From assembly GCF_006345805.1 (NCBI RefSeq), contig NC_042999.1:79918001-79982000 (forward strand): a stretch of 64,000 nucleotides of DNA. The letters run 5' to 3'. The position numbers and the translations under genes are program-made. How positions within the stretch are numbered: the first letter of the stretch is position 1; each line of letters starts with the position of its first letter. This document shows positions 1 to 64,000 of the stretch, piece by piece. The stretch is from Octopus sinensis. Taxonomy: Eukaryota. The notes beneath the pieces are model-generated. The model was not told the origin of the DNA. It worked only from the letters and a program-made list of their open reading frames with translations, and ran no database searches.

Positions 1-282
1 ATATATATATATATATATATACACACAGAAGAGGTGAAGTTGAAGAATCCCCTGGCTTTGGGTAAAAGAAAACAAGAGGATCAGTTATGATTTAATCCCA
101 CATGTTCCCCTGTCAGATTCATATTGCAGCGGTCTTTCAGTTTATCTAACCCCTTAAAAGAACTAGGAAGTTTGGGCCTCCAGCCAGGCCTTTCGCGACA
201 CCCTTGAAGCGGGGAACTTTTCAGCATCCCTTCATATATATACATATAATACATATATTTATAACATATATGCGTGTGTGTC

Positions 283-345
<63 letters not shown>

Positions 346-349
346 TATA

Positions 350-1013
350 TCAGGTCATCCCATGTTCTGTCCGAATTTTGAATAAAGAAAACAAGTGATC
401 AAATGTTATATTTAATTGAAATTTAATCATCAATGTACTTTCCCCTGATTATCTATGACTTCCTTCCATCTATTTACAAGCTTTTTAATCCCATCAATGT
501 AAGACTCTTTTGGTTTCAAAGCGAAGAATTCTGAAATGTCACTTTGGACCTCCTCCTGTCGTGCGAAAGTTATGTCCCCCAAATGATGCTGTAAACTACG
601 AAACAAATAGTTTTCTGAAGGAGCAAGGTCGGGAGAATAAGGTGGATGAGGAATTTTTCCTAACCATGCTCTTCCATCTTCTGTGATGTGATCTTTGCAG
701 TGTGGGGTCGCGCATTGTCCTGATGAAACATCACTCCTTTTCGATCCGCTAAAGCGGGTCTTTTTTTCTTCAAAGCTTGGTTCAAATGCTCTAATTGCTG
801 ACATTAGACTTGAGCATTGATTGTTGCATTAGGTGGTAACAATTCAAAGTGAATTACTCCTTTGCAATGCCACCAAATAGAGAGAAGAATCTTTTCCCAT
901 GAAGTTTCCTTCTCGGTTGGAGTTGAGCTTTTTCCCTTTAACCAAGCCACTGTTTACGACGTTTATGTTATCGTAAAAGACTCGTCTTTTATGATAACAT
1001 GGTGGACCAGGTC
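350..1013 (-). mobile_element. mariner (DD34D) transposon remnant, C-terminal transposase plus probable right end
   Basis: ORF 430..804 has PHPPYSPDLAPSENYLFRSLQHHL and GIKKLVNRWKEVIDNQG. Upstream frames give ILLSIWWHCKGVIHFELLPPNATINAQVY and FYDN. Frameshifted; ends at (TA)n. Confidence 0.9.
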
Positions 1014-1468
1014 AGTTTAAGCTACCCTACTACTATAATGTAAGCTTTTTTGAACTTATAATATTCTGTGTGTGTATATATATACAGATACAATACCAAT
1101 ATTCCACTGAACTTTTTAATAATTCCTTCTGGAAACTATCTTTAACATTTTCTTGAGAATGTATTTATATATGTTGTAATCTTTTGTGCCCAATACTTTA
1201 GTGAACTTGTTAAACTTTTTTATATTTTCCCAAGATTTCCCCTTGTAAAGTGTTCTTAACATGTTCTTGTTACCAAATAATGTATATATGTATTGTAGTA
1301 TTTTGTGACAACCAGTAATTAACACAACCAAACTTATACATGTTACTTTTGACAATCTTTTTCTGAAAAGTGAAACCAGTAAAGTAAATAAACACCTTTT
1401 AAAATTGCATTTTCAAACCTTCTTTCATATATAATTCCACTCGTGCGGTACCTTACAACTCCACTTTG

Positions 1469-1569
<101 letters not shown>

Positions 1570-1663
1570 GATTGTAAGACAACAAAAGAATGAAAGAGAC
1601 CTCGATATTATGTAAATAGAGGAATCTATCTGTAAATATATGTGACAATTATTCGGTATGCAT

Positions 1664-1724
1664 GATAAAACTCCGAGTTTTGGATGTCGGGGTGGAAACC
1701 CACGCCGCCATCTCTTCAGTTATC
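1664..1724 (-). ncRNA. degenerate hammerhead ribozyme motif in a repeat fragment
   Basis: Minus strand GATAA-CTGAAGA-GATG..long hairpin..CATC-C-AAAAC-TCGGA-GTT-TTATC. Stem I GATAA/TTATC; G12 mutated. Confidence 0.6.
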
Positions 1725-2009
1725 CGGCCATCGATTTAGAATATGCATTTGAAATTAATATGCACATATTGCTTCTATGTGCTTAATATTTGATTGAAGA
1801 CATTAATTCAAGATAGATGTTTATTTGATAACTTCATTTTCAAAAATTATGTTTAGTAGGATTCCTTTATACATAGATGACATGATTTATTATGTTATCT
1901 TTAATTTGTATGGTTTACATTTTGAAATCATTTTCAAAAACAACTCTGTGTAGAATAAAATAGAACATATTCACCTTATTCACCTTATGCAATCAAATAA
2001 GTATTCTTT

Positions 2010-2256
2010 CTCTGTTCTTCTTGCTTGTTTCAGCCAGTTGACTGCGTCCATGCTGGAGCAATGCCTTTTAGTCAAACAACTCGAACCAGTACTTATTCTT
2101 TGTAAGCCTAGTATTTATTCTATCGGTTACTTTTGCCGAACCTCTAGCTACGGAACGTAAACATACTAGCGTCGGTTGTCAAGCGATGGTGGAAGGACAA
2201 ACACAGACGTACAAATATTTACACACACACACACACCACACCATTTATATATATAT

Positions 2257-2292
<36 letters not shown>

Positions 2293-2429
2293 CGACGGAC
2301 TTCTTTCAGTTTCCGTCGGCCCGATGCCATAGTAGAAGACCACTTGTCCAAGGGGCCACGTAGGGGGACTGAACTCTGAACCATGTGGTTGGGAAGCAAG
2401 CTTCATACCATACAGCCACTCCTGCGCCT
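2010..2429 (-). mobile_element. tRNA-derived SINE, family A (internal TA/TG microsatellite, LINE-like tail)
   Basis: Head GGCGCAGGAGTGGCTGT..GGTTCAGAGTTCAGTCCC; CCTTGGACAAGTG core; tail GCTCCAGCATGG..CTGAAACAAG. Several copies in the window. Confidence 0.85.
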
Positions 2430-2699
2430 ATGTAGTAGTTTTCTTATATAACGCGATTGTATATTTTAGGATAAGTGATTTTTAAAAAGACCTCCTCCTT
2501 AGCGTTATATGCTAAAAAGCTGGCGAACAATATTGAGGAGGAGAAATGAATTGGGTTGGATGCTTGTTTTTAACTGCTGTACAATAAAATAATAATTATT
2601 TTTGTCAGCAAAACTTGATGACCTTGGTGAGTATAAAAGTATAAATATTTGTGTGTTCGCGAATGTGTGAGCGTGTATCTGTGTGCGTTTATGTGCATT

Positions 2700-2799
2700 T
2701 ATGTAGACATACATGTATCTTATATACAGACATACAGAAGCTTATACACATGTGTACGAACACAGACATATATATATAGACACACACATACACGCATAC

Positions 2800-2844
<45 letters not shown>

Positions 2845-2970
2845 TGTGTGTGTATGTATGCGTGTGTATGCATGCATTTATATGTACATATGTACATATT
2901 ACATATATGCATATATATATATGTATATATATATATGTATTATATAATATATGTATATATATATATACAC

Positions 2971-3008
<38 letters not shown>

Positions 3009-3024
3009 GCGTATATGTATATGC

Positions 3025-3075
<51 letters not shown>

Positions 3076-3205
3076 TATATATATATATATATATATTAAT
3101 ATATTATTATACATATATGTATATATATATGTATATATATATATGCGTATATGTATAACATATGTTATAATATATGTGTGTGTGTGGTGTGTGTGTGTAT
3201 GTATA
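2700..3205. repeat. compound (TA)n/(TG)n microsatellite
   Basis: Direct inspection. Confidence 0.95.
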
Positions 3206-3483
3206 CGTAATCACAATTGTGCACAACAGTGCTAGAGCACAACTTTAAGCGAAGTATTGCTGCAGAACCTTATTTGTTTAGCTACTTATATCAAGATATA
3301 GAATCAGCAATGCATAAAGTGCAATAGCCTTTATATTTGTTGATATTGTTGTTAAATCCCTGCTCGCAACAGCCATTATAGTTTTTGTACTTATTCCCTC
3401 CTGTGCTCTCACCAAAGAGGCGTTGTTTGTTTTCAACCTCAACAAACAGTTAAGAAAACCTCATTGTGGTGACTCTTTCATAC

Positions 3484-3600
3484 CTGCTCAGAAATGGTGG
3501 TGGAAGCGGTTCCTTGACTTTGTTGTTGAGGTTGTGGTGATGGTGGTGGTGGTGATGGTGGTACTGATTGTTGTTGTAGCATCTCCGCTGACGTAAGATT
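3484..3600 (-). CDS. candidate internal coding exon of an unidentified host gene (NLTSAEMLQQQSVPPSPPPPSPQPQQQSQGTASTTISEQ)
   Basis: 117 nt, phase 0-0, open frame. Acceptor GTACAG| has a weak pyrimidine tract; donor CAG|GTATGA. Gln/Pro-rich peptide; no homology recognised. Confidence 0.4.
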
Positions 3601-3704
3601 CTGTACGGCATTTTAGCGATAAGGTTCATGACAACATTTAACGACACTTGATAGACTGATAATTTCGAAAACGAGCGTTACTTTACCAGTGTCGACAATA
3701 TTAA

Positions 3705-3923
3705 TTCTTTTACTCTTTTACTTGTTTCAATCATTTTGACTGCGGCCATGCCGGAGCACCGCCTTTAGTCGAATAAATCGACCCCAGGGCTTATTCTTTG
3801 TAAGCCTAGTACTTATTCTATCGTTCTCTTTTGCCGAACCGCTAAGTTACGGTTGTCAAGCGATGTTGGGGGGACAGAGACACACAAACATATACACACA
3901 CATACATACATATATAAATATAT

Positions 3924-3974
<51 letters not shown>

Positions 3975-4159
3975 TATATGTATATATACATATATGCGAC
4001 GGGCTTCTTTCAGTTTCCGTCAACCAAATCCACTCGCAATTCTTTAGTCGGCCCGAGGCTATAGTAGAAGACACTTGCCCAAGGTACCACGCAGTGGGAC
4101 TGAACCCGGAACTATGTAGTTCGTAAGCAAGCTACTTACCACACAGCCACTCCTACGCA
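3705..4159 (-). mobile_element. SINE family A
   Basis: Full copy with head, (TA)n middle and GGCGGTGCTCCGGCATGGCCGCAGTC..GAAACAAGTAAAAGAG tail. Confidence 0.9.
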
Positions 4160-4334
4160 TATTTTCTGGGATTTTTCGGCAAATTTTGATGTGATTTCAG
4201 CTTCTAAATATCTTTGAAAGCTAAAAATATGTTTTTTACTTACAATATTGTGGTTGATCTTTAGGTTTTAAGGGGAATTTATTCATTCACTATCTAAGGA
4301 CTTTTGTATCATTTATGTGCATCTTTTAGCTTTA

Positions 4335-4525
4335 TATTTTGTGTATTTGGGGCCATGATGAACCACCACCTTAAAGGTTTTAGGCGAACGAATTGACCCC
4401 AGTGTATATGTTCAAGGTTGGTATTTATTCTATCTGTTCTTCCTGCCGAGCCGCTAAGTTACTGGGTCGTGAACTCACCAGCACCAGTTCTCAAGCGGCG
4501 GCGGGAGTGATATACACACACACAC
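4335..4525 (-). mobile_element. diverged SINE family A 3' half
   Basis: GTAACTTAGCGG..AGATAGAATAAATACC..GGGGTCAATTCGTTCG matches the family A tail region. Confidence 0.6.
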
Positions 4526-4536
4526 ACTCACAAGCA

Positions 4537-4938
4537 TATTCTTTTATTCTTTTATACGTTTCAGCCATAAGGCTGTGGACATGCTGGAGCATCACCAGTG
4601 AAATCACCTTTTCATTGGCCAATCTTATGTGATTGGGTTCTGGTGAAGGCAGAAGTTCGATACTGCTTCCCTCTTTCCTGCCTTGATATAGGTTCATCAG
4701 GGACCTTGAATAGCAGGAAGTCAAGTTGCTTCTTGAAAACATCTACCCCTACTCTATGAAGATTCCTTAGATGTTTTGGCAAGGCGTTAAATAGCTGTGG
4801 ACCCTTGAATCATGGTCTTCATTCTAGACAGGATAGCTGAGAAATTTGGAACAGTGCAGAGACGTCAATTTCGGGGGCTGGTATAGATCTTGATACCAAA
4901 GTTTGGTGCTAGCCCCTCCAGGATCTTCCATACGTATA
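4537..4938 (-). mobile_element. CR1/L2-group LINE 3' end remnant
   Basis: YVWKILEGLAPNFGI..FKGPQLFNALPKHLRNL..VDVFKKQLD..VPDEP, homologous to 36312..37034. Tail GCTCCAGCATGTCCACAGCC..GCTGAAAC. Confidence 0.85.
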
Positions 4939-4978
4939 TACTGCATACAACTCTCTCTCTCTCTCTCTCTCTCTCCTC

Positions 4979-5024
<46 letters not shown>

Positions 5025-5081
5025 TATATATAGATATATTATATAATACATATAATATATATACATACATATACACTCTAT

Positions 5082-5227
5082 TAATAAAGCTGCAAAAAAA
5101 CATCAAAAAAATGTTACTTAGAGTTTCACATTCCCGTTCGTCGGACAGTTTCTCAACCAAACTGTCCGACGACCGGGAATGTGAAACCCTGAGTAGCAGT
5201 TTTTGTAATGTCTTTGCAGCTTTATTA
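5082..5227. repeat. palindromic element with two divergently oriented hammerhead-like motifs
   Basis: Arms ~5082-5151 and ~5159-5227. Each reads AACTGT-CCGACGA-(A/C)CGGGAATGT-GAAAC-N5-GTA-(G/A)CA. Confidence 0.75.
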
Positions 5228-5318
5228 GAAAACTAGTATTCGAGTACTAGTTTTCCATCTGTTTCAAATTTATGCGCTTACTCTGGTATACATATATATA
5301 CACCATAACATATATATG

Positions 5319-5353
<35 letters not shown>

Positions 5354-5385
5354 TGCATACATACACATATATATATAAATATACA

Positions 5386-5416
<31 letters not shown>

Positions 5417-5418
5417 CA

Positions 5419-5456
<38 letters not shown>

Positions 5457-5705
5457 AAACTTGCAGAACAAACCTCTCTTTTGATTGTAAAACATACCTG
5501 AAGGCGTCTCAGTCGTTCATTATCATTTCTTTGCTATAGTTAACAAGAAAATAATAACTAGAATTTTCTTCTAAGGTTCTGCCTGACTCTGTCTCAGAGA
5601 GTATCTTCTATGAATTCTCAGATTACGATGTGGATCTTCTCATAGAAACTATATACAAAGCTAAAAGAGATGCTGCATTTACAACACTTCATTTGTTTAT
5701 AATTA

Positions 5706-6121
5706 GGCGCAGGCGTGGCTGTGTGGTAAGTAGCTTGCTTACCAACCACATGGTTCCGGATTCAGTGCCACTGCGTGGCATCTTGGGCAAGTGTCTTCTG
5801 CTATAGCCTCGGGCCGACCAATGCCTTGTGAGTGGATTTGGTAGACGGAAACAGAAAGAAGCCTGTCGTATATATGTATATATATATATATATATATGTC
5901 TGTGTATATGTTTGTGTGTCTGTGTTTGTCCCCCCACCATCTCTTGACAACCGATGCTGGTGTGTTTGCGTCTCCGTTACTTAGCGGTTCGGCAAAAAGA
6001 GACCGATAGAATAAGTACTGGGTTTACAAAGAATAAGTCCCGGGGTCGATTTGCTCGACTAAAGGTGGTGCTCCAGCATGGCCGCAGTCAAATGACTGAA
6101 ACAAGTAAAAGAGTAAAAGAG
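5706..6121 (+). mobile_element. SINE family A
   Basis: Full copy: A/B-box-like head, TA microsatellite, tail ending AAGTAAAAGAGTAAAAGA. Confidence 0.9.
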
Positions 6122-6125
6122 TATA

Positions 6126-6275
6126 GGTGCAGGCGTGGCTGTGTGGCGAGATGTTTCCTTCCCAACCACATGAATCCTGGTTCAATCACACCGCGTAGCA
6201 ACTTGGGCAAGTAGTTCTACTATAACCTCGGGCTTATGAGTAGATTGGTAGATTGAAACAAAAAGAAGCCCGTCG
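6126..6275 (+). mobile_element. SINE family A 5' half
   Basis: GGTGCAGGCGTGGCTGTGTGG..CTTGGGCAAGT..AAGAAGCCCGTCG. Confidence 0.75.
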
Positions 6276-6954
6276 TTTATATATATATAATTGCTAGCCT
6301 TGTGCCAAAATTTAAACCAATATTCATATTAGTACTCTACATTTTCATTTAAAATTTTCCTCGTGTAGCTGTACTTGATATGCATAAAAATGTTTTTTAT
6401 CTTTAATGTGTATATATACGCACACACACCGCAGAACAGAAATATCAGCTGAAAACACCCTTTCCCCTGAAGACGAGGTCTTATCACGAAATATTGAAAT
6501 ACAATGCAAAAGTATAAACCATCGACTGGTATTATTTCTCACCAGCCACCTCCGGTCTCATGGCGGCAGTTCCATCAGATGATGTCAGTTGGTCATCTTC
6601 GAACCGAAGGACGAACATTATTATTATTATTTCTTATAACTTTCATTGTTTTGGCTTAAAAACTAAAAGCGGTTCTCTACATCAGACAGTACTTCATGTA
6701 AACTTTACAAATTTATTATAGAAATGATTATGGAAATCAAAGGTGTGGGCTCATATTGAACTGGGCTTTTGTTGTGTGTCTATTTTCAGTTCCAATTGCA
6801 CGGTGCAGTTCTTTCAATTTAAATCAGCCCTAGTTCTTAGGCTAGGCCTTTGGCCAAAGGTATTTAGTCTCTTTGTATATCAGAAAATCCCTATTATTTT
6901 TTCTTCTACTGCTACAGAAACAAGAGTGACTATTATTACAAGAAGTATGACTAT

Positions 6955-7215
6955 TGACGCCGCTGTTCCTCGCCCTCCTCATCCTCCTGTTCCGCCTCAT
7001 TTTTCCTCCTCCTACTCGTTTTCTTTCTTCTTCTTCTTCTTCTTCTTATTCTTCTTCCTCCCTTCCTCCTCCCTTCCTCCTCCCTTCCTCCTCCCTTCCT
7101 CCTCCCCTCCTCTTCTCTTCTTCTTCCTTCTCCTCTTCTTCTATTCTTCTTCCCCCTTTTCTCTCCTCCTCCTCTCCTCTTCTTTTCATTTCTTCTTCCT
7201 CCTCCTCCTCCTCCA

Positions 7216-7298
<83 letters not shown>

Positions 7299-7320
7299 TA
7301 ATACAACGACAACAACCGAT
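6955..7320. repeat. compound trinucleotide microsatellite (CTT/CCT/CTA/AAT)
   Basis: Direct inspection; explains ORFs 6743..7342, 6951..7298 and 6954..7262. Confidence 0.95.
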
Positions 7321-7559
7321 GAATAAAGTTATATCACTATGAAATGCAATATGGAATGCACTAGGTATACGATTAATTTTACCTTCTGAAACAATATATC
7401 ATTTTCTAAAAGGAACTGAAGAATATTATTGCACCATACCTCTATATAAACATCATTCCTGTCTGAGAGAGAATATAAAAAAAGTAAGAAGAATTCATAA
7501 TGCAAGTTTCTCGGAATTAAGTAAATAAATCATGTGTGAGCGTGTACGTTTATATGCAT

Positions 7560-7625
<66 letters not shown>

Positions 7626-7755
7626 TATACATATATATATGCACATTTGGATACATATATACATTTAAATATATATATATATATACGCATAATATATATA
7701 TATATATATATACACACACATTATGTATCTGCGTGTGCATATCTCTATAACTCAC

Positions 7756-7791
<36 letters not shown>

Positions 7792-8096
7792 TCTCTCCCT
7801 CTCTCTCCCTATATGTTTACGTGTACACCTAAATATATTATTTATTAGCTGTAAATTACGCAGGTGAATCGAAAGCTTAAGAGTTTCATGATGCTAAGCC
7901 GTTTCTCAAGCGGAATACGGTTTCAAGCATCGAAGGCACACATATGCACACACATACACATTCTTGCATCACCAACACCACCACCCCACACACACTTATC
8001 AAGAGATTTTCAAAACCTACTTATAGATAGATGAGCTTGGATGGCAAATTCATCTTATCACATATATATACATATATGTATATATATGTGTGTGTA

Positions 8097-8149
<53 letters not shown>

Positions 8150-8188
8150 GTGTGTGTGTGTAGTGTTTGAAGTGGTGTAAAGATATTG

Positions 8189-8390
8189 TATATTGAGAAA
8201 AAGGAGACAGTCAGAATAATGGAAAATTCTTTATTAGCGTTTAAATGAACTTTTCAAGAAAAAAATTCTAGTTTTGATTATTGTTAAACCTTTATTTTGG
8301 TTTTAATGTTTTTCTTGAAGAGTTCGGTTAACGAATTAAAGCGGTAATAAAGATTATCCAAAACTGTGACTGCCTCCTTTTCTCAATATA
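8189..8390. repeat. inverted-repeat element next to (TA)n with decayed hammerhead-like core
   Basis: TATTGAGAAAAAGGAGACAGTCA..TCTTTATTAGCGTTTAA versus TTAAAGCGGTAATAAAGA..TGACTGCCTCCTTTTCTCAATA. Contains TTGAAGA-GTT..AAC-GAAT. Confidence 0.6.
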
Positions 8391-8406
8391 TATATATATA
8401 TCTATA

Positions 8407-8437
<31 letters not shown>

Positions 8438-8639
8438 CGGATTAAAGCAGATTTATACGCACAAATATCTTAATGCAAGAGTGGTAAATTTTATTAGAAT
8501 TTATATATATTGCGTATTGCAAACATTTTCTAGTAGAGAAATCAATATGTTGGTTAAAAATTTCGCCCCCAGGTAAGGAAGAAATAAAAGGCAAGAGAGA
8601 AGAATACCTTAATCAAATTTGGGAATAAGAACATCAGCT

Positions 8640-8825
8640 TCGAAGGACGGTGTAAGTCGGTTATATCGAACTCCACTGCTCAATTGGTACGTATTTTATC
8701 GACCCGTAGTGGATAAAAAACAAAGTCGACTTCGGAGCAATTTGATCTAAGAACGTTAAGACGTACGAAATACCACTAAACATTCCGTCCGGTTATCTAT
8801 CGAGTCTGCCAGCTAGCCATCCTAA
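8640..8825 (-). mobile_element. diverged MetaSINE-like SINE (family B)
   Basis: Minus strand GCTGGCAGACTCG..GTATTTCG..GTCGACTTTG..GGGTCGATAAAATACGTACC. Confidence 0.7.
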
Positions 8826-9588
8826 GAAAAAAGTGATGTTAATTTGAATATATATTTCGAACTCGCCAAAATTACAAATAAATACATGCGTACATAGTTA
8901 TATGGAGATATAGTCACGTGAACGAATACGTTATATGAAACAGTTTTGTGTACTTCTATATAACTGTATACTATAGTGGCTGCTGGTTGGTTGGTTGGTT
9001 TGTTGGTTGGTTGATAAGTTGGTTCGTTCGTTGATTGGCTGCTTGGCCTTTCGGTCAGTCGGTCGGTCGGTTGGTTGATTGTTTGGTCGATTGGTTGGCG
9101 TCTCGAGTCACGGTTTACGTGGTATAGAGTGCCCGGAGGTGGGAGAAGAAAAGTAAGCAGAAGTAACATAAGAGATGCATGATTAATGCATATGTTACAC
9201 TTGGTGGCAGACAGTAAGTAAAAGAACGGTAACGTACACACATGGTGAAAAAGAAGGAACCACGAAAACAGAGGAGGAGGAGAAGGGGTGAGTAAATGGC
9301 AGAATGAATATGGCATGAGCTATATAAATGAGAAACTTCTTTTATTTAATTTGATTTTAAGGTAATATTTTTTTCCAACAAGCAAACTAATTAAGCTATT
9401 TAGAAAATTTATATAAGAGATTAAAGTAGTAACTATATTGAGCTGCAATGTTTATCGCCGCCTCAATATTGCTGTTCCGTAGGAAGCGACATTACTACCA
9501 TTTTTAACCTCAGCAAGAATGTCCTCCAGTTGGTGATCGATGCAACCTGCGCACAATATATATTGCAAGCAAGGGAGTAAACCCTTAC

Positions 9589-9722
9589 CATCTTCTAGCA
9601 GACAACGGGACCACTAGTCCATACGGTTTCGAGCTACGGTTTCGTCCGTTACAGGCAGCAGTAATCCACCCAGCTCGCAATATACAGAAAAATATGTGAC
9701 AATCAATCACTGATCTTGCAAC
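9589..9722 (-). other. candidate 5'UTR/start exon ending in ATG
   Basis: Acceptor CTAATTTACAG|G; ends TAG-AAG-ATG|GTAAGG (in-frame stop just before the ATG, A at -3). Phase-compatible with exon 3484..3600. Confidence 0.3.
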
Positions 9723-10278
9723 CTGTAAATTAGCTTGTTAGAAAATCTGTATAAGAAACGAAGGTAGTAACTATACCGAGAAGTAATGCTTATCTGAAAG
9801 ATATATATTTGTATATGTGTGTATGTATGTGTGTGTGTATGTGTGTGTTAGAGTGTGTTAGAGTGCGTGTGTGTGTTGCTCCGGCATGGCATGACTGAAA
9901 CAAGTAAAATAATATAAATATATACACATATGCACATAGATTTGTGGTGGATGATATATATACATATGTATGTACATACACACACACGCATACACACACA
10001 TACACACACACATATATATGTTTGTATATATATATATATATATACAGACACTGAATTTTGCAGCATTGTAGACGCTGCATCTTAAATGACGTAGCCTGGT
10101 TTCGGAAATGTAAGTCTAAAAAATAAAATGTTATACTTACCAAAACTTCATTCTTTATGAATGCTTACTGCACTGCAGGCTCACTCGAAACGACTGTTAT
10201 CAAAGAAAATTAACACAATAAACCAACGGAATGCCTCTGCATTTCATTAAGCGAAATGACCGGAGCATGTCCACGTAC

Positions 10279-10473
10279 CTGATGGTTTCCTATTAGGTCT
10301 TATTGTGGTACACAACACAATTGTCCTCGCATTTGTTCCCTTGTGATTGTTCATGTGACACACACTGTGTTTGTACTGCATCACCACTGAGGACCACTCA
10401 TTAGCTACCGGTGCCCGATAACGTCTGCTACCATCCACCTCAGAAAACCGCAACAATATCTTCTCAACAAATA
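10279..10473 (-). other. candidate exon (possibly 5'UTR)
   Basis: Acceptor TGTGTCTTTCTCAG| and donor CAG|GTACGT; 195 nt of non-repetitive, GC-richer sequence. Confidence 0.3.
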
Positions 10474-10812
10474 CTGAGAAAGACACATTGTAATTTTCAT
10501 TTCACTTCACTTCATTTTGTCAGCAAATTCTAACAGAGACGCAATGATGATCTCAAATCCAAACCTTGTCGACCTTCTGCAATTGGTATCTTTTTTGAGT
10601 TACATTGTTTGCTTCAATCCGGTCAACTCCCATTCCCGAGATGATCCCTTGTTGTCCATATTCGAAAAAGACAATTTAGTCTTCTGTTGTCATATTTGGT
10701 AAAACCCAAGAAATATTAGTCTACGTTCCAATGAGGTGATTAAATTTCTAGATAGATAAATAGCTGGAGATAGATGTATATAAATGCACATACATGCGCG
10801 CGCGCACACACA

Positions 10813-10890
<78 letters not shown>

Positions 10891-10899
10891 GTATAATGA

Positions 10900-11540
10900 A
10901 GAAATAAATGGGATAATCATCTCAAACTGCACAACTAATTAGCGCTCTAATAGAGCCTCAAGAATTCAGTCTAGATTGGTCTACTTTAATGGAAACCACA
11001 CCATACAATACACACACAAGAAACTGCAAATTATGTACAAAAGAAGCTATCTATATACTCCGTGCTGACAAAATAAGAAAATATTTAACAAGATCTCGGG
11101 TGTCATTATTCTTTGTAGACATAAATATTTATCAACTTTTAAATTTTTTTCCAAAATTAATTAGATTTTATGATTTTAATCTAGTTATCCTTTATGTATT
11201 TGGATTCATCATCAATAGCTTCATAATTTATTTAAACATGTAATTTTAGCTCTTATTATATCATCTGCCTGAACAGTATGTTCCGTCACAGCATTCGATT
11301 TAAAAAAATGCTAAATTTCTCATGTTACTTACAACTTTAAGATTTAAATAACTCTTTTATAAATCTTTAGATTACCGCTTTACATTCACCATCCGTATAT
11401 TTTAATATCCACATTGATTTTAATACCGACATACAACCTCGCAAGTACATTTATGTATTTATGTATATTAATGCACATAGTGCATTCATATACATAGTGA
11501 AGAAGAACGTTGACTTTTGAAATTTGTTCTCTCTTTCTTG
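10900..11540 (+). mobile_element. Penelope-like element 3' remnant (C-terminus of GIY-YIG endonuclease plus decayed pLTR)
   Basis: LDWSTLMETTPYNTHTRNCKLCTKEAIYIL resembles LEWSIL..PF..FCGICNSE..IL of the 61-kb PLE. Decayed HHR GTGAAGA-AGAA..TTTT-GAAAT at ~11498-11523, followed by (TA)n. Confidence 0.65.
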
Positions 11541-11541
11541 G

Positions 11542-11592
<51 letters not shown>

Positions 11593-12439
11593 TGTATATA
11601 GCACAGTTTGCAATTCTTCACCAAAGTGGGAAACTATAATCGTCACTACATTACTACACTGTTGCTAGAAATAAGGGCTAAAATGCTCTAATGATGTAGT
11701 CAAAGCACATAATTGCATCAAATATACTGACAGGTTCTGCAACTGTCCGAAAGCCCCGTATATATGCATGTATGTATGTTTATGTAGGTATGCATGTATG
11801 TATCTATGTATGTATGCATGCATGTATGTATATATGTATGTAGGTATGCATGTATGTACATACTTATTAGTACACATCAATCATATATATGCTACATATT
11901 ATTTATTGTGTATGTGTGTGTGCATGAGAGAGAGAGAGGAAGGGAGAGAGCAAGAGAAGAGAGATGGTGGCTGGAAGTCTCTGATAGCATAAGATCACGA
12001 CTTCTGAAAAAGATTCAACGTGTAAATAAACTAAAGTATTTTTGGATCTTAAGAATACAAAAGAAGCTTTGGGAGGTGTTTATTTTTTGCCAAAATCTAG
12101 TATATTATTTCACTTTCATATGATATACCTTAGGGGTATATCATTATATAGAAAATATACACACACCCTAAATATTTCGCCTATGATTCAAAGCAATCTG
12201 TAATATAAAATAATGTAGGAAATATTATATGAATATGTATGTGTGTGTTTGTGTGTTTATAGGAACATACATATATTAATATATAAGCACACGCTTACAC
12301 ATACATACACATACATATATGCACATATATATACATATATATATAATCAATTTGTAAACTTATGTTAGTGTAAGTAGAATTTGTATGGCTATCTGTATGG
12401 TAATGTGTGTGGTATGTGCGTGTGGTATATTTGAGGTAT

Positions 12440-12462
12440 ATATACATATACAAAGATGAAAA

Positions 12463-12500
<38 letters not shown>

Positions 12501-12668
12501 TGTATGTATGTATATACATGTATATTTTTACAGATATATATATATATATATATATATAGGCGTATGCGGCCATATGTGGAGAATAGAGAATCTGTATCTC
12601 ATATATATGTATGTGATATACATACATACATATATATATATATATATCTATATATATATATATATCTA

Positions 12669-12706
<38 letters not shown>

Positions 12707-12728
12707 TGTATGTATATATATGTATATA

Positions 12729-12768
<40 letters not shown>

Positions 12769-13000
12769 TGTGTATATATACATATATTTATATATATGTA
12801 TGTGTGTATATATATATACATATATATATGTATATACATGTATGTGTGCGCGCGCGTGTCTGTGCACAGGGAGTAAGAAAAAGAGAGGAGAGAGGCAATG
12901 AGAAGTGCGGTGGTGGTGGTGGCTGCAGTGGTGCTGGTGGTGGCGGTGGTGGTGGTGGGGGTGTTGGTGTTGGTGGTGATTGTGGTGGTGGCGATGCCAT
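12440..13000. repeat. (TA)n compound microsatellite followed by (GGT)n
   Basis: Direct inspection. Confidence 0.95.
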
Positions 13001-13334
13001 ATACTCATAACCTAATATTACAATGATTTCTTCAGGTTACACAAATAAACGCTGAGCAATTTTTTATACATTTTCTGGTTACTTAAACTTGTACGAAGTC
13101 TTTATAGAAATACCCCATGGACCTTTGCTAGATATAATCTTGTGTCAATTTGTTTGGATTGCAGCTATTCATAACTTTTAACAAATTTACAAATAATATT
13201 AGTTTTAACAACGGCACCACTAACAACAAAAATAACAACAATAAGAAGCTTGACTGCTGCAGATACTACTGCTGCTCACACCATTACAGCTACTACAACA
13301 ACAACAAATAATAATAATAATAATAATAATGATA

Positions 13335-13550
13335 ACCCTTGCGACTGTAGGCACAAGTCCTGAAATTAGGGGGAAGGGGCTCGCCGATTACATCGACCGC
13401 AGTGCTCAACTGGTACTTAATTTATCGACCCCTAAAGGATGAAAGGCAAAGTTTACCTCGGAGGGATTTGAACTCATAACGCAAAGACGGACGAAATGCT
13501 AACAAGCATTTTGCCTGGCGTGTTAACGATTCTGCCATCTCCCCGCCTAA
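13335..13550 (-). mobile_element. MetaSINE-like SINE (family B)
   Basis: Minus strand GAGTTCAAATCCC B-box, then GCCTTTCATCCTTTAGGGGTCGATAAATTAAGTACCAG (Meta domain-like), (ATT)n tail. Confidence 0.85.
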
Positions 13551-13589
13551 CAATTATTTCTACTAATATCAATAGCAATAATCATGCTT

Positions 13590-13806
13590 TGTATGATAAG
13601 CAGAGTGCCTGAGATTCGAGCGGGAGGAGAGAAAGTTGAGTACATAGGGTTCAGTGTTCAACTGATACTTTATTTTATCTACCCTGAAAGGAATAAAAGG
13701 AAAAAGTCGATCTCAGCGATATTTGAACTCAGATCGTGAAGGTGGATGAAACGCCGCTAAGTGTTTTTCTTCGACGTGCTAACGATTCTGCCAACAACAC
13801 TGCCTA
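13590..13806 (-). mobile_element. MetaSINE-like SINE (family B), diverged
   Basis: GGCAGAATCGTTAGCACG..GAGTTCAAAT..CCTTTCAGGGTAGATAAAAT. Confidence 0.75.
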
Positions 13807-14279
13807 AATGATACTTCTATTGATGATGATGATGATGATGAGGGGGAGGGGGAAGAAGGGAGGAGAGGAGGAGGTGGTGATGGTAGTGGTGGCGGTGGTG
13901 GCGGTGGTGGAGGAGGAGGAAGATGAAAAACGGCAATGATGACGACGATGACGATGATGATGTAACAAGCAAGTGCAACAGCATACAAGAGAAAGCAGCA
14001 GAAACTGCAACAACTGCAACAATATCAACAACAACTACAAAAAACATAATACTTAAAGAAGCATAGAAGTATATTATGCAGAAGAATAAGGTTATGCATG
14101 GTGAGAGGTAGAAAGAGTGAGAGTGACGAGGTTATGATCGCAAGAGAGAAGGAAGAGAGGAAAAGAAGAAGAAAGGAAGGAAGGAAGGCAAAACAAAAGA
14201 GGAAAGACAAATAGTGTGGGGGGAAAGAAAATGAAGTGTAGATAGGAAGAAAAAAAAGAGAAAAAGTGAGAATAGGAGG

Positions 14280-14315
<36 letters not shown>

Positions 14316-14867
14316 AGAAATAAAAACATGTTTTTCAGAGTGGTATTCCTTGTTTCTTTGAGAAGTTTCCACAAGGTCTTTTAGTGTATGTGATTACAAC
14401 ACCGTGTAATATCTTCTCTCACTTTCTCTCATCTTCCATTAACGTGCATACGCGCTTACATGTGCTGGCTCATCACATGCATACACATACGCGCGCATAT
14501 ATGTATATATGCTCTCATACACGCCGCTTCATAGTATAATGGATGAAAGCTACGTATGGTTATTTTGCGGTGTAACTCATCTAGTACAAATAAAGATGGT
14601 TGTTTATACCTGTTTGTCCACCTCTCTCTCTCCCTCTCCCTCTGTCTCTTTCTCTGTTTCTCTCTATCTATTTCTGCCTCTCTTGCTCTCTCATTCTCTC
14701 TAGCTCCATCCTTTACTGTCTTTGAGAGATCTTCAGGTGACATAAACGAAACCGTAAAATGCAAACATGATTCACCCCAAGTCGTGTGACATATAACTTC
14801 GATACAAGCTGATCAAGTCTACAACAGCACCAACAACATGATCAGTAACAACAACAAGTGCTAGTGA

Positions 14868-15268
14868 AATATTGGTTTCATATTTTGGCACAAAGCCAGC
14901 AATTTCTTGGCGGGGAGAGCAATTCGATTAAATCGACTCCAGTACCCAACTGCTACCTATTTTATCAACCCCGAAAAGATGAAAGGCAAAGTCAACCTCG
15001 GCGGAATTTGAACTCAGAACCTAACGACAGACAAAATACCCATTTCTTTATTGCCCACAAGGGGCCACACACAGAGGGGACAAACAGGACAGACAAACGG
15101 ATTAAGTCGATTATATCGACCCCAGTGCATAACTGATACTTATTTAATCGACCGCGAAAGGATGAAAGGCAAATTCAACCTCGGCGGAATTTGAACTCAG
15201 AACGTAACGGCAGACGAAATAAGGCTACGCATCTCGCCCGGCGTGCTAACGTTTCTGCCAGCTCGCCG
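14868..15268 (-). mobile_element. dimeric MetaSINE-like SINE (family B)
   Basis: Full unit ~15268-15042 followed by a headless second unit starting GGTATTTTGTC. Same junction at 42010..42381. Confidence 0.8.
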
Positions 15269-15294
15269 ATTTCTTAATAGATATAATAATAGTC

Positions 15295-15757
15295 GTTTCT
15301 GCTATAGGTAGAAAACCTGGAACTTTGTAAGAGGGAGCTAGTTGATTACATCGATCTCACTTTTCAACTGTTCAGAATATGAACTCAGAACGTAGGATGG
15401 ATGGAGTTTTGTTAAGCATTTTGTCCGGCGTGCTAACGATTCTGACAGCTCACCACCTTAGCACTTCGTAATTTAGCGTAAGTCCAGCAATTTGGAGGGA
15501 GGGGGTAAGTCGATTTCATCGACTCCAATGCTCAACTCGTACCCGCTGTTTTTATCTCGGATTTTTGTCAGTGAATACATGGTAAAATGCAGCCAGAAGC
15601 ACCCTGCGTTCCACAGGGCTTTCTGAATGGCATGCCTAACGAAAAAGGTTGAAAGGCAAAGTCGACCTCGGCGGAATTTGAATTCAGAACGTAAAGACGG
15701 ACGAAATGCCCTGAGCAATTTCCCAGCGTGTTAACGATTCTGCCAGCTCACCGCCTT
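15295..15757 (-). mobile_element. two further family B SINE copies (second contains a ~100-bp insert)
   Basis: Heads AAGGTGGTGAGCTG (~15458) and AAGGCGGTGAGCTGGCAGAATCG (~15757). Confidence 0.75.
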
Positions 15758-17270
15758 AACACGAGCAAAATATTAATACCAGCTTGCCCCCACTTCTAAC
15801 AAAATTCAATAGAACTGATGTGCAGTTAGTCTTACTGCACTGTTGAATGATAACTGTTAATTGTACCGATTGTTACATGGTGGTAAATTCTCCACATATA
15901 CCAAATAGATAACTTTAACCGACATACGTAAATAGTCACATTAGTGATTCGTTTGTGTCACTATTCAATCGATATCTATTGTCAAAATTTTCGTCTTAGT
16001 TCATATCTTCTTTACATTCCCCCAAAATAAAAAGTTAGTTCTTAATTAACCTGCTCTAGTTGAAATGTGGAAAAATACCTTTTCCCGCTGTTTTTATCTC
16101 GGCTTATCATGTCAGGAAATACACGGTATAATGCAGTCAGAGGCACCCTGCTCCCACGGGGCTTTCTAAATGGCACGCCTAATAGAAAAGTACCTTCAAT
16201 TACTTTAAGTAGTGCAGTCTACTTATTGTAAAAGGTTGGCTATGTTTAGAATGATGTTTCAGTGCCTTTATTTGAGAAAGTTAGGTGATTTGAGGGAAAT
16301 TTGGCTGTTATTTATCACAGGTCGGGTAATCACGAAGTCATCGGAATTGGTTTGTCAGCTATAATGGTATGTGGATGCATATGTGTGTGTATTAGTATGT
16401 GTGTGTGTGTGTGTTGTGTTTGTGTGCACCCATTACTATTCATACTGTGTGCGCGTGCGTGCATGTGTATGTGCGCGCGTATGTTTGTGTGTTTGTGTGT
16501 GTGAGTGTGTATGCGTTTGTGTTTGTGTGTGTATGTGTGTGTATGTGTGCGCGCATGTGTGTGTGTGTATTGTGTTAGTGTGTTTGTGTGTGTTGTGTGT
16601 GTGCGTGTATGCGTGTGGTGTGCGTATGTGTGTACGAAAGAGAGAGAGAGAGAGGGGGGTTAATATGACTAGTAATGGATACCGTTACTAATAAACTTCA
16701 TTTGAGTACCAAAAACAACTTCAGAATGGTATGAGACCAAATCTGAGAAAATAGAAAAAGGAGAAATAAAAATATTTGTTGTTTTTACTGTTTAGCCGCA
16801 TGTCAGCCATAATGAAGCAATAACTATGAATCCAAGTCGCTCTAGCCATGATCATCTAATTTTTTAAATAATTTCTTTTTACTTTTGTATGATGGTAGTG
16901 TAGGTATGAAAAATAGATATTACAGTTATTTCTTGAAGATCGTGCGGCGCTGGTTGTTGCTGTTATTGGAACCAACTCCACTTTGATTGAGTGGAACAAT
17001 AAACAAAGTGCCATCCCCTTTTCACTCACTCATTCCGTTGATTATAAGATACACTGGCAGCAGGCACAACAGAATGCTGGCTATCATGGTACTTGATACC
17101 AACCTGTTGGGTAGTTTCGATTCCCGCTAACAACTCGCCACTAGCACACTGAAGGTTGCAAAAAAGGCAAGAACTTGCCAACTGACGTTCCCTCTTGGTG
17201 AGTGCAAACCCTCAATAAAACAAAGGCTACATCCTAAAAACAGCCTTATTCATAAGGAACCGAAAATATT

Positions 17271-17861
17271 TCATTCAGGAAACAGGTTTTGGAAGCTGTC
17301 ATTTTGTGCGTGACTTCACATTCTGTCGTCAACATCCTGAAAATGCTTACATTTTTTTTTTTTTTGTTTTACGTGAATTTTTCATAAATCGATCTATAAT
17401 TCACTACTAATAATATAATAGTACTCAGCAAAATATTTTAGTACTCACACATTTTCATGACTTTTTTTTTTTTTTGCCAGCGTCAATTTTTTGTTCGAAT
17501 TGATTTCATATTCAGCATAATGATACACTTTTATAGGCTAATTTATGAAGTGAAAGTAATTTTCGTTATAAATCAATAAATAAAGAGTTATTAGTAATTA
17601 AAGTTTGAGAATTTTGGTAATTTTACTCAATCGTAAACCACAGGCACATTCATGTTTTTCTCTTTTAAATTAACATAAACATTTATTTACATGAAAGAAA
17701 ATTACCAGAGAACTTTCGTGCTAAAGACTACAGTTAAATAAGATTTATTTACATGAAAGAAAATTATCAGAGACATAACGTATTGTTCACAAATATTGAC
17801 AACATGTACTATTTTGTCACGCACAAAATGATAGCTTCTAAATCATGTTTCCTGAGTGAAA
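17271..17861. mobile_element. probable MITE / non-autonomous DNA transposon with ~45-bp inverted repeats
   Basis: TCATTCAGGAAACAGGTTTTGGAAGCTGTCATTTTGTGCGTGAC (17271-17314) versus GTCACGCACAAAATGATAGCTTCTAAATCATGTTTCCTGAGTGA (17816-17859). Internal 31-bp direct repeat at 17681 and 17743. Confidence 0.55.
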
Positions 17862-20851
17862 ATGATCAAACTTTAAACCTCTACAACTTTTTTAATACAT
17901 TTTTTCTGGATAAAATGAAATAACTTCAGCAATTCAGTTTGGGCAAGTGTATTATTGTGCCAACATCAGAGTAACCAGTGAACATCGAAGGAAGAAATAT
18001 TATTTACATATATTTATTTACTACCGACAGATAGTTAGCGACAGTAGTACTTGTAGCGATAGCGAAATTTTTCTTCGATGGTGACAAAAAGGTTGCTGTC
18101 TGCCAGTAGAGAGGGAAAGAGTAAGGAATGCACGGTACTGACTAGAAAGGCTGTATAAAAATTAGTTCCTTACTGGGGTCCGGAACCTTCGTAGAGAAAA
18201 ATTTCGCCTCCCGAACAGTCTTGCCTAGCGAGCATTTGACGACATTGCACATACTAAGTTCCAGATTCTTTTCCAGCCCAGGATTGCAGTTCCTTCAAAA
18301 ACGGTTCCTCTTACTAATGTTATGTGTGATTGCGGTTGTACTGCAGTTGCTGTTTTACACCAGTAGCTACAATAGTTTCTAGTCATCGGATGCTGTTGTA
18401 TCTCTTCGTACCGGAATAGTAATACACTAACTTCTGTCTTACTATCGCTGATAGCTCCACAAGACACCGACTAGAACTGTCGACTCTCAGCTCTTCGACT
18501 CTCGACCCTCACTTGACGACCGGCTACTGGTCTACTTATAACTGGTCTACTTTTACCAGTCGGGGTGTACAGTTTCACTCTACAACAAAAACTATGAGCT
18601 GCTGGAAAACGTGGCTTACAAATGAAGAATCAACCTACAATTGGTGCCGACTCAGCGTGTATCAGCACGTCAACAACCACAGCATGCCAAGCTTGTCTTC
18701 CAGAGAATTCTGACGACAGGTAGACCGCTTGGCTAGTGGCATATAGTCAAATTTCATAGGATGGGCCATCGAACCTAGGTGATGTGCTTCTTGAGCAACC
18801 CCTGATTAATTCTCGTATCTTGGAGATTGTTATCAGTACCTTTTGTAGAGCTTCGTATCTTCTGCCAAAAGTCGCGGCAGACTGTCTAGGTAGGAGCTAA
18901 ATCCCATGGATGTCTTTGATTTATCACTTACTCCGTAAAGTAGAGCAAATTATGTGATATGCTGCACACATCTGCCCGAGTAGTACGAGCCCATCCTGGT
19001 CCGTCAAAACTTCACCTCGAATCTCTGACACCTGTAACGGTAAAGAATTATTCGTTCCCACTTTGTTTTGACACAAACCTCTAGTACAAAGAATGCAACC
19101 TTTGTATTTTGCGTTGAAGAAATGATCGGCAACTATCCTTGCTGCAAGCATTTCAGTCACGATGCCTTTGTTCACCCTTCTAATTTGCTAACTAGCACCC
19201 CTTGTAATCTATTTCTCTATTTCCCTTGCTCTTTATTAAACACAATCGATTCATATAACCCACTTCAGTGTGCCCCACCACCTATTGTAAACGATTTCCA
19301 CGCCACCTTCCACTTGACCAATTCATTAACTCGGTTCCATTAGTATTTGCGCACCGGGAAAGATGCGTTTTAACTTCTAGTACCTGGTCTCTGTATGTGA
19401 GTATTCCTCTAAGTTGAGTGTATGCTACAAACGTTTCGTTTGTGTAGCCCAGCAGCTTAAAATGTGAAAGCTCCTTCTATGCGTGATCCCAACTGAATCC
19501 CATCGTGCATCTATAACGCAGTTAATTTTTTCCACAAGTATTAAGGAGTGGTATGTTACAAGGAAGGTTTCTAAAAATTTTAAGTAGCTGGACAACTTGC
19601 TTCGATAGTGCATTGATGGTTTTTAGAAATACCACTGCTCCGAAGGTATTTGCCTTTATTGTCGTTCATATCTAGTCCCACCGATATCCCACTCGGATCC
19701 AGGAAGAACGTCTGCATCTCTAAAATTTGATTCGTTCCAGAAATGCACTACCACTCCACTACCAGAACCACGCAGACTACAAGATGAGCTTACCCTTTAG
19801 TCGCCAAAAAGGAACTAGAAATGAGCTTGAAATTCTTGTTACGGTAATGACTACCACATCTGTCTAGTGATCTGAGGTCGAGTAGCATATGACCTTGCTT
19901 ACAAGCTGACCCTGGGTCAGGTACTTTTAGACACCTTACCCAGTGCGGCTATTTGAAAAACAAATAGAGGGAGAGGTTACCTTCTTCACCAAAAAGGGTG
20001 GTTAATTTGTTTCCTTTTCCGGAAAGGCATCTTTTTAAAGTTCCTTGTAATTGTAATAGCGTCTGGTGTATTCTTTTTCTAAAAATTAAAGCATATCCTG
20101 GTAACTGTCCAAAGGAATATATTAGATGCCTGTTGAATTGTCACTGGCACGATTCACTTATATAATAAAACGTTAAGACAGGCTATAGAGTACATGTGCG
20201 GATGAGTGAAACCATGGTATATAAACGTGTGGGTAAGTAAAGACTTCACACTGTATAATGGGACAATGATTTACATCAAAATAAACAAATAATTAGAATA
20301 ATCTAAATAAAAACCACAATAAACAAAGCATCTTTTCATAAGCGATTGCTTTAAATTACTCAAGCATTCGTTCCGCCTGTGAATCCTCGAACTAGAACAT
20401 AATGCAACAAAGAATTCAGTAAGAATTAGGGCAAATAGTACGGGGCAAATTGAAACCAGCGTATGGTAGATCCCTGGAGGGTCTTTATCAAAATTTTTAT
20501 CATCTGAGCGATGAAACGTCCTATACTCTTGAGGACATTTTCTTGTCTGAAGGTATCTGTGAACAAAGATGCTCACGGGTACATTCAGTATACTACAGAC
20601 AAGAAATCACAAGCGCACAATATCATCAGTCGATCTCACTGAACGAAGATGCTTGGATCTCATCTATTAGCTGGCAGATTACTCTATCTGTTTTTCATGT
20701 TCTCGAAATACCTATATTGTTTTTGTAAATCATTGTACAGATTCATGATATTGAATTAATCATTTTGTGTAATTTATAAATACTAATTTTATTTTTCGTT
20801 TTGGGATTTGGTTTGCAAGATTCTTTATATAAGTTCGTGTGTTGAAGCATA

Positions 20852-21050
20852 TTCTGTTGTGTCTGGGGAGAGTCATTTTCTTTTTGTCCCTTAACACACT
20901 CACCGGTAAACTTTCTACTTATTTCTTATTTTTATTTTCCTAAAATTTTCGTTGCGTCTTCTAACCTTTTCAATAGTCAAGACTATTCATCTAGTGTGTT
21001 ACATTATAGGGTACAGAAAGAAAATTACTCTCCCCAGACACAATAGAATT
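20852..21050. repeat. inverted-repeat element containing a U3:A8-type hammerhead-like motif (minus, 20940-20976)
   Basis: ATTCTGTTGTGTCTGGGGAGAGTCATTTTCTTT versus AAAGAAAATTACTCTCCCCAGACACAATAGAAT. Minus CTA-TTGAAAA-G-GTT..AAC-GAAAATTT-TAG. Confidence 0.6.
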
Positions 21051-21360
21051 TTATTTTTATATAATGTGCAACGTCTTTGACACTCCACAATCTTTCAGTT
21101 AACTTTATTTTGTCCATCTCCATACGATTTGTAACACTTTTGTATAAAATTCATTGTATAGAACAGTGGTTCTTAACTTTTCCTTGTAACACTCCTTTTT
21201 AAGTAGTCGTTATCCTTAGCGCCCACCTGAGTGGCGAGCATGGTACCACGACTAAACTAACCAAACATGGATGATAATTTATAAATTTTAATGTAAAAAT
21301 GGACTGTACAAGCTTTTAACAGTGAAATAATACAAAAATGATAAAGATATAAGTTGTAAC

Positions 21361-21632
21361 GGGCATATGACGTTGTGTTTAAGAGCGTGAGCTACTAACC
21401 CCAAGATTCCGAGTTCGATTCCAGGTAGTAACCTGAATAATAATAACAACAACATAGAAAAATGCCTTAGGAATGAGAACCCAGGTTCGAAATTTCTCCA
21501 AGACACCTGATGAAGGCTGGAGGGTATATCTGCCGAAACGTTGTGTTAACAACAAACAAGTTGAGGACAAATATCCGTCAAATGTAAATAATGTAAATCA
21601 TGTACATAATTCCTCATCTCTTAAATATAGAA

Positions 21633-21677
<45 letters not shown>

Positions 21678-21697
21678 CATTATTATTATTATTATCA

Positions 21698-21769
<72 letters not shown>

Positions 21770-21974
21770 TATATTCAGTGAGAGAGCAGTGCATGCCATC
21801 AAAGTGACACTGAGGTAACATATACGAAGCCCAGTATATCCATCATGACTACTCGTCTTATAAGGATACACCAGGGTCAACAATCACAAACACATCGCGA
21901 TCTCATATCATGATGAACAGCGCATGATCTTTCGGGTGGGGACAAATATCCGTCAAATGTAAATAATGTAAATA
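21361..21974 (+). mobile_element. solo tRNA-headed, hammerhead-containing element (PLE pLTR-derived) with captured family C fragment
   Basis: tRNA-like head 21361-21433, HHR 21502-21547, (ATT)n, family C fragment 21777-21940, repeated tail segment. Flanked by AAGTTGTAAC at 21351-21360 and 21975-21984. Confidence 0.8.
21502..21547 (+). ncRNA. minimal type-I hammerhead ribozyme
   Basis: GACAC-CTGATGA-A-GGCTG..CTGCC-GAAAC-GTT-GTGTT. Stem I GACAC/GTGTT; stem III is the loopless palindrome AACGTT. Confidence 0.8.
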
Positions 21975-22257
21975 AAGTTGTAACTTTACTTTAAACATTG
22001 CAAGTTAATGATTTCCTTGAACCAGATGAGATTTCTTTTTATAATAATGACCATTACTAGTTTTATCATGTTTAATATTATTACTACTATAGGCAAAATT
22101 TAGTATGTTAATTATATTATCTCATCGCTCTCTTACTACCCCCTAAAGCTTAACACTACCTTCGACGTGCACAGTATCCCACTGGGGGCGGTACCGCCCA
22201 CGTTGAGAACCTCTGGTATAGAAGAAAGCATCCTAGAAGTATTTCTTCCGATTCATT

Positions 22258-22400
22258 ACGCTCTGAGTTCAAATCCTGCCGACATCATCTTTGCCTTTCA
22301 TCATTTTGGGGGTCGATAAAAAAAAGTGCCACTCAAGTATGGATTTCATGTAATCAACTAACACACCGCCACCTAATAGCTTATGGTCTTGTACTAAAAT
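22258..22400 (+). mobile_element. family B SINE fragment
   Basis: CTCTGAGTTCAAATCCTGCCG..TTTGCCTTTCATCATTTTGGGGGTCGATAAA. Confidence 0.7.
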
Positions 22401-22404
22401 CCGA

Positions 22405-22686
22405 ATCATCACCACCACCACCACCACCTTCATCATCACAATCATCATCATCATCACACTCATCATCGTCATCATCATCATCAAAATTATTATCGTCGTT
22501 GTCGTCATCATCATCATCGACATCATCATCACTATTGTTACATAGCTGCTGTTATTTGCAGTTATGTTTGGGTCTTTTCTGTTTGATTAACATTTAGCAA
22601 TATGAAGATGAGTTTTTCATATTTCGCAGATGGAGAGGGAACAAGGACAAAGATTTCAACACAGCATGAGGGTAAAACGCTGCTGC

Positions 22687-22717
<31 letters not shown>

Positions 22718-23700
22718 ATTGCTGTATATTCTTATGTTGTATATTTCCATTTGTCTCATTTTACGTCCTGTTCTTCTTCTTCTTTTTTTCTCTATTTTCT
22801 TGTTTCTTTGTATTGCTTTGTTATTTTTTGCAGGGTGTGGTTGTGGTAGGGCTTACAATTTCACCTAAAATTCCGCTGCGCTGTTTAAAAAGAAAACATC
22901 AATGATAATAGATGAAGATGTTGGCGGCAGAGGAAGTTTTCATGATGATGGTGTTGGCGGTGGTTTTGTCGGTGGTGGTGTTTCTGCAGCAGTTGCTGCT
23001 ACTTATGATGATGATCATGATCATGATAATGATGTATTTCATTGCGCTTGTTTTGTTTCAGGTTGGTACGTTTATATTTTCTTCCTATGTCCCATCATCA
23101 CACTTTTGTGGCGGTAGGCCGTCATTATCATTATCATCATCACCTCCTTCTCCTGCCCTCTCCTCCTCCTTCTCTTCCTCCTCATCATCATTACCACTCG
23201 TCTTCCTCCTCATCATCATCATCATTATCACCTCATCTTCATCACCCACATCCTCATGTTCATCATCATCATTACCATCCTCGTCCTCTTCCTCCTCCTC
23301 CTCGACCTTCTCCTTGTCCTCCCCCTCCTCGTCTTCCTCCTCGTCCTCCTCCTCACCTCCTCTTCCCCCTCCTCGTTTTCCTTCTCGCCCTCTTCCTCGA
23401 CCGCCTCCTCGTCTTCCTCCTTGACCTTCTCCTCGTTCTCCTCACCCCCTCTTCCGCCTCCTCCTCCTCCTCATCATCATCATCATCTTTACATCCTTTT
23501 CATCTACATCTTCTTCGGCGACATCGCCGTCACCATCGTCGTAGTCATTATCATCATCATCATCAGCAGCAGCAGCAGCACCACCACCACTACCAATGCC
23601 GCCGCCGCCGCCACCACAACCACCACCACCACTTAATACCGTCATCATCATCATCATCGTCGTCGTCGTCGTCGAGGTTATCATCATCTTCCTTATCAGC
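22405..23700. repeat. long compound trinucleotide low-complexity tract (CAT/CCT/GTT/CAC/GCC)
   Basis: Direct inspection; open in many frames on both strands. Confidence 0.9.
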
Positions 23701-24001
23701 ATCGAATCGCGTATCAACACAAACAATCCCTGTAACACTAGGTGCAGTAGTAATAATATCGTGAAGATGCAAATACATAACCAAATGGCCAGAATGTACA
23801 ATTATGCACACCGTACAGAAAACATCACTACTTGGCAATGCGCATATATATATATATTAGGTTGGGGACTCTCAGTACAATAGAAGCCACGAAACTGAAA
23901 CTAATGACATACAAAACTACGTGCACAAAACTAAGGTGCACAAAACTACGCCCTATAATGCTGTGAGAGAACGTTATAAAAATAACTGAATAATAATAAT
24001 G

Positions 24002-24087
<86 letters not shown>

Positions 24088-24088
<1 letters not shown>

Positions 24089-24607
24089 CCCTGATGCAGT
24101 CTGATTGGAAGTGTTATCATGTACATTGTTTTGTCTTGGTATAAAAGATGGGCTACAGCAAATATTCTGCTCAATACCACAGATTTGCTTGTCAGTTGTT
24201 TGACCTTAACCAGTTGAGCATGTCCCTTAGTGGCTGACGATATGTGCATCTCTGATCACGAGCAGAAGTAGTGGGGGAGCATCATAGCCATGTGTTGAGA
24301 GGGATTCTTTGGGGTTTGAATAATTCACCTTTGGAAACATGGGTGGTTCTTTCAACATCCTTAAACAACCCTTATTCAGGGACCTTTTGAGCGGGATGGG
24401 CTACTCAACCTGAAGAAAATTCTAACTGGGCCCCACCTGCAAGGTCATGTGCTGTTTATCTTGATATGAGATCACCATGTCGCGCACATATGGTTGTGAT
24501 GCATGTGCCTGGTGTACCTTTATCAGACGGGTAGTCATGATGGGTATATTGGGCTTCGTATATTTTACCCCAGTGTCACTTTGATGGCATGCACTGCTCT
24601 CTCACTC
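24088..24607. mobile_element. ~550-bp non-coding interspersed element (family C) embedded in (AAT)n
   Basis: Nearly identical to 42421..42974 apart from a short deletion; partial copies at 24677-24855 and 21777-21940. Confidence 0.85.
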
Positions 24608-24676
<69 letters not shown>

Positions 24677-24855
24677 GCCCTGATGCAGTACCAGGTAGTG
24701 GCTCTCATGTCTTCTGATCTTAACCGATTGGAAGTGTTATCATGTACGTTGTTTTGTCTTGGTATAAAAGATGGTCTACAGCAAATTTTCTACTTAATAC
24801 CACAGATTTACTTGTCAGTTGTTTGACCTTAGCCAATTGTGCATGTCTCTTAGTG
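24677..24855. mobile_element. family C truncated copy
   Basis: GCCCTGATGCAGTACCAGGTAGTGGCTCTCATG.. matches 42421 onward. Confidence 0.8.
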
Positions 24856-25779
24856 TTCATAGCAACACGTTTCTCCAAACACTGATTATTTTCTCACTTC
24901 TATTATAAAAAGGGAACGTTACCCAAAATATCATTGGGTCATTAACCAACCTAGGCAGGGTAAGACAATGTCCTTTTCCATTATTTTCCTTTATTGACTT
25001 CAGCTTTCATAGGTTGCTTAACTTCTTAATGAAAATATTGCCACTCTTTCCCCAATTTCCTTGAGAAAGAAAAGAATTAAAACACCACCGACTGCTTTGT
25101 CTTACTGGTAGAGAATTGTTAGCAACTTACAACATCCCATATATCAGCGTCCAGTTTTGGTCTCCGGTTAACGTAAGAGGACTGCTACGTCAAAGAGTAT
25201 ATCTGTAGAAAGGTTTGTCATGACCCACCTGGAAGTCATCCAATAGAGACTAACATCTCAAACTATCCTTGTTCATACCAATAACCACGCTCAGATTACT
25301 GCCGCTCGTATCCTCAAATCCATGAGGCAGAGTTTAACTTTTCCTTGATAATATTTTCCACCTGGTAGAGTGCTAGAAGAAGAAAAAGTAAGAAGTAGAA
25401 GAGGAGGAGGAGGAGGAGGATATCAAAAGAGTGATGAAAACGCTCCAGTAGAATGGGGAAATGTTATAAATTCATTGCTTCACTGTGCAAAATTCATAAA
25501 ACAATAACGTAATAATACTAATCCGACCGTCAGTAAATAAAGTATCGCTAACACTAATGTTTTCTTTGTTCAAATTATGCATAAAATATAAAATATATTG
25601 CTTACAAAACAATCAACTAAGGGTAGGAGACGAACTAATCTGAAACGAAGTAAAGCTGTAGGACACGTCAACCATGACCAACACTACATACAGCAAGATA
25701 TAAGAGAAACAACAGATGTCAACCCAGGATTTGTCAAAAATTCTTTTGCGTAAGAGTATATGTGTGACAAGCGTTAGGT

Positions 25780-27440
25780 ATCATCGCAAACGTTTCCCGT
25801 TCCCTACTGTTAGCATCCCTAAAAATAAAGCAAAAACCCCAATGGAAAGATGAGGTTAATCACAATATCTAAACGTGTTACACTCACACTGAACAACTAC
25901 GCTAAATTCTATATATTTCTGTTCGCAATTCGGTGGTGAAAACTGGCATGAAATTATGTTAGAAAATGTGCATCAAGGCCACATTGAAGAAATGAAGCTC
26001 AATAAAAAGAAAAAGATAAAGAAAACACTAATGCTATGTTAGATAAAGAAACTGAGTCGAGAAAAATAAACTAAACATAGACTTAGAAAATGGTTAGAAA
26101 TTAATGAACTAGACATAATGTTACTCACAAATGAGAGAAGGAGTTCGGGAGGAATATTTGAGACTTATTAGATTAATACTGGAAACTTAGTTAAATGCCA
26201 AAAATATGTCGTATCAATACTTTAACTGTTGCAGTAATGATGTACAGGTATAATATTCTCAACAGAACGTTAAGTGAATTAGCGAGACTAGATAGAAAAA
26301 TAGCGACTGCATTTAGAATACACTCGCCAAAAGCTGACACGGAATGATTAAATTTACCCGAAACACAAGCAAGTAAAGGTCATGTGCAATTAGAGAACTA
26401 TTATAAAATATCTACTGTTGAAATTCGAAAATATCTAATACATAACAAAGAGAAACTAATATAAATAGCTACTAAACAAAAATAAATATTCTCTGTCTTC
26501 AGGGAGACCAACAGATCTAATAGATGAGGTAGCAAACAGGTAGGGATGGAGTGGAGAAACAGCAGAAATTATTTACGAAAAAAATTAAGCTTAAAGTGTA
26601 AATGGGATTACAAAATGTCAAGATTAGACGATGGCAAGAGAAGGTCCCTATATAGCCAATACCTGGAAAAAAGTACTCTCAAAAAATTCAAAATTTGTCT
26701 GTGAAGCGTAGGACTTAAACCTGACTGCGAAGAGTTATTGATCACAACAAAACATCATAGTTTTATCACCTGAAACTACCAACAACTTTTAATGGTTAGT
26801 ATAGTATACAAGCTGTAATGTTGTAAAATACTACACAATTTGTGAAAGTTGTGAATAAACAAGAATACACGATGTTTCTTCCATTCTGTACAACATTATG
26901 CAACAGAAACAAGTTGGTGAGCTGATAGAAACGTAACCGCGCTGTACAAAACGCTTAGCGCATTTTTTCGTCAACTTCTGAGTTCAAATTCTGGCGAGAT
27001 CGACTTTGCCTTTTATTTTTTGAGACTCGTTAAAGTAAATACAGGTTGAGCACTAGGGTTCATGTGCTCGATTATCCCCTCCTCAATAAATTTTTAGGTT
27101 TTGCGCCAATAGTAGAAAACTTTATGGAATTGAAACATAATAGTTGGCACCAGTATATATTACAAAAGGTATAAGTGAGACTCAAAAAGACCATATTGTC
27201 CGATATAATGATTCATACAGGCAGATTTTAAGGGAAAACGTTTTATAATTGAGGTATCAATCTCAATGGACTTGGAAATACAGATATCCAAAATGTTGGA
27301 AACAAAAGACAAAAAGAAAAATCTGCTTGGAAATAATGGTATCAGATTTAAGCACAAAGGCAGCTATTTTGAAAGAAAAGGATTAGTCACATAGAAATAC
27401 AGGTATAGCTAGTCCTAAAAGTAAATTATCCACTGTTCAA
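25780..27440 (+). mobile_element. highly decayed R4/Dong-like LINE (interrupted by a family B SINE at ~26915-27120)
   Basis: Stop-riddled remnants collinear with 43367..45136: GMK..LE.C..ATL, ELARLDRK, H.PKAD.E.L.LP, RWQEK, GLKP.CE, KRP. Confidence 0.65.
26915..27120 (+). mobile_element. family B SINE
   Basis: GGTGAGCTGATAGAAACGT..TTCTGAGTTCAAATTCTGGCGAGATCGACTTTGCCTTT. Confidence 0.75.
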
Positions 27441-27468
27441 AGAAAGAACTCAATCCAAGATGAAATTG

Positions 27469-27542
<74 letters not shown>

Positions 27543-27580
27543 TGATAACAACAACAACAACAACAATAATAATAATAATA

Positions 27581-27973
27581 AGCCAGACAGAGTCTTAACT
27601 GAGAAATAAAACAAAATATGCTTGATCATAGATATAGCATGCCCAGCTGACAACAAGGTATGCGATAAGGAAGAAAGAAAAGTCGAGAGATATGACAGAT
27701 TAGCTTGGGAAGTTAAACAGTTGTGGTCGATGAAAAAGGTAGCAGTAGTACCAATAATTGTCGGAGCCATGGAAACAGTGAGCAAAAATCTCGAGAAGTA
27801 CGTGGAACAAGTAGGGGCTACAATAATGGTGGAGCACTTGCAGAAACAGCACTGCTTGGAACCGCTCGAATACTTCGGAAGGTGCTGGAAAAATAAGCGG
27901 TGTCACCTTAGTTCACTGTTAGCGAACAGCTGACACTGAAGTACATCCTTAATCTTAGAAGCTGTGCAAAGGT
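27581..27973 (+). mobile_element. R4/Dong-like LINE 3' end (restriction-like endonuclease C-terminus) in (AAT)n
   Basis: CLIIDIACPADNKVCDKEERKVERYDRLAWEVKQLWSMKKVAVVPIIVGA..; (AAT)n on both sides. Confidence 0.88.
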
Positions 27974-28903
27974 AATAATAATAATAATAATAATAATCAT
28001 ATCTTTTTTAACATATTGAATTCCTTTTTAAAATAATTTGATATAATCTTCCGCATTCTGTGTCTCACTGGATTTATACATGCCCTGAAAGGACATCAGA
28101 CTTTATAAACTAGCTAATCGGGCTTGTGTCACTAGAATACGCAACATTCCATTTTCAGTAACCTTTTCTATTCTGTCGCAAAACATATTTACATACTACT
28201 CCTACTTGTAATTAAAACCAAATTATTTAAGTTTTCTATGCTGTCTCCGCACCATTTAAATCAGATCCATTTGAATCTAACTTGCAAGAGAAAGCATTCA
28301 TTTGCTGACATGTTCCAATAATATTTGTTTTCTAGAAATTTATAGTAATAAGAGTGAATATTAGTGTGTACCAAGACAAGGATGCAGAACATTATGACCT
28401 ACTTATCAAATAAAATTATATATGAACTATGCTTCCCATTTGATAATAATGAAACTTAATTCGAAAGCTTTCAAATGCTGTAAATAAGAAAAAAATGCTC
28501 CATTTTGGTATAATTTGAAATGAATGATCCAATTTCCATGTGTGTAAAGAATATCGGAAAGTAGTAGCAATAGCGATGATTTCCAAATATAGAACGGAGT
28601 GAATATGTTTAACATATTTCAGTTCGGAAATTTGCCGGAGATACAAAGCCAAATTAATCATCATCATGATTCAAAATCCAATAAAGTTAATTTTTGCTTA
28701 TTTTAATTCAAATGATCTGAATCAGTTCATAGACCAAGAAAAAGTAAAAACAAATTGATAAGGAAAATATTAAGCCATTTTTCCCAGAAAAAAATTGAAG
28801 ACCATTTAATGTGTATTATAAGCGCGCGCGTGCGTACACACACACACACGCCCATATACACATAGGGTATAATGATGTATGCATGGTCAGATACAAATGT
28901 AGT

Positions 28904-30022
28904 AAAAGGTGTGTAAGATATTTGGGGACTGATTTTTGTTTATAAAAAAAAACAGATATATAATAACAGATAACTTTATTTATCAAAAAATTCTATGAGG
29001 ATAAAAATAAACCTTTTCTATAATGTTATTAAATAAAGCCACCTTCAGCTTCAACAGCTGCTTCTATATGAGATCTAAATCATCTACATGCTCGAATCAA
29101 GTGGTCTTGGTTCATTTTGGTCATTACTCTGACTATGGCAGCTTTCAAAGAATCTTTGTCGTTATGGGTGTATTCACTGACCTCTCTCTCAACAACGATC
29201 CACATGTAATAGCGCAATGGATTGAGATCTAGGGAATTAGGAAGTCAAATGTTAGGGGTTATGTGATGATGAAAATTTTCAGTCATCCATTCCTGTGTTA
29301 CAAGAGCTGTGTGATAGCGCAGAGTCATACTTGAGCACTTATGGCTTCCACTGCATACACTGTCTATCCAGGGCTTAACAATTATTTCCAGGACTGCAAT
29401 GTAGGCGGCAGAGTTAACTCTAAGGCCTTGTGGAAAGAAGTAAGGAGGCATCACATGTCCTTCATTGCTTACAAACCCTAAAACTTCAAAAGGGTCTGCA
29501 AATAATCATCTGTCATTTCTTCTGTTAACGTTTCGATCTTGGCCGAAGCTTTTCTCGTTTGAGAAAAACCAAATCAAATTTTCTGCTGAGTTTTTCAGTT
29601 TGTTTAAGAGCCTTTTAGATCCGATTTAGTGATTTTCTTTCGCTTTTCCTGGCAAATTGACCTTTCCTCGTCATATAAGACTTATATCTGATATTGCTGG
29701 ATAAATTCAAGTTTTTGATGGTTTCAGAGCGTTTAGAATGGTTTTTATGCTTTGATACTGGTGATACGTTTCCATCTTCGGTCTCTAGCTCCTTATAAAC
29801 TTTGTAGATGAAAGATCTGATAAATTTTAAAAATCGAGATATTTCAAAATCGTTATGCTCAATATTTATAACCACAATAACAGCATGTCTCTTCATTACT
29901 TGAGTAAGCTGAGTGTCTGCCATTATTATTTTCTGAAATAAAAAATATACAGAGTTAGCAAAAAATGCAACAATAACTCCAAAAAGGTATTTCCTCAAAT
30001 ACTTTACGCTTCCTGTATAACA
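28904..30022 (-). mobile_element. Tc1/mariner superfamily (maT/DD37D-like) transposon remnant
   Basis: N-terminus MADTQLTQVMKRHAVIV..; MMPPYFFPQGLRVNSAAYIAVLE..KPW; P.NSLDLNPL.YY.W; ACR.FRSHIEAAVEAEGGFI. Degenerate TIR-like ends ~28904-28925 and ~29996-30022. Confidence 0.8.
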
Positions 30023-30044
30023 TAATATAATATAATATACAATA

Positions 30045-30225
30045 ATTACTCCTAGAGGCACGCAGCCTGAAATTTGGAGGGTAGATGCTAGTCGATTACA
30101 TTGATTCCAGTAAAGGAAAGGCAAAGTCGACTTAGGCAGAATTAGAACTCGGAGCGTAAAACCGGATGAAATTCGGCGTAGCATTTCGTCCAACGTACTT
30201 ACGATTCTGTCAGATCGCCATCTTT
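30045..30225 (-). mobile_element. family B SINE, diverged
   Basis: GGCGATCTGACAGAATCGTAAG..GAGTTCTAATTCTGCC..GTCGACTTTGCCTTTCC. Confidence 0.7.
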
Positions 30226-30716
30226 ATACCATAATGTTCAATAATATAATATGATATTCGTTATTAGCGACATAAGTAGAAATAATATTCTGCACATCAT
30301 ACTTAACGAGGCTATACTGTTGAAATCCAGTATAGTGCGGTCTCCTTTCTTGACAAGTGACAAGAATCTGGATTAAGCAATTCCTCCGCCAACTTCTACA
30401 CTTTTGTACTTTATAGTTCTGAGCGTCTATACTAGATGCTTTCTCGAAACGAATATTGCAGCATTATAGCTTTCTACAGTATAACCACGTTAAATAAGAT
30501 ATAAAATGTTATCTTAATATAACATGATATGATCAGCTATAATATATGCGATATTGGCTAAAAGCACATAAATACAATTTAATTAACACCGTATTGAAGA
30601 AATTTTACCTGTAAATAATTGTCTATTGAGACAAAAGAAAAAAACCACAACAGATTCATACAAGAAAGAATTTATTCTTATGCACGAAACAATTTCGTTA
30701 ATATATTGATAAGTAT

Positions 30717-30895
30717 TAAGGTGGCAAAATGTTTAGCGGTATTTCGTCCGTCTTTACGTACTGGGTTCAAATGCCGCTGTAGTTAACCTTGCCTCTCGGA
30801 GAGTGTACAATAAGTAACCTCTTAATTACTGAAGGTGGATTTAATCGACTTAGCCCCTCCCTAAAATTGCTGGTCATCTGCCAAAATTTAAAACC
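30717..30895 (+). mobile_element. family B SINE, diverged
   Basis: TTAGCGGTATTTCGTCCGTCTTTACGTACTGGGTTCAAATGCCG. Confidence 0.65.
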
Positions 30896-31178
30896 CATTT
30901 ATTAATAGATATCAAACAAAACTTATAGCTGCCTCTTGAAACCACATTTAATCCATTGTTATTGTAAAAAATAATTGAAACAGGGGAGAGTGTATTTTAT
31001 TTAGAAATATGGAAACAAAAGCTTTAAAGGTTTTTTTAACGGGAAATAGGGGTACGTCATAAGTACCTGAAATGATCTAAGAGTGGGTAGGGTTACGAAA
31101 ATGTGATGAAAACAGGATTTTTACTACTTTTACAAGTAACAGCTTGCCAAAATTTAGGTGTGCCTTACAAGCCGTTTA

Positions 31179-33201
<2,023 letters not shown>

Positions 33202-33206
<5 letters not shown>

Positions 33207-33644
33207 AACATAAGGCAAAGTAGAAAATGCTAAAATAGTTTTACTATGAAGTACATTTTATACCGGTTTCTATCTGTTAGACTTTTGCAACTAAGAGTAA
33301 AATATGAAAAAAAAATTTTAATTGGAGAAAGAAAATTATGTGAAATATTTTGTAAACATTTTCATAATTTTGAAATAGGTAAATGTCTCCTTCTACTTAC
33401 CTACAAAGCATTCACAAAGGAAGAGACGCAGACAGACAGACTATTTAAAGACTGTGGAAATATTTACCTATATATGAAGACAATGTAAATATTTACAAAA
33501 TATTTCACTTAATTTTTTTTCCAATGTAATTATTTTTCTTATTTTGCTCTCGGTTGAAAAAGCCTAAAAGTTGGAAACCGGTACTAAAATGTACTATATA
33601 ATAAAATTATTTTAGCATTTTCTACCTTGTCTTATTTTCCTTAT
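33202..33644. repeat. palindromic element (~160-bp arms) in (TA)n with hammerhead-like motifs
   Basis: Arms ~33202-33362 and ~33487-33644; TTGAAAA..GAAAC-CG-GTA motif at ~33554-33583. Confidence 0.75.
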
Positions 33645-33701
33645 ATATATCAACTCATGTGTTACTGTTCTACCTTCAACACACACACACATATAAAAAT
33701 A

Positions 33702-33738
<37 letters not shown>

Positions 33739-34026
33739 CAAAGTTGATATCTGAAATAAAATAATAGAATAGAGTACTACATTCTTACATGTATATGTAA
33801 AATGTGTATGTATATAAATTAAATATGTCTGTGTTTACATATATATAAATTTACTACAAGACATGAGGATGCAGAAAAAGCATCAACCTGTTTAGAAATA
33901 GGAGCTAAACTCTTAATTCAACCACAGGAAGGTAGCAAATAACAGGAAAACAAGAGTAGGTGAGGAAACGGATAAAGAATTAAGACATAAATAAACACAT
34001 ACCTTTAATGAATATGCAAATCAGAT

Positions 34027-34085
34027 ACTCATATACTATGGTTTCGGATCCTGGCCCGAGGACCTCAACCTTCTTCAGTATCAGT
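34027..34085 (-). ncRNA. hammerhead ribozyme motif
   Basis: Minus ACTGATA-CTGAAGA-A-GG..CC-GAAAC-CATA-GTA-TATGAGT. Stem I has one mismatch; core intact. Confidence 0.7.
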
Positions 34086-34229
34086 CTCTGGTAAAAATTC
34101 TAAGTCCGTTACGTTATAAATCTGCCAGTGATATGGCTTGTTTTGCGCCAAGCCGGCCCAAATGCAATATATATATAAGCAAAAACATTCGAGTATTTAC
34201 ACTCGAAGTAAGATGTTATTATTGTTAAT

Positions 34230-34758
34230 ATAATCTGCGGTGAATATTTTTAATACGAACATTTCAGAGTGTTTGGATGTCAATATGAGGACAGTGCATG
34301 TATTGAGAGTGATAAAACATCCAGTCAACATTATGGTGTTCGGAGTGACCGCTAGTGATGGCAACGTTATACCTCCGTTCATCTCCCACATGGCCTCAGA
34401 TTCAACACAGAGTCTTACATTAAATGTCAGGAGTGAGTAGTGCTACCCCGGGTCAAGAGGGTAGCTGCTGGAAGACACTAGATCTAGCAACAGGACTCAG
34501 CACCATGCCACACAAGCAAGAGAATCCAACCATGACTGTCAGACAATTTCACCCCCAATCACATCACCCCTAACATCTGGACACCTACCTTCCCAGACCA
34601 CAACCCTTTCATTATTATGTATGGAGATCAACAAAACTCCTTGTAATACCAAAGATGAACTGAAGGCAAGGATTGTGGCAGTATTCACCAACTTAAACAA
34701 GGAGACCATCCAGAAGAGCTGCAGGAGATTCCGAAATCATCTGGAGGTTGTGGTTGAA
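34230..34758 (+). mobile_element. maT/DD37D-like transposase remnant
   Basis: KHPVNIMVFGVTASDGNVIPPFI; QQDSAPCHTSK; PDHNPFHYY; NTKDELKARIVAVF..CRRFRNHLEVVVE. Confidence 0.8.
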
Positions 34759-34761
34759 TAT

Positions 34762-34991
34762 TTACTCTTTTACTTGTTTCAGTCATTTGACTGTGGCCAT
34801 GCTGGAGTACCGCCTTTAGTCGAGCATATCGAGTCCGGGACTTATTCTTTGTAAGCCTAGTACTTATACTATCGGTCTCTTTTGCCGAACCGCTAAGTTA
34901 CAAGGACGTAAACACACCAGCATCTGTTGTCAAGCAATGTTGGGGGGACAAACACAGACACACAAACACACACACACACACACACATACAT

Positions 34992-35053
<62 letters not shown>

Positions 35054-35215
35054 GACGGGCTTCTTTCAGTTTCCGTCTACCAAATCTACTCACAAGGCTT
35101 TCGTCGGCCCGAGGCTATAGTAGAAGACACTTGCCCAAGGTGCCACGCGGTGGGATTGAGCCCGAAACCATGTGGTTTGTAAGCAAACTACTTACAACAG
35201 AGCCACTCCTATGCC
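34762..35215 (-). mobile_element. SINE family A
   Basis: Full copy with internal (TA)n/(CA)n. Confidence 0.9.
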
Positions 35216-35605
35216 TATTCTTTAGTATTTCAACATATTTTTATGTAATTTTGTTAAATATATCCGTTATATGCGTAATTTAGACGACAATATATTCACC
35301 GCATCCTGTTATTATATAACATACGATGGTACTGTGTGGACTGAGATCCGTTAGATAAAGTGCTAAACATTTATAGTATGTATACCAATCAGTATCCCCG
35401 TTTCTCTGAAGCTACTGAATTTCTATATATTTAAATAGCTTGCCTGTTAATTATTTTCCGGGATTGGTCAAACGATTTTCCCACATATGATTATACCCCA
35501 ATATAGGTCCAAAATTAATCGAGGTTTTTCGTCATTTTTCAATAAAGGAGGAATTGGGAAAGCTGCCGTGTTTGTATGCCTTAGCTTTCAGATACACTTA
35601 CACAC

Positions 35606-35780
<175 letters not shown>

Positions 35781-36076
35781 AATTTATCTATTTGTGTGTG
35801 TGTGCGTGTGGAACTCCCTCATTCCCCAGAAGCCATTGAAAATGCAAGTACACTGGCTGTGCGCCAGCATGTTTACAAACGTTGTGCTGAAACGTATAAG
35901 GGAATAATACACACATACACACACACACACATACACATATATATATTCATATATACATCGTACACTGCACATTTCGACGCTTCTAATAAAAAACAAATAT
36001 TTGTTTGTTTATTTTTTCACACTGACACATGCGCGCGCGCACATACACACAAATACTAACAAACACACGCACATAT

Positions 36077-37017
36077 GATTTTGATTTTGATTTTGATTTT
36101 TCCAGTTTCAGCTAATGAGCTGTGGCCATGCTGGGGCACCGCCATTTGGTTTGCTACACGATTTTACCTCACGGATGCTTTTTAGCAAACGCCATCTGAT
36201 GCATGAGAGAGTTCGATGCAGCTGCCCTCATCTGCACCTCCTGCCGTGAAGTTGGTTCATCCGGGACACCTGACAGGAAGAGATCCAGTCCTACTTTAAA
36301 GACATCCGCATCTACACCATGCAGGCCCTCAGGTTCTTCGGGAGGATATTGAAGAGCCGTGGGCCTCTGAAGCCCAGGCTATCACAATATCTTGTCCTAC
36401 ATCTTGATGGCAAATTTGGAGTCCTTGGTACTACGCAGTGGCGTCCGGTTCTGGCATTTGTGTGACTCTCGATGCCAAAGTCTGGGACAAGACCTTCCAG
36501 GATCTTCCAGATATATATTATGGCATATCTTTCTCGTCTACGCTCCGGGGAATAGAGCTTTAATCTCTTGAGTCTTTCCCAGTAGCTCATATGCTGCACA
36601 GAGGCTATCTTCTTCGTGTAGCTTCGTTGGATCGCCTCAAGTTCTGTGATCAACTTGACAATGGATGGTGACCATAGCTGAGAGCAATAGTCAAAGTGGC
36701 TCAGGACAAGTGTCTTCCAGAGGACCATCATGGTTTCTTGTTCTCTTGTTCCAAAGGTTCTAAGAATCCATCCAGCCAGCCGTCTACATTTCATTGTCAG
36801 TTTAGCAACATGTACATGAAAGGTCGCGTCATCACTCATGTGAATACCCAGGTCACGCACTGATTGTGCCTCCGGGATTGCAATCCCTCCGGGTCCAGTG
36901 TATTCATTGGGTATTGCATTCAGTTTTGCATGCTGATAGTGTAAAGCTTGAAACTTTTCAGCATTGAACTGCATGCTATTCTTTTCAGCCCACTTGTATA
37001 TTTCGTCCAGCTCACAT
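36077..37017 (-). mobile_element. 5'-truncated CR1/L2-group LINE (RT thumb/C-terminus plus 3'UTR)
   Basis: ELDEIYKWAEKNSMQFNAEKFQ..VRDLGI..LSHFDYCSQLWSP..LEAIQRSYTK..YWERLKRLKLYS.ERRRER. Tail GGCGGTGCCCCAGCATGGCCACAGCTC..CTGAAAC plus (AAAATC)n. Confidence 0.93.
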
Positions 37018-37253
37018 TGCATATATACATACATATTTTTGAAAAGTCTTTCTGAACATTACTTCAAGTATAAAGATGATTTTTTAAAAAGAATTATAAA
37101 ATATTTTATCAGGACGTTACTAAACCTTTTGGAAGAAGATTTCTTCGTAGTGTGAGCGAGCACTTTCAATTATATCTTTTGAAACACACTTATACATACA
37201 TACGTATATACATGCTCATACGCATGCGCACACGCACTCACACACACACCTAC

Positions 37254-37358
<105 letters not shown>

Positions 37359-39751
37359 TGTGTGTGTGTGTATGTGTGTGTATTTGTGTGTGTGTATACA
37401 TTATTATATATTGGCACTGACTTTATTTCTAAGCATATTTCATTAAAGGCACAACTGCGTTTCACTTTTACCTTTGCATTACAGACTTATTACATTTTCC
37501 TATAAGTTTCTTGCAGTTAGTTTGGAACAGCAAAATAAATTAATACGCGAATGCTCACTTCGAAACCAAACCGTCGAATACCTTTGGCGGTGTAACTACA
37601 AAAGTTAGATTAGTCTATATGGAGCAAGTTAGATGCTAAATCTATTTGAATTCTTGAAAATATCATTGTGAACGTGTGGAAACGTTTAATATATGTATAA
37701 GAACTTTAGTTTTGCAAACTAACTGTTGGAAACTGATACGAAAATATGAAAAAATGTATAAAAAATAATACAAGATCGTGTCTTCAATAATGCATACTGA
37801 ATAATGTTGAATCATGCTTCATGATCGGTAGGGTTGACGAAAATAAACCGAGGATGCAGTTGGTCATCTGACTGGATTGGTACCTACATCAGAAGAGAAT
37901 GGAATTTGCCTTTTCAAAGCGTAAGCTAGAAATAATGTTTAGTTAATATTATGTGATATATGTCGGTAGTTGATATAAGCTAATGTAAAGTCTGTTAAAT
38001 ATACAGAAATATATTTGTATGTATATCGATATGAATGTATGTTAGTAATAAAGAACAAAGTATATTACTCTTTGCTGAACATGTGATACAAAGCATGTTA
38101 TGCAAAAGTAAGTGAGAGCCAATTTCAGGGGAAAAAAACTGACAGATTTCCGAGTAGTGTCTAATGACATTCTGCTCGTTCGCTCAATACTCCAGTGTTT
38201 TACAATACATGTGAAACTTCTAGAAATTTCGGAAACAGAATTTGATTACTGTACTTATCGTAACTATATTTAATGTTACGTTTATGTATGTGTTTTACAA
38301 GATTCCTGATATAAAACAGATATTGTCATATTTCAGGACAGATGTGTGTTAAAACAGATATTGTTATATTCCGAGACGGTCACTTTTTTTTTCTTGCCAG
38401 GTAAATACACGCACTATATATGCGTTCTTCACTCGATTATTATTGTTCTTATTTTATGTCCATTGTCTAGAAATCTTGCGTCACACACCTGTGATCTCTT
38501 CAACGACTCTCCATCCCACATATAGACACAGGGTGGGTGTCGACGATGAGATCTAATAGAGAGTTACTACACGCATATCTTGAATTTTCAAGCGTACTTA
38601 GCGATGTAAGCAACGTAAAATGAATTCAATCCGGGGTTTGTAACTGGATTGCAGATTTCGTTCATCCAGAATTTTGATCTGACGCTACTCCTCACTACTC
38701 CTTATATCTCTTTGACTAATCTAGGATTCGTAGTATACACGTTAAGACCAACCGCAGATTGAAGGAAAAAAAAAAGAGAGAAAAAACATTTCATAGACAT
38801 ATCGTTATCCATAGACATATAGACGAAACCAGACACATCTGTACATCTATGTATACACGCATACACACACAGAAATATGCATACATTCATATGTATGCGT
38901 GTGTATTATTTAGAACCCTATATTAGTTACAAAAGTTATCAGATCTTTACATATCACAAGAAAAAAAAATAGCGGCCCAACTCACATAGTCGAAATCTCT
39001 AGAGAGCAAGGAATACTGCACCATGACTTCTGATGATAATTCATGTGCTTATTCTACTTATTAGAAATCAACACTCGACATAATGCATTCCTTCATACAT
39101 ACGTACTTAAACGCATACATACATACATACATAAAAACACACATTCTCACACATACCTTCTTGCACCTTTGTCAAGAGAGTGATGATGATATTACCTGCA
39201 GGTCCACACACTCAAACACACCACACACACACACACATACACATACACTCACGCACACATGCACACACACGCACACACATACACAGGCGAACGCACCACA
39301 TACATATGTATATATATACCTGTTGTCTGTATTGCATGTACATTACAGTGAATAAAATTAGGTGTTAGGTAAAGTTACAGAAATACGAGTAAATCGCTGA
39401 ACGTAGATATCCGTATGTGTATATGTACGAGTAAGTATGTATGTATCTACATATGCCTTTATGAGAATATGTTATTTAGCTATGCGTGCGGTTGTGAAAG
39501 GGTAGGGGGCTGGTGGTGTCTGAGGTTTAGGTTATGGCATTGGCAAACCCTGAAGGATATATGAAGCGCTTTCTCGGGGCTGTCATCTTCTATCTGATTT
39601 CACAGAGGCGGGGGTTCTTGATATCCACCGAGAAATCTAGAATGTATAAAAGAAACTCAAGAAATAATAATCGTCAGGAATATGATGGTGTTATTATTGA
39701 TGAAGATGATGATGTTAATGATTATGATGTAAATAAAAATTATTTATGGTT

Positions 39752-40022
39752 TCTAATTTAGGCGAAAGATCAGCAATTTTTGAAATGGGTCACGTAGACG
39801 ATACAATCGAGCTCAGAACTTGACCAGTACTACTTTTTATCGACTGCGGAGGAATGAAAGACGAATGAAAGACGAAACTGGCCTCGGTGAGATTGAACTC
39901 AGAGCGTAAAGATTGGGAAAGCTTTAACGATTTATTCCAAAACATAATTACAGAACGTAGCGACGGATAAAATGCCGCTAAGTTTGCCCGGTCTACTAAC
40001 GATTCTGCCAGCTCGCCGCCTT
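39752..40022 (-). mobile_element. family B SINE fragments
   Basis: Head AAGGCGGCGAGCTGGCAGAATCGTTAG at ~40022; diverged Meta-like domain at ~39830-39900. Confidence 0.7.
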
Positions 40023-40108
40023 GCTACTACTACTACTACTACTACTAATAATAATAATAATAATAATATAATAATAATAATAATAATAATAACAACAAGA
40101 ACAACAAG

Positions 40109-40153
<45 letters not shown>

Positions 40154-40291
40154 AATAATAATAACAACAACAACAACAACAACAAATAATAATAATAATA
40201 ATAATAACAACAAGAACAACAAGAACAAGAACAAGAACAACAACAACAACAATAATAATAATAATAATAATATAATAATAATAATAATAAT

Positions 40292-40442
40292 AAGGGTGGA
40301 GCACTTGCAGAAAACAGCACTGCTTGGAACTGCTCGAATACTCCGGATGGTGCTTGGAAAATAAAAGGTGTTACCTTAGTTCACTGGTATTGAACAGCTG
40401 ACACCGTAGTACACCTCCACCGTTAGAAGCTGTGCAAAGACA
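40292..40442 (+). mobile_element. R4/Dong-like LINE extreme 3' end (same family as 27581..27973)
   Basis: RVEHLQKTALLGTARILRMVLGK* plus shared 3'UTR; inside (AAT)n. Confidence 0.85.
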
Positions 40443-40459
40443 ATAAAATAATAATAATA

Positions 40460-40675
40460 ATCCTCCCTACTAAACGCACAAGGCTTGAAATTTGTGGGAG
40501 GGGGACAAGTCGATCATATCGACCTCAGTGTTTCATTGATTCTTAATTTATCAACCCCGAAAGGATCAAAAGCAAAGTCTACGACGGTGGAATTTAGACT
40601 GAGAATGTAAGGCCGGACGAAATGTCACTAAGCATGCGCGAGGAGAACAAATGATTCTGCCAGCTCACCGCCTTA
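40460..40675 (-). mobile_element. family B SINE
   Basis: AAGGCGGTGAGCTGGCAGAATC..GATCCTTTCGGGGTTGATAAATTAAG. Confidence 0.8.
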
Positions 40676-40683
40676 ACAACAAC

Positions 40684-40770
<87 letters not shown>

Positions 40771-40772
<2 letters not shown>

Positions 40773-41955
40773 TTGGATGCTAAAACTTGTCTCAAAACAT
40801 GAAAACAAGAAAGCATCATACTCAGTCACAAAACAGGCAAAGGAATATCTAAGTGAATTCCGAATACAACCAATTTCGGAATTAGAGATAGATATACAAG
40901 AAACAAGCACAGAAAAAGCTAGGCGCATGAAAACCCGTGCCAAAACTGCGGCCTTAGATATTCTGAATAATAAATGGCAAGAAAAACCTCTCTATGGCAA
41001 ATACCCAAAGAGAGCGAATAATGCAGATATCGACAAAGCCCTGACCCATCAATGGCTAATGGCCTCTGGCTTAAAATCTGAAACAGAGGGGTTTATCATA
41101 GCAGCTCAAGATCAATGCCTACCAACAAGAAACCTACCAGGCCAACATATTAAAGATCAGAAGCAGTCCAACGTGTCGTGTATGCAAGCAACAAAATGAA
41201 ACCATTGACCATGTGGTCTCCAAGTGCAGTCTTCTAGCGCCTACAGAGTATCTCAACAGGCACGATAGAGCTGCACAATATATTCACTGTGTAATCTGTA
41301 AAAACCTGGATTTGCCCCATGAAAAAAACTGGTGGAACACAACCACCCCCAGTGCTTGAAAATGACCACATCTCACTCCTCTGGAACTTCACCATTCAAA
41401 CTGACAGGAAGATAGATGCAAATAGGCCAGACATCATATTGAAAAACTTCAAACAAAGAACATGCCTCCTCATTGATATGACTGTCCCAATCGATATAAA
41501 CGTATCTGTCAAGACCTACCAAAAACTGAGCAAATATAAAGATCTTGAATAGAAATCAGCAAAATGTGGAAGCTGAAGACTAAAACAATACCTGTTGTCA
41601 TAGGTGCCCTGGGAATGATAGCAAAAGGGGCTGATAGCTACCTAACTCAGATACCAGGAAACCCAAAAATGGCAGAAGTTCAAAAGATAGTGCTCATGGG
41701 AACTGCTCATATCCTACGCAAAATACTCTCTATGTAATCTCAAGGTTTAAAACAAACATAATTTTCGGTTTAAAAAAAAAAAAAAAAAAAAAAAACTTTT
41801 TTTTTTTAGACATTCATTAGTACAACATCCCCACCCCCCAAATATATGGCACACTAGGCATAACAACAACATGAACTTCCAACCCTGTTGTCTCTTGAGG
41901 TCTCTGGGTGAGACTTGGAGCCAACTTGTACAAATATAAAGCAAAAGTCAAACAG
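40771..41955 (+). mobile_element. 5'-truncated R4/Dong-like LINE (CCHC knuckle plus PD-(D/E)xK restriction-like endonuclease)
   Basis: KWQEKPLYGKY..WL..GLKSETEGFIIAAQDQ; CRVC..ETIDHVVSKC; RHDR; NRPDII..LIDMTVP..KYKDLE; PVVIGALG. Flanked by (AAT)n; frameshifts. Confidence 0.92.
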
Positions 41956-41979
41956 AATAATAATAATAATAATATTAAT

Positions 41980-42009
<30 letters not shown>

Positions 42010-42010
<1 letters not shown>

Positions 42011-42381
42011 CCTTCTACTAAAGGCGCAGGGCCTGAAATTTTTGGTATTCCACTGGTACTTAATTTATCACCCCTCCCCATAAATGATGGAAGGTAAAGT
42101 CGACCTCGGCGGAATTTGAACTCAGAACGTAACGACAGGCGAAATACCTATTTCATTACTACCCACAAGGGGCTAAACACAGAGAGGACAAACAAGGACG
42201 GACAAACGGATTAAGTCGATCACATCGACCCCAGTGCGTAGCTGGTACTTAATTTATCGACCCCGAAAGGATGAAAGGCAAAGTCGACCTCGGCGGAATT
42301 TGAACTCAGAACGTAACGGCAGACGAAATACCGCTAAGCTTTTCGTCCGGCGCGCTAAATATTCTGTCGGCTGACCGCCTC
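42010..42381 (-). mobile_element. dimeric MetaSINE-like SINE (family B)
   Basis: GCCTTTCATCCTTTCGGGGTCGATAAATTAAGTACCAG in unit 1; headless unit 2 begins GGTATTTCG at ~42148. Confidence 0.85.
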
Positions 42382-42420
42382 AATAATAATAATAATGATA
42401 ATAATAATAATAATAATAAT

Positions 42421-42974
42421 GCCCTGATGCAGTACCAGGAGGTGGCTCTCATGGCTTCTGATCTTAACTGATTGGAAGTGTTATCATGTACATTGTTTTG
42501 TCTTGGTATAAAAGATGGGCTACAGCAAATATTCTGCTCAATACCACAGATTTGCTTGTCAGTTGTTTGACCTTAACCAGTTGAGCATGTCCCTTAGTGG
42601 CTGACGATATGTGCATCTCTGATAACGAGCAGAAGTAGTGGGGGAGCATCATAGCCATGTGTTGAGAAGGATTCTTTGGGGTTTGAATAATTCACCTCTG
42701 GAAACATGGGTGTTTCGTTCAACGTCCTTAAACAACCCTTATTCAGGGACCTTTTGAGCGGGATGGGTTACTCAATCTGAAGAAAATTCTAACTGGGCTC
42801 CACCTGCAAGGTCATGTGCTGTTTATCTTGATATGAGATCACCATGTCGCGCACATATGGTTGTGATGCATGTGCCTGGTGTACCCTTATCAGACGGGTA
42901 GTCATGATGGGTATACTGGGCTTCGTATATTTTACCCCAGTGTCACTTTGATGGCATGAACTGCTCTCTCACTC
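42421..42974. mobile_element. family C element, longest copy, embedded in (AAT)n
   Basis: Ends GCCCTGATGCAGTACCAGG and CTGCTCTCTCACTC match those of the other copies. Confidence 0.85.
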
Positions 42975-42981
42975 AATAATA

Positions 42982-43058
<77 letters not shown>

Positions 43059-43080
43059 TAATAATAATAATAATTATAAC

Positions 43081-43139
<59 letters not shown>

Positions 43140-43148
43140 TAATAATAT

Positions 43149-43329
43149 TCACAGACAAGACAGAGTTGGGACCTACATACACTGGAAGCTATGCCAACAC
43201 ATTCTATGCAAAACACTTTCAATACAGTAACCATAAGAGCATCACAGCAAACCACTGCTCATACCCACGGCACACAGATCTGCGCTCGGTAGTGAAGTGA
43301 AAGCACACAATAAAAATAAAACTACTGAC

Positions 43330-43330
<1 letters not shown>
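43149..43330 (+). mobile_element. internally deleted R4/Dong-like 3' fragment
   Basis: DRVGTYIHWKLCQH fused to a terminal ..KTLSIQ* and a short 3'UTR; in (AAT)n. Confidence 0.6.
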
Positions 43331-43366
<36 letters not shown>

Positions 43367-43367
<1 letters not shown>

Positions 43368-45136
43368 GCCCTAATACCCCTTACAAGTGAATTAAATAGA
43401 ACAGGGTATGGGTATAAAATTGCCAATAACAAAATAAGCCATCTATTTTATATGGATGACTTAAAACTCTATGGTAAAGACGATAATGAACTTGAAGGCC
43501 TATTGCGCACTGTGAAAGCATTCAGCGATGACATCGGGATGGAGTTTGGGCTTGAGAAGTGTGCCAAGGCCACTTTCCAGAAAGGGAAAGTGAAGACCAC
43601 AAATTCAGTCATAAGAGAGCTTGAGCAAGAACAGACATACCAATATTTAGGGATAAATGAAGGCTCTGGTATTCAGCATGCAAGCATGAAAGAAAAGATC
43701 AGGAAGGAATGTTATAGGAGAGTTCGTGCAGTCCTGAAATCTGAACTAAATGCACGTAACAAGGTGTTAGCTATAAATTCCTTGGAAGTTCCAGTTGTTA
43801 CTTATAGCTACAATGTGTTGAACTGGAATATGAGTGAAGTAAAGAAAATAGATAGGAAAATACACAAGCTGCTGAGTTGTAATAGGATGCACCACCAAAA
43901 GGCAGACGTAGATCGCCTTTACCTTCCCAGAGCCCAAGGAGGTCGAGTCCTGATCCAATTTGAACTAGCTTACAAAACAACCACAATTGGACTGGCCAAA
44001 TATCTCGAAATAACGAATGACTGGATGGTAAAGCTCGTGGAAAATCACGAGAGATGAAAGAAGCTTCATTCTATCATAAAGGAAAGCAAAACTTTGCTAT
44101 TGATCTCGTGCAAGATACCCAAACTGAACAACCCGAGGGAAGTGCGGCAACTATTGTTGCAAAGAAGGGCAAAATAATGGCAACGAAAAAAGCGCACGAG
44201 CAATTGGCTGATAGGTGGGAGGAGAAACCTTTGCACGGCAAATATGCGACCCGCAGCAAACAAGCTGATGTTGACCAGAAGCAAACACATCAGTGGCTAC
44301 GGAGCTCAGGGCTAAAAGCAGAGAGTGACGGTTTCATCCTGGCTGCTCAAGATCAAAGCCTATTAACCCGGAACTACCAGGCCAATGTGATGAAAAATGG
44401 AGCAGACCCAAAATGCCGATTCTGCAACGACATGATTGAAACAGTGGACCACCTGGATGTAAAGTCTTAGGACCAGTGGAGTATAAATTAAGACATGACA
44501 GAGTTGGCCAATATCTACACTGGCTAATAAGTCGGCATTACAATATCTAAACTGCCGACAAGTGGTATAATCACCACCCTGAAGCTGTAACTAAAGGAGA
44601 AAATGTAACGATTCTGTGGGACTTTCCAGTACATACAGACCGAACCATCAAAGCCAATAAACCAGATATTGTTGTGAAAGACAAAAACAATAAAGTTTGC
44701 TTATTGATCGACATGAGCATCCCCTGTGATCATAATATCTCGGCGAAAGAGTTTGACAAGCTCAGAAAATATAAAGACCAGCTCATTGAAATTGAGAAAA
44801 TGTGGCATTTCAAGGCGGTTACAATACCAGTGATCGTAGGAGCACTAGGAATGATCAAGAAGGGAACCGAAAATTATATGAGAATGATCCCTGACTTACC
44901 ATCCCTGCAAGAAGTGCAAAAGATTGTCTTAACTGGTACATCACACGTATTGAGAAGAGCATTGTCGATGTGAGAACTATTACTACTCATGTATTTTAAT
45001 TTAACTTTTAAAAAAATGAACGAACTAGTGAGTTTAGTTTAATGGCCTACCAATGTATACTATGAGTTTATTTGCCCTAGGAGTCGGGAAGACACTCGGC
45101 AAGAAATAGAAGCAAATTTGAAAGAAGAAAAAAAAG
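43367..45136 (+). mobile_element. 5'-truncated R4/Dong-like LINE (RT, CCHC and restriction-like endonuclease)
   Basis: HLFYMDDLKLY..FSDDIGMEFGLEKCA; YLG; RLYLPRAQGG; WEEKPLHGKY; CRFC..ETVDHL; NKPDIVV..LLIDMSIP..KYKDQ; PVIVGALG. (AAT)n flanks; several frameshifts and stops. Confidence 0.95.
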
Positions 45137-45157
45137 ATAATAATAATAATAATAATA

Positions 45158-45251
<94 letters not shown>

Positions 45252-45262
45252 AATAATAATAA

Positions 45263-45293
<31 letters not shown>

Positions 45294-46526
45294 AAGAAGA
45301 AGAAATAAAAGAAGAAGAAGAAGGAGCAGGAGAAGGAGGAAGAGGAGAGGCATGCAGAATAGACAAATAACACCTAAATAAATAAACATGTACAACATTT
45401 AAAACTCCAATATTAATTAATGCTGTTGTTTATATATATATATATATATATATAGCATGCATAAACACAAGCACAAATGCGCATGTATACATATATACAC
45501 CCTCATACACACGAAGTTGTGTGAGCCTGTGTATGTGTGTATGTATACATACGAAGAGTGTATGAAAAGTTTTGAGCGTCAAAAAAAAAAAACATGGTAC
45601 AAGACTTCTGATGAAGGTACAAGACTTCAAGGCTCAAAGGCCTTGAAGACTCAACGCTTTTCATACACCTCTCGTATGTGTGTATATGTGTGTGTGTGTG
45701 TCTGTAAATGTATGTATGTAGAAATAAATATAGTATGTTTTTCTATAACAAATATATATAGGTGTATGTGTGTGTCTACGTACGCGAGTGTCTGCGTGTG
45801 TGTGTGTGGTGTGTGTCTGAGCGTGTGTGGGTCTGCGTGTGTGTCCGTATGTATATGTGTGTGTGTAAACATATATATATATATATATATATATATAAGA
45901 CATACATAGAAATATATACATATATGCATTTACATCTCATGTATGTTCTTATGCACATATATCACATACGTATATAGATATGAATCAACATATTTATATG
46001 CTTGGATTTACATGCGTATGAGTTTGTATATTTCTGCGTGTGTATATATATATATACATATATATGTAATCAAATCTATGGTGGGAGCCATAAATGAGTC
46101 TAATATGATATACTTGACTTCCCTCTGAGAATCTCACACTCAAAATAGTTTTGCAAGAACACAGCAGGTCCCTGTTATGCAACGCGATTGTAGAAACAAA
46201 GAAAATACTCCTATAGGCATCAAACATACATACGTATTTGGTGCAATCTTTGAGAAGATAAAACAATTGTCTTCACAATCATACAAACACACATTCACGC
46301 ACGCATTCACACATAAGCACTTACAGACATCTTCACGCACGCATGCACACACACACACATAGTTTGCCTCTCTCTCTCATATATATATACAAAACAAATT
46401 CTTCCCTATTCACTATTCTTTCCCTTCCTATTTTGATTCTCTCCCCCATCACTCTCTCTCTCTTCCTCTCTCTTCTCTCTCTCTCTTTCTCTTTTCCCAA
46501 ATATATTCATGCAGACACATATTCTT

Positions 46527-46601
<75 letters not shown>

Positions 46602-46685
46602 CTCTTTCTATATATATATATATATATAAATATGCTTATATATACACACATATTTAAATATTATGTATATATATACATATATACA

Positions 46686-46737
<52 letters not shown>

Positions 46738-46867
46738 ATATATATACATATATATATGTATGCGCATGTGTTTGTGTGTGCGTGTGTGTGTATAGTGAGA
46801 GTATGGAGTGAATTACTTTCTCCCTCTCGCGCTGTAATATACACGTATTTATGTGTATATATATATA

Positions 46868-47342
46868 TAGCAGGAATTCTTCGCTTGCATATTTTGAATT
46901 TGTTGGCACTGTCAGTTTGAACGGGTCATCTGAGGTGTTAAGTCGCCAAAAGGGTATGTTCCTACTTTCAGTGTTTCCAAATCCAAATTAAGAAATTTTG
47001 GGCTGACGAAAGAAATGTCGAATTTTATTTTTGCTGATCTAGAAACGTAACGTTCTCAAATAATCTTTGCACTTGTGATTTTTTAATGTTTTTTACCCCC
47101 ATACCTTCGTGGGTTATTCTGAGTAAACACTATCTGAGAGAAATTTTCTTTAAGTATTAGAAATAGGTACAAAAACTTTTTTGGCTGCTATTTCTAATGA
47201 GTTCAGTATGTGGTAAAGTAATTTATTTTACTAAGCCCTTTTATATAATGTAATATTTTGAATTCTCCTTAAATGGTCCTTTTACATACTGAATACTTGG
47301 TGAAATTGATTAATAACTAATTAATTTTACCCTCAATTGTTG

Positions 47343-47347
<5 letters not shown>
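46868..47347 (+). mobile_element. non-coding HHR-bearing repeat (pLTR-like, family D), older copy
   Basis: Diverged reverse complement of 47412..47880; HHR CTGACGA..GAAAC-GTAAC-GTT-CTCA at ~46999-47058; (TA)n flanks. Confidence 0.8.
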
Positions 47348-47411
<64 letters not shown>

Positions 47412-47414
<3 letters not shown>

Positions 47415-48447
47415 TTCAACAATTGAGGGTAAAATTAATTAATTAATCAATTTCACCAAGTATTCAGTATGCAAAGGGACCATTTAAGGCGAATTCAAAT
47501 TATTACATTATATAAAAGGGCTTAGTAAAATAAATTACTTTGCCGCATACTGAACTCATTAGAAATAGCAGCTAAAAAAACTTTTTTAAAACTATTTCCA
47601 ATACTTAAAGAAAACCTCTCTCATATAGTGTTTGCTCAATTCAACTCACGCAAATATGGGGGTAGAGACATTAAAAAATCAAGTGCAAAGGTTATTTGAG
47701 AACGTACGTTTCAAGATTAGTCAAAATTCGACATTTCTATCATCAGCTCAGAACTCCCTGGTTTGGATTTGAAAACACTGAAAGTAGGAGCATACCCTTT
47801 CGGCTTCCTCTCGCTTCCGAAGATCTGCTCGCAACTAACAGTGCCAACAAACTCAAAAATGCAAGCGAAGAATTTCTGCTCTCCCCTTTCCACCAGCGTG
47901 GGTTAAAATCAGTAAACACTATGCTTTTTTCGGTAAAATCCGCGGCATTATATAGAGAGAGATGAATTATAATTTCAACAATTGAGGGTAAAATTAATTA
48001 ATTAATCAATTTCACCAAGTATTCAGTATGCAAAGGGACCATTTAAGGCGAATTCAAATTATTACATTATATAAAAGGGCTTAGTAAAATAAATTACTTT
48101 GCCGCATACTGAACTCATTAGAAATAGCAGCTAAAAAAACTTTTAGTTGCGAGCAGATCTTCGGAAGCGAGAGGAAGCCGAAAGGGTATGCTCCTACTTT
48201 CAGTGTTTTCAAATCCAAGCTGATGATAGAAATGTCGAATTTTGACTAATCTTGAAACGTACGTTCTCAAATAACCTTTGCACTTGATTTTTTAATGTCT
48301 CTACCCCCATATTTGCGTGAGTTGAATTGAGCAAACACTATATGAGAGAGGTTTTCTTTAAGTATTGGAAATAGTTTTAAAAAAGTTTTTTTAGCTGCTA
48401 TTTCTAATGAGTTCAGTATGCGGCAAAGTAATTTATTTTACTAAGCC

Positions 48448-48452
<5 letters not shown>
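47412..48452. mobile_element. young rearranged family D element (inverted, partial tandem and re-inverted segments) between (TA)n tracts
   Basis: 47412-47585 is essentially identical to 47971-48143; 48144-48452 is the reverse complement of ~47513-47837 with a short deletion. HHRs at 47697-47750 (-) and 48217-48269 (+). Confidence 0.85.
47697..47750 (-). ncRNA. minimal hammerhead ribozyme
   Basis: TGAG-CTGATGA-TAGA..TCTT-GAAAC-GTAC-GTT-CTCA. Stem I TGAG/CTCA; palindromic stem III AACGTACGTT. Confidence 0.78.
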
Positions 48453-48509
<57 letters not shown>

Positions 48510-48937
48510 CATATATACATACACACACACACAAGTATATAAATTTATGCATATATGATATCGTATAAATATGCATATGTCTACTTCACCTAGTTCTTTA
48601 ATGTATGGATGTTTTGTGCTTATATGCAAATAAGCTATAGTTAACGTGAAGTAAGTATTCCACTCCATAATCTAAATACTGCATGCATTGTCAAAAAGTA
48701 TAGGCGGTTCTGATCTGGGGCTTTTGAAGTGCCTTTGCTATTTTTATGTGAGTTTATAAAAACCCTAAGTATATATGTACATGTAAGTATATATTTGCAA
48801 TAAAGTATGTATGTGACTTATACTGGTATGAAGTATTTAGTGAAAGCTGTACCAGACGTCTTCAATATGTCTGGTTTCAATATATGTAACTGGTTTCACG
48901 CTTGAAATGAAAAACGAAAGAGGGGAAAGAAAAAGGG

Positions 48938-48974
48938 CTTTAACGTTTCAGACAGAGAGTCCGTCATCAGAACA
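48938..48974 (-). ncRNA. minimal hammerhead ribozyme motif
   Basis: TT-CTGATGA-C-GGAC-TCTCT-GTCT-GAAAC-GTT-AAAG; loopless AACGTT stem III; weak stem I. Confidence 0.7.
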
Positions 48975-49412
48975 ACGAAAAAGCGCGAAGTGTGATGTCT
49001 ATGAAGGAAGAGATGGAAAATGCTGTTAGATGCTGGATGAGAATGTTTTATGGGAAGGAATTAAGAAAAGAAAAAGAAGCATGGAGTTGCGTGCATATAA
49101 AATATAGTATATATACGGGGAGATTGGAATAATGGGAGAGGTGTGAGTGGTGTTGGATGCAAGTGAATGACTGGAGGTGAGTGGAGTTGAATGAAATATG
49201 AATGTGACAAGTTGAGGGAGAGGCGAGAAAGCAGAAAAAACTGAGGAAATTTTAGTAAAATAGTGAAAAAGTTGCAGCCAAAATTTAAAGCAAGTACAAA
49301 TGCGGAGGAAAGTTTGCAAAATAGATAAAAGTGAAAAATAATAAGTCGAAAAATATAAGGTATATATTACTAAGATATAGATGAACTGGAAAGTGTAAGA
49401 TGTATATAATAT

Positions 49413-49447
<35 letters not shown>

Positions 49448-49492
49448 TTAAGTCTCTATGTATGTATGTATGAATGAATCTATATATTATAT

Positions 49493-49523
<31 letters not shown>

Positions 49524-49546
49524 AATACACATATATAAATTTATAG

Positions 49547-49655
49547 ATAACGAGAGAAATGTAGTCAGATAAAAAATTATTTAACCATTGGAAATTCTTT
49601 ATTATATAAGGATTTCCAATGGTTAAACAAATCTTATACTATATTTCTCCCGTTA
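49547..49655. repeat. short AT-rich palindrome
   Basis: ATAACGAGAGAAATGTAGT..TTTAACCATTGGAAATTCTT versus AAGGATTTCCAATGGTTAAA..ACTATATTTCTCCCGTTAT. Confidence 0.75.
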
Positions 49656-49788
49656 TTTATAGTTATACACTCCTTATGGTTTTCTCTTGTATCGTACTAT
49701 ATATTCTATATGATTTTTTGAATGATATATTATGGAGTTCTCTTTATGTTTACCTCCTTCTAAGTTCACTCCATATATTGGGGCCTAA

Positions 49789-49833
<45 letters not shown>

Positions 49834-50084
49834 GTTGATAGGTGGGAACTAGATAAGTTCAGGGTAGAAAACGAACATATTACTGTTCCAATGAATGGAA
49901 TGTGAACTTAAAATGCGGTTTCTTCATCCAGGGCAAGGCCCACAGTTTCAAGAGTGGCCATAAAAGAAATCCAAATCCAATGGATGTGGAGATAGTACTG
50001 AAGATCTACACAGTCAGGCTTGACATGTAGATATAATTAAATAGAGCACAATATATACAGAATAAAATATATAGGAATTATTTA

Positions 50085-50336
50085 ATGTCTTAACTGGACA
50101 GCACTTTCAGGAAGCCAAGAATTACGTCATAATCATGAGTATGCAACAGGTCATATGAAGATACTAATGAGCCAGTCTCACCTCTTCAAAAGGAAAATGG
50201 CAAATGCATTTGTCATTGTTCTCTTGACGATATTGTAATATCATCATGTTCCTGGTCACCGGCTGCATACTCATGACTTGCAAATTATGATTAAAACGTA
50301 GCTCTTGTTTTCCTGAAACAGCTGTCGAGTTAAGAC
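50085..50336. repeat. inverted repeat pair with decayed HHR 3' half
   Basis: GTCTTAACTGGACAGCACTTTCAGG..CATGAGTATGC versus GCATACTCATG..CCTGAAAC-AGCT-GTC-GAGTTAAGAC. Confidence 0.55.
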
Positions 50337-51199
50337 GCGACATAATTGTTTTAGATTTTATTGTGTTTATTGTGCTCCATGTAAATATCAAGCATAACTA
50401 TTTTAATCTGCATTATTACCTCTCCTTCGGACATGGAACTAACAACCGAATTAGGATCATGCTGCAGAAGCCTGCTTCTGTCGTATATGTTAGGGTTTTC
50501 TGATACGACAAATTTATACAGAAGTGTAAATCACTGTACAGCCTCTTTGTGTCACCTACTTATGAAGGTACGGTAATTCTCAATCGGCTACACTGTTTGT
50601 CACCACTTGCACGAAAACAGTTGAATTTGCTAAGATTTAAGGAATTGGCTTTAAAACTCAATGTGCCAAATCTTAATAAAATCATACTTGCAAAGTTAAG
50701 TCAGATAACGCCAGAAGATATTTCTTTCATCATATCGGGTATCTATAATAGGAAACAATGTATATAATGAATGCGAAAAACAGGCATAATAATTAATTCA
50801 TTAAATGTTCATTTATCATATGTAAACGATGAATGAAATGAAATTTACTTTCGAATTAAAACGATACGGGTTCATCTTAAACATATTTTACGCAAACGTA
50901 ATCATGATTATGAACTCTGGAGATGCTTGTTGTTCTGAACCTTTGTCGTAACGAACACTGTAGCAGTGCTAAAATGTAGATACCTTCGTCAGAAAGTGGC
51001 ACAGAGAGAGTGTACAGCAGCTTACCTTTTCTATATAGTCTTATCGTTTAAGAAAAACCGAACAGATATGACACGAGCAGGCAAGACCTTGAATAAACAA
51101 CAACAATATTAATGAGGATGATGATGATGATCCTCCTCTCATCATCATCATCATCATCATCATAGAAAACAAGGAAACCACAGCAATGTCAATGGTAAT

Positions 51200-51414
51200 A
51201 ATTGTTTCAAATTTTGGTCCTAGGCCAATATTTTGAAGGCAGGACAATTGGCTATACTATGAACCCTCGTGCGTCGCTGGTACTTTATTTCATCAACTCC
51301 AGAGGGATTAAAGGCACAGTTAATATCAGTGGAATTTGAACTAAAAGCATTATGCTTGGAAGAAATACCTAGGCATTTCGTCCGACGCGTTAGCAACCCT
51401 ATTCGCTCGCAACC

Positions 51415-51417
<3 letters not shown>
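51200..51417 (-). mobile_element. family B SINE, old
   Basis: GCTAACGCGTCGGACGAAATGCC..AGTTCAAATTCCAC..GCCTTTAATCCCTCTGGAGTTGATGAAATAAAGTACCAG. Confidence 0.65.
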
Positions 51418-51503
<86 letters not shown>

Positions 51504-51734
51504 GTAGATGGGGAGCAGAAGGAGCAAGAGGAGGAGGATGAAGATACTAATTATGATGACGATTATAATAATACATGTATATATCTTTATGTGTGTGTGT
51601 GTGTGCGTGTGTGTACATATGTGTGTATATATATATATATAAATATATGTATATAAATATATCCATGTATATATATAAACGCACAAACACACACACATAC
51701 ATACACATATATATTTAGATATATATATATATAG

Positions 51735-51768
<34 letters not shown>

Positions 51769-52619
51769 GTATACACACACATAGATAAATGAGTGTATAT
51801 ATATATATTTGTATATATGGATGTATGCGCGTGCGTTTAAGTGTGTGTGCACGTATGTGTGGTTGTGTGTGTAAAATTTTGTTTGTGTAAAAATAGGGAG
51901 TTACAATTCTTGAGGCATATCTCCTAAAAAAAACATGATAACGTTTTAATGTATTTTTCATATGCTGTTTATGTGACCTGGTATTCGAAAGAATTGTATT
52001 TACGTAATAAATTGTAAATCTTTTACGATTTCATGTATGCGTGTATGCACGTGTGGGAGTATCGTTGTTGACATATATATGTGCATGCCTTTATGTTTGT
52101 GCAAGTATGTGGATGCATGTGTTGGCGATGTAAGTAAATGCGTTATTTAACGTTAATGCATGTCTTTCATGTTATTCTATCATTACATGTTATGATTATC
52201 CTGTTGGCCGTGTGATTTTGATTGGATGCTATTTCTTGCGTATGTATCTGAATGTATGTGTTTACTCATTTGAGTGTATGCGAGTATGCGTGTATGCGTG
52301 TGCATGTGTGTGTTTGAATTTATGAGTGCCTGCGTGTGGAGGCTTATTCGTGTGTGCATGCAATAGTAGGTGAGCATGTGTGTGTATGCATGCATGTGCG
52401 CGCGAGTGAGTGTGCACACGTGTCGGCTAATAGCTTGTTTTATGAAAGGTTGACAACATGCATGTTTACTTTGAAAAGATATGCTGCATTAATTATCGGC
52501 TCCACATACATATACTTACTTTGCTTAATAGTAAGTCAGTAAACACATGCGCACACAAATACACACTCACATGCACACACACTCACACAAATACACGCAT
52601 GCTCGCAAACACACACTAA

Positions 52620-52659
52620 GTATGTATATATGTATATATATATATATATATATACGTAT

Positions 52660-52693
<34 letters not shown>

Positions 52694-53080
52694 TACATAT
52701 ATATATATAATATGTATATATATATATATTATACATATATATACATATGTGTATATATATACATATATATATATATAAATATGTATATATATATATATAT
52801 ATACATATATATATACATATGTGTATATATATATATATATATATAACATACATATACATATATAAATATATATATATACACACACTTATGCATATATACA
52901 TATATATATATACATATGCAAATACATACTCACACACATATTCAAATACACACACACATATATATATACACACATATTCAAATACACACATATACATATA
53001 TTATGTACACACGCACACACACATGCAATTATTCACACACAAACACACACACACACGCACACACTCACACGCACGTGTAT
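52620..53080. repeat. (TA)n/(CA)n compound microsatellite
   Basis: Direct inspection. Confidence 0.95.
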
Positions 53081-54947
53081 TTGATGATCATGTTTTATAG
53101 TAAGTGGAGTTGGAGAATCTTGTTTTCAGGATTAATCTTTCTTTTTTTTTTTTTCATGCTTTATTTATTTTTTTCTGCTTGATTTCCCTTTAGAATTGTA
53201 ATACTAGTTTTGAAGGTCGACTTGTAATGTCAGTGTTTTATCACGACTCTAACATGCAGGAGAACTCGGGCACGGTATTACCAGGCTACAAAATACTCCT
53301 ATAATTTCAAAGTGTTGCTCTCGTTGTCCTTGTTGTTGCAGTGTTGAAAATCGAACGGAAGAGATTAAAAAAGAAAATAACGTGATGAAGGTTACTACAG
53401 CTCCGCCAAGCAAAATGATCTTATTACTGACTTCTCATATAATTATAAATACACCATGTCGAATGTATATCCACTGACTTCTTATTTAACAGAGGAAATG
53501 TATGTATTTAGAGCCAGCAATTAATGCAGCATATCATTTGCAATGTAAACAGGCTTGTCGTTAATATTTGATAAAACAAACTGTGAGGCGTCTTACACGA
53601 ATTTATTGAAAGATATGCATACTGATACATATACGTTGTGAGAGAGAATAAGACAGAGAAAGACAGAGACAGACATGGCGAGAGAGCAAGAGGAAAAGAG
53701 AAGGAAAAAGAGAGCGAATGAAGATTAGCTCTGATCATGCAGACCTAGAATACTGTTTGCTGAGGAGGTCTAATAATACAGAAGTATGTTCGTTATTTTG
53801 TTCATTTGGTCTCACGACAGGATTCACTTTTAAACTATATTTTCTATATTTTCCCAAAACTTACAAAGACACTCGTGAGTAGTTCATTTTATGAATAATT
53901 TCAGTTAACGTTCTCTTTTCATCGCATTATATAAATACGTGAGATCTTGTCGTATTTATACGATAAAAAGCCTTCCAGCTGCGATCTTTGTATTACATTT
54001 TCAGATGCAGTCTTTGCAATGTGCTTTTCTTTTTATGTTGAGGACACTCAGTCTTAGTTTGAAGAAAATGTTACTGTTCTTTTTAGTTGACCATGAGACA
54101 GTGTAAACATTCCGCTGTAGGTCCGTGCCAATTTTGGAAATGGTACTTAAACCTATCGAAATGTGGTGCGTATTTGTATCTAGGTGTGCTCTATTAATAA
54201 ATGTTCAACATAACCACAAGATGCAAAGCACGCCTGCAGCCAGACTAAACATGAACAATTACCCCTCATTTCAGTTAGTCGTCCGATACCCAGGCGCTGT
54301 GTCTAATATATATGACTTTCTAATCTCGACAGCAGTAGCATTGGGGATCTAAAGAGAGTATATATGTGTCGTCGCTGCCAATGTCGTTATGTTCTTGTTC
54401 AATAGCATTTAGTCAGCTATGTTCACGCGTAGATTTGGATAAAGAAATCATCTAGAATTCAATGGTCATTTTAATTGCACAATGCAGTCTTTACTGGATT
54501 TAAACACTGGAGTTAAAATATGCATTCATTTACTTTACAGACCATGTACGATTATTTCTGGTAAATAATCATTGCAATATTTGTGCATACCAAGCCTTTT
54601 AGCCCAGCATCTACTTCCACTCTTCCAGACACAGAAACTTCGTTCAGCCAACCTACCAACTCCCGTCTATATTACTATCACTATTACCGGATATTGTTCA
54701 ATTATACTGCATAGAACTACCTCTTCTCCGGTAAAGGCCAGAATGGGTAATTTCCAAATTTCTATTTTCTTCATGTTAACTAAATATATTTAAACTATGA
54801 CAATTTCTCTTCGATTTCTAATTATCAAATGGCGTACAATAACTTTGAATTAGATATGAAATGAAAAGACTTTAAGAAGTCGGTTCGATAGCGATTAAAA
54901 TGTGTTGTATACTCCATTCACGTTGTTATTAACACTAAAAATAAGAC

Positions 54948-55085
54948 CATTATCTACATTCGACGATATTTGTCCTCATCTTGATTGTTGTTAACACAAC
55001 GTTTAGTCTGATATAACCTCCAGCCTTCCTCAGGTGTCTTCGGAAAATTTTGAACCTAGGTTCTCATTCCTAAGGCATTTTTCGA

Positions 55086-55137
<52 letters not shown>

Positions 55138-56025
55138 GTTGTTGTTGTTGTTGTTATTATTGTTCAGGTTACTGCTTGGAATCGAACTCGGAATCTTGAG
55201 GTTAGTAGCCCGCGCTTTTAACCACTACGCCATATGCCCACGAGCATATGGCTTAGTGGTTAAGAGGTCTCTCCGAATAGATACAAAAGATATGCGGATC
55301 ATATGACATCAGAGCAGTATTCAAGAGTAACACAACACTTCGCAAATATCTCCTTCGAGTAAAACCACCAGTAGAAGAGAATATGACCAAAGACTGCTTG
55401 TACGCCATCCCATGCAGCTTATGGTAAGTTATACAAAGGCGAAACATGCCACCCCCTCAAAATAAGGGTAGGCGAACATCGCAAAGCTGTGACACGAGGA
55501 GATATCGATAAATCGGATGTAACTGATCATGTATGGAAAAATGGAGACCACCTCCTCACCTTGTGGGATGAAGTTAAAATAATAGACAGAGAACACCACT
55601 GGAAAATACGAAAACTAAAAGAAGCAGCACATATGCTAGGACACAACAACTTCCTAAGCAGACCGAATGCAGATAAGAGCAGCATATGGGGACAGGTATT
55701 AAGGAAGGATAGAAAAATACTAGATTTATAAGACCTAAAATTCACTCCATAATTGCTCACGGGCATATGGCGTAGTGGTTAAGAGCGCGGGCTACTAACC
55801 CCCAACAACAACAGCAACAACAACAGCAACAGTAACAACAACAATAATAAAAACATCGAAAAATACTTTAGGAATGAGAACTCAAGTTCGAAATTTCCCA
55901 AGACACCTGAAGAAAGCTTGGAGGGTATATCAGCCGAAACATTGTGTTTACAACAAACAAGATGAGGACCAATATCCGTCAAATGTAAATAATGTACGTA
56001 ATTCCTCATCTCTTAAATATAGAAC
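54948..56025 (+). mobile_element. 5'-truncated Penelope/Poseidon-type PLE with inverted pLTRs; pLTR = tRNA-like head plus hammerhead
   Basis: 55262-55731 encodes GLSE.IQKICGSYDIRAVFKS..LYAIPCS/YGKLYKGET..LKIRVGEHRK..SDVTDHVW..RKLKEAAH (GIY-YIG, frameshifted). pLTRs at 54948-55246 (-) and 55754-56025 (+); HHRs at 54993-55038 (-) and 55902-55948 (+). Confidence 0.9.
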
Positions 56026-58112
56026 TGTAAACATAAGTTGTTGTTTAGCATGTATATTTTTTCTATAGCCTGACTCTTCTTTGACCATCAAAACTTCGTC
56101 GTTAGCCTACGTTAGCCCATTGATATTACATAGTTCCATCACTGTCACTTTTAACCTTTGGCCATTATATCCTCGTACTTTCTTATGTAGGACAATATCA
56201 TCCATTTAAACTGTAAACCATTTTTAGCGAATGCAACCAACGAAGAAACTCCATCGTTGACTCGTTTCTTTTGCATATTGGAATAGTTAATTATTTCAAA
56301 GGATTGAAAAAAATTTCTTTGAAAAATGTAGCGTTCTAGAAACATGTGTGAATTGCTACATTCACCGATTTATATATGTTACATATTCATACGAGATATC
56401 CTACATGACTGTATATGATATCTTGCCTATTTATATACGTTTAATATTTAGCGTAAACATTCGAATACCAAATGTTGAAGCCAGTAATGGAGGAGAAAAT
56501 TGAAAAACCTGCCGGAACAAAGCATAGGAAATCAAAAGCTAGAAAAATTCTCTATTGTACAATTGAAAATAAAAGGTGTCAACTGTCACAACAAAAATAT
56601 TCGAATGTAAATATATGAAGCTGCTTATTCGTATGAGTGAATGACTTTACAGGAATGACGACAATACCAATGAATATCTCATTGTATATTTATTTATATT
56701 CTAATAGCTGCGATGAGAGAAAACACTCAGATAATGATATGATTATCGTATAGGTAATATTTATCACTATATTTAACACGCTTGTGATTTTTCCGCTCTG
56801 TGTTGTGAATATATCTATATATGTGTGTGTATGTACGTATAACTACATCCGGTGTGTAAGCATAAACGCGCATATTTATAATCGTCATACATAAAATACG
56901 TAAACACACGCACTTACACACATACACGATGTGGGTACAATCTAAATGCTTACAGTTCCGTTAAATCTTGGCAGCTGTCAGATATGCAGTTCTGTAGTCA
57001 AGCGGGAATATATTACTAATTGTCACATGATCCTACAGAATACAGTGGAAGAACACAAACACACAGGCACATACATACATATATATATATATATATACAC
57101 ACATATATATATATGTATATATACACATATACATATATGTGTGTGTGTGTATCTATACGCACACACGTATATACGTACACACACACACACGCACATATAT
57201 ATATATATATATCATGTAATTTAGATAATTCCTACTCTACTTTCGACAACAAGCCTCAGTTACAAAGTTACTTTGAAGCTAAACACACACGTGGTGCGCG
57301 CATGCACTCACACACGTTCACACATATACACACACTCATGTACACGCGCATATATAGAAACATACATAGACATACGTATGTGAATATACATGTATATATA
57401 CCCATATGTTTGTATGTATATATGTATGTATTTACACTTATATGTGTGGGGTGAAGGAGAGGGAAGGGAGATAGAGAGACGGAGGCACATCAGAATGGTA
57501 AAGAAATTTACCTAACAATCAGGATTCCTCGCGTCTGGTCCAACTGTGTGCCATTATGAGCAAATGACTTTTAACATGAATTTCGGTGAGCTAAGACATG
57601 TAAATGAAATTATGGAGACAAATCCTTTGAAAGCCAGTTGATTTTTCTTTATTTGTAAATGAAGTGGCCAGTCAGTTCTTCGCTATTTCGAACGGAGAAT
57701 GTTGTTACTGTTACAAGTGTCTGTGGAATGATTGGTCACATTACAATCCACTGATCAAAAAATTATATTGATCAAACTTATTTAATACTCATCGTCGAAA
57801 GAAGATATCCATTTGCTTGAATTTTACTATAAATCTATAGCAGAGTAGTGAATAAAGTCTCTTTCTAGCCATTAGAACCCGAGCCCTACTATATTGCTAG
57901 GCTATATGAGTAAAAATGTGAAAAACTGTGTGGAAGTGGGCGCAGGAGTGGCTGTGTGGTAAATAGCTTGCTTAGGAACCACATGGTTCCGTGTTTAGTC
58001 CCACTGCGTGTTACCCTGGGCAAATGTTTTCTACTATAGCTTCGGGTCGATCAAAGCTTTGTGAGTCGATTTGGTAGACGTAAAGTGAAAGAATATATAT
58101 ATATATATAACA

Positions 58113-58644
58113 TTAATTAAGGGTAGAAATCAATATTTATCAATTAAAACCAGTGGTCTAGCATTTTTTTAATATGCTAGACCACTGGTTTTAATTGATA
58201 AATATTGATTTCTACCCTTAATTAATTTTATAAAAAACTAAATATGTTCTCTAACTGATAAATTGACTGCTGCTAATTATTAGCTGCAGGCTATTTTCTT
58301 CGGGTCTCAACGCGCCAAGGTGAAAGGCATTTGAAATACACATTCGAATGTAATTGGTTGAACTCTACGCACATGATGATACTCCGGTATCGTTTTTGCA
58401 TCTAGTTCAGCAGATTGCATTCATATCGGCCATGCTGACGAAGACTACGGGTATCCTTACGAATAATAATAGTCGAAACTGATTCAGTACATGGATGAGT
58501 ATTGTTTTTCGTATATTTTCACTTGTTAATTGCTTGGGTTGGTGTTGAGTTTGATCTGAGAACATAATCTTTTGTGGAGAATGGCGATTTGACGTCTATA
58601 TCTAGCATGTTGACTGTCCACTTTTTCGTGTTCAGTCCTTAATT

Positions 58645-58646
<2 letters not shown>
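58113..58646 (+). mobile_element. non-coding HHR-bearing element with a perfect terminal palindrome, inserted in (TA)n
   Basis: Perfect IR of ~55 bp at 58113-58227; HHR at 58430-58494. Confidence 0.75.
58430..58494 (+). ncRNA. type-I hammerhead ribozyme with intact core and all three stems
   Basis: CCATG-CTGACGA-A-GACTA..TAGTC-GAAAC-TGATTCA-GTA-CATGG; predicted cleavage after GUA at 58489. Confidence 0.88.
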
Positions 58647-58705
<59 letters not shown>

Positions 58706-59270
58706 ACATATATGTATGTATATGTGTATGTGACTGTGTTTGACCCCCCACCATCTCTTGATAACCAATGTTGGTGTGTTTACGTCCACGTAACTTAGCG
58801 GTTCGGCAAAAGAGACCGATAGAATAAGTACTAGGCTTACAAAGAATAAGTCCTAGGATCGATTTGTTCGACTAAAGACGGTGCTGCAGCATGGTGGCAG
58901 TCAAATGATTAAAACAAATGAAAAAAGAAAAACAAGAATAAATACGTCGGATGTATTGTGCATGTAATTCAAAACCCCACCAATGTCTGACAGTGGTGCA
59001 CTGATTCTACTTGAGAACTATATTAAGTGTACTGGCGTGTGAGAAATACTTAACCACTTACAAGCTGATTCTGTGAGTAGGTAGTTCGGTGGAGAACCAT
59101 TGGACGCCCATATGTTGTTTTCGATAGAAGATTCTAACACAACTACATACGCACATGCACGCACACGCACATGCACACACACGCACACAATCATGCACAC
59201 AAACACACATATATTCGCCATGCTTGACCACTAAATCTACACGTGTTCTTTTTCTCAATCTCTCTCTCTC

Positions 59271-59583
59271 TCTCTGTTGAAAGGCGTAGGCTCGAAACGT
59301 AAATGACTTTTTCATTTTCCCGAGCGTTCATACACTTGTCTTCGTCTTTTTTTCCTATAAATTTCAGCCATATATATAGTTAATAAAACATATATCAGAA
59401 AAGAAGCAGACTCTAAAGAATAGAGCAGTAGTTGTTACAACAAAAATTAAAATTATACCTTTCTGTTGAAGAGCGTACACTCGAACGTGAAACACATTTC
59501 ATTTTACCCGAGCGTCAAACTAATACTCTTGCTTATTGTTCTTTTCATACACCTGTCTTCGTCTTTTGTTTTCTATAAATTTC

Positions 59584-59590
<7 letters not shown>
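59271..59590 (+). repeat. two tandem copies of a short repeat with a CUGUUGA-core hammerhead-like motif
   Basis: Copies at 59274 and 59463; inferred consensus CTGTTGA-A-GAGC-GTAG-GCTC-GAAAC-GTA. Shared tail TCTTCGTCTTTT..CTATAAATTTCA ends at TA. Confidence 0.7.
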
Positions 59591-59658
<68 letters not shown>

Positions 59659-59659
59659 C

Positions 59660-59950
59660 TGAGTTTCGCTTGGGATTACTATGGTACGCTGAAAAGTATC
59701 TCCCGAAAATGTTAGATACATATTGTTTCATTTAATATACACCTCCGAATGAATATGTATATGAGGTTAAACAATTCTGGACCGAACTTCTTTTTCAAAG
59801 ACCTCTCTGGTCGAATACATAACAAGTTTTTCATTGAAAGAATAAAATTCATACTGCAAAAGAATTATTTCAATTGCGTTGTAATCAATAAAGAACAAAT
59901 AATTTGGATCACGATGGGAACAATTGTTGGGCCAACTTAAGCAACTAATT
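59660..59950 (+). mobile_element. Penelope-like reverse transcriptase fragment (decayed)
   Basis: FW..LSGRIHNKFFIERIKFILQKNYF..QIIWITMGTIVGPT*A matches the PLE RT pattern IL.NNYF..Q..GTAMGT..APTYA. Confidence 0.7.
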
Positions 59951-60220
59951 TGCCTCAAGACATGGGAGACACGGGAGAACGAAAATAGTATCTAATTTGC
60001 AAATAAAACTTTGCTGAGTGCTGAGTGCAACAACATCCAAATGAAAAGGGGAGATAATATATGTATGTACACACACACATGCATAAATAGAAAACACCTT
60101 GCCACATATATGTATGTGTGCGTATGTGTGTGTCCATGCGTTTATAACACACATACAATGCATATATATGAGTGTATGTATATATGTATATATGTGTTTC
60201 TATATAAACATATAGATATG

Positions 60221-60284
<64 letters not shown>

Positions 60285-60482
60285 AGTAGTGTTGAATGAA
60301 TTATCTTATTAAGGATAATTCGAAAGATAACCGATACCTGGGTAGCAAATTCACATCAGAAAGAACACGGTTGAAGTTACGTCCCTAGGGCATAGACTAC
60401 GTGCTTTCGTGCGGAAATTTGTATGTTTATTTTAAAAATATAAGTTTATGAAAGAATGGAGTTGAACGACTTGTTAACAAAT

Positions 60483-60582
60483 TTCCTTTATTTTCGACAT
60501 ATGTTTCGAAGGCTGCATATTCCTAATTCCGAAGGAATAAGGAGTACATTATGCAGATTTCTCATCAGGAAAGGCAAGGAAC
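60483..60582 (-). ncRNA. hammerhead ribozyme in the PLE 3' pLTR
   Basis: Reverse complement of the 62473..62571 motif; stem II includes CTGCATA/TATGCAG. Confidence 0.85.
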
Positions 60583-62472
60583 TTATGTCGACATCAAAAT
60601 GCACAAAAAACTTTTAGCTGACTGCTCTCAAAGAGCCCATGGCGATAATGAGTGTCTGTTTATAAGGAGTGACGTCAGAGTGGCTGAATGTAGAAGAATC
60701 TAGAAGGATCTAAAGGTTCAAGGGTTCAAACGAAGTAGGAGGAGGGAGGCATAAGAATAGTGAGGTGAGAGGGTGCAGGTCAAAAGAATGGTGTGTTTAA
60801 TTGATTTCTTTTATGAATGAGTGCCTGTGTGTGTGACTGTATATAACTGTCATAATGTGTGTATGTATGTGAATGCGTGATTGTGTTTGTGGATGGGTAG
60901 ATGTCAGAAAACTGACAGCTGTGAGGTGAGAGGTCTGTGTGTTTGATTGTGTTTACTGTAGAGAAAGGGAAGTAGAGAGAGAAAGGGAGGAAGAGTCGGG
61001 CGAGGTGAGAGGCAACGCTGGAATGGGTAGTAGTTCTTGGAATTATAAGAAAATCTTTTGACTATTGGGGTGAAATATAACAAAACTTTTTTGGAAATCG
61101 AGGGGTTATCTATATTAGTCACTATTCATATGAGTGAAAGGTGTGTCGTTTCCAGTGTAAGCACCTGTAAGGCCTTTCGACGATTGTATTTATTAAAGGG
61201 ACTTTGGTGAACAAAATATGAAAAAGTTCGGAATTACAGATGCCACAAAATTTTCTGCCCTTATCAAACGGGAAGGACACTGACAAAATGGACCATTCCA
61301 GCTTGAAAGAAGTATTATTGTTCTTCAGACGCCAGACTAATTTGCTTAGCACCGTGCTGTGTTGCTTTCTCTTATCTCTGAAAGTAGAATAATGGTTGGA
61401 GATCCTTTGGGCTAATTTAGAAGAGGTTGCGCCAATGTAGAAGTAGACATCGGTTCCAGAAGTAAATTTGCACTGGTAAGTGGTGTTTCTAATTTTGGAA
61501 TTTTGGGATAAGAACTTTAATCTGTTGGGGTTGGTTTCCGATACTAAGACAGAGTTTTTATTGTTGTGATAGGTGTAAAAATTGTTGCTGGCTTTGGCCA
61601 TGATACTATTCATCTTATTATCATTACTATTAGTTGTAATATCGTCGGCAAATTCCCTGGCTATAGGAATGCTGCGATTGTTATCATCAATAATTTAACT
61701 GTTATTAAGAATGCTGTTACTATTACCACTAACACCACCACTATTAATAATCTGGTTAATGTTATTATCATTATTACTATTGCTAACGCCAATGCTGCTA
61801 TGAATGTTGCTAATATCCATACTACTTCTATTATTATTATTATTGTATGTTAGGTTGGAATAGGTAAGGGCGGTGTCGCTACTCTTGGGTGATGAACCCT
61901 TATTTAGCAGCTTATTATTGTGGAAAGCTATTATCTGCGATAGATTTTTAGTATTTGAGAATGCAATCCTTACTTTATGCGAATTTATAGTGGAGTAATA
62001 TCTAGAATTCCTAGGAAAATTCTTAGCTACAGCTTCACGGAATTGTAAAGGGAGGTTAGACCTGATTTGTTTCCCGAAAGGAATCACAAACCAGATATAG
62101 TTTTTTTGTTCTTGGAATGGCTCAGAGTGTTAACATTTACATTAAAGGGCGTATTTCTGTGTAGTAGAATGGGTTTTGGTTTACGATGGCCTCCCCTGGT
62201 CCGCAAATTATTTTTGTTAAATATATTATTGTCGACGTTGCTAGAGCTGAAATCACTAATTATGTTATTTATATTATTATTAGTAGTTATCTTATCTTGA
62301 TGGGTAAATATTAGTTTAGGATGGGCCGGATCGATATATGATACCTTATCCCTATAACCGGCCTTTGACAAGGCGGCGTTATAAAATTCCGCTTTTTGTT
62401 TAAAAATGTCGACATTTGCAGATAAATTTGATAGTCTTAAGGATATATTTTTAACCAAATTATCGGTGATAG

Positions 62473-62571
62473 TTCCTTGCTTTTCCTGATGAGAAATCTG
62501 CATAATGTACTCCTTATTCCTTCCGAATTAGGAATACGCAGCCTTCGAAACATATGTCGAAAATAAAGGAA
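62473..62571 (+). ncRNA. hammerhead ribozyme in the inverted pLTR
   Basis: TTCCTTGC-TTTTC-CTGATGA-GAA..CTGC..GCAG..TTC-GAAAC-ATAT-GTC-GAAAA-TAAAGGAA. GUC site at 62556-62558; palindromic ATAT loop. Confidence 0.85.
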
Positions 62572-62644
62572 ATTTGTTAACAAGTCGTTCAACTCTATTC
62601 TTTCATAAACTTATATTTTTATATATATATATATATATATATAC

Positions 62645-63775
62645 AAAGCAAATTTATTTTAATATGGGGTAGGACCCCCTGTGGCAGTAATTACAGCTTG
62701 AATTCTACGAGGTATAGACTCGTACAAAGTTTGAATTGTTTCCAAAGGAATTCTTGTCAATTCTTCAGCTAAAACAGTCTCCAGTTCTTGTAGTGATGAT
62801 GGTGGAGGATATCGACTCCTTACTTGTTTTTCTAAAATGCACCATAAATGTTCAATAATATTGAGATCTGGGGACTGTAGTGGCCAGATAAAATGTTCAG
62901 CTTCACTAGAATGTTCCTCGTGCCATTCAGTAACAACTGTAGCTGCGTGAATTGGTGTATTATCCTCCTGAAAGATTGCGTTTCTCTCTGGAAACAGTTC
63001 CGCAACCATAGGATGAGTGTGATTAGATTAAATGCGTAAACAGTATAGACTCTTAATTCTGCCATGAAGGGTAACTATTGGGCCGGCGGAATTCCAAGGT
63101 ATAGCCCCCCAAATCATCACAGATCCTCCTCCATGTTTAACAGTTGGAAGAAAGCAGTCTGGGTCAAATGCTTCTTTTGGCTGTCTCCACACGTATACTC
63201 GGCCGGTGGTCGGAAATAAGATAAGGATGACTCATCCGAGAAAATAACATTCTTCTACTGCTCTAGGGACCAATTCTGTAGGTTTTTACTCCACCGTAAA
63301 CGCTTTGCAACGTTTGTTTTTGAAAGTAGTGGTTTCCTGATTGCAACCCTCCCTCTGGCTTTGTGCAGCTACCGACGAACGGTTTTTGTGGAAACTGAGT
63401 TCGCGAGGTGGTCATTAAGCTCTGCATATAATTTTGGGAGCTGTACTTTTGTGATCCTTTCTAACAATACGCATAAGAGTCCGACAGTCGCTATCTGCAA
63501 GTTTTGGTTTTCTTCCGGAGTTTTGTTTCGACGAGAAGATTTTTCCCTCCTTCTCAAAGGCTATCATTACTTTCGTGACAGTACTTCTTGATACATCAAA
63601 CATTTCGGTTGTCTTCGTTACGCTAGCACCTGCCATACGAGCACCAACAATTTGATCTCTTTGAAAGTCCGATAGACATGTCATTTTGATGAATTTTAAT
63701 TACATTTTTCTGATGATACCTAAAAGAAACAGCAATTTTAGCAAGACATATAAGCAAAAACTAATAAAAATATGT
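62645..63775 (-). pseudogene. Tc1 (DD34E) transposase pseudogene, near full length, frameshifted
   Basis: LSDFQRDQIVGARMAGASVTKT..VSRSTV..SGRKPKL; VSTKTVRR; VIFSDES; TVKHGGGSVMIWGAI; FQEDNTPIH; WPLQSPDLNIIEHLW; LYESIPRRIQAVI..GGPTPY. TIRs not seen. Confidence 0.93.
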
Positions 63776-63778
63776 ATA

Positions 63779-63813
<35 letters not shown>

Positions 63814-63849
63814 CATGTATAATGTGCGTGTTTGTGTATTCGTCTGCCG

Positions 63850-63903
<54 letters not shown>

Positions 63904-64000
63904 ATATATATCTATATATACATGTTATAGGATGTTACTGTATGAGAATATGAGAAATACTAGAAGATATTTTCGTTTAAAGTACTTCTATGTCATATGT

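What the first reader, a model, noticed from the sequence alone, without database searches (positions are those of the whole stretch)
21351..21984. Solo tRNA-head plus hammerhead copy with its own 10-bp TSD: candidate Penelope-mobilised ribozyme SINE
Seen: the same module as the 55-kb pLTR starts exactly at the first base of the tRNA-like head (21361) and has no PLE coding sequence. It has no T4 run before or within the HHR. It is bracketed by AAGTTGTAAC repeats inside an otherwise intact hAT MITE. The tail segment GACAAATATCCGTCAAATGTAAATAATGTA occurs twice (~21566 and ~21941). Inference: a start at the Pol III +1 position suggests retroposition of a Pol III transcript, i.e. a SINE or retrozyme using PLE machinery. 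The duplicated tail fits tandem or circular templates, or template jumping.
Basis: partly seen in the sequence, partly recalled or inferred. Interest (0 to 1): 0.8.

Follow-up and report, generated by a model that had tools for sequence, protein, structure and literature searches.

The report
Penelope retroelement with built-in tRNA promoter
This is a short copy of the front end of a Penelope-type jumping gene that begins with a decayed arginine-tRNA sequence, which likely acts as a SINE-style RNA polymerase III promoter and would explain why tens of thousands of such short copies are estimated in this animal genome.

Summary
The insertion is real. Empty copies of the host hAT MITE hold AAGTTGTAAC once, so the 10-bp target duplication stands.

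It is not a separate SINE or retrozyme. 21361-21633 is the 5' end (pLTR plus tail) of a Penelope/Poseidon element and holds the first 54 codons of its ORF (ATG 21473). The repeated tail piece reflects Penelope's two reverse-transcription start sites: 36 of 44 two-armed insertions carry one end of each class.

What I did not find in print is that the unit begins with a tRNA-Arg(ACG)-derived head with A and B boxes. In 1.4 Mb of unselected sequence, 9 of 15 insertions stop at its first base and none carries upstream ORF. The captured piece ends 11 nt before a TTTT, and the element body has no family-wide TTTT (p about 0.03-0.04, weak).

Pol III transcription is inferred, not shown; RNA-seq was uninformative. 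New variant of a known kind.

The parts
21164..22215 (.). Host hAT-type MITE with TIRs at 21164-21177 and 22202-22215; its own 8-bp TSD GTATAGAA lies at 21156-21163 and 22216-22223
21351..21360 (+). Left TSD. Its last 2 nt (AC) equal the dinucleotide found before the head in 35 of 63 copies, a likely microhomology
21361..21433 (+). tRNA-Arg(ACG)-derived head. A box 21368-21378 has 3 changes from the family state in this copy; B box about 21412-21422 is intact
21434..21472 (+). (AAT/AAC)n spacer and short 5' UTR; spacer length varies between copies
21473..21633 (+). First 54 codons of the Penelope ORF; ends at RT start site 2 (the tail end, family 21633-21637)
21502..21547 (+). Minimal type I hammerhead motif inside the ORF: CUGAUGA 21507, GAAA 21535, predicted cut after 21542, no loop 3; one stem II mismatch in this copy
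   Evidence: layout as in PMC4209133
21634..21940 (-). Captured piece: (TAA)n tail plus the 3' 165 nt of an unrelated TAA-targeting repeat 'X', antisense to the module and 15-19% diverged from other X copies
21941..21974 (+). Second short module piece (copy of 21566-21599) ending at RT start site 1 (family 21589-21610)
21975..21984 (+). Right TSD
54948..56029 (.). Sister insertion of the same family: inverted pLTR (54948-55239, site-1 end), GIY-YIG end of the ORF (about 55260-55760) and direct pLTR with tail (55761-56029)

Best explanation
The insertion is a short retrocopy of the 5' end of a Penelope/Poseidon element whose unit begins with a tRNA-Arg-derived A/B-box head, and that head likely serves as an internal RNA polymerase III promoter that supplies the template RNA. 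SHOWN: the head is followed by the hammerhead motif and the ORF start; copies have two fixed 3' end classes about 35 nt apart; 5' ends pile up at the head; the 10-bp TSD is real. FROM PUBLISHED BIOCHEMISTRY (PMC11167929): a Poseidon protein nicks both strands and starts reverse transcription inside the RNA, at two sites a little over 100 nt into the ORF. INFERRED for the family: because those cis signals sit at the front of the unit, any copy that keeps head plus tail can give a short RNA that is a complete template, so the element makes its own SINE-like offspring without a separate SINE lineage. INFERRED for this locus: one insertion event. RT primed at site 1 at the right-hand nick and copied 34 nt. 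It then jumped, at a short GG-type microhomology, to near the 3' end of a read-through RNA from a source copy that sat in the TAA tail of an old X repeat, and copied back to the RNA's 5' end. The hammerhead cut does not define either end of the copies.
For: Module continues into the ORF in natural long copies (L164, L179, L182, L187). L164 is a full-length unit that starts at the same head base with unrelated DNA before it. The N-terminal peptide aligns with a full-length relative (P0005, 21/46 identical, E=3e-6). RT_1 Pfam hit and 44% RT identity to an 836-aa Anolis carolinensis protein. 3' ends of 84 solo arms: 35 at site 1, 48 at site 2, 1 elsewhere. 36 of 44 two-armed insertions have one end of each class. 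Unselected 1.4 Mb: 15 insertions; 9 stop within 7 nt of the head's first base, 1 runs 30 nt further upstream, 3 stop inside the head, 2 stop further 3', and 0 carry upstream ORF. The head scores best against tRNA-Arg(ACG) among 10 isoacceptor types in 4 of 4 heads and above all 2000 shuffles; the column majority equals that tRNA at 47 of 73 positions. A box intact in 35 and B box in 47 of 63 heads. The captured piece stops 11 nt before the first TTTT of antisense X in 8 of 11 X copies examined, 12 nt before it in 1, and 2 could not be scored. The captured piece is 81% identical to other X copies against 95% for a typical one, while the module is 3-5% from its family, so X is older than the insertion. 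No family-wide T4 in 2.4 kb of body, about 3 expected.
Against: No RNA evidence for a start at the head: three cDNA runs show both strands equally, no pile-up of starts or ends, and 84-87% of reads running on into unlike flanks. The source locus of the captured piece was not among the 40 scored of 4336 candidates (best 85%), and none of 14 fetched X loci had the module beside it. The T4 deficit is weak (P about 0.03-0.04, one family), and Dong-R4 ORF pieces in the window are also low (1 seen, 3.5 expected). The 11-nt distance to TTTT is a single case. D. virilis Penelope also starts inside its pLTR from a LINE-like internal promoter (PMC2377424), so 5' clustering alone does not imply Pol III. 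A weak hairpin (-6.7 kcal/mol) spans the unit boundary and offers another way to fix the 5' end. An uncapped Pol III RNA would not easily give the protein (general knowledge), so a second transcript type is probably needed.
Confidence: 0.6

Rival explanations
1. Same element identity, but the tRNA head is a passenger or a processing signal. The unit is transcribed by Pol II (internal promoter or read-through), and the 5' end is set by that promoter, by cutting at the tRNA-like +1 or the boundary hairpin, or by RT fold-back there.
For: Penelope has a LINE-like internal promoter in its pLTR (PMC2377424). Palindromes at pLTR 5' ends and solo pLTRs are known without tRNA (PMC3846280). 24 of 63 heads in my (mostly selected) loci follow the upstream unit's 3' end, so longer templates exist. 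RNA reads look like passive read-through. An unchecked AI note reports 5' clustering in a PLE without a tRNA head.
Against: The 5' boundary coincides with tRNA position 1 (or 2 nt before it). By eye the acceptor stem no longer pairs while box spacing is kept, which fits a promoter better than an RNase P substrate (alignments). The capture ends beside a T4.
Confidence: 0.3
2. One reading: an independent non-coding SINE or retrozyme that borrows Penelope enzymes and replicates through hammerhead-cut circular or tandem RNA.
For: Solos far outnumber ORF-bearing copies in the unselected sample. One head-to-tail dimer was seen among the loci (L007). Retrozymes are proposed to be PLE derivatives (bioRxiv 10.64898/2026.07.22.740005).
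Against: The module is ORF sequence. There is no separate lineage. Copy ends lie at the two RT sites, not at the GUU. Arrangements are inverted pairs, not arrays. None of the 15 listed RNA joints is a circle at the GUU, though 41 more were not shown and the library was not suited to this.
Confidence: 0.05
3. For this locus only: X inserted into the MITE first and made the 10-bp TSD, and Penelope pieces were later added at both of its ends.
For: X is more diverged than the module. Penelope endonuclease prefers ATT (PMC11167929). No source locus was found.
Against: It needs two exact hits at both X/TSD borders with no duplication of their own. Most of 31 X hits lie in TAA runs, which this MITE site lacks. 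The insertion carries exactly one site-1 and one site-2 end, as single events do.
Confidence: 0.05

Closest known systems
Penelope/Poseidon PLEs: PAc of Anolis (PMC11167929) and Adineta Pen1-3 (PMC3846280)
   Same: RT plus C-terminal GIY-YIG; pLTR holding a minimal hammerhead and the ORF start; optional 30-40 nt tail; inverted 5' pLTR; TSD of about 10 bp; 5' palindrome; unrelated sequence captured between solo pLTRs inside a TSD.
   Different: Here the unit begins with a tRNA-Arg-derived A/B-box head. The passages I read report TATA/Inr-like motifs (Adineta) or a LINE-like internal promoter (D. virilis, PMC2377424).
Schistosome SM-alpha / Sj-alpha SINE-like repeats (as reviewed in PMC6765202; the original paper was not held)
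   Same: Pol III-type promoter followed by a type I hammerhead.
   Different: Those are non-coding repeats released from multimers by the ribozyme. This one is the coding 5' end of an autonomous element, with a minimal hammerhead that does not set the copy ends.
Animal non-LTR retrozymes (PMC7229834, PMC7761336, bioRxiv 10.64898/2026.07.22.740005)
   Same: Short hammerhead-bearing sequences related to PLE pLTRs; monomers occur.
   Different: Retrozymes are tandem arrays giving circular RNA. 'tRNA', 'Pol III' and 'promoter' do not occur in the preprint's main text.
Cassandra, Helenus, Ajax (PMC10886601; abstract start, figure legend and references seen)
   Same: A small-RNA-derived sequence placed in the terminal repeat of a retroelement.
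   Different: Those are non-autonomous LTR elements; this is an ORF-bearing PLE.
Octopus tRNA-derived SINEs OK, OR1, OR2 (Ohshima and Okada 1994; paper not held, tRNA-Arg origin recalled)
   Same: tRNA-Arg-type head (recalled); the host looks octopus-like (inferred from repeat content and genome size).
   Different: OR2 is a CORE SINE (PMC4758252). The head matches none of the window's abundant SINE-like repeats. Identity with OR1 could not be tested.

Membership tests
EN+ PLE, Penelope/Poseidon clade | Single ORF with RT and C-terminal GIY-YIG endonuclease | tested here: met
   RVT_1 E=3.5e-10; homologues carry RT, some with PF01541; pieces tile full-length P0005 aa 18-844 at 44-62%. All copies seen are broken.
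EN+ PLE, Penelope/Poseidon clade | pLTR that includes the ORF start and a minimal type I hammerhead | tested here: met
   core intact in 70 of 118 copies, helix I and II pairs 81-92% paired, no covariation
EN+ PLE, Penelope/Poseidon clade | Optional 30-40 nt tail, inverted 5' pLTR, variable TSD | tested here: met
   two end classes; 36 of 44 pairs have one of each; TSDs of 6-13 nt in several unselected copies and 10 nt here
EN+ PLE, Penelope/Poseidon clade | Clade placement by RT phylogeny | not tested
   No tree built; placement rests on domain order and 44% identity to an Anolis carolinensis 836-aa protein.
tRNA-derived SINE | tRNA-derived head with A and B boxes | tested here: met
   only 10 isoacceptor types compared, and Arg(ACG) was fetched on purpose
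tRNA-derived SINE | Non-coding, and a lineage distinct from the partner element | tested here: not met
   54 ORF codons; no diagnostic columns
tRNA-derived SINE | Transcribed by Pol III | not testable with these tools
   cDNA RNA-seq uninformative; indirect hints only
tRNA-derived SINE | Simple-repeat or poly(A) 3' tail at the priming site | tested here: not met
   Copies end at two internal sites followed by unique flank; the ATT run here belongs to X.
Non-LTR retrozyme | Tandem arrays with a hammerhead in each unit | tested here: not met
   One direct head-to-tail dimer (L007) against 44 inverted pairs.
Non-LTR retrozyme | Circular RNA joined at the cut site | tested here: inconclusive
   None among the listed joints in 3 ordinary cDNA runs; 41 joints not shown; no RNase-R data.

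The most novel reading that the evidence does not exclude
A protein-coding Penelope element has adopted a tRNA promoter and purged Pol III terminators from its whole 2.7-kb unit, so Pol III makes both full-length and short templates. SINE and autonomous partner are one sequence, and every tail-ended solo copy is a potential new source that can carry flanking DNA up to the next TTTT.
Probability: 0.25. Interest if true: 0.8.

Novelty: new variant of a known kind. Interest (0 to 1): 0.55.

Why it matters
SINEs normally arise when a tRNA head is joined to a LINE's 3' end. In Penelope elements the protein-binding and priming signals lie at the front of the ORF, so a tRNA head joined there would give a SINE-like template while staying part of the autonomous element. 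That would be a new route to Pol III-driven retroposition and would bear on how non-autonomous PLE derivatives arise. Separately, the one-of-each-end rule (36 of 44) is genomic support for both RT start sites being used in a single two-strand insertion, which can be tested in the existing in vitro system.

Tried and rejected
Rfam (whole window and the module alone) and ARAGORN: no tRNA or hammerhead call.

'No T4 in the insertion' as evidence for Pol III: rejected, P(no T4)=0.69.

Separate solo lineage: not found.

Source locus of the captured piece: not found.

RNA 5' ends or circles: the index listed no holder on record as RNA. Three raw cDNA runs labelled as the same species as one of the DNA holders gave no start or end pile-up.

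Empty orthologous allele in other runs: none among the listed rows; one contig carries the left junction.

This question stays open.

Control for T4 depletion in other A-rich ORFs: only 2 usable frames in 1.4 Mb plus the window, too few.

Literature: nine answered searches plus one search found no PLE with a tRNA-derived pLTR head. Preprint supplements were not seen.

Full report
OBSERVATION. The sequence shows AAGTTGTAAC at 21351-21360 and 21975-21984 inside an hAT-type MITE (21164-22215) that has its own 8-bp TSD. I searched the genome with the MITE's left part and examined 24 other copies: 21 run through the site with the motif once, 3 are interrupted earlier, and none has the module. The TSD is therefore real. 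One contig from another public run spans the left junction with one difference. The repeated segment, the lack of T4 and the hammerhead layout are as described. The host is an animal genome of 2.72 Gb that looks octopus-like; that is my inference.

WHAT THE MODULE IS. 21361-21633 matches two copies at 55 kb that flank a GIY-YIG fragment. Walking upstream through longer copies led to L164, a full-length unit of about 2.7 kb. It starts at the same head base, runs through the module straight into the ORF and ends in a second module. In L179, L182 and L187 the frame from the module's ATG continues into the Penelope N-terminal domain. In the window that ATG is 21473 and 54 codons follow; the peptide aligns with the N-terminus of the full-length relative P0005. 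The body has an RT domain with 44% identity to an 836-aa Anolis protein. In Adineta the pLTR likewise includes the first codons (PMC3846280, passages read).

TWO 3' ENDS. Of 84 arms without adjoining ORF, 35 end at window-equivalent 21589-21610, 48 at 21633-21637 and 1 elsewhere (one search shows unique flanks after the second site). These are about +117-138 and +161-165 from the ATG. Frangieh et al. (PMC11167929, main text read) show that a Poseidon protein nicks both strands, prefers ATT, and starts RT internally at two sites whose spacing is the tail, and that hammerhead cleavage is not needed in vitro. In my loci, 36 of 44 head-to-head pairs have one end of each class; 4 are site 2 twice in loci where an arm continues into ORF, 1 is site 1 twice, and 3 are other. 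Most of these loci were chosen by search; in the unselected sample the count is 6 of 8. The finding also has one of each (21633 and 21974), but in direct order.

21634-21940 is an ATT run plus 165 nt matching a 556-nt repeat (X) seen at 24.1-24.6 and 42.4-43.0 kb. X copies mostly keep that end, followed by TAA runs, so it is X's 3' end, here in antisense. It is 81% identical on average (best 85%) to 34 other copies, against 95% for a typical copy, while the module is 3-5% from its family yardstick. X does not normally insert outside TAA runs, so capture from an older locus is the simplest reading. Unrelated sequence between solo pLTRs inside a TSD is described in PMC3846280. The capture stops 11 nt before the first TTTT on X's antisense strand in 8 of 11 copies examined, 12 nt before it in one, and two could not be scored, as a Pol III read-through RNA would. 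This is one case, and the source locus was not found.

5' ENDS IN UNSELECTED SEQUENCE. I took 1.4 Mb at round coordinates on 13 contigs. It gave 17 clusters of hits: 15 module insertions (two clusters are one insertion split by a Dong-like piece) and one 37-nt ORF-like hit. Read by eye, 10 of 15 have an arm reaching within 7 nt of the head's first base. Nine stop there and one runs 30 nt into the upstream unit. Three stop inside the head, two further 3', and none has a longer upstream ORF. The density implies about 29,000 insertions (16,000-48,000). Before the head, AC occurs in 35 of 63 copies, GT in 9 and AT in 7, so the RNA may start 2 nt earlier. Solo and ORF-linked arms do not differ after correction for 177 columns.

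THE HEAD. A pattern search found this genome's tRNA-Arg(ACG) genes, and an Rfam tRNA search supplied other types. Four of four heads score best against Arg(ACG) among 10 types; this copy shares 46 positions and beats all 2000 shuffles. Box spacing is canonical, while the stems have decayed (by eye). The A box is intact in 35 and the B box in 47 of 63 heads; this copy's A box has three changes, so it is probably dead. The head matches no abundant SINE-like repeat of the window. By eye, a second PLE in the window has a hammerhead-like core and a TATA-like motif but no such head.

TERMINATORS. Across 70 aligned body segments (64,905 nt), T4 occurs at 0.31 per kb at 14 sites. Twelve are private, one is in 2 of 21 copies and one in 6 of 27, so none is family-wide. 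About 3 are expected: P(0)=0.04 by a Markov model and about 0.03 as the product over three natural ORF pieces. Dong-R4 pieces are also low (1 against 3.5) and the second PLE is not (8 against 7.9), so this is weak support.

HAMMERHEAD. Minimal type I form with no loop 3 and a palindromic helix III, as in PMC4209133 (first part read). The core is intact in 70 of 118 copies, helix I and II pairs hold in 81-92%, and there is no covariation. The overlap with coding sequence also constrains it. Activity is untested.

RNA. Three cDNA runs (about 6% of each read) cover the module on both strands equally, with no start or end pile-up; 84-87% of reads continue into unlike flanks. This shows read-through of many copies and cannot test Pol III. 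Contigs of four runs with four different organism labels hold the family at high depth.

COMPARISON AND NOVELTY. Every insertion feature is known for PLEs (PMC3846280, PMC8557442, PMC11167929; passages read, main text for the last). Promoter-plus-hammerhead repeats are known in schistosomes (review PMC6765202, passages). Retrozymes are proposed PLE derivatives (bioRxiv 10.64898/2026.07.22.740005, first two of five parts and term search). D. virilis Penelope uses a LINE-like internal promoter (PMC2377424, passages). Two octopus repeat surveys (PMC13282606, PMC8967140), the squid genome paper (PMC6962438), PMC7761336, PMC7229834, PMC10886601 and PMC4758252 were term-searched and the passages shown did not describe this. 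Ten searches found no PLE with a tRNA-derived head, but repeat databases were out of reach. Earlier AI notes describe tRNA-bearing non-coding Penelope-type repeats and 5'-clustered PLE solos in other genomes; I did not check them.

VERDICT. Real and explained at the locus level as a Penelope pLTR retrocopy with a captured piece (identity about 0.95). The tRNA-derived head on an ORF-bearing PLE is the new element, and its working as a Pol III promoter is likely but unproven (about 0.6). New variant of a known kind; interest 0.55.

Noticed in passing
window 60443-62611: A second, different Penelope-type element on the minus strand (RT end and GIY-YIG) with inverted 141-nt repeats, a hammerhead-like core and a TATA-like motif, and no tRNA head by eye.
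   Followed up: partly
window 24101-24855, 42421-42976: 556-nt non-coding repeat X, inserted in TAA runs, 31 hits in 1.4 Mb, often near Dong-R4 fragments and once inside this module's AAT spacer; probably a non-autonomous Dong-R4 partner.
   Followed up: partly
window 46869-48451: Nested inverted repeats with three hammerhead-like cores (47003 +, 48220 +, 47746 -); possibly pLTRs of a third PLE family.
   Followed up: no
window 6467 (+), 34078 (-), 48970 (-), 58435 (+): Further hammerhead-core-like motifs found by a loose pattern.
   Followed up: no
G000:C2:3.12-3.16 Mb (L257-L265): Tandem array of about 90 tRNA-Arg(ACG) anticodon-to-T-arm matches with a period of about 206 bp; ARAGORN calls full genes in the loci checked.
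   Followed up: partly
window 20851-21049: 43-nt inverted repeat 113 nt apart just left of the MITE; the same sequence interrupts MITE copy L033.
   Followed up: no
L007: Head-to-tail dimer of the module: a site-1-ended copy directly followed by a full site-2-ended copy.
   Followed up: partly
window 36312-37058, 40603-44973, 430-828, 62659-63027: Fragments of CR1-like, Dong-R4-like and mariner-like ORFs (names from recalled motifs), used only as T4 controls.
   Followed up: partly
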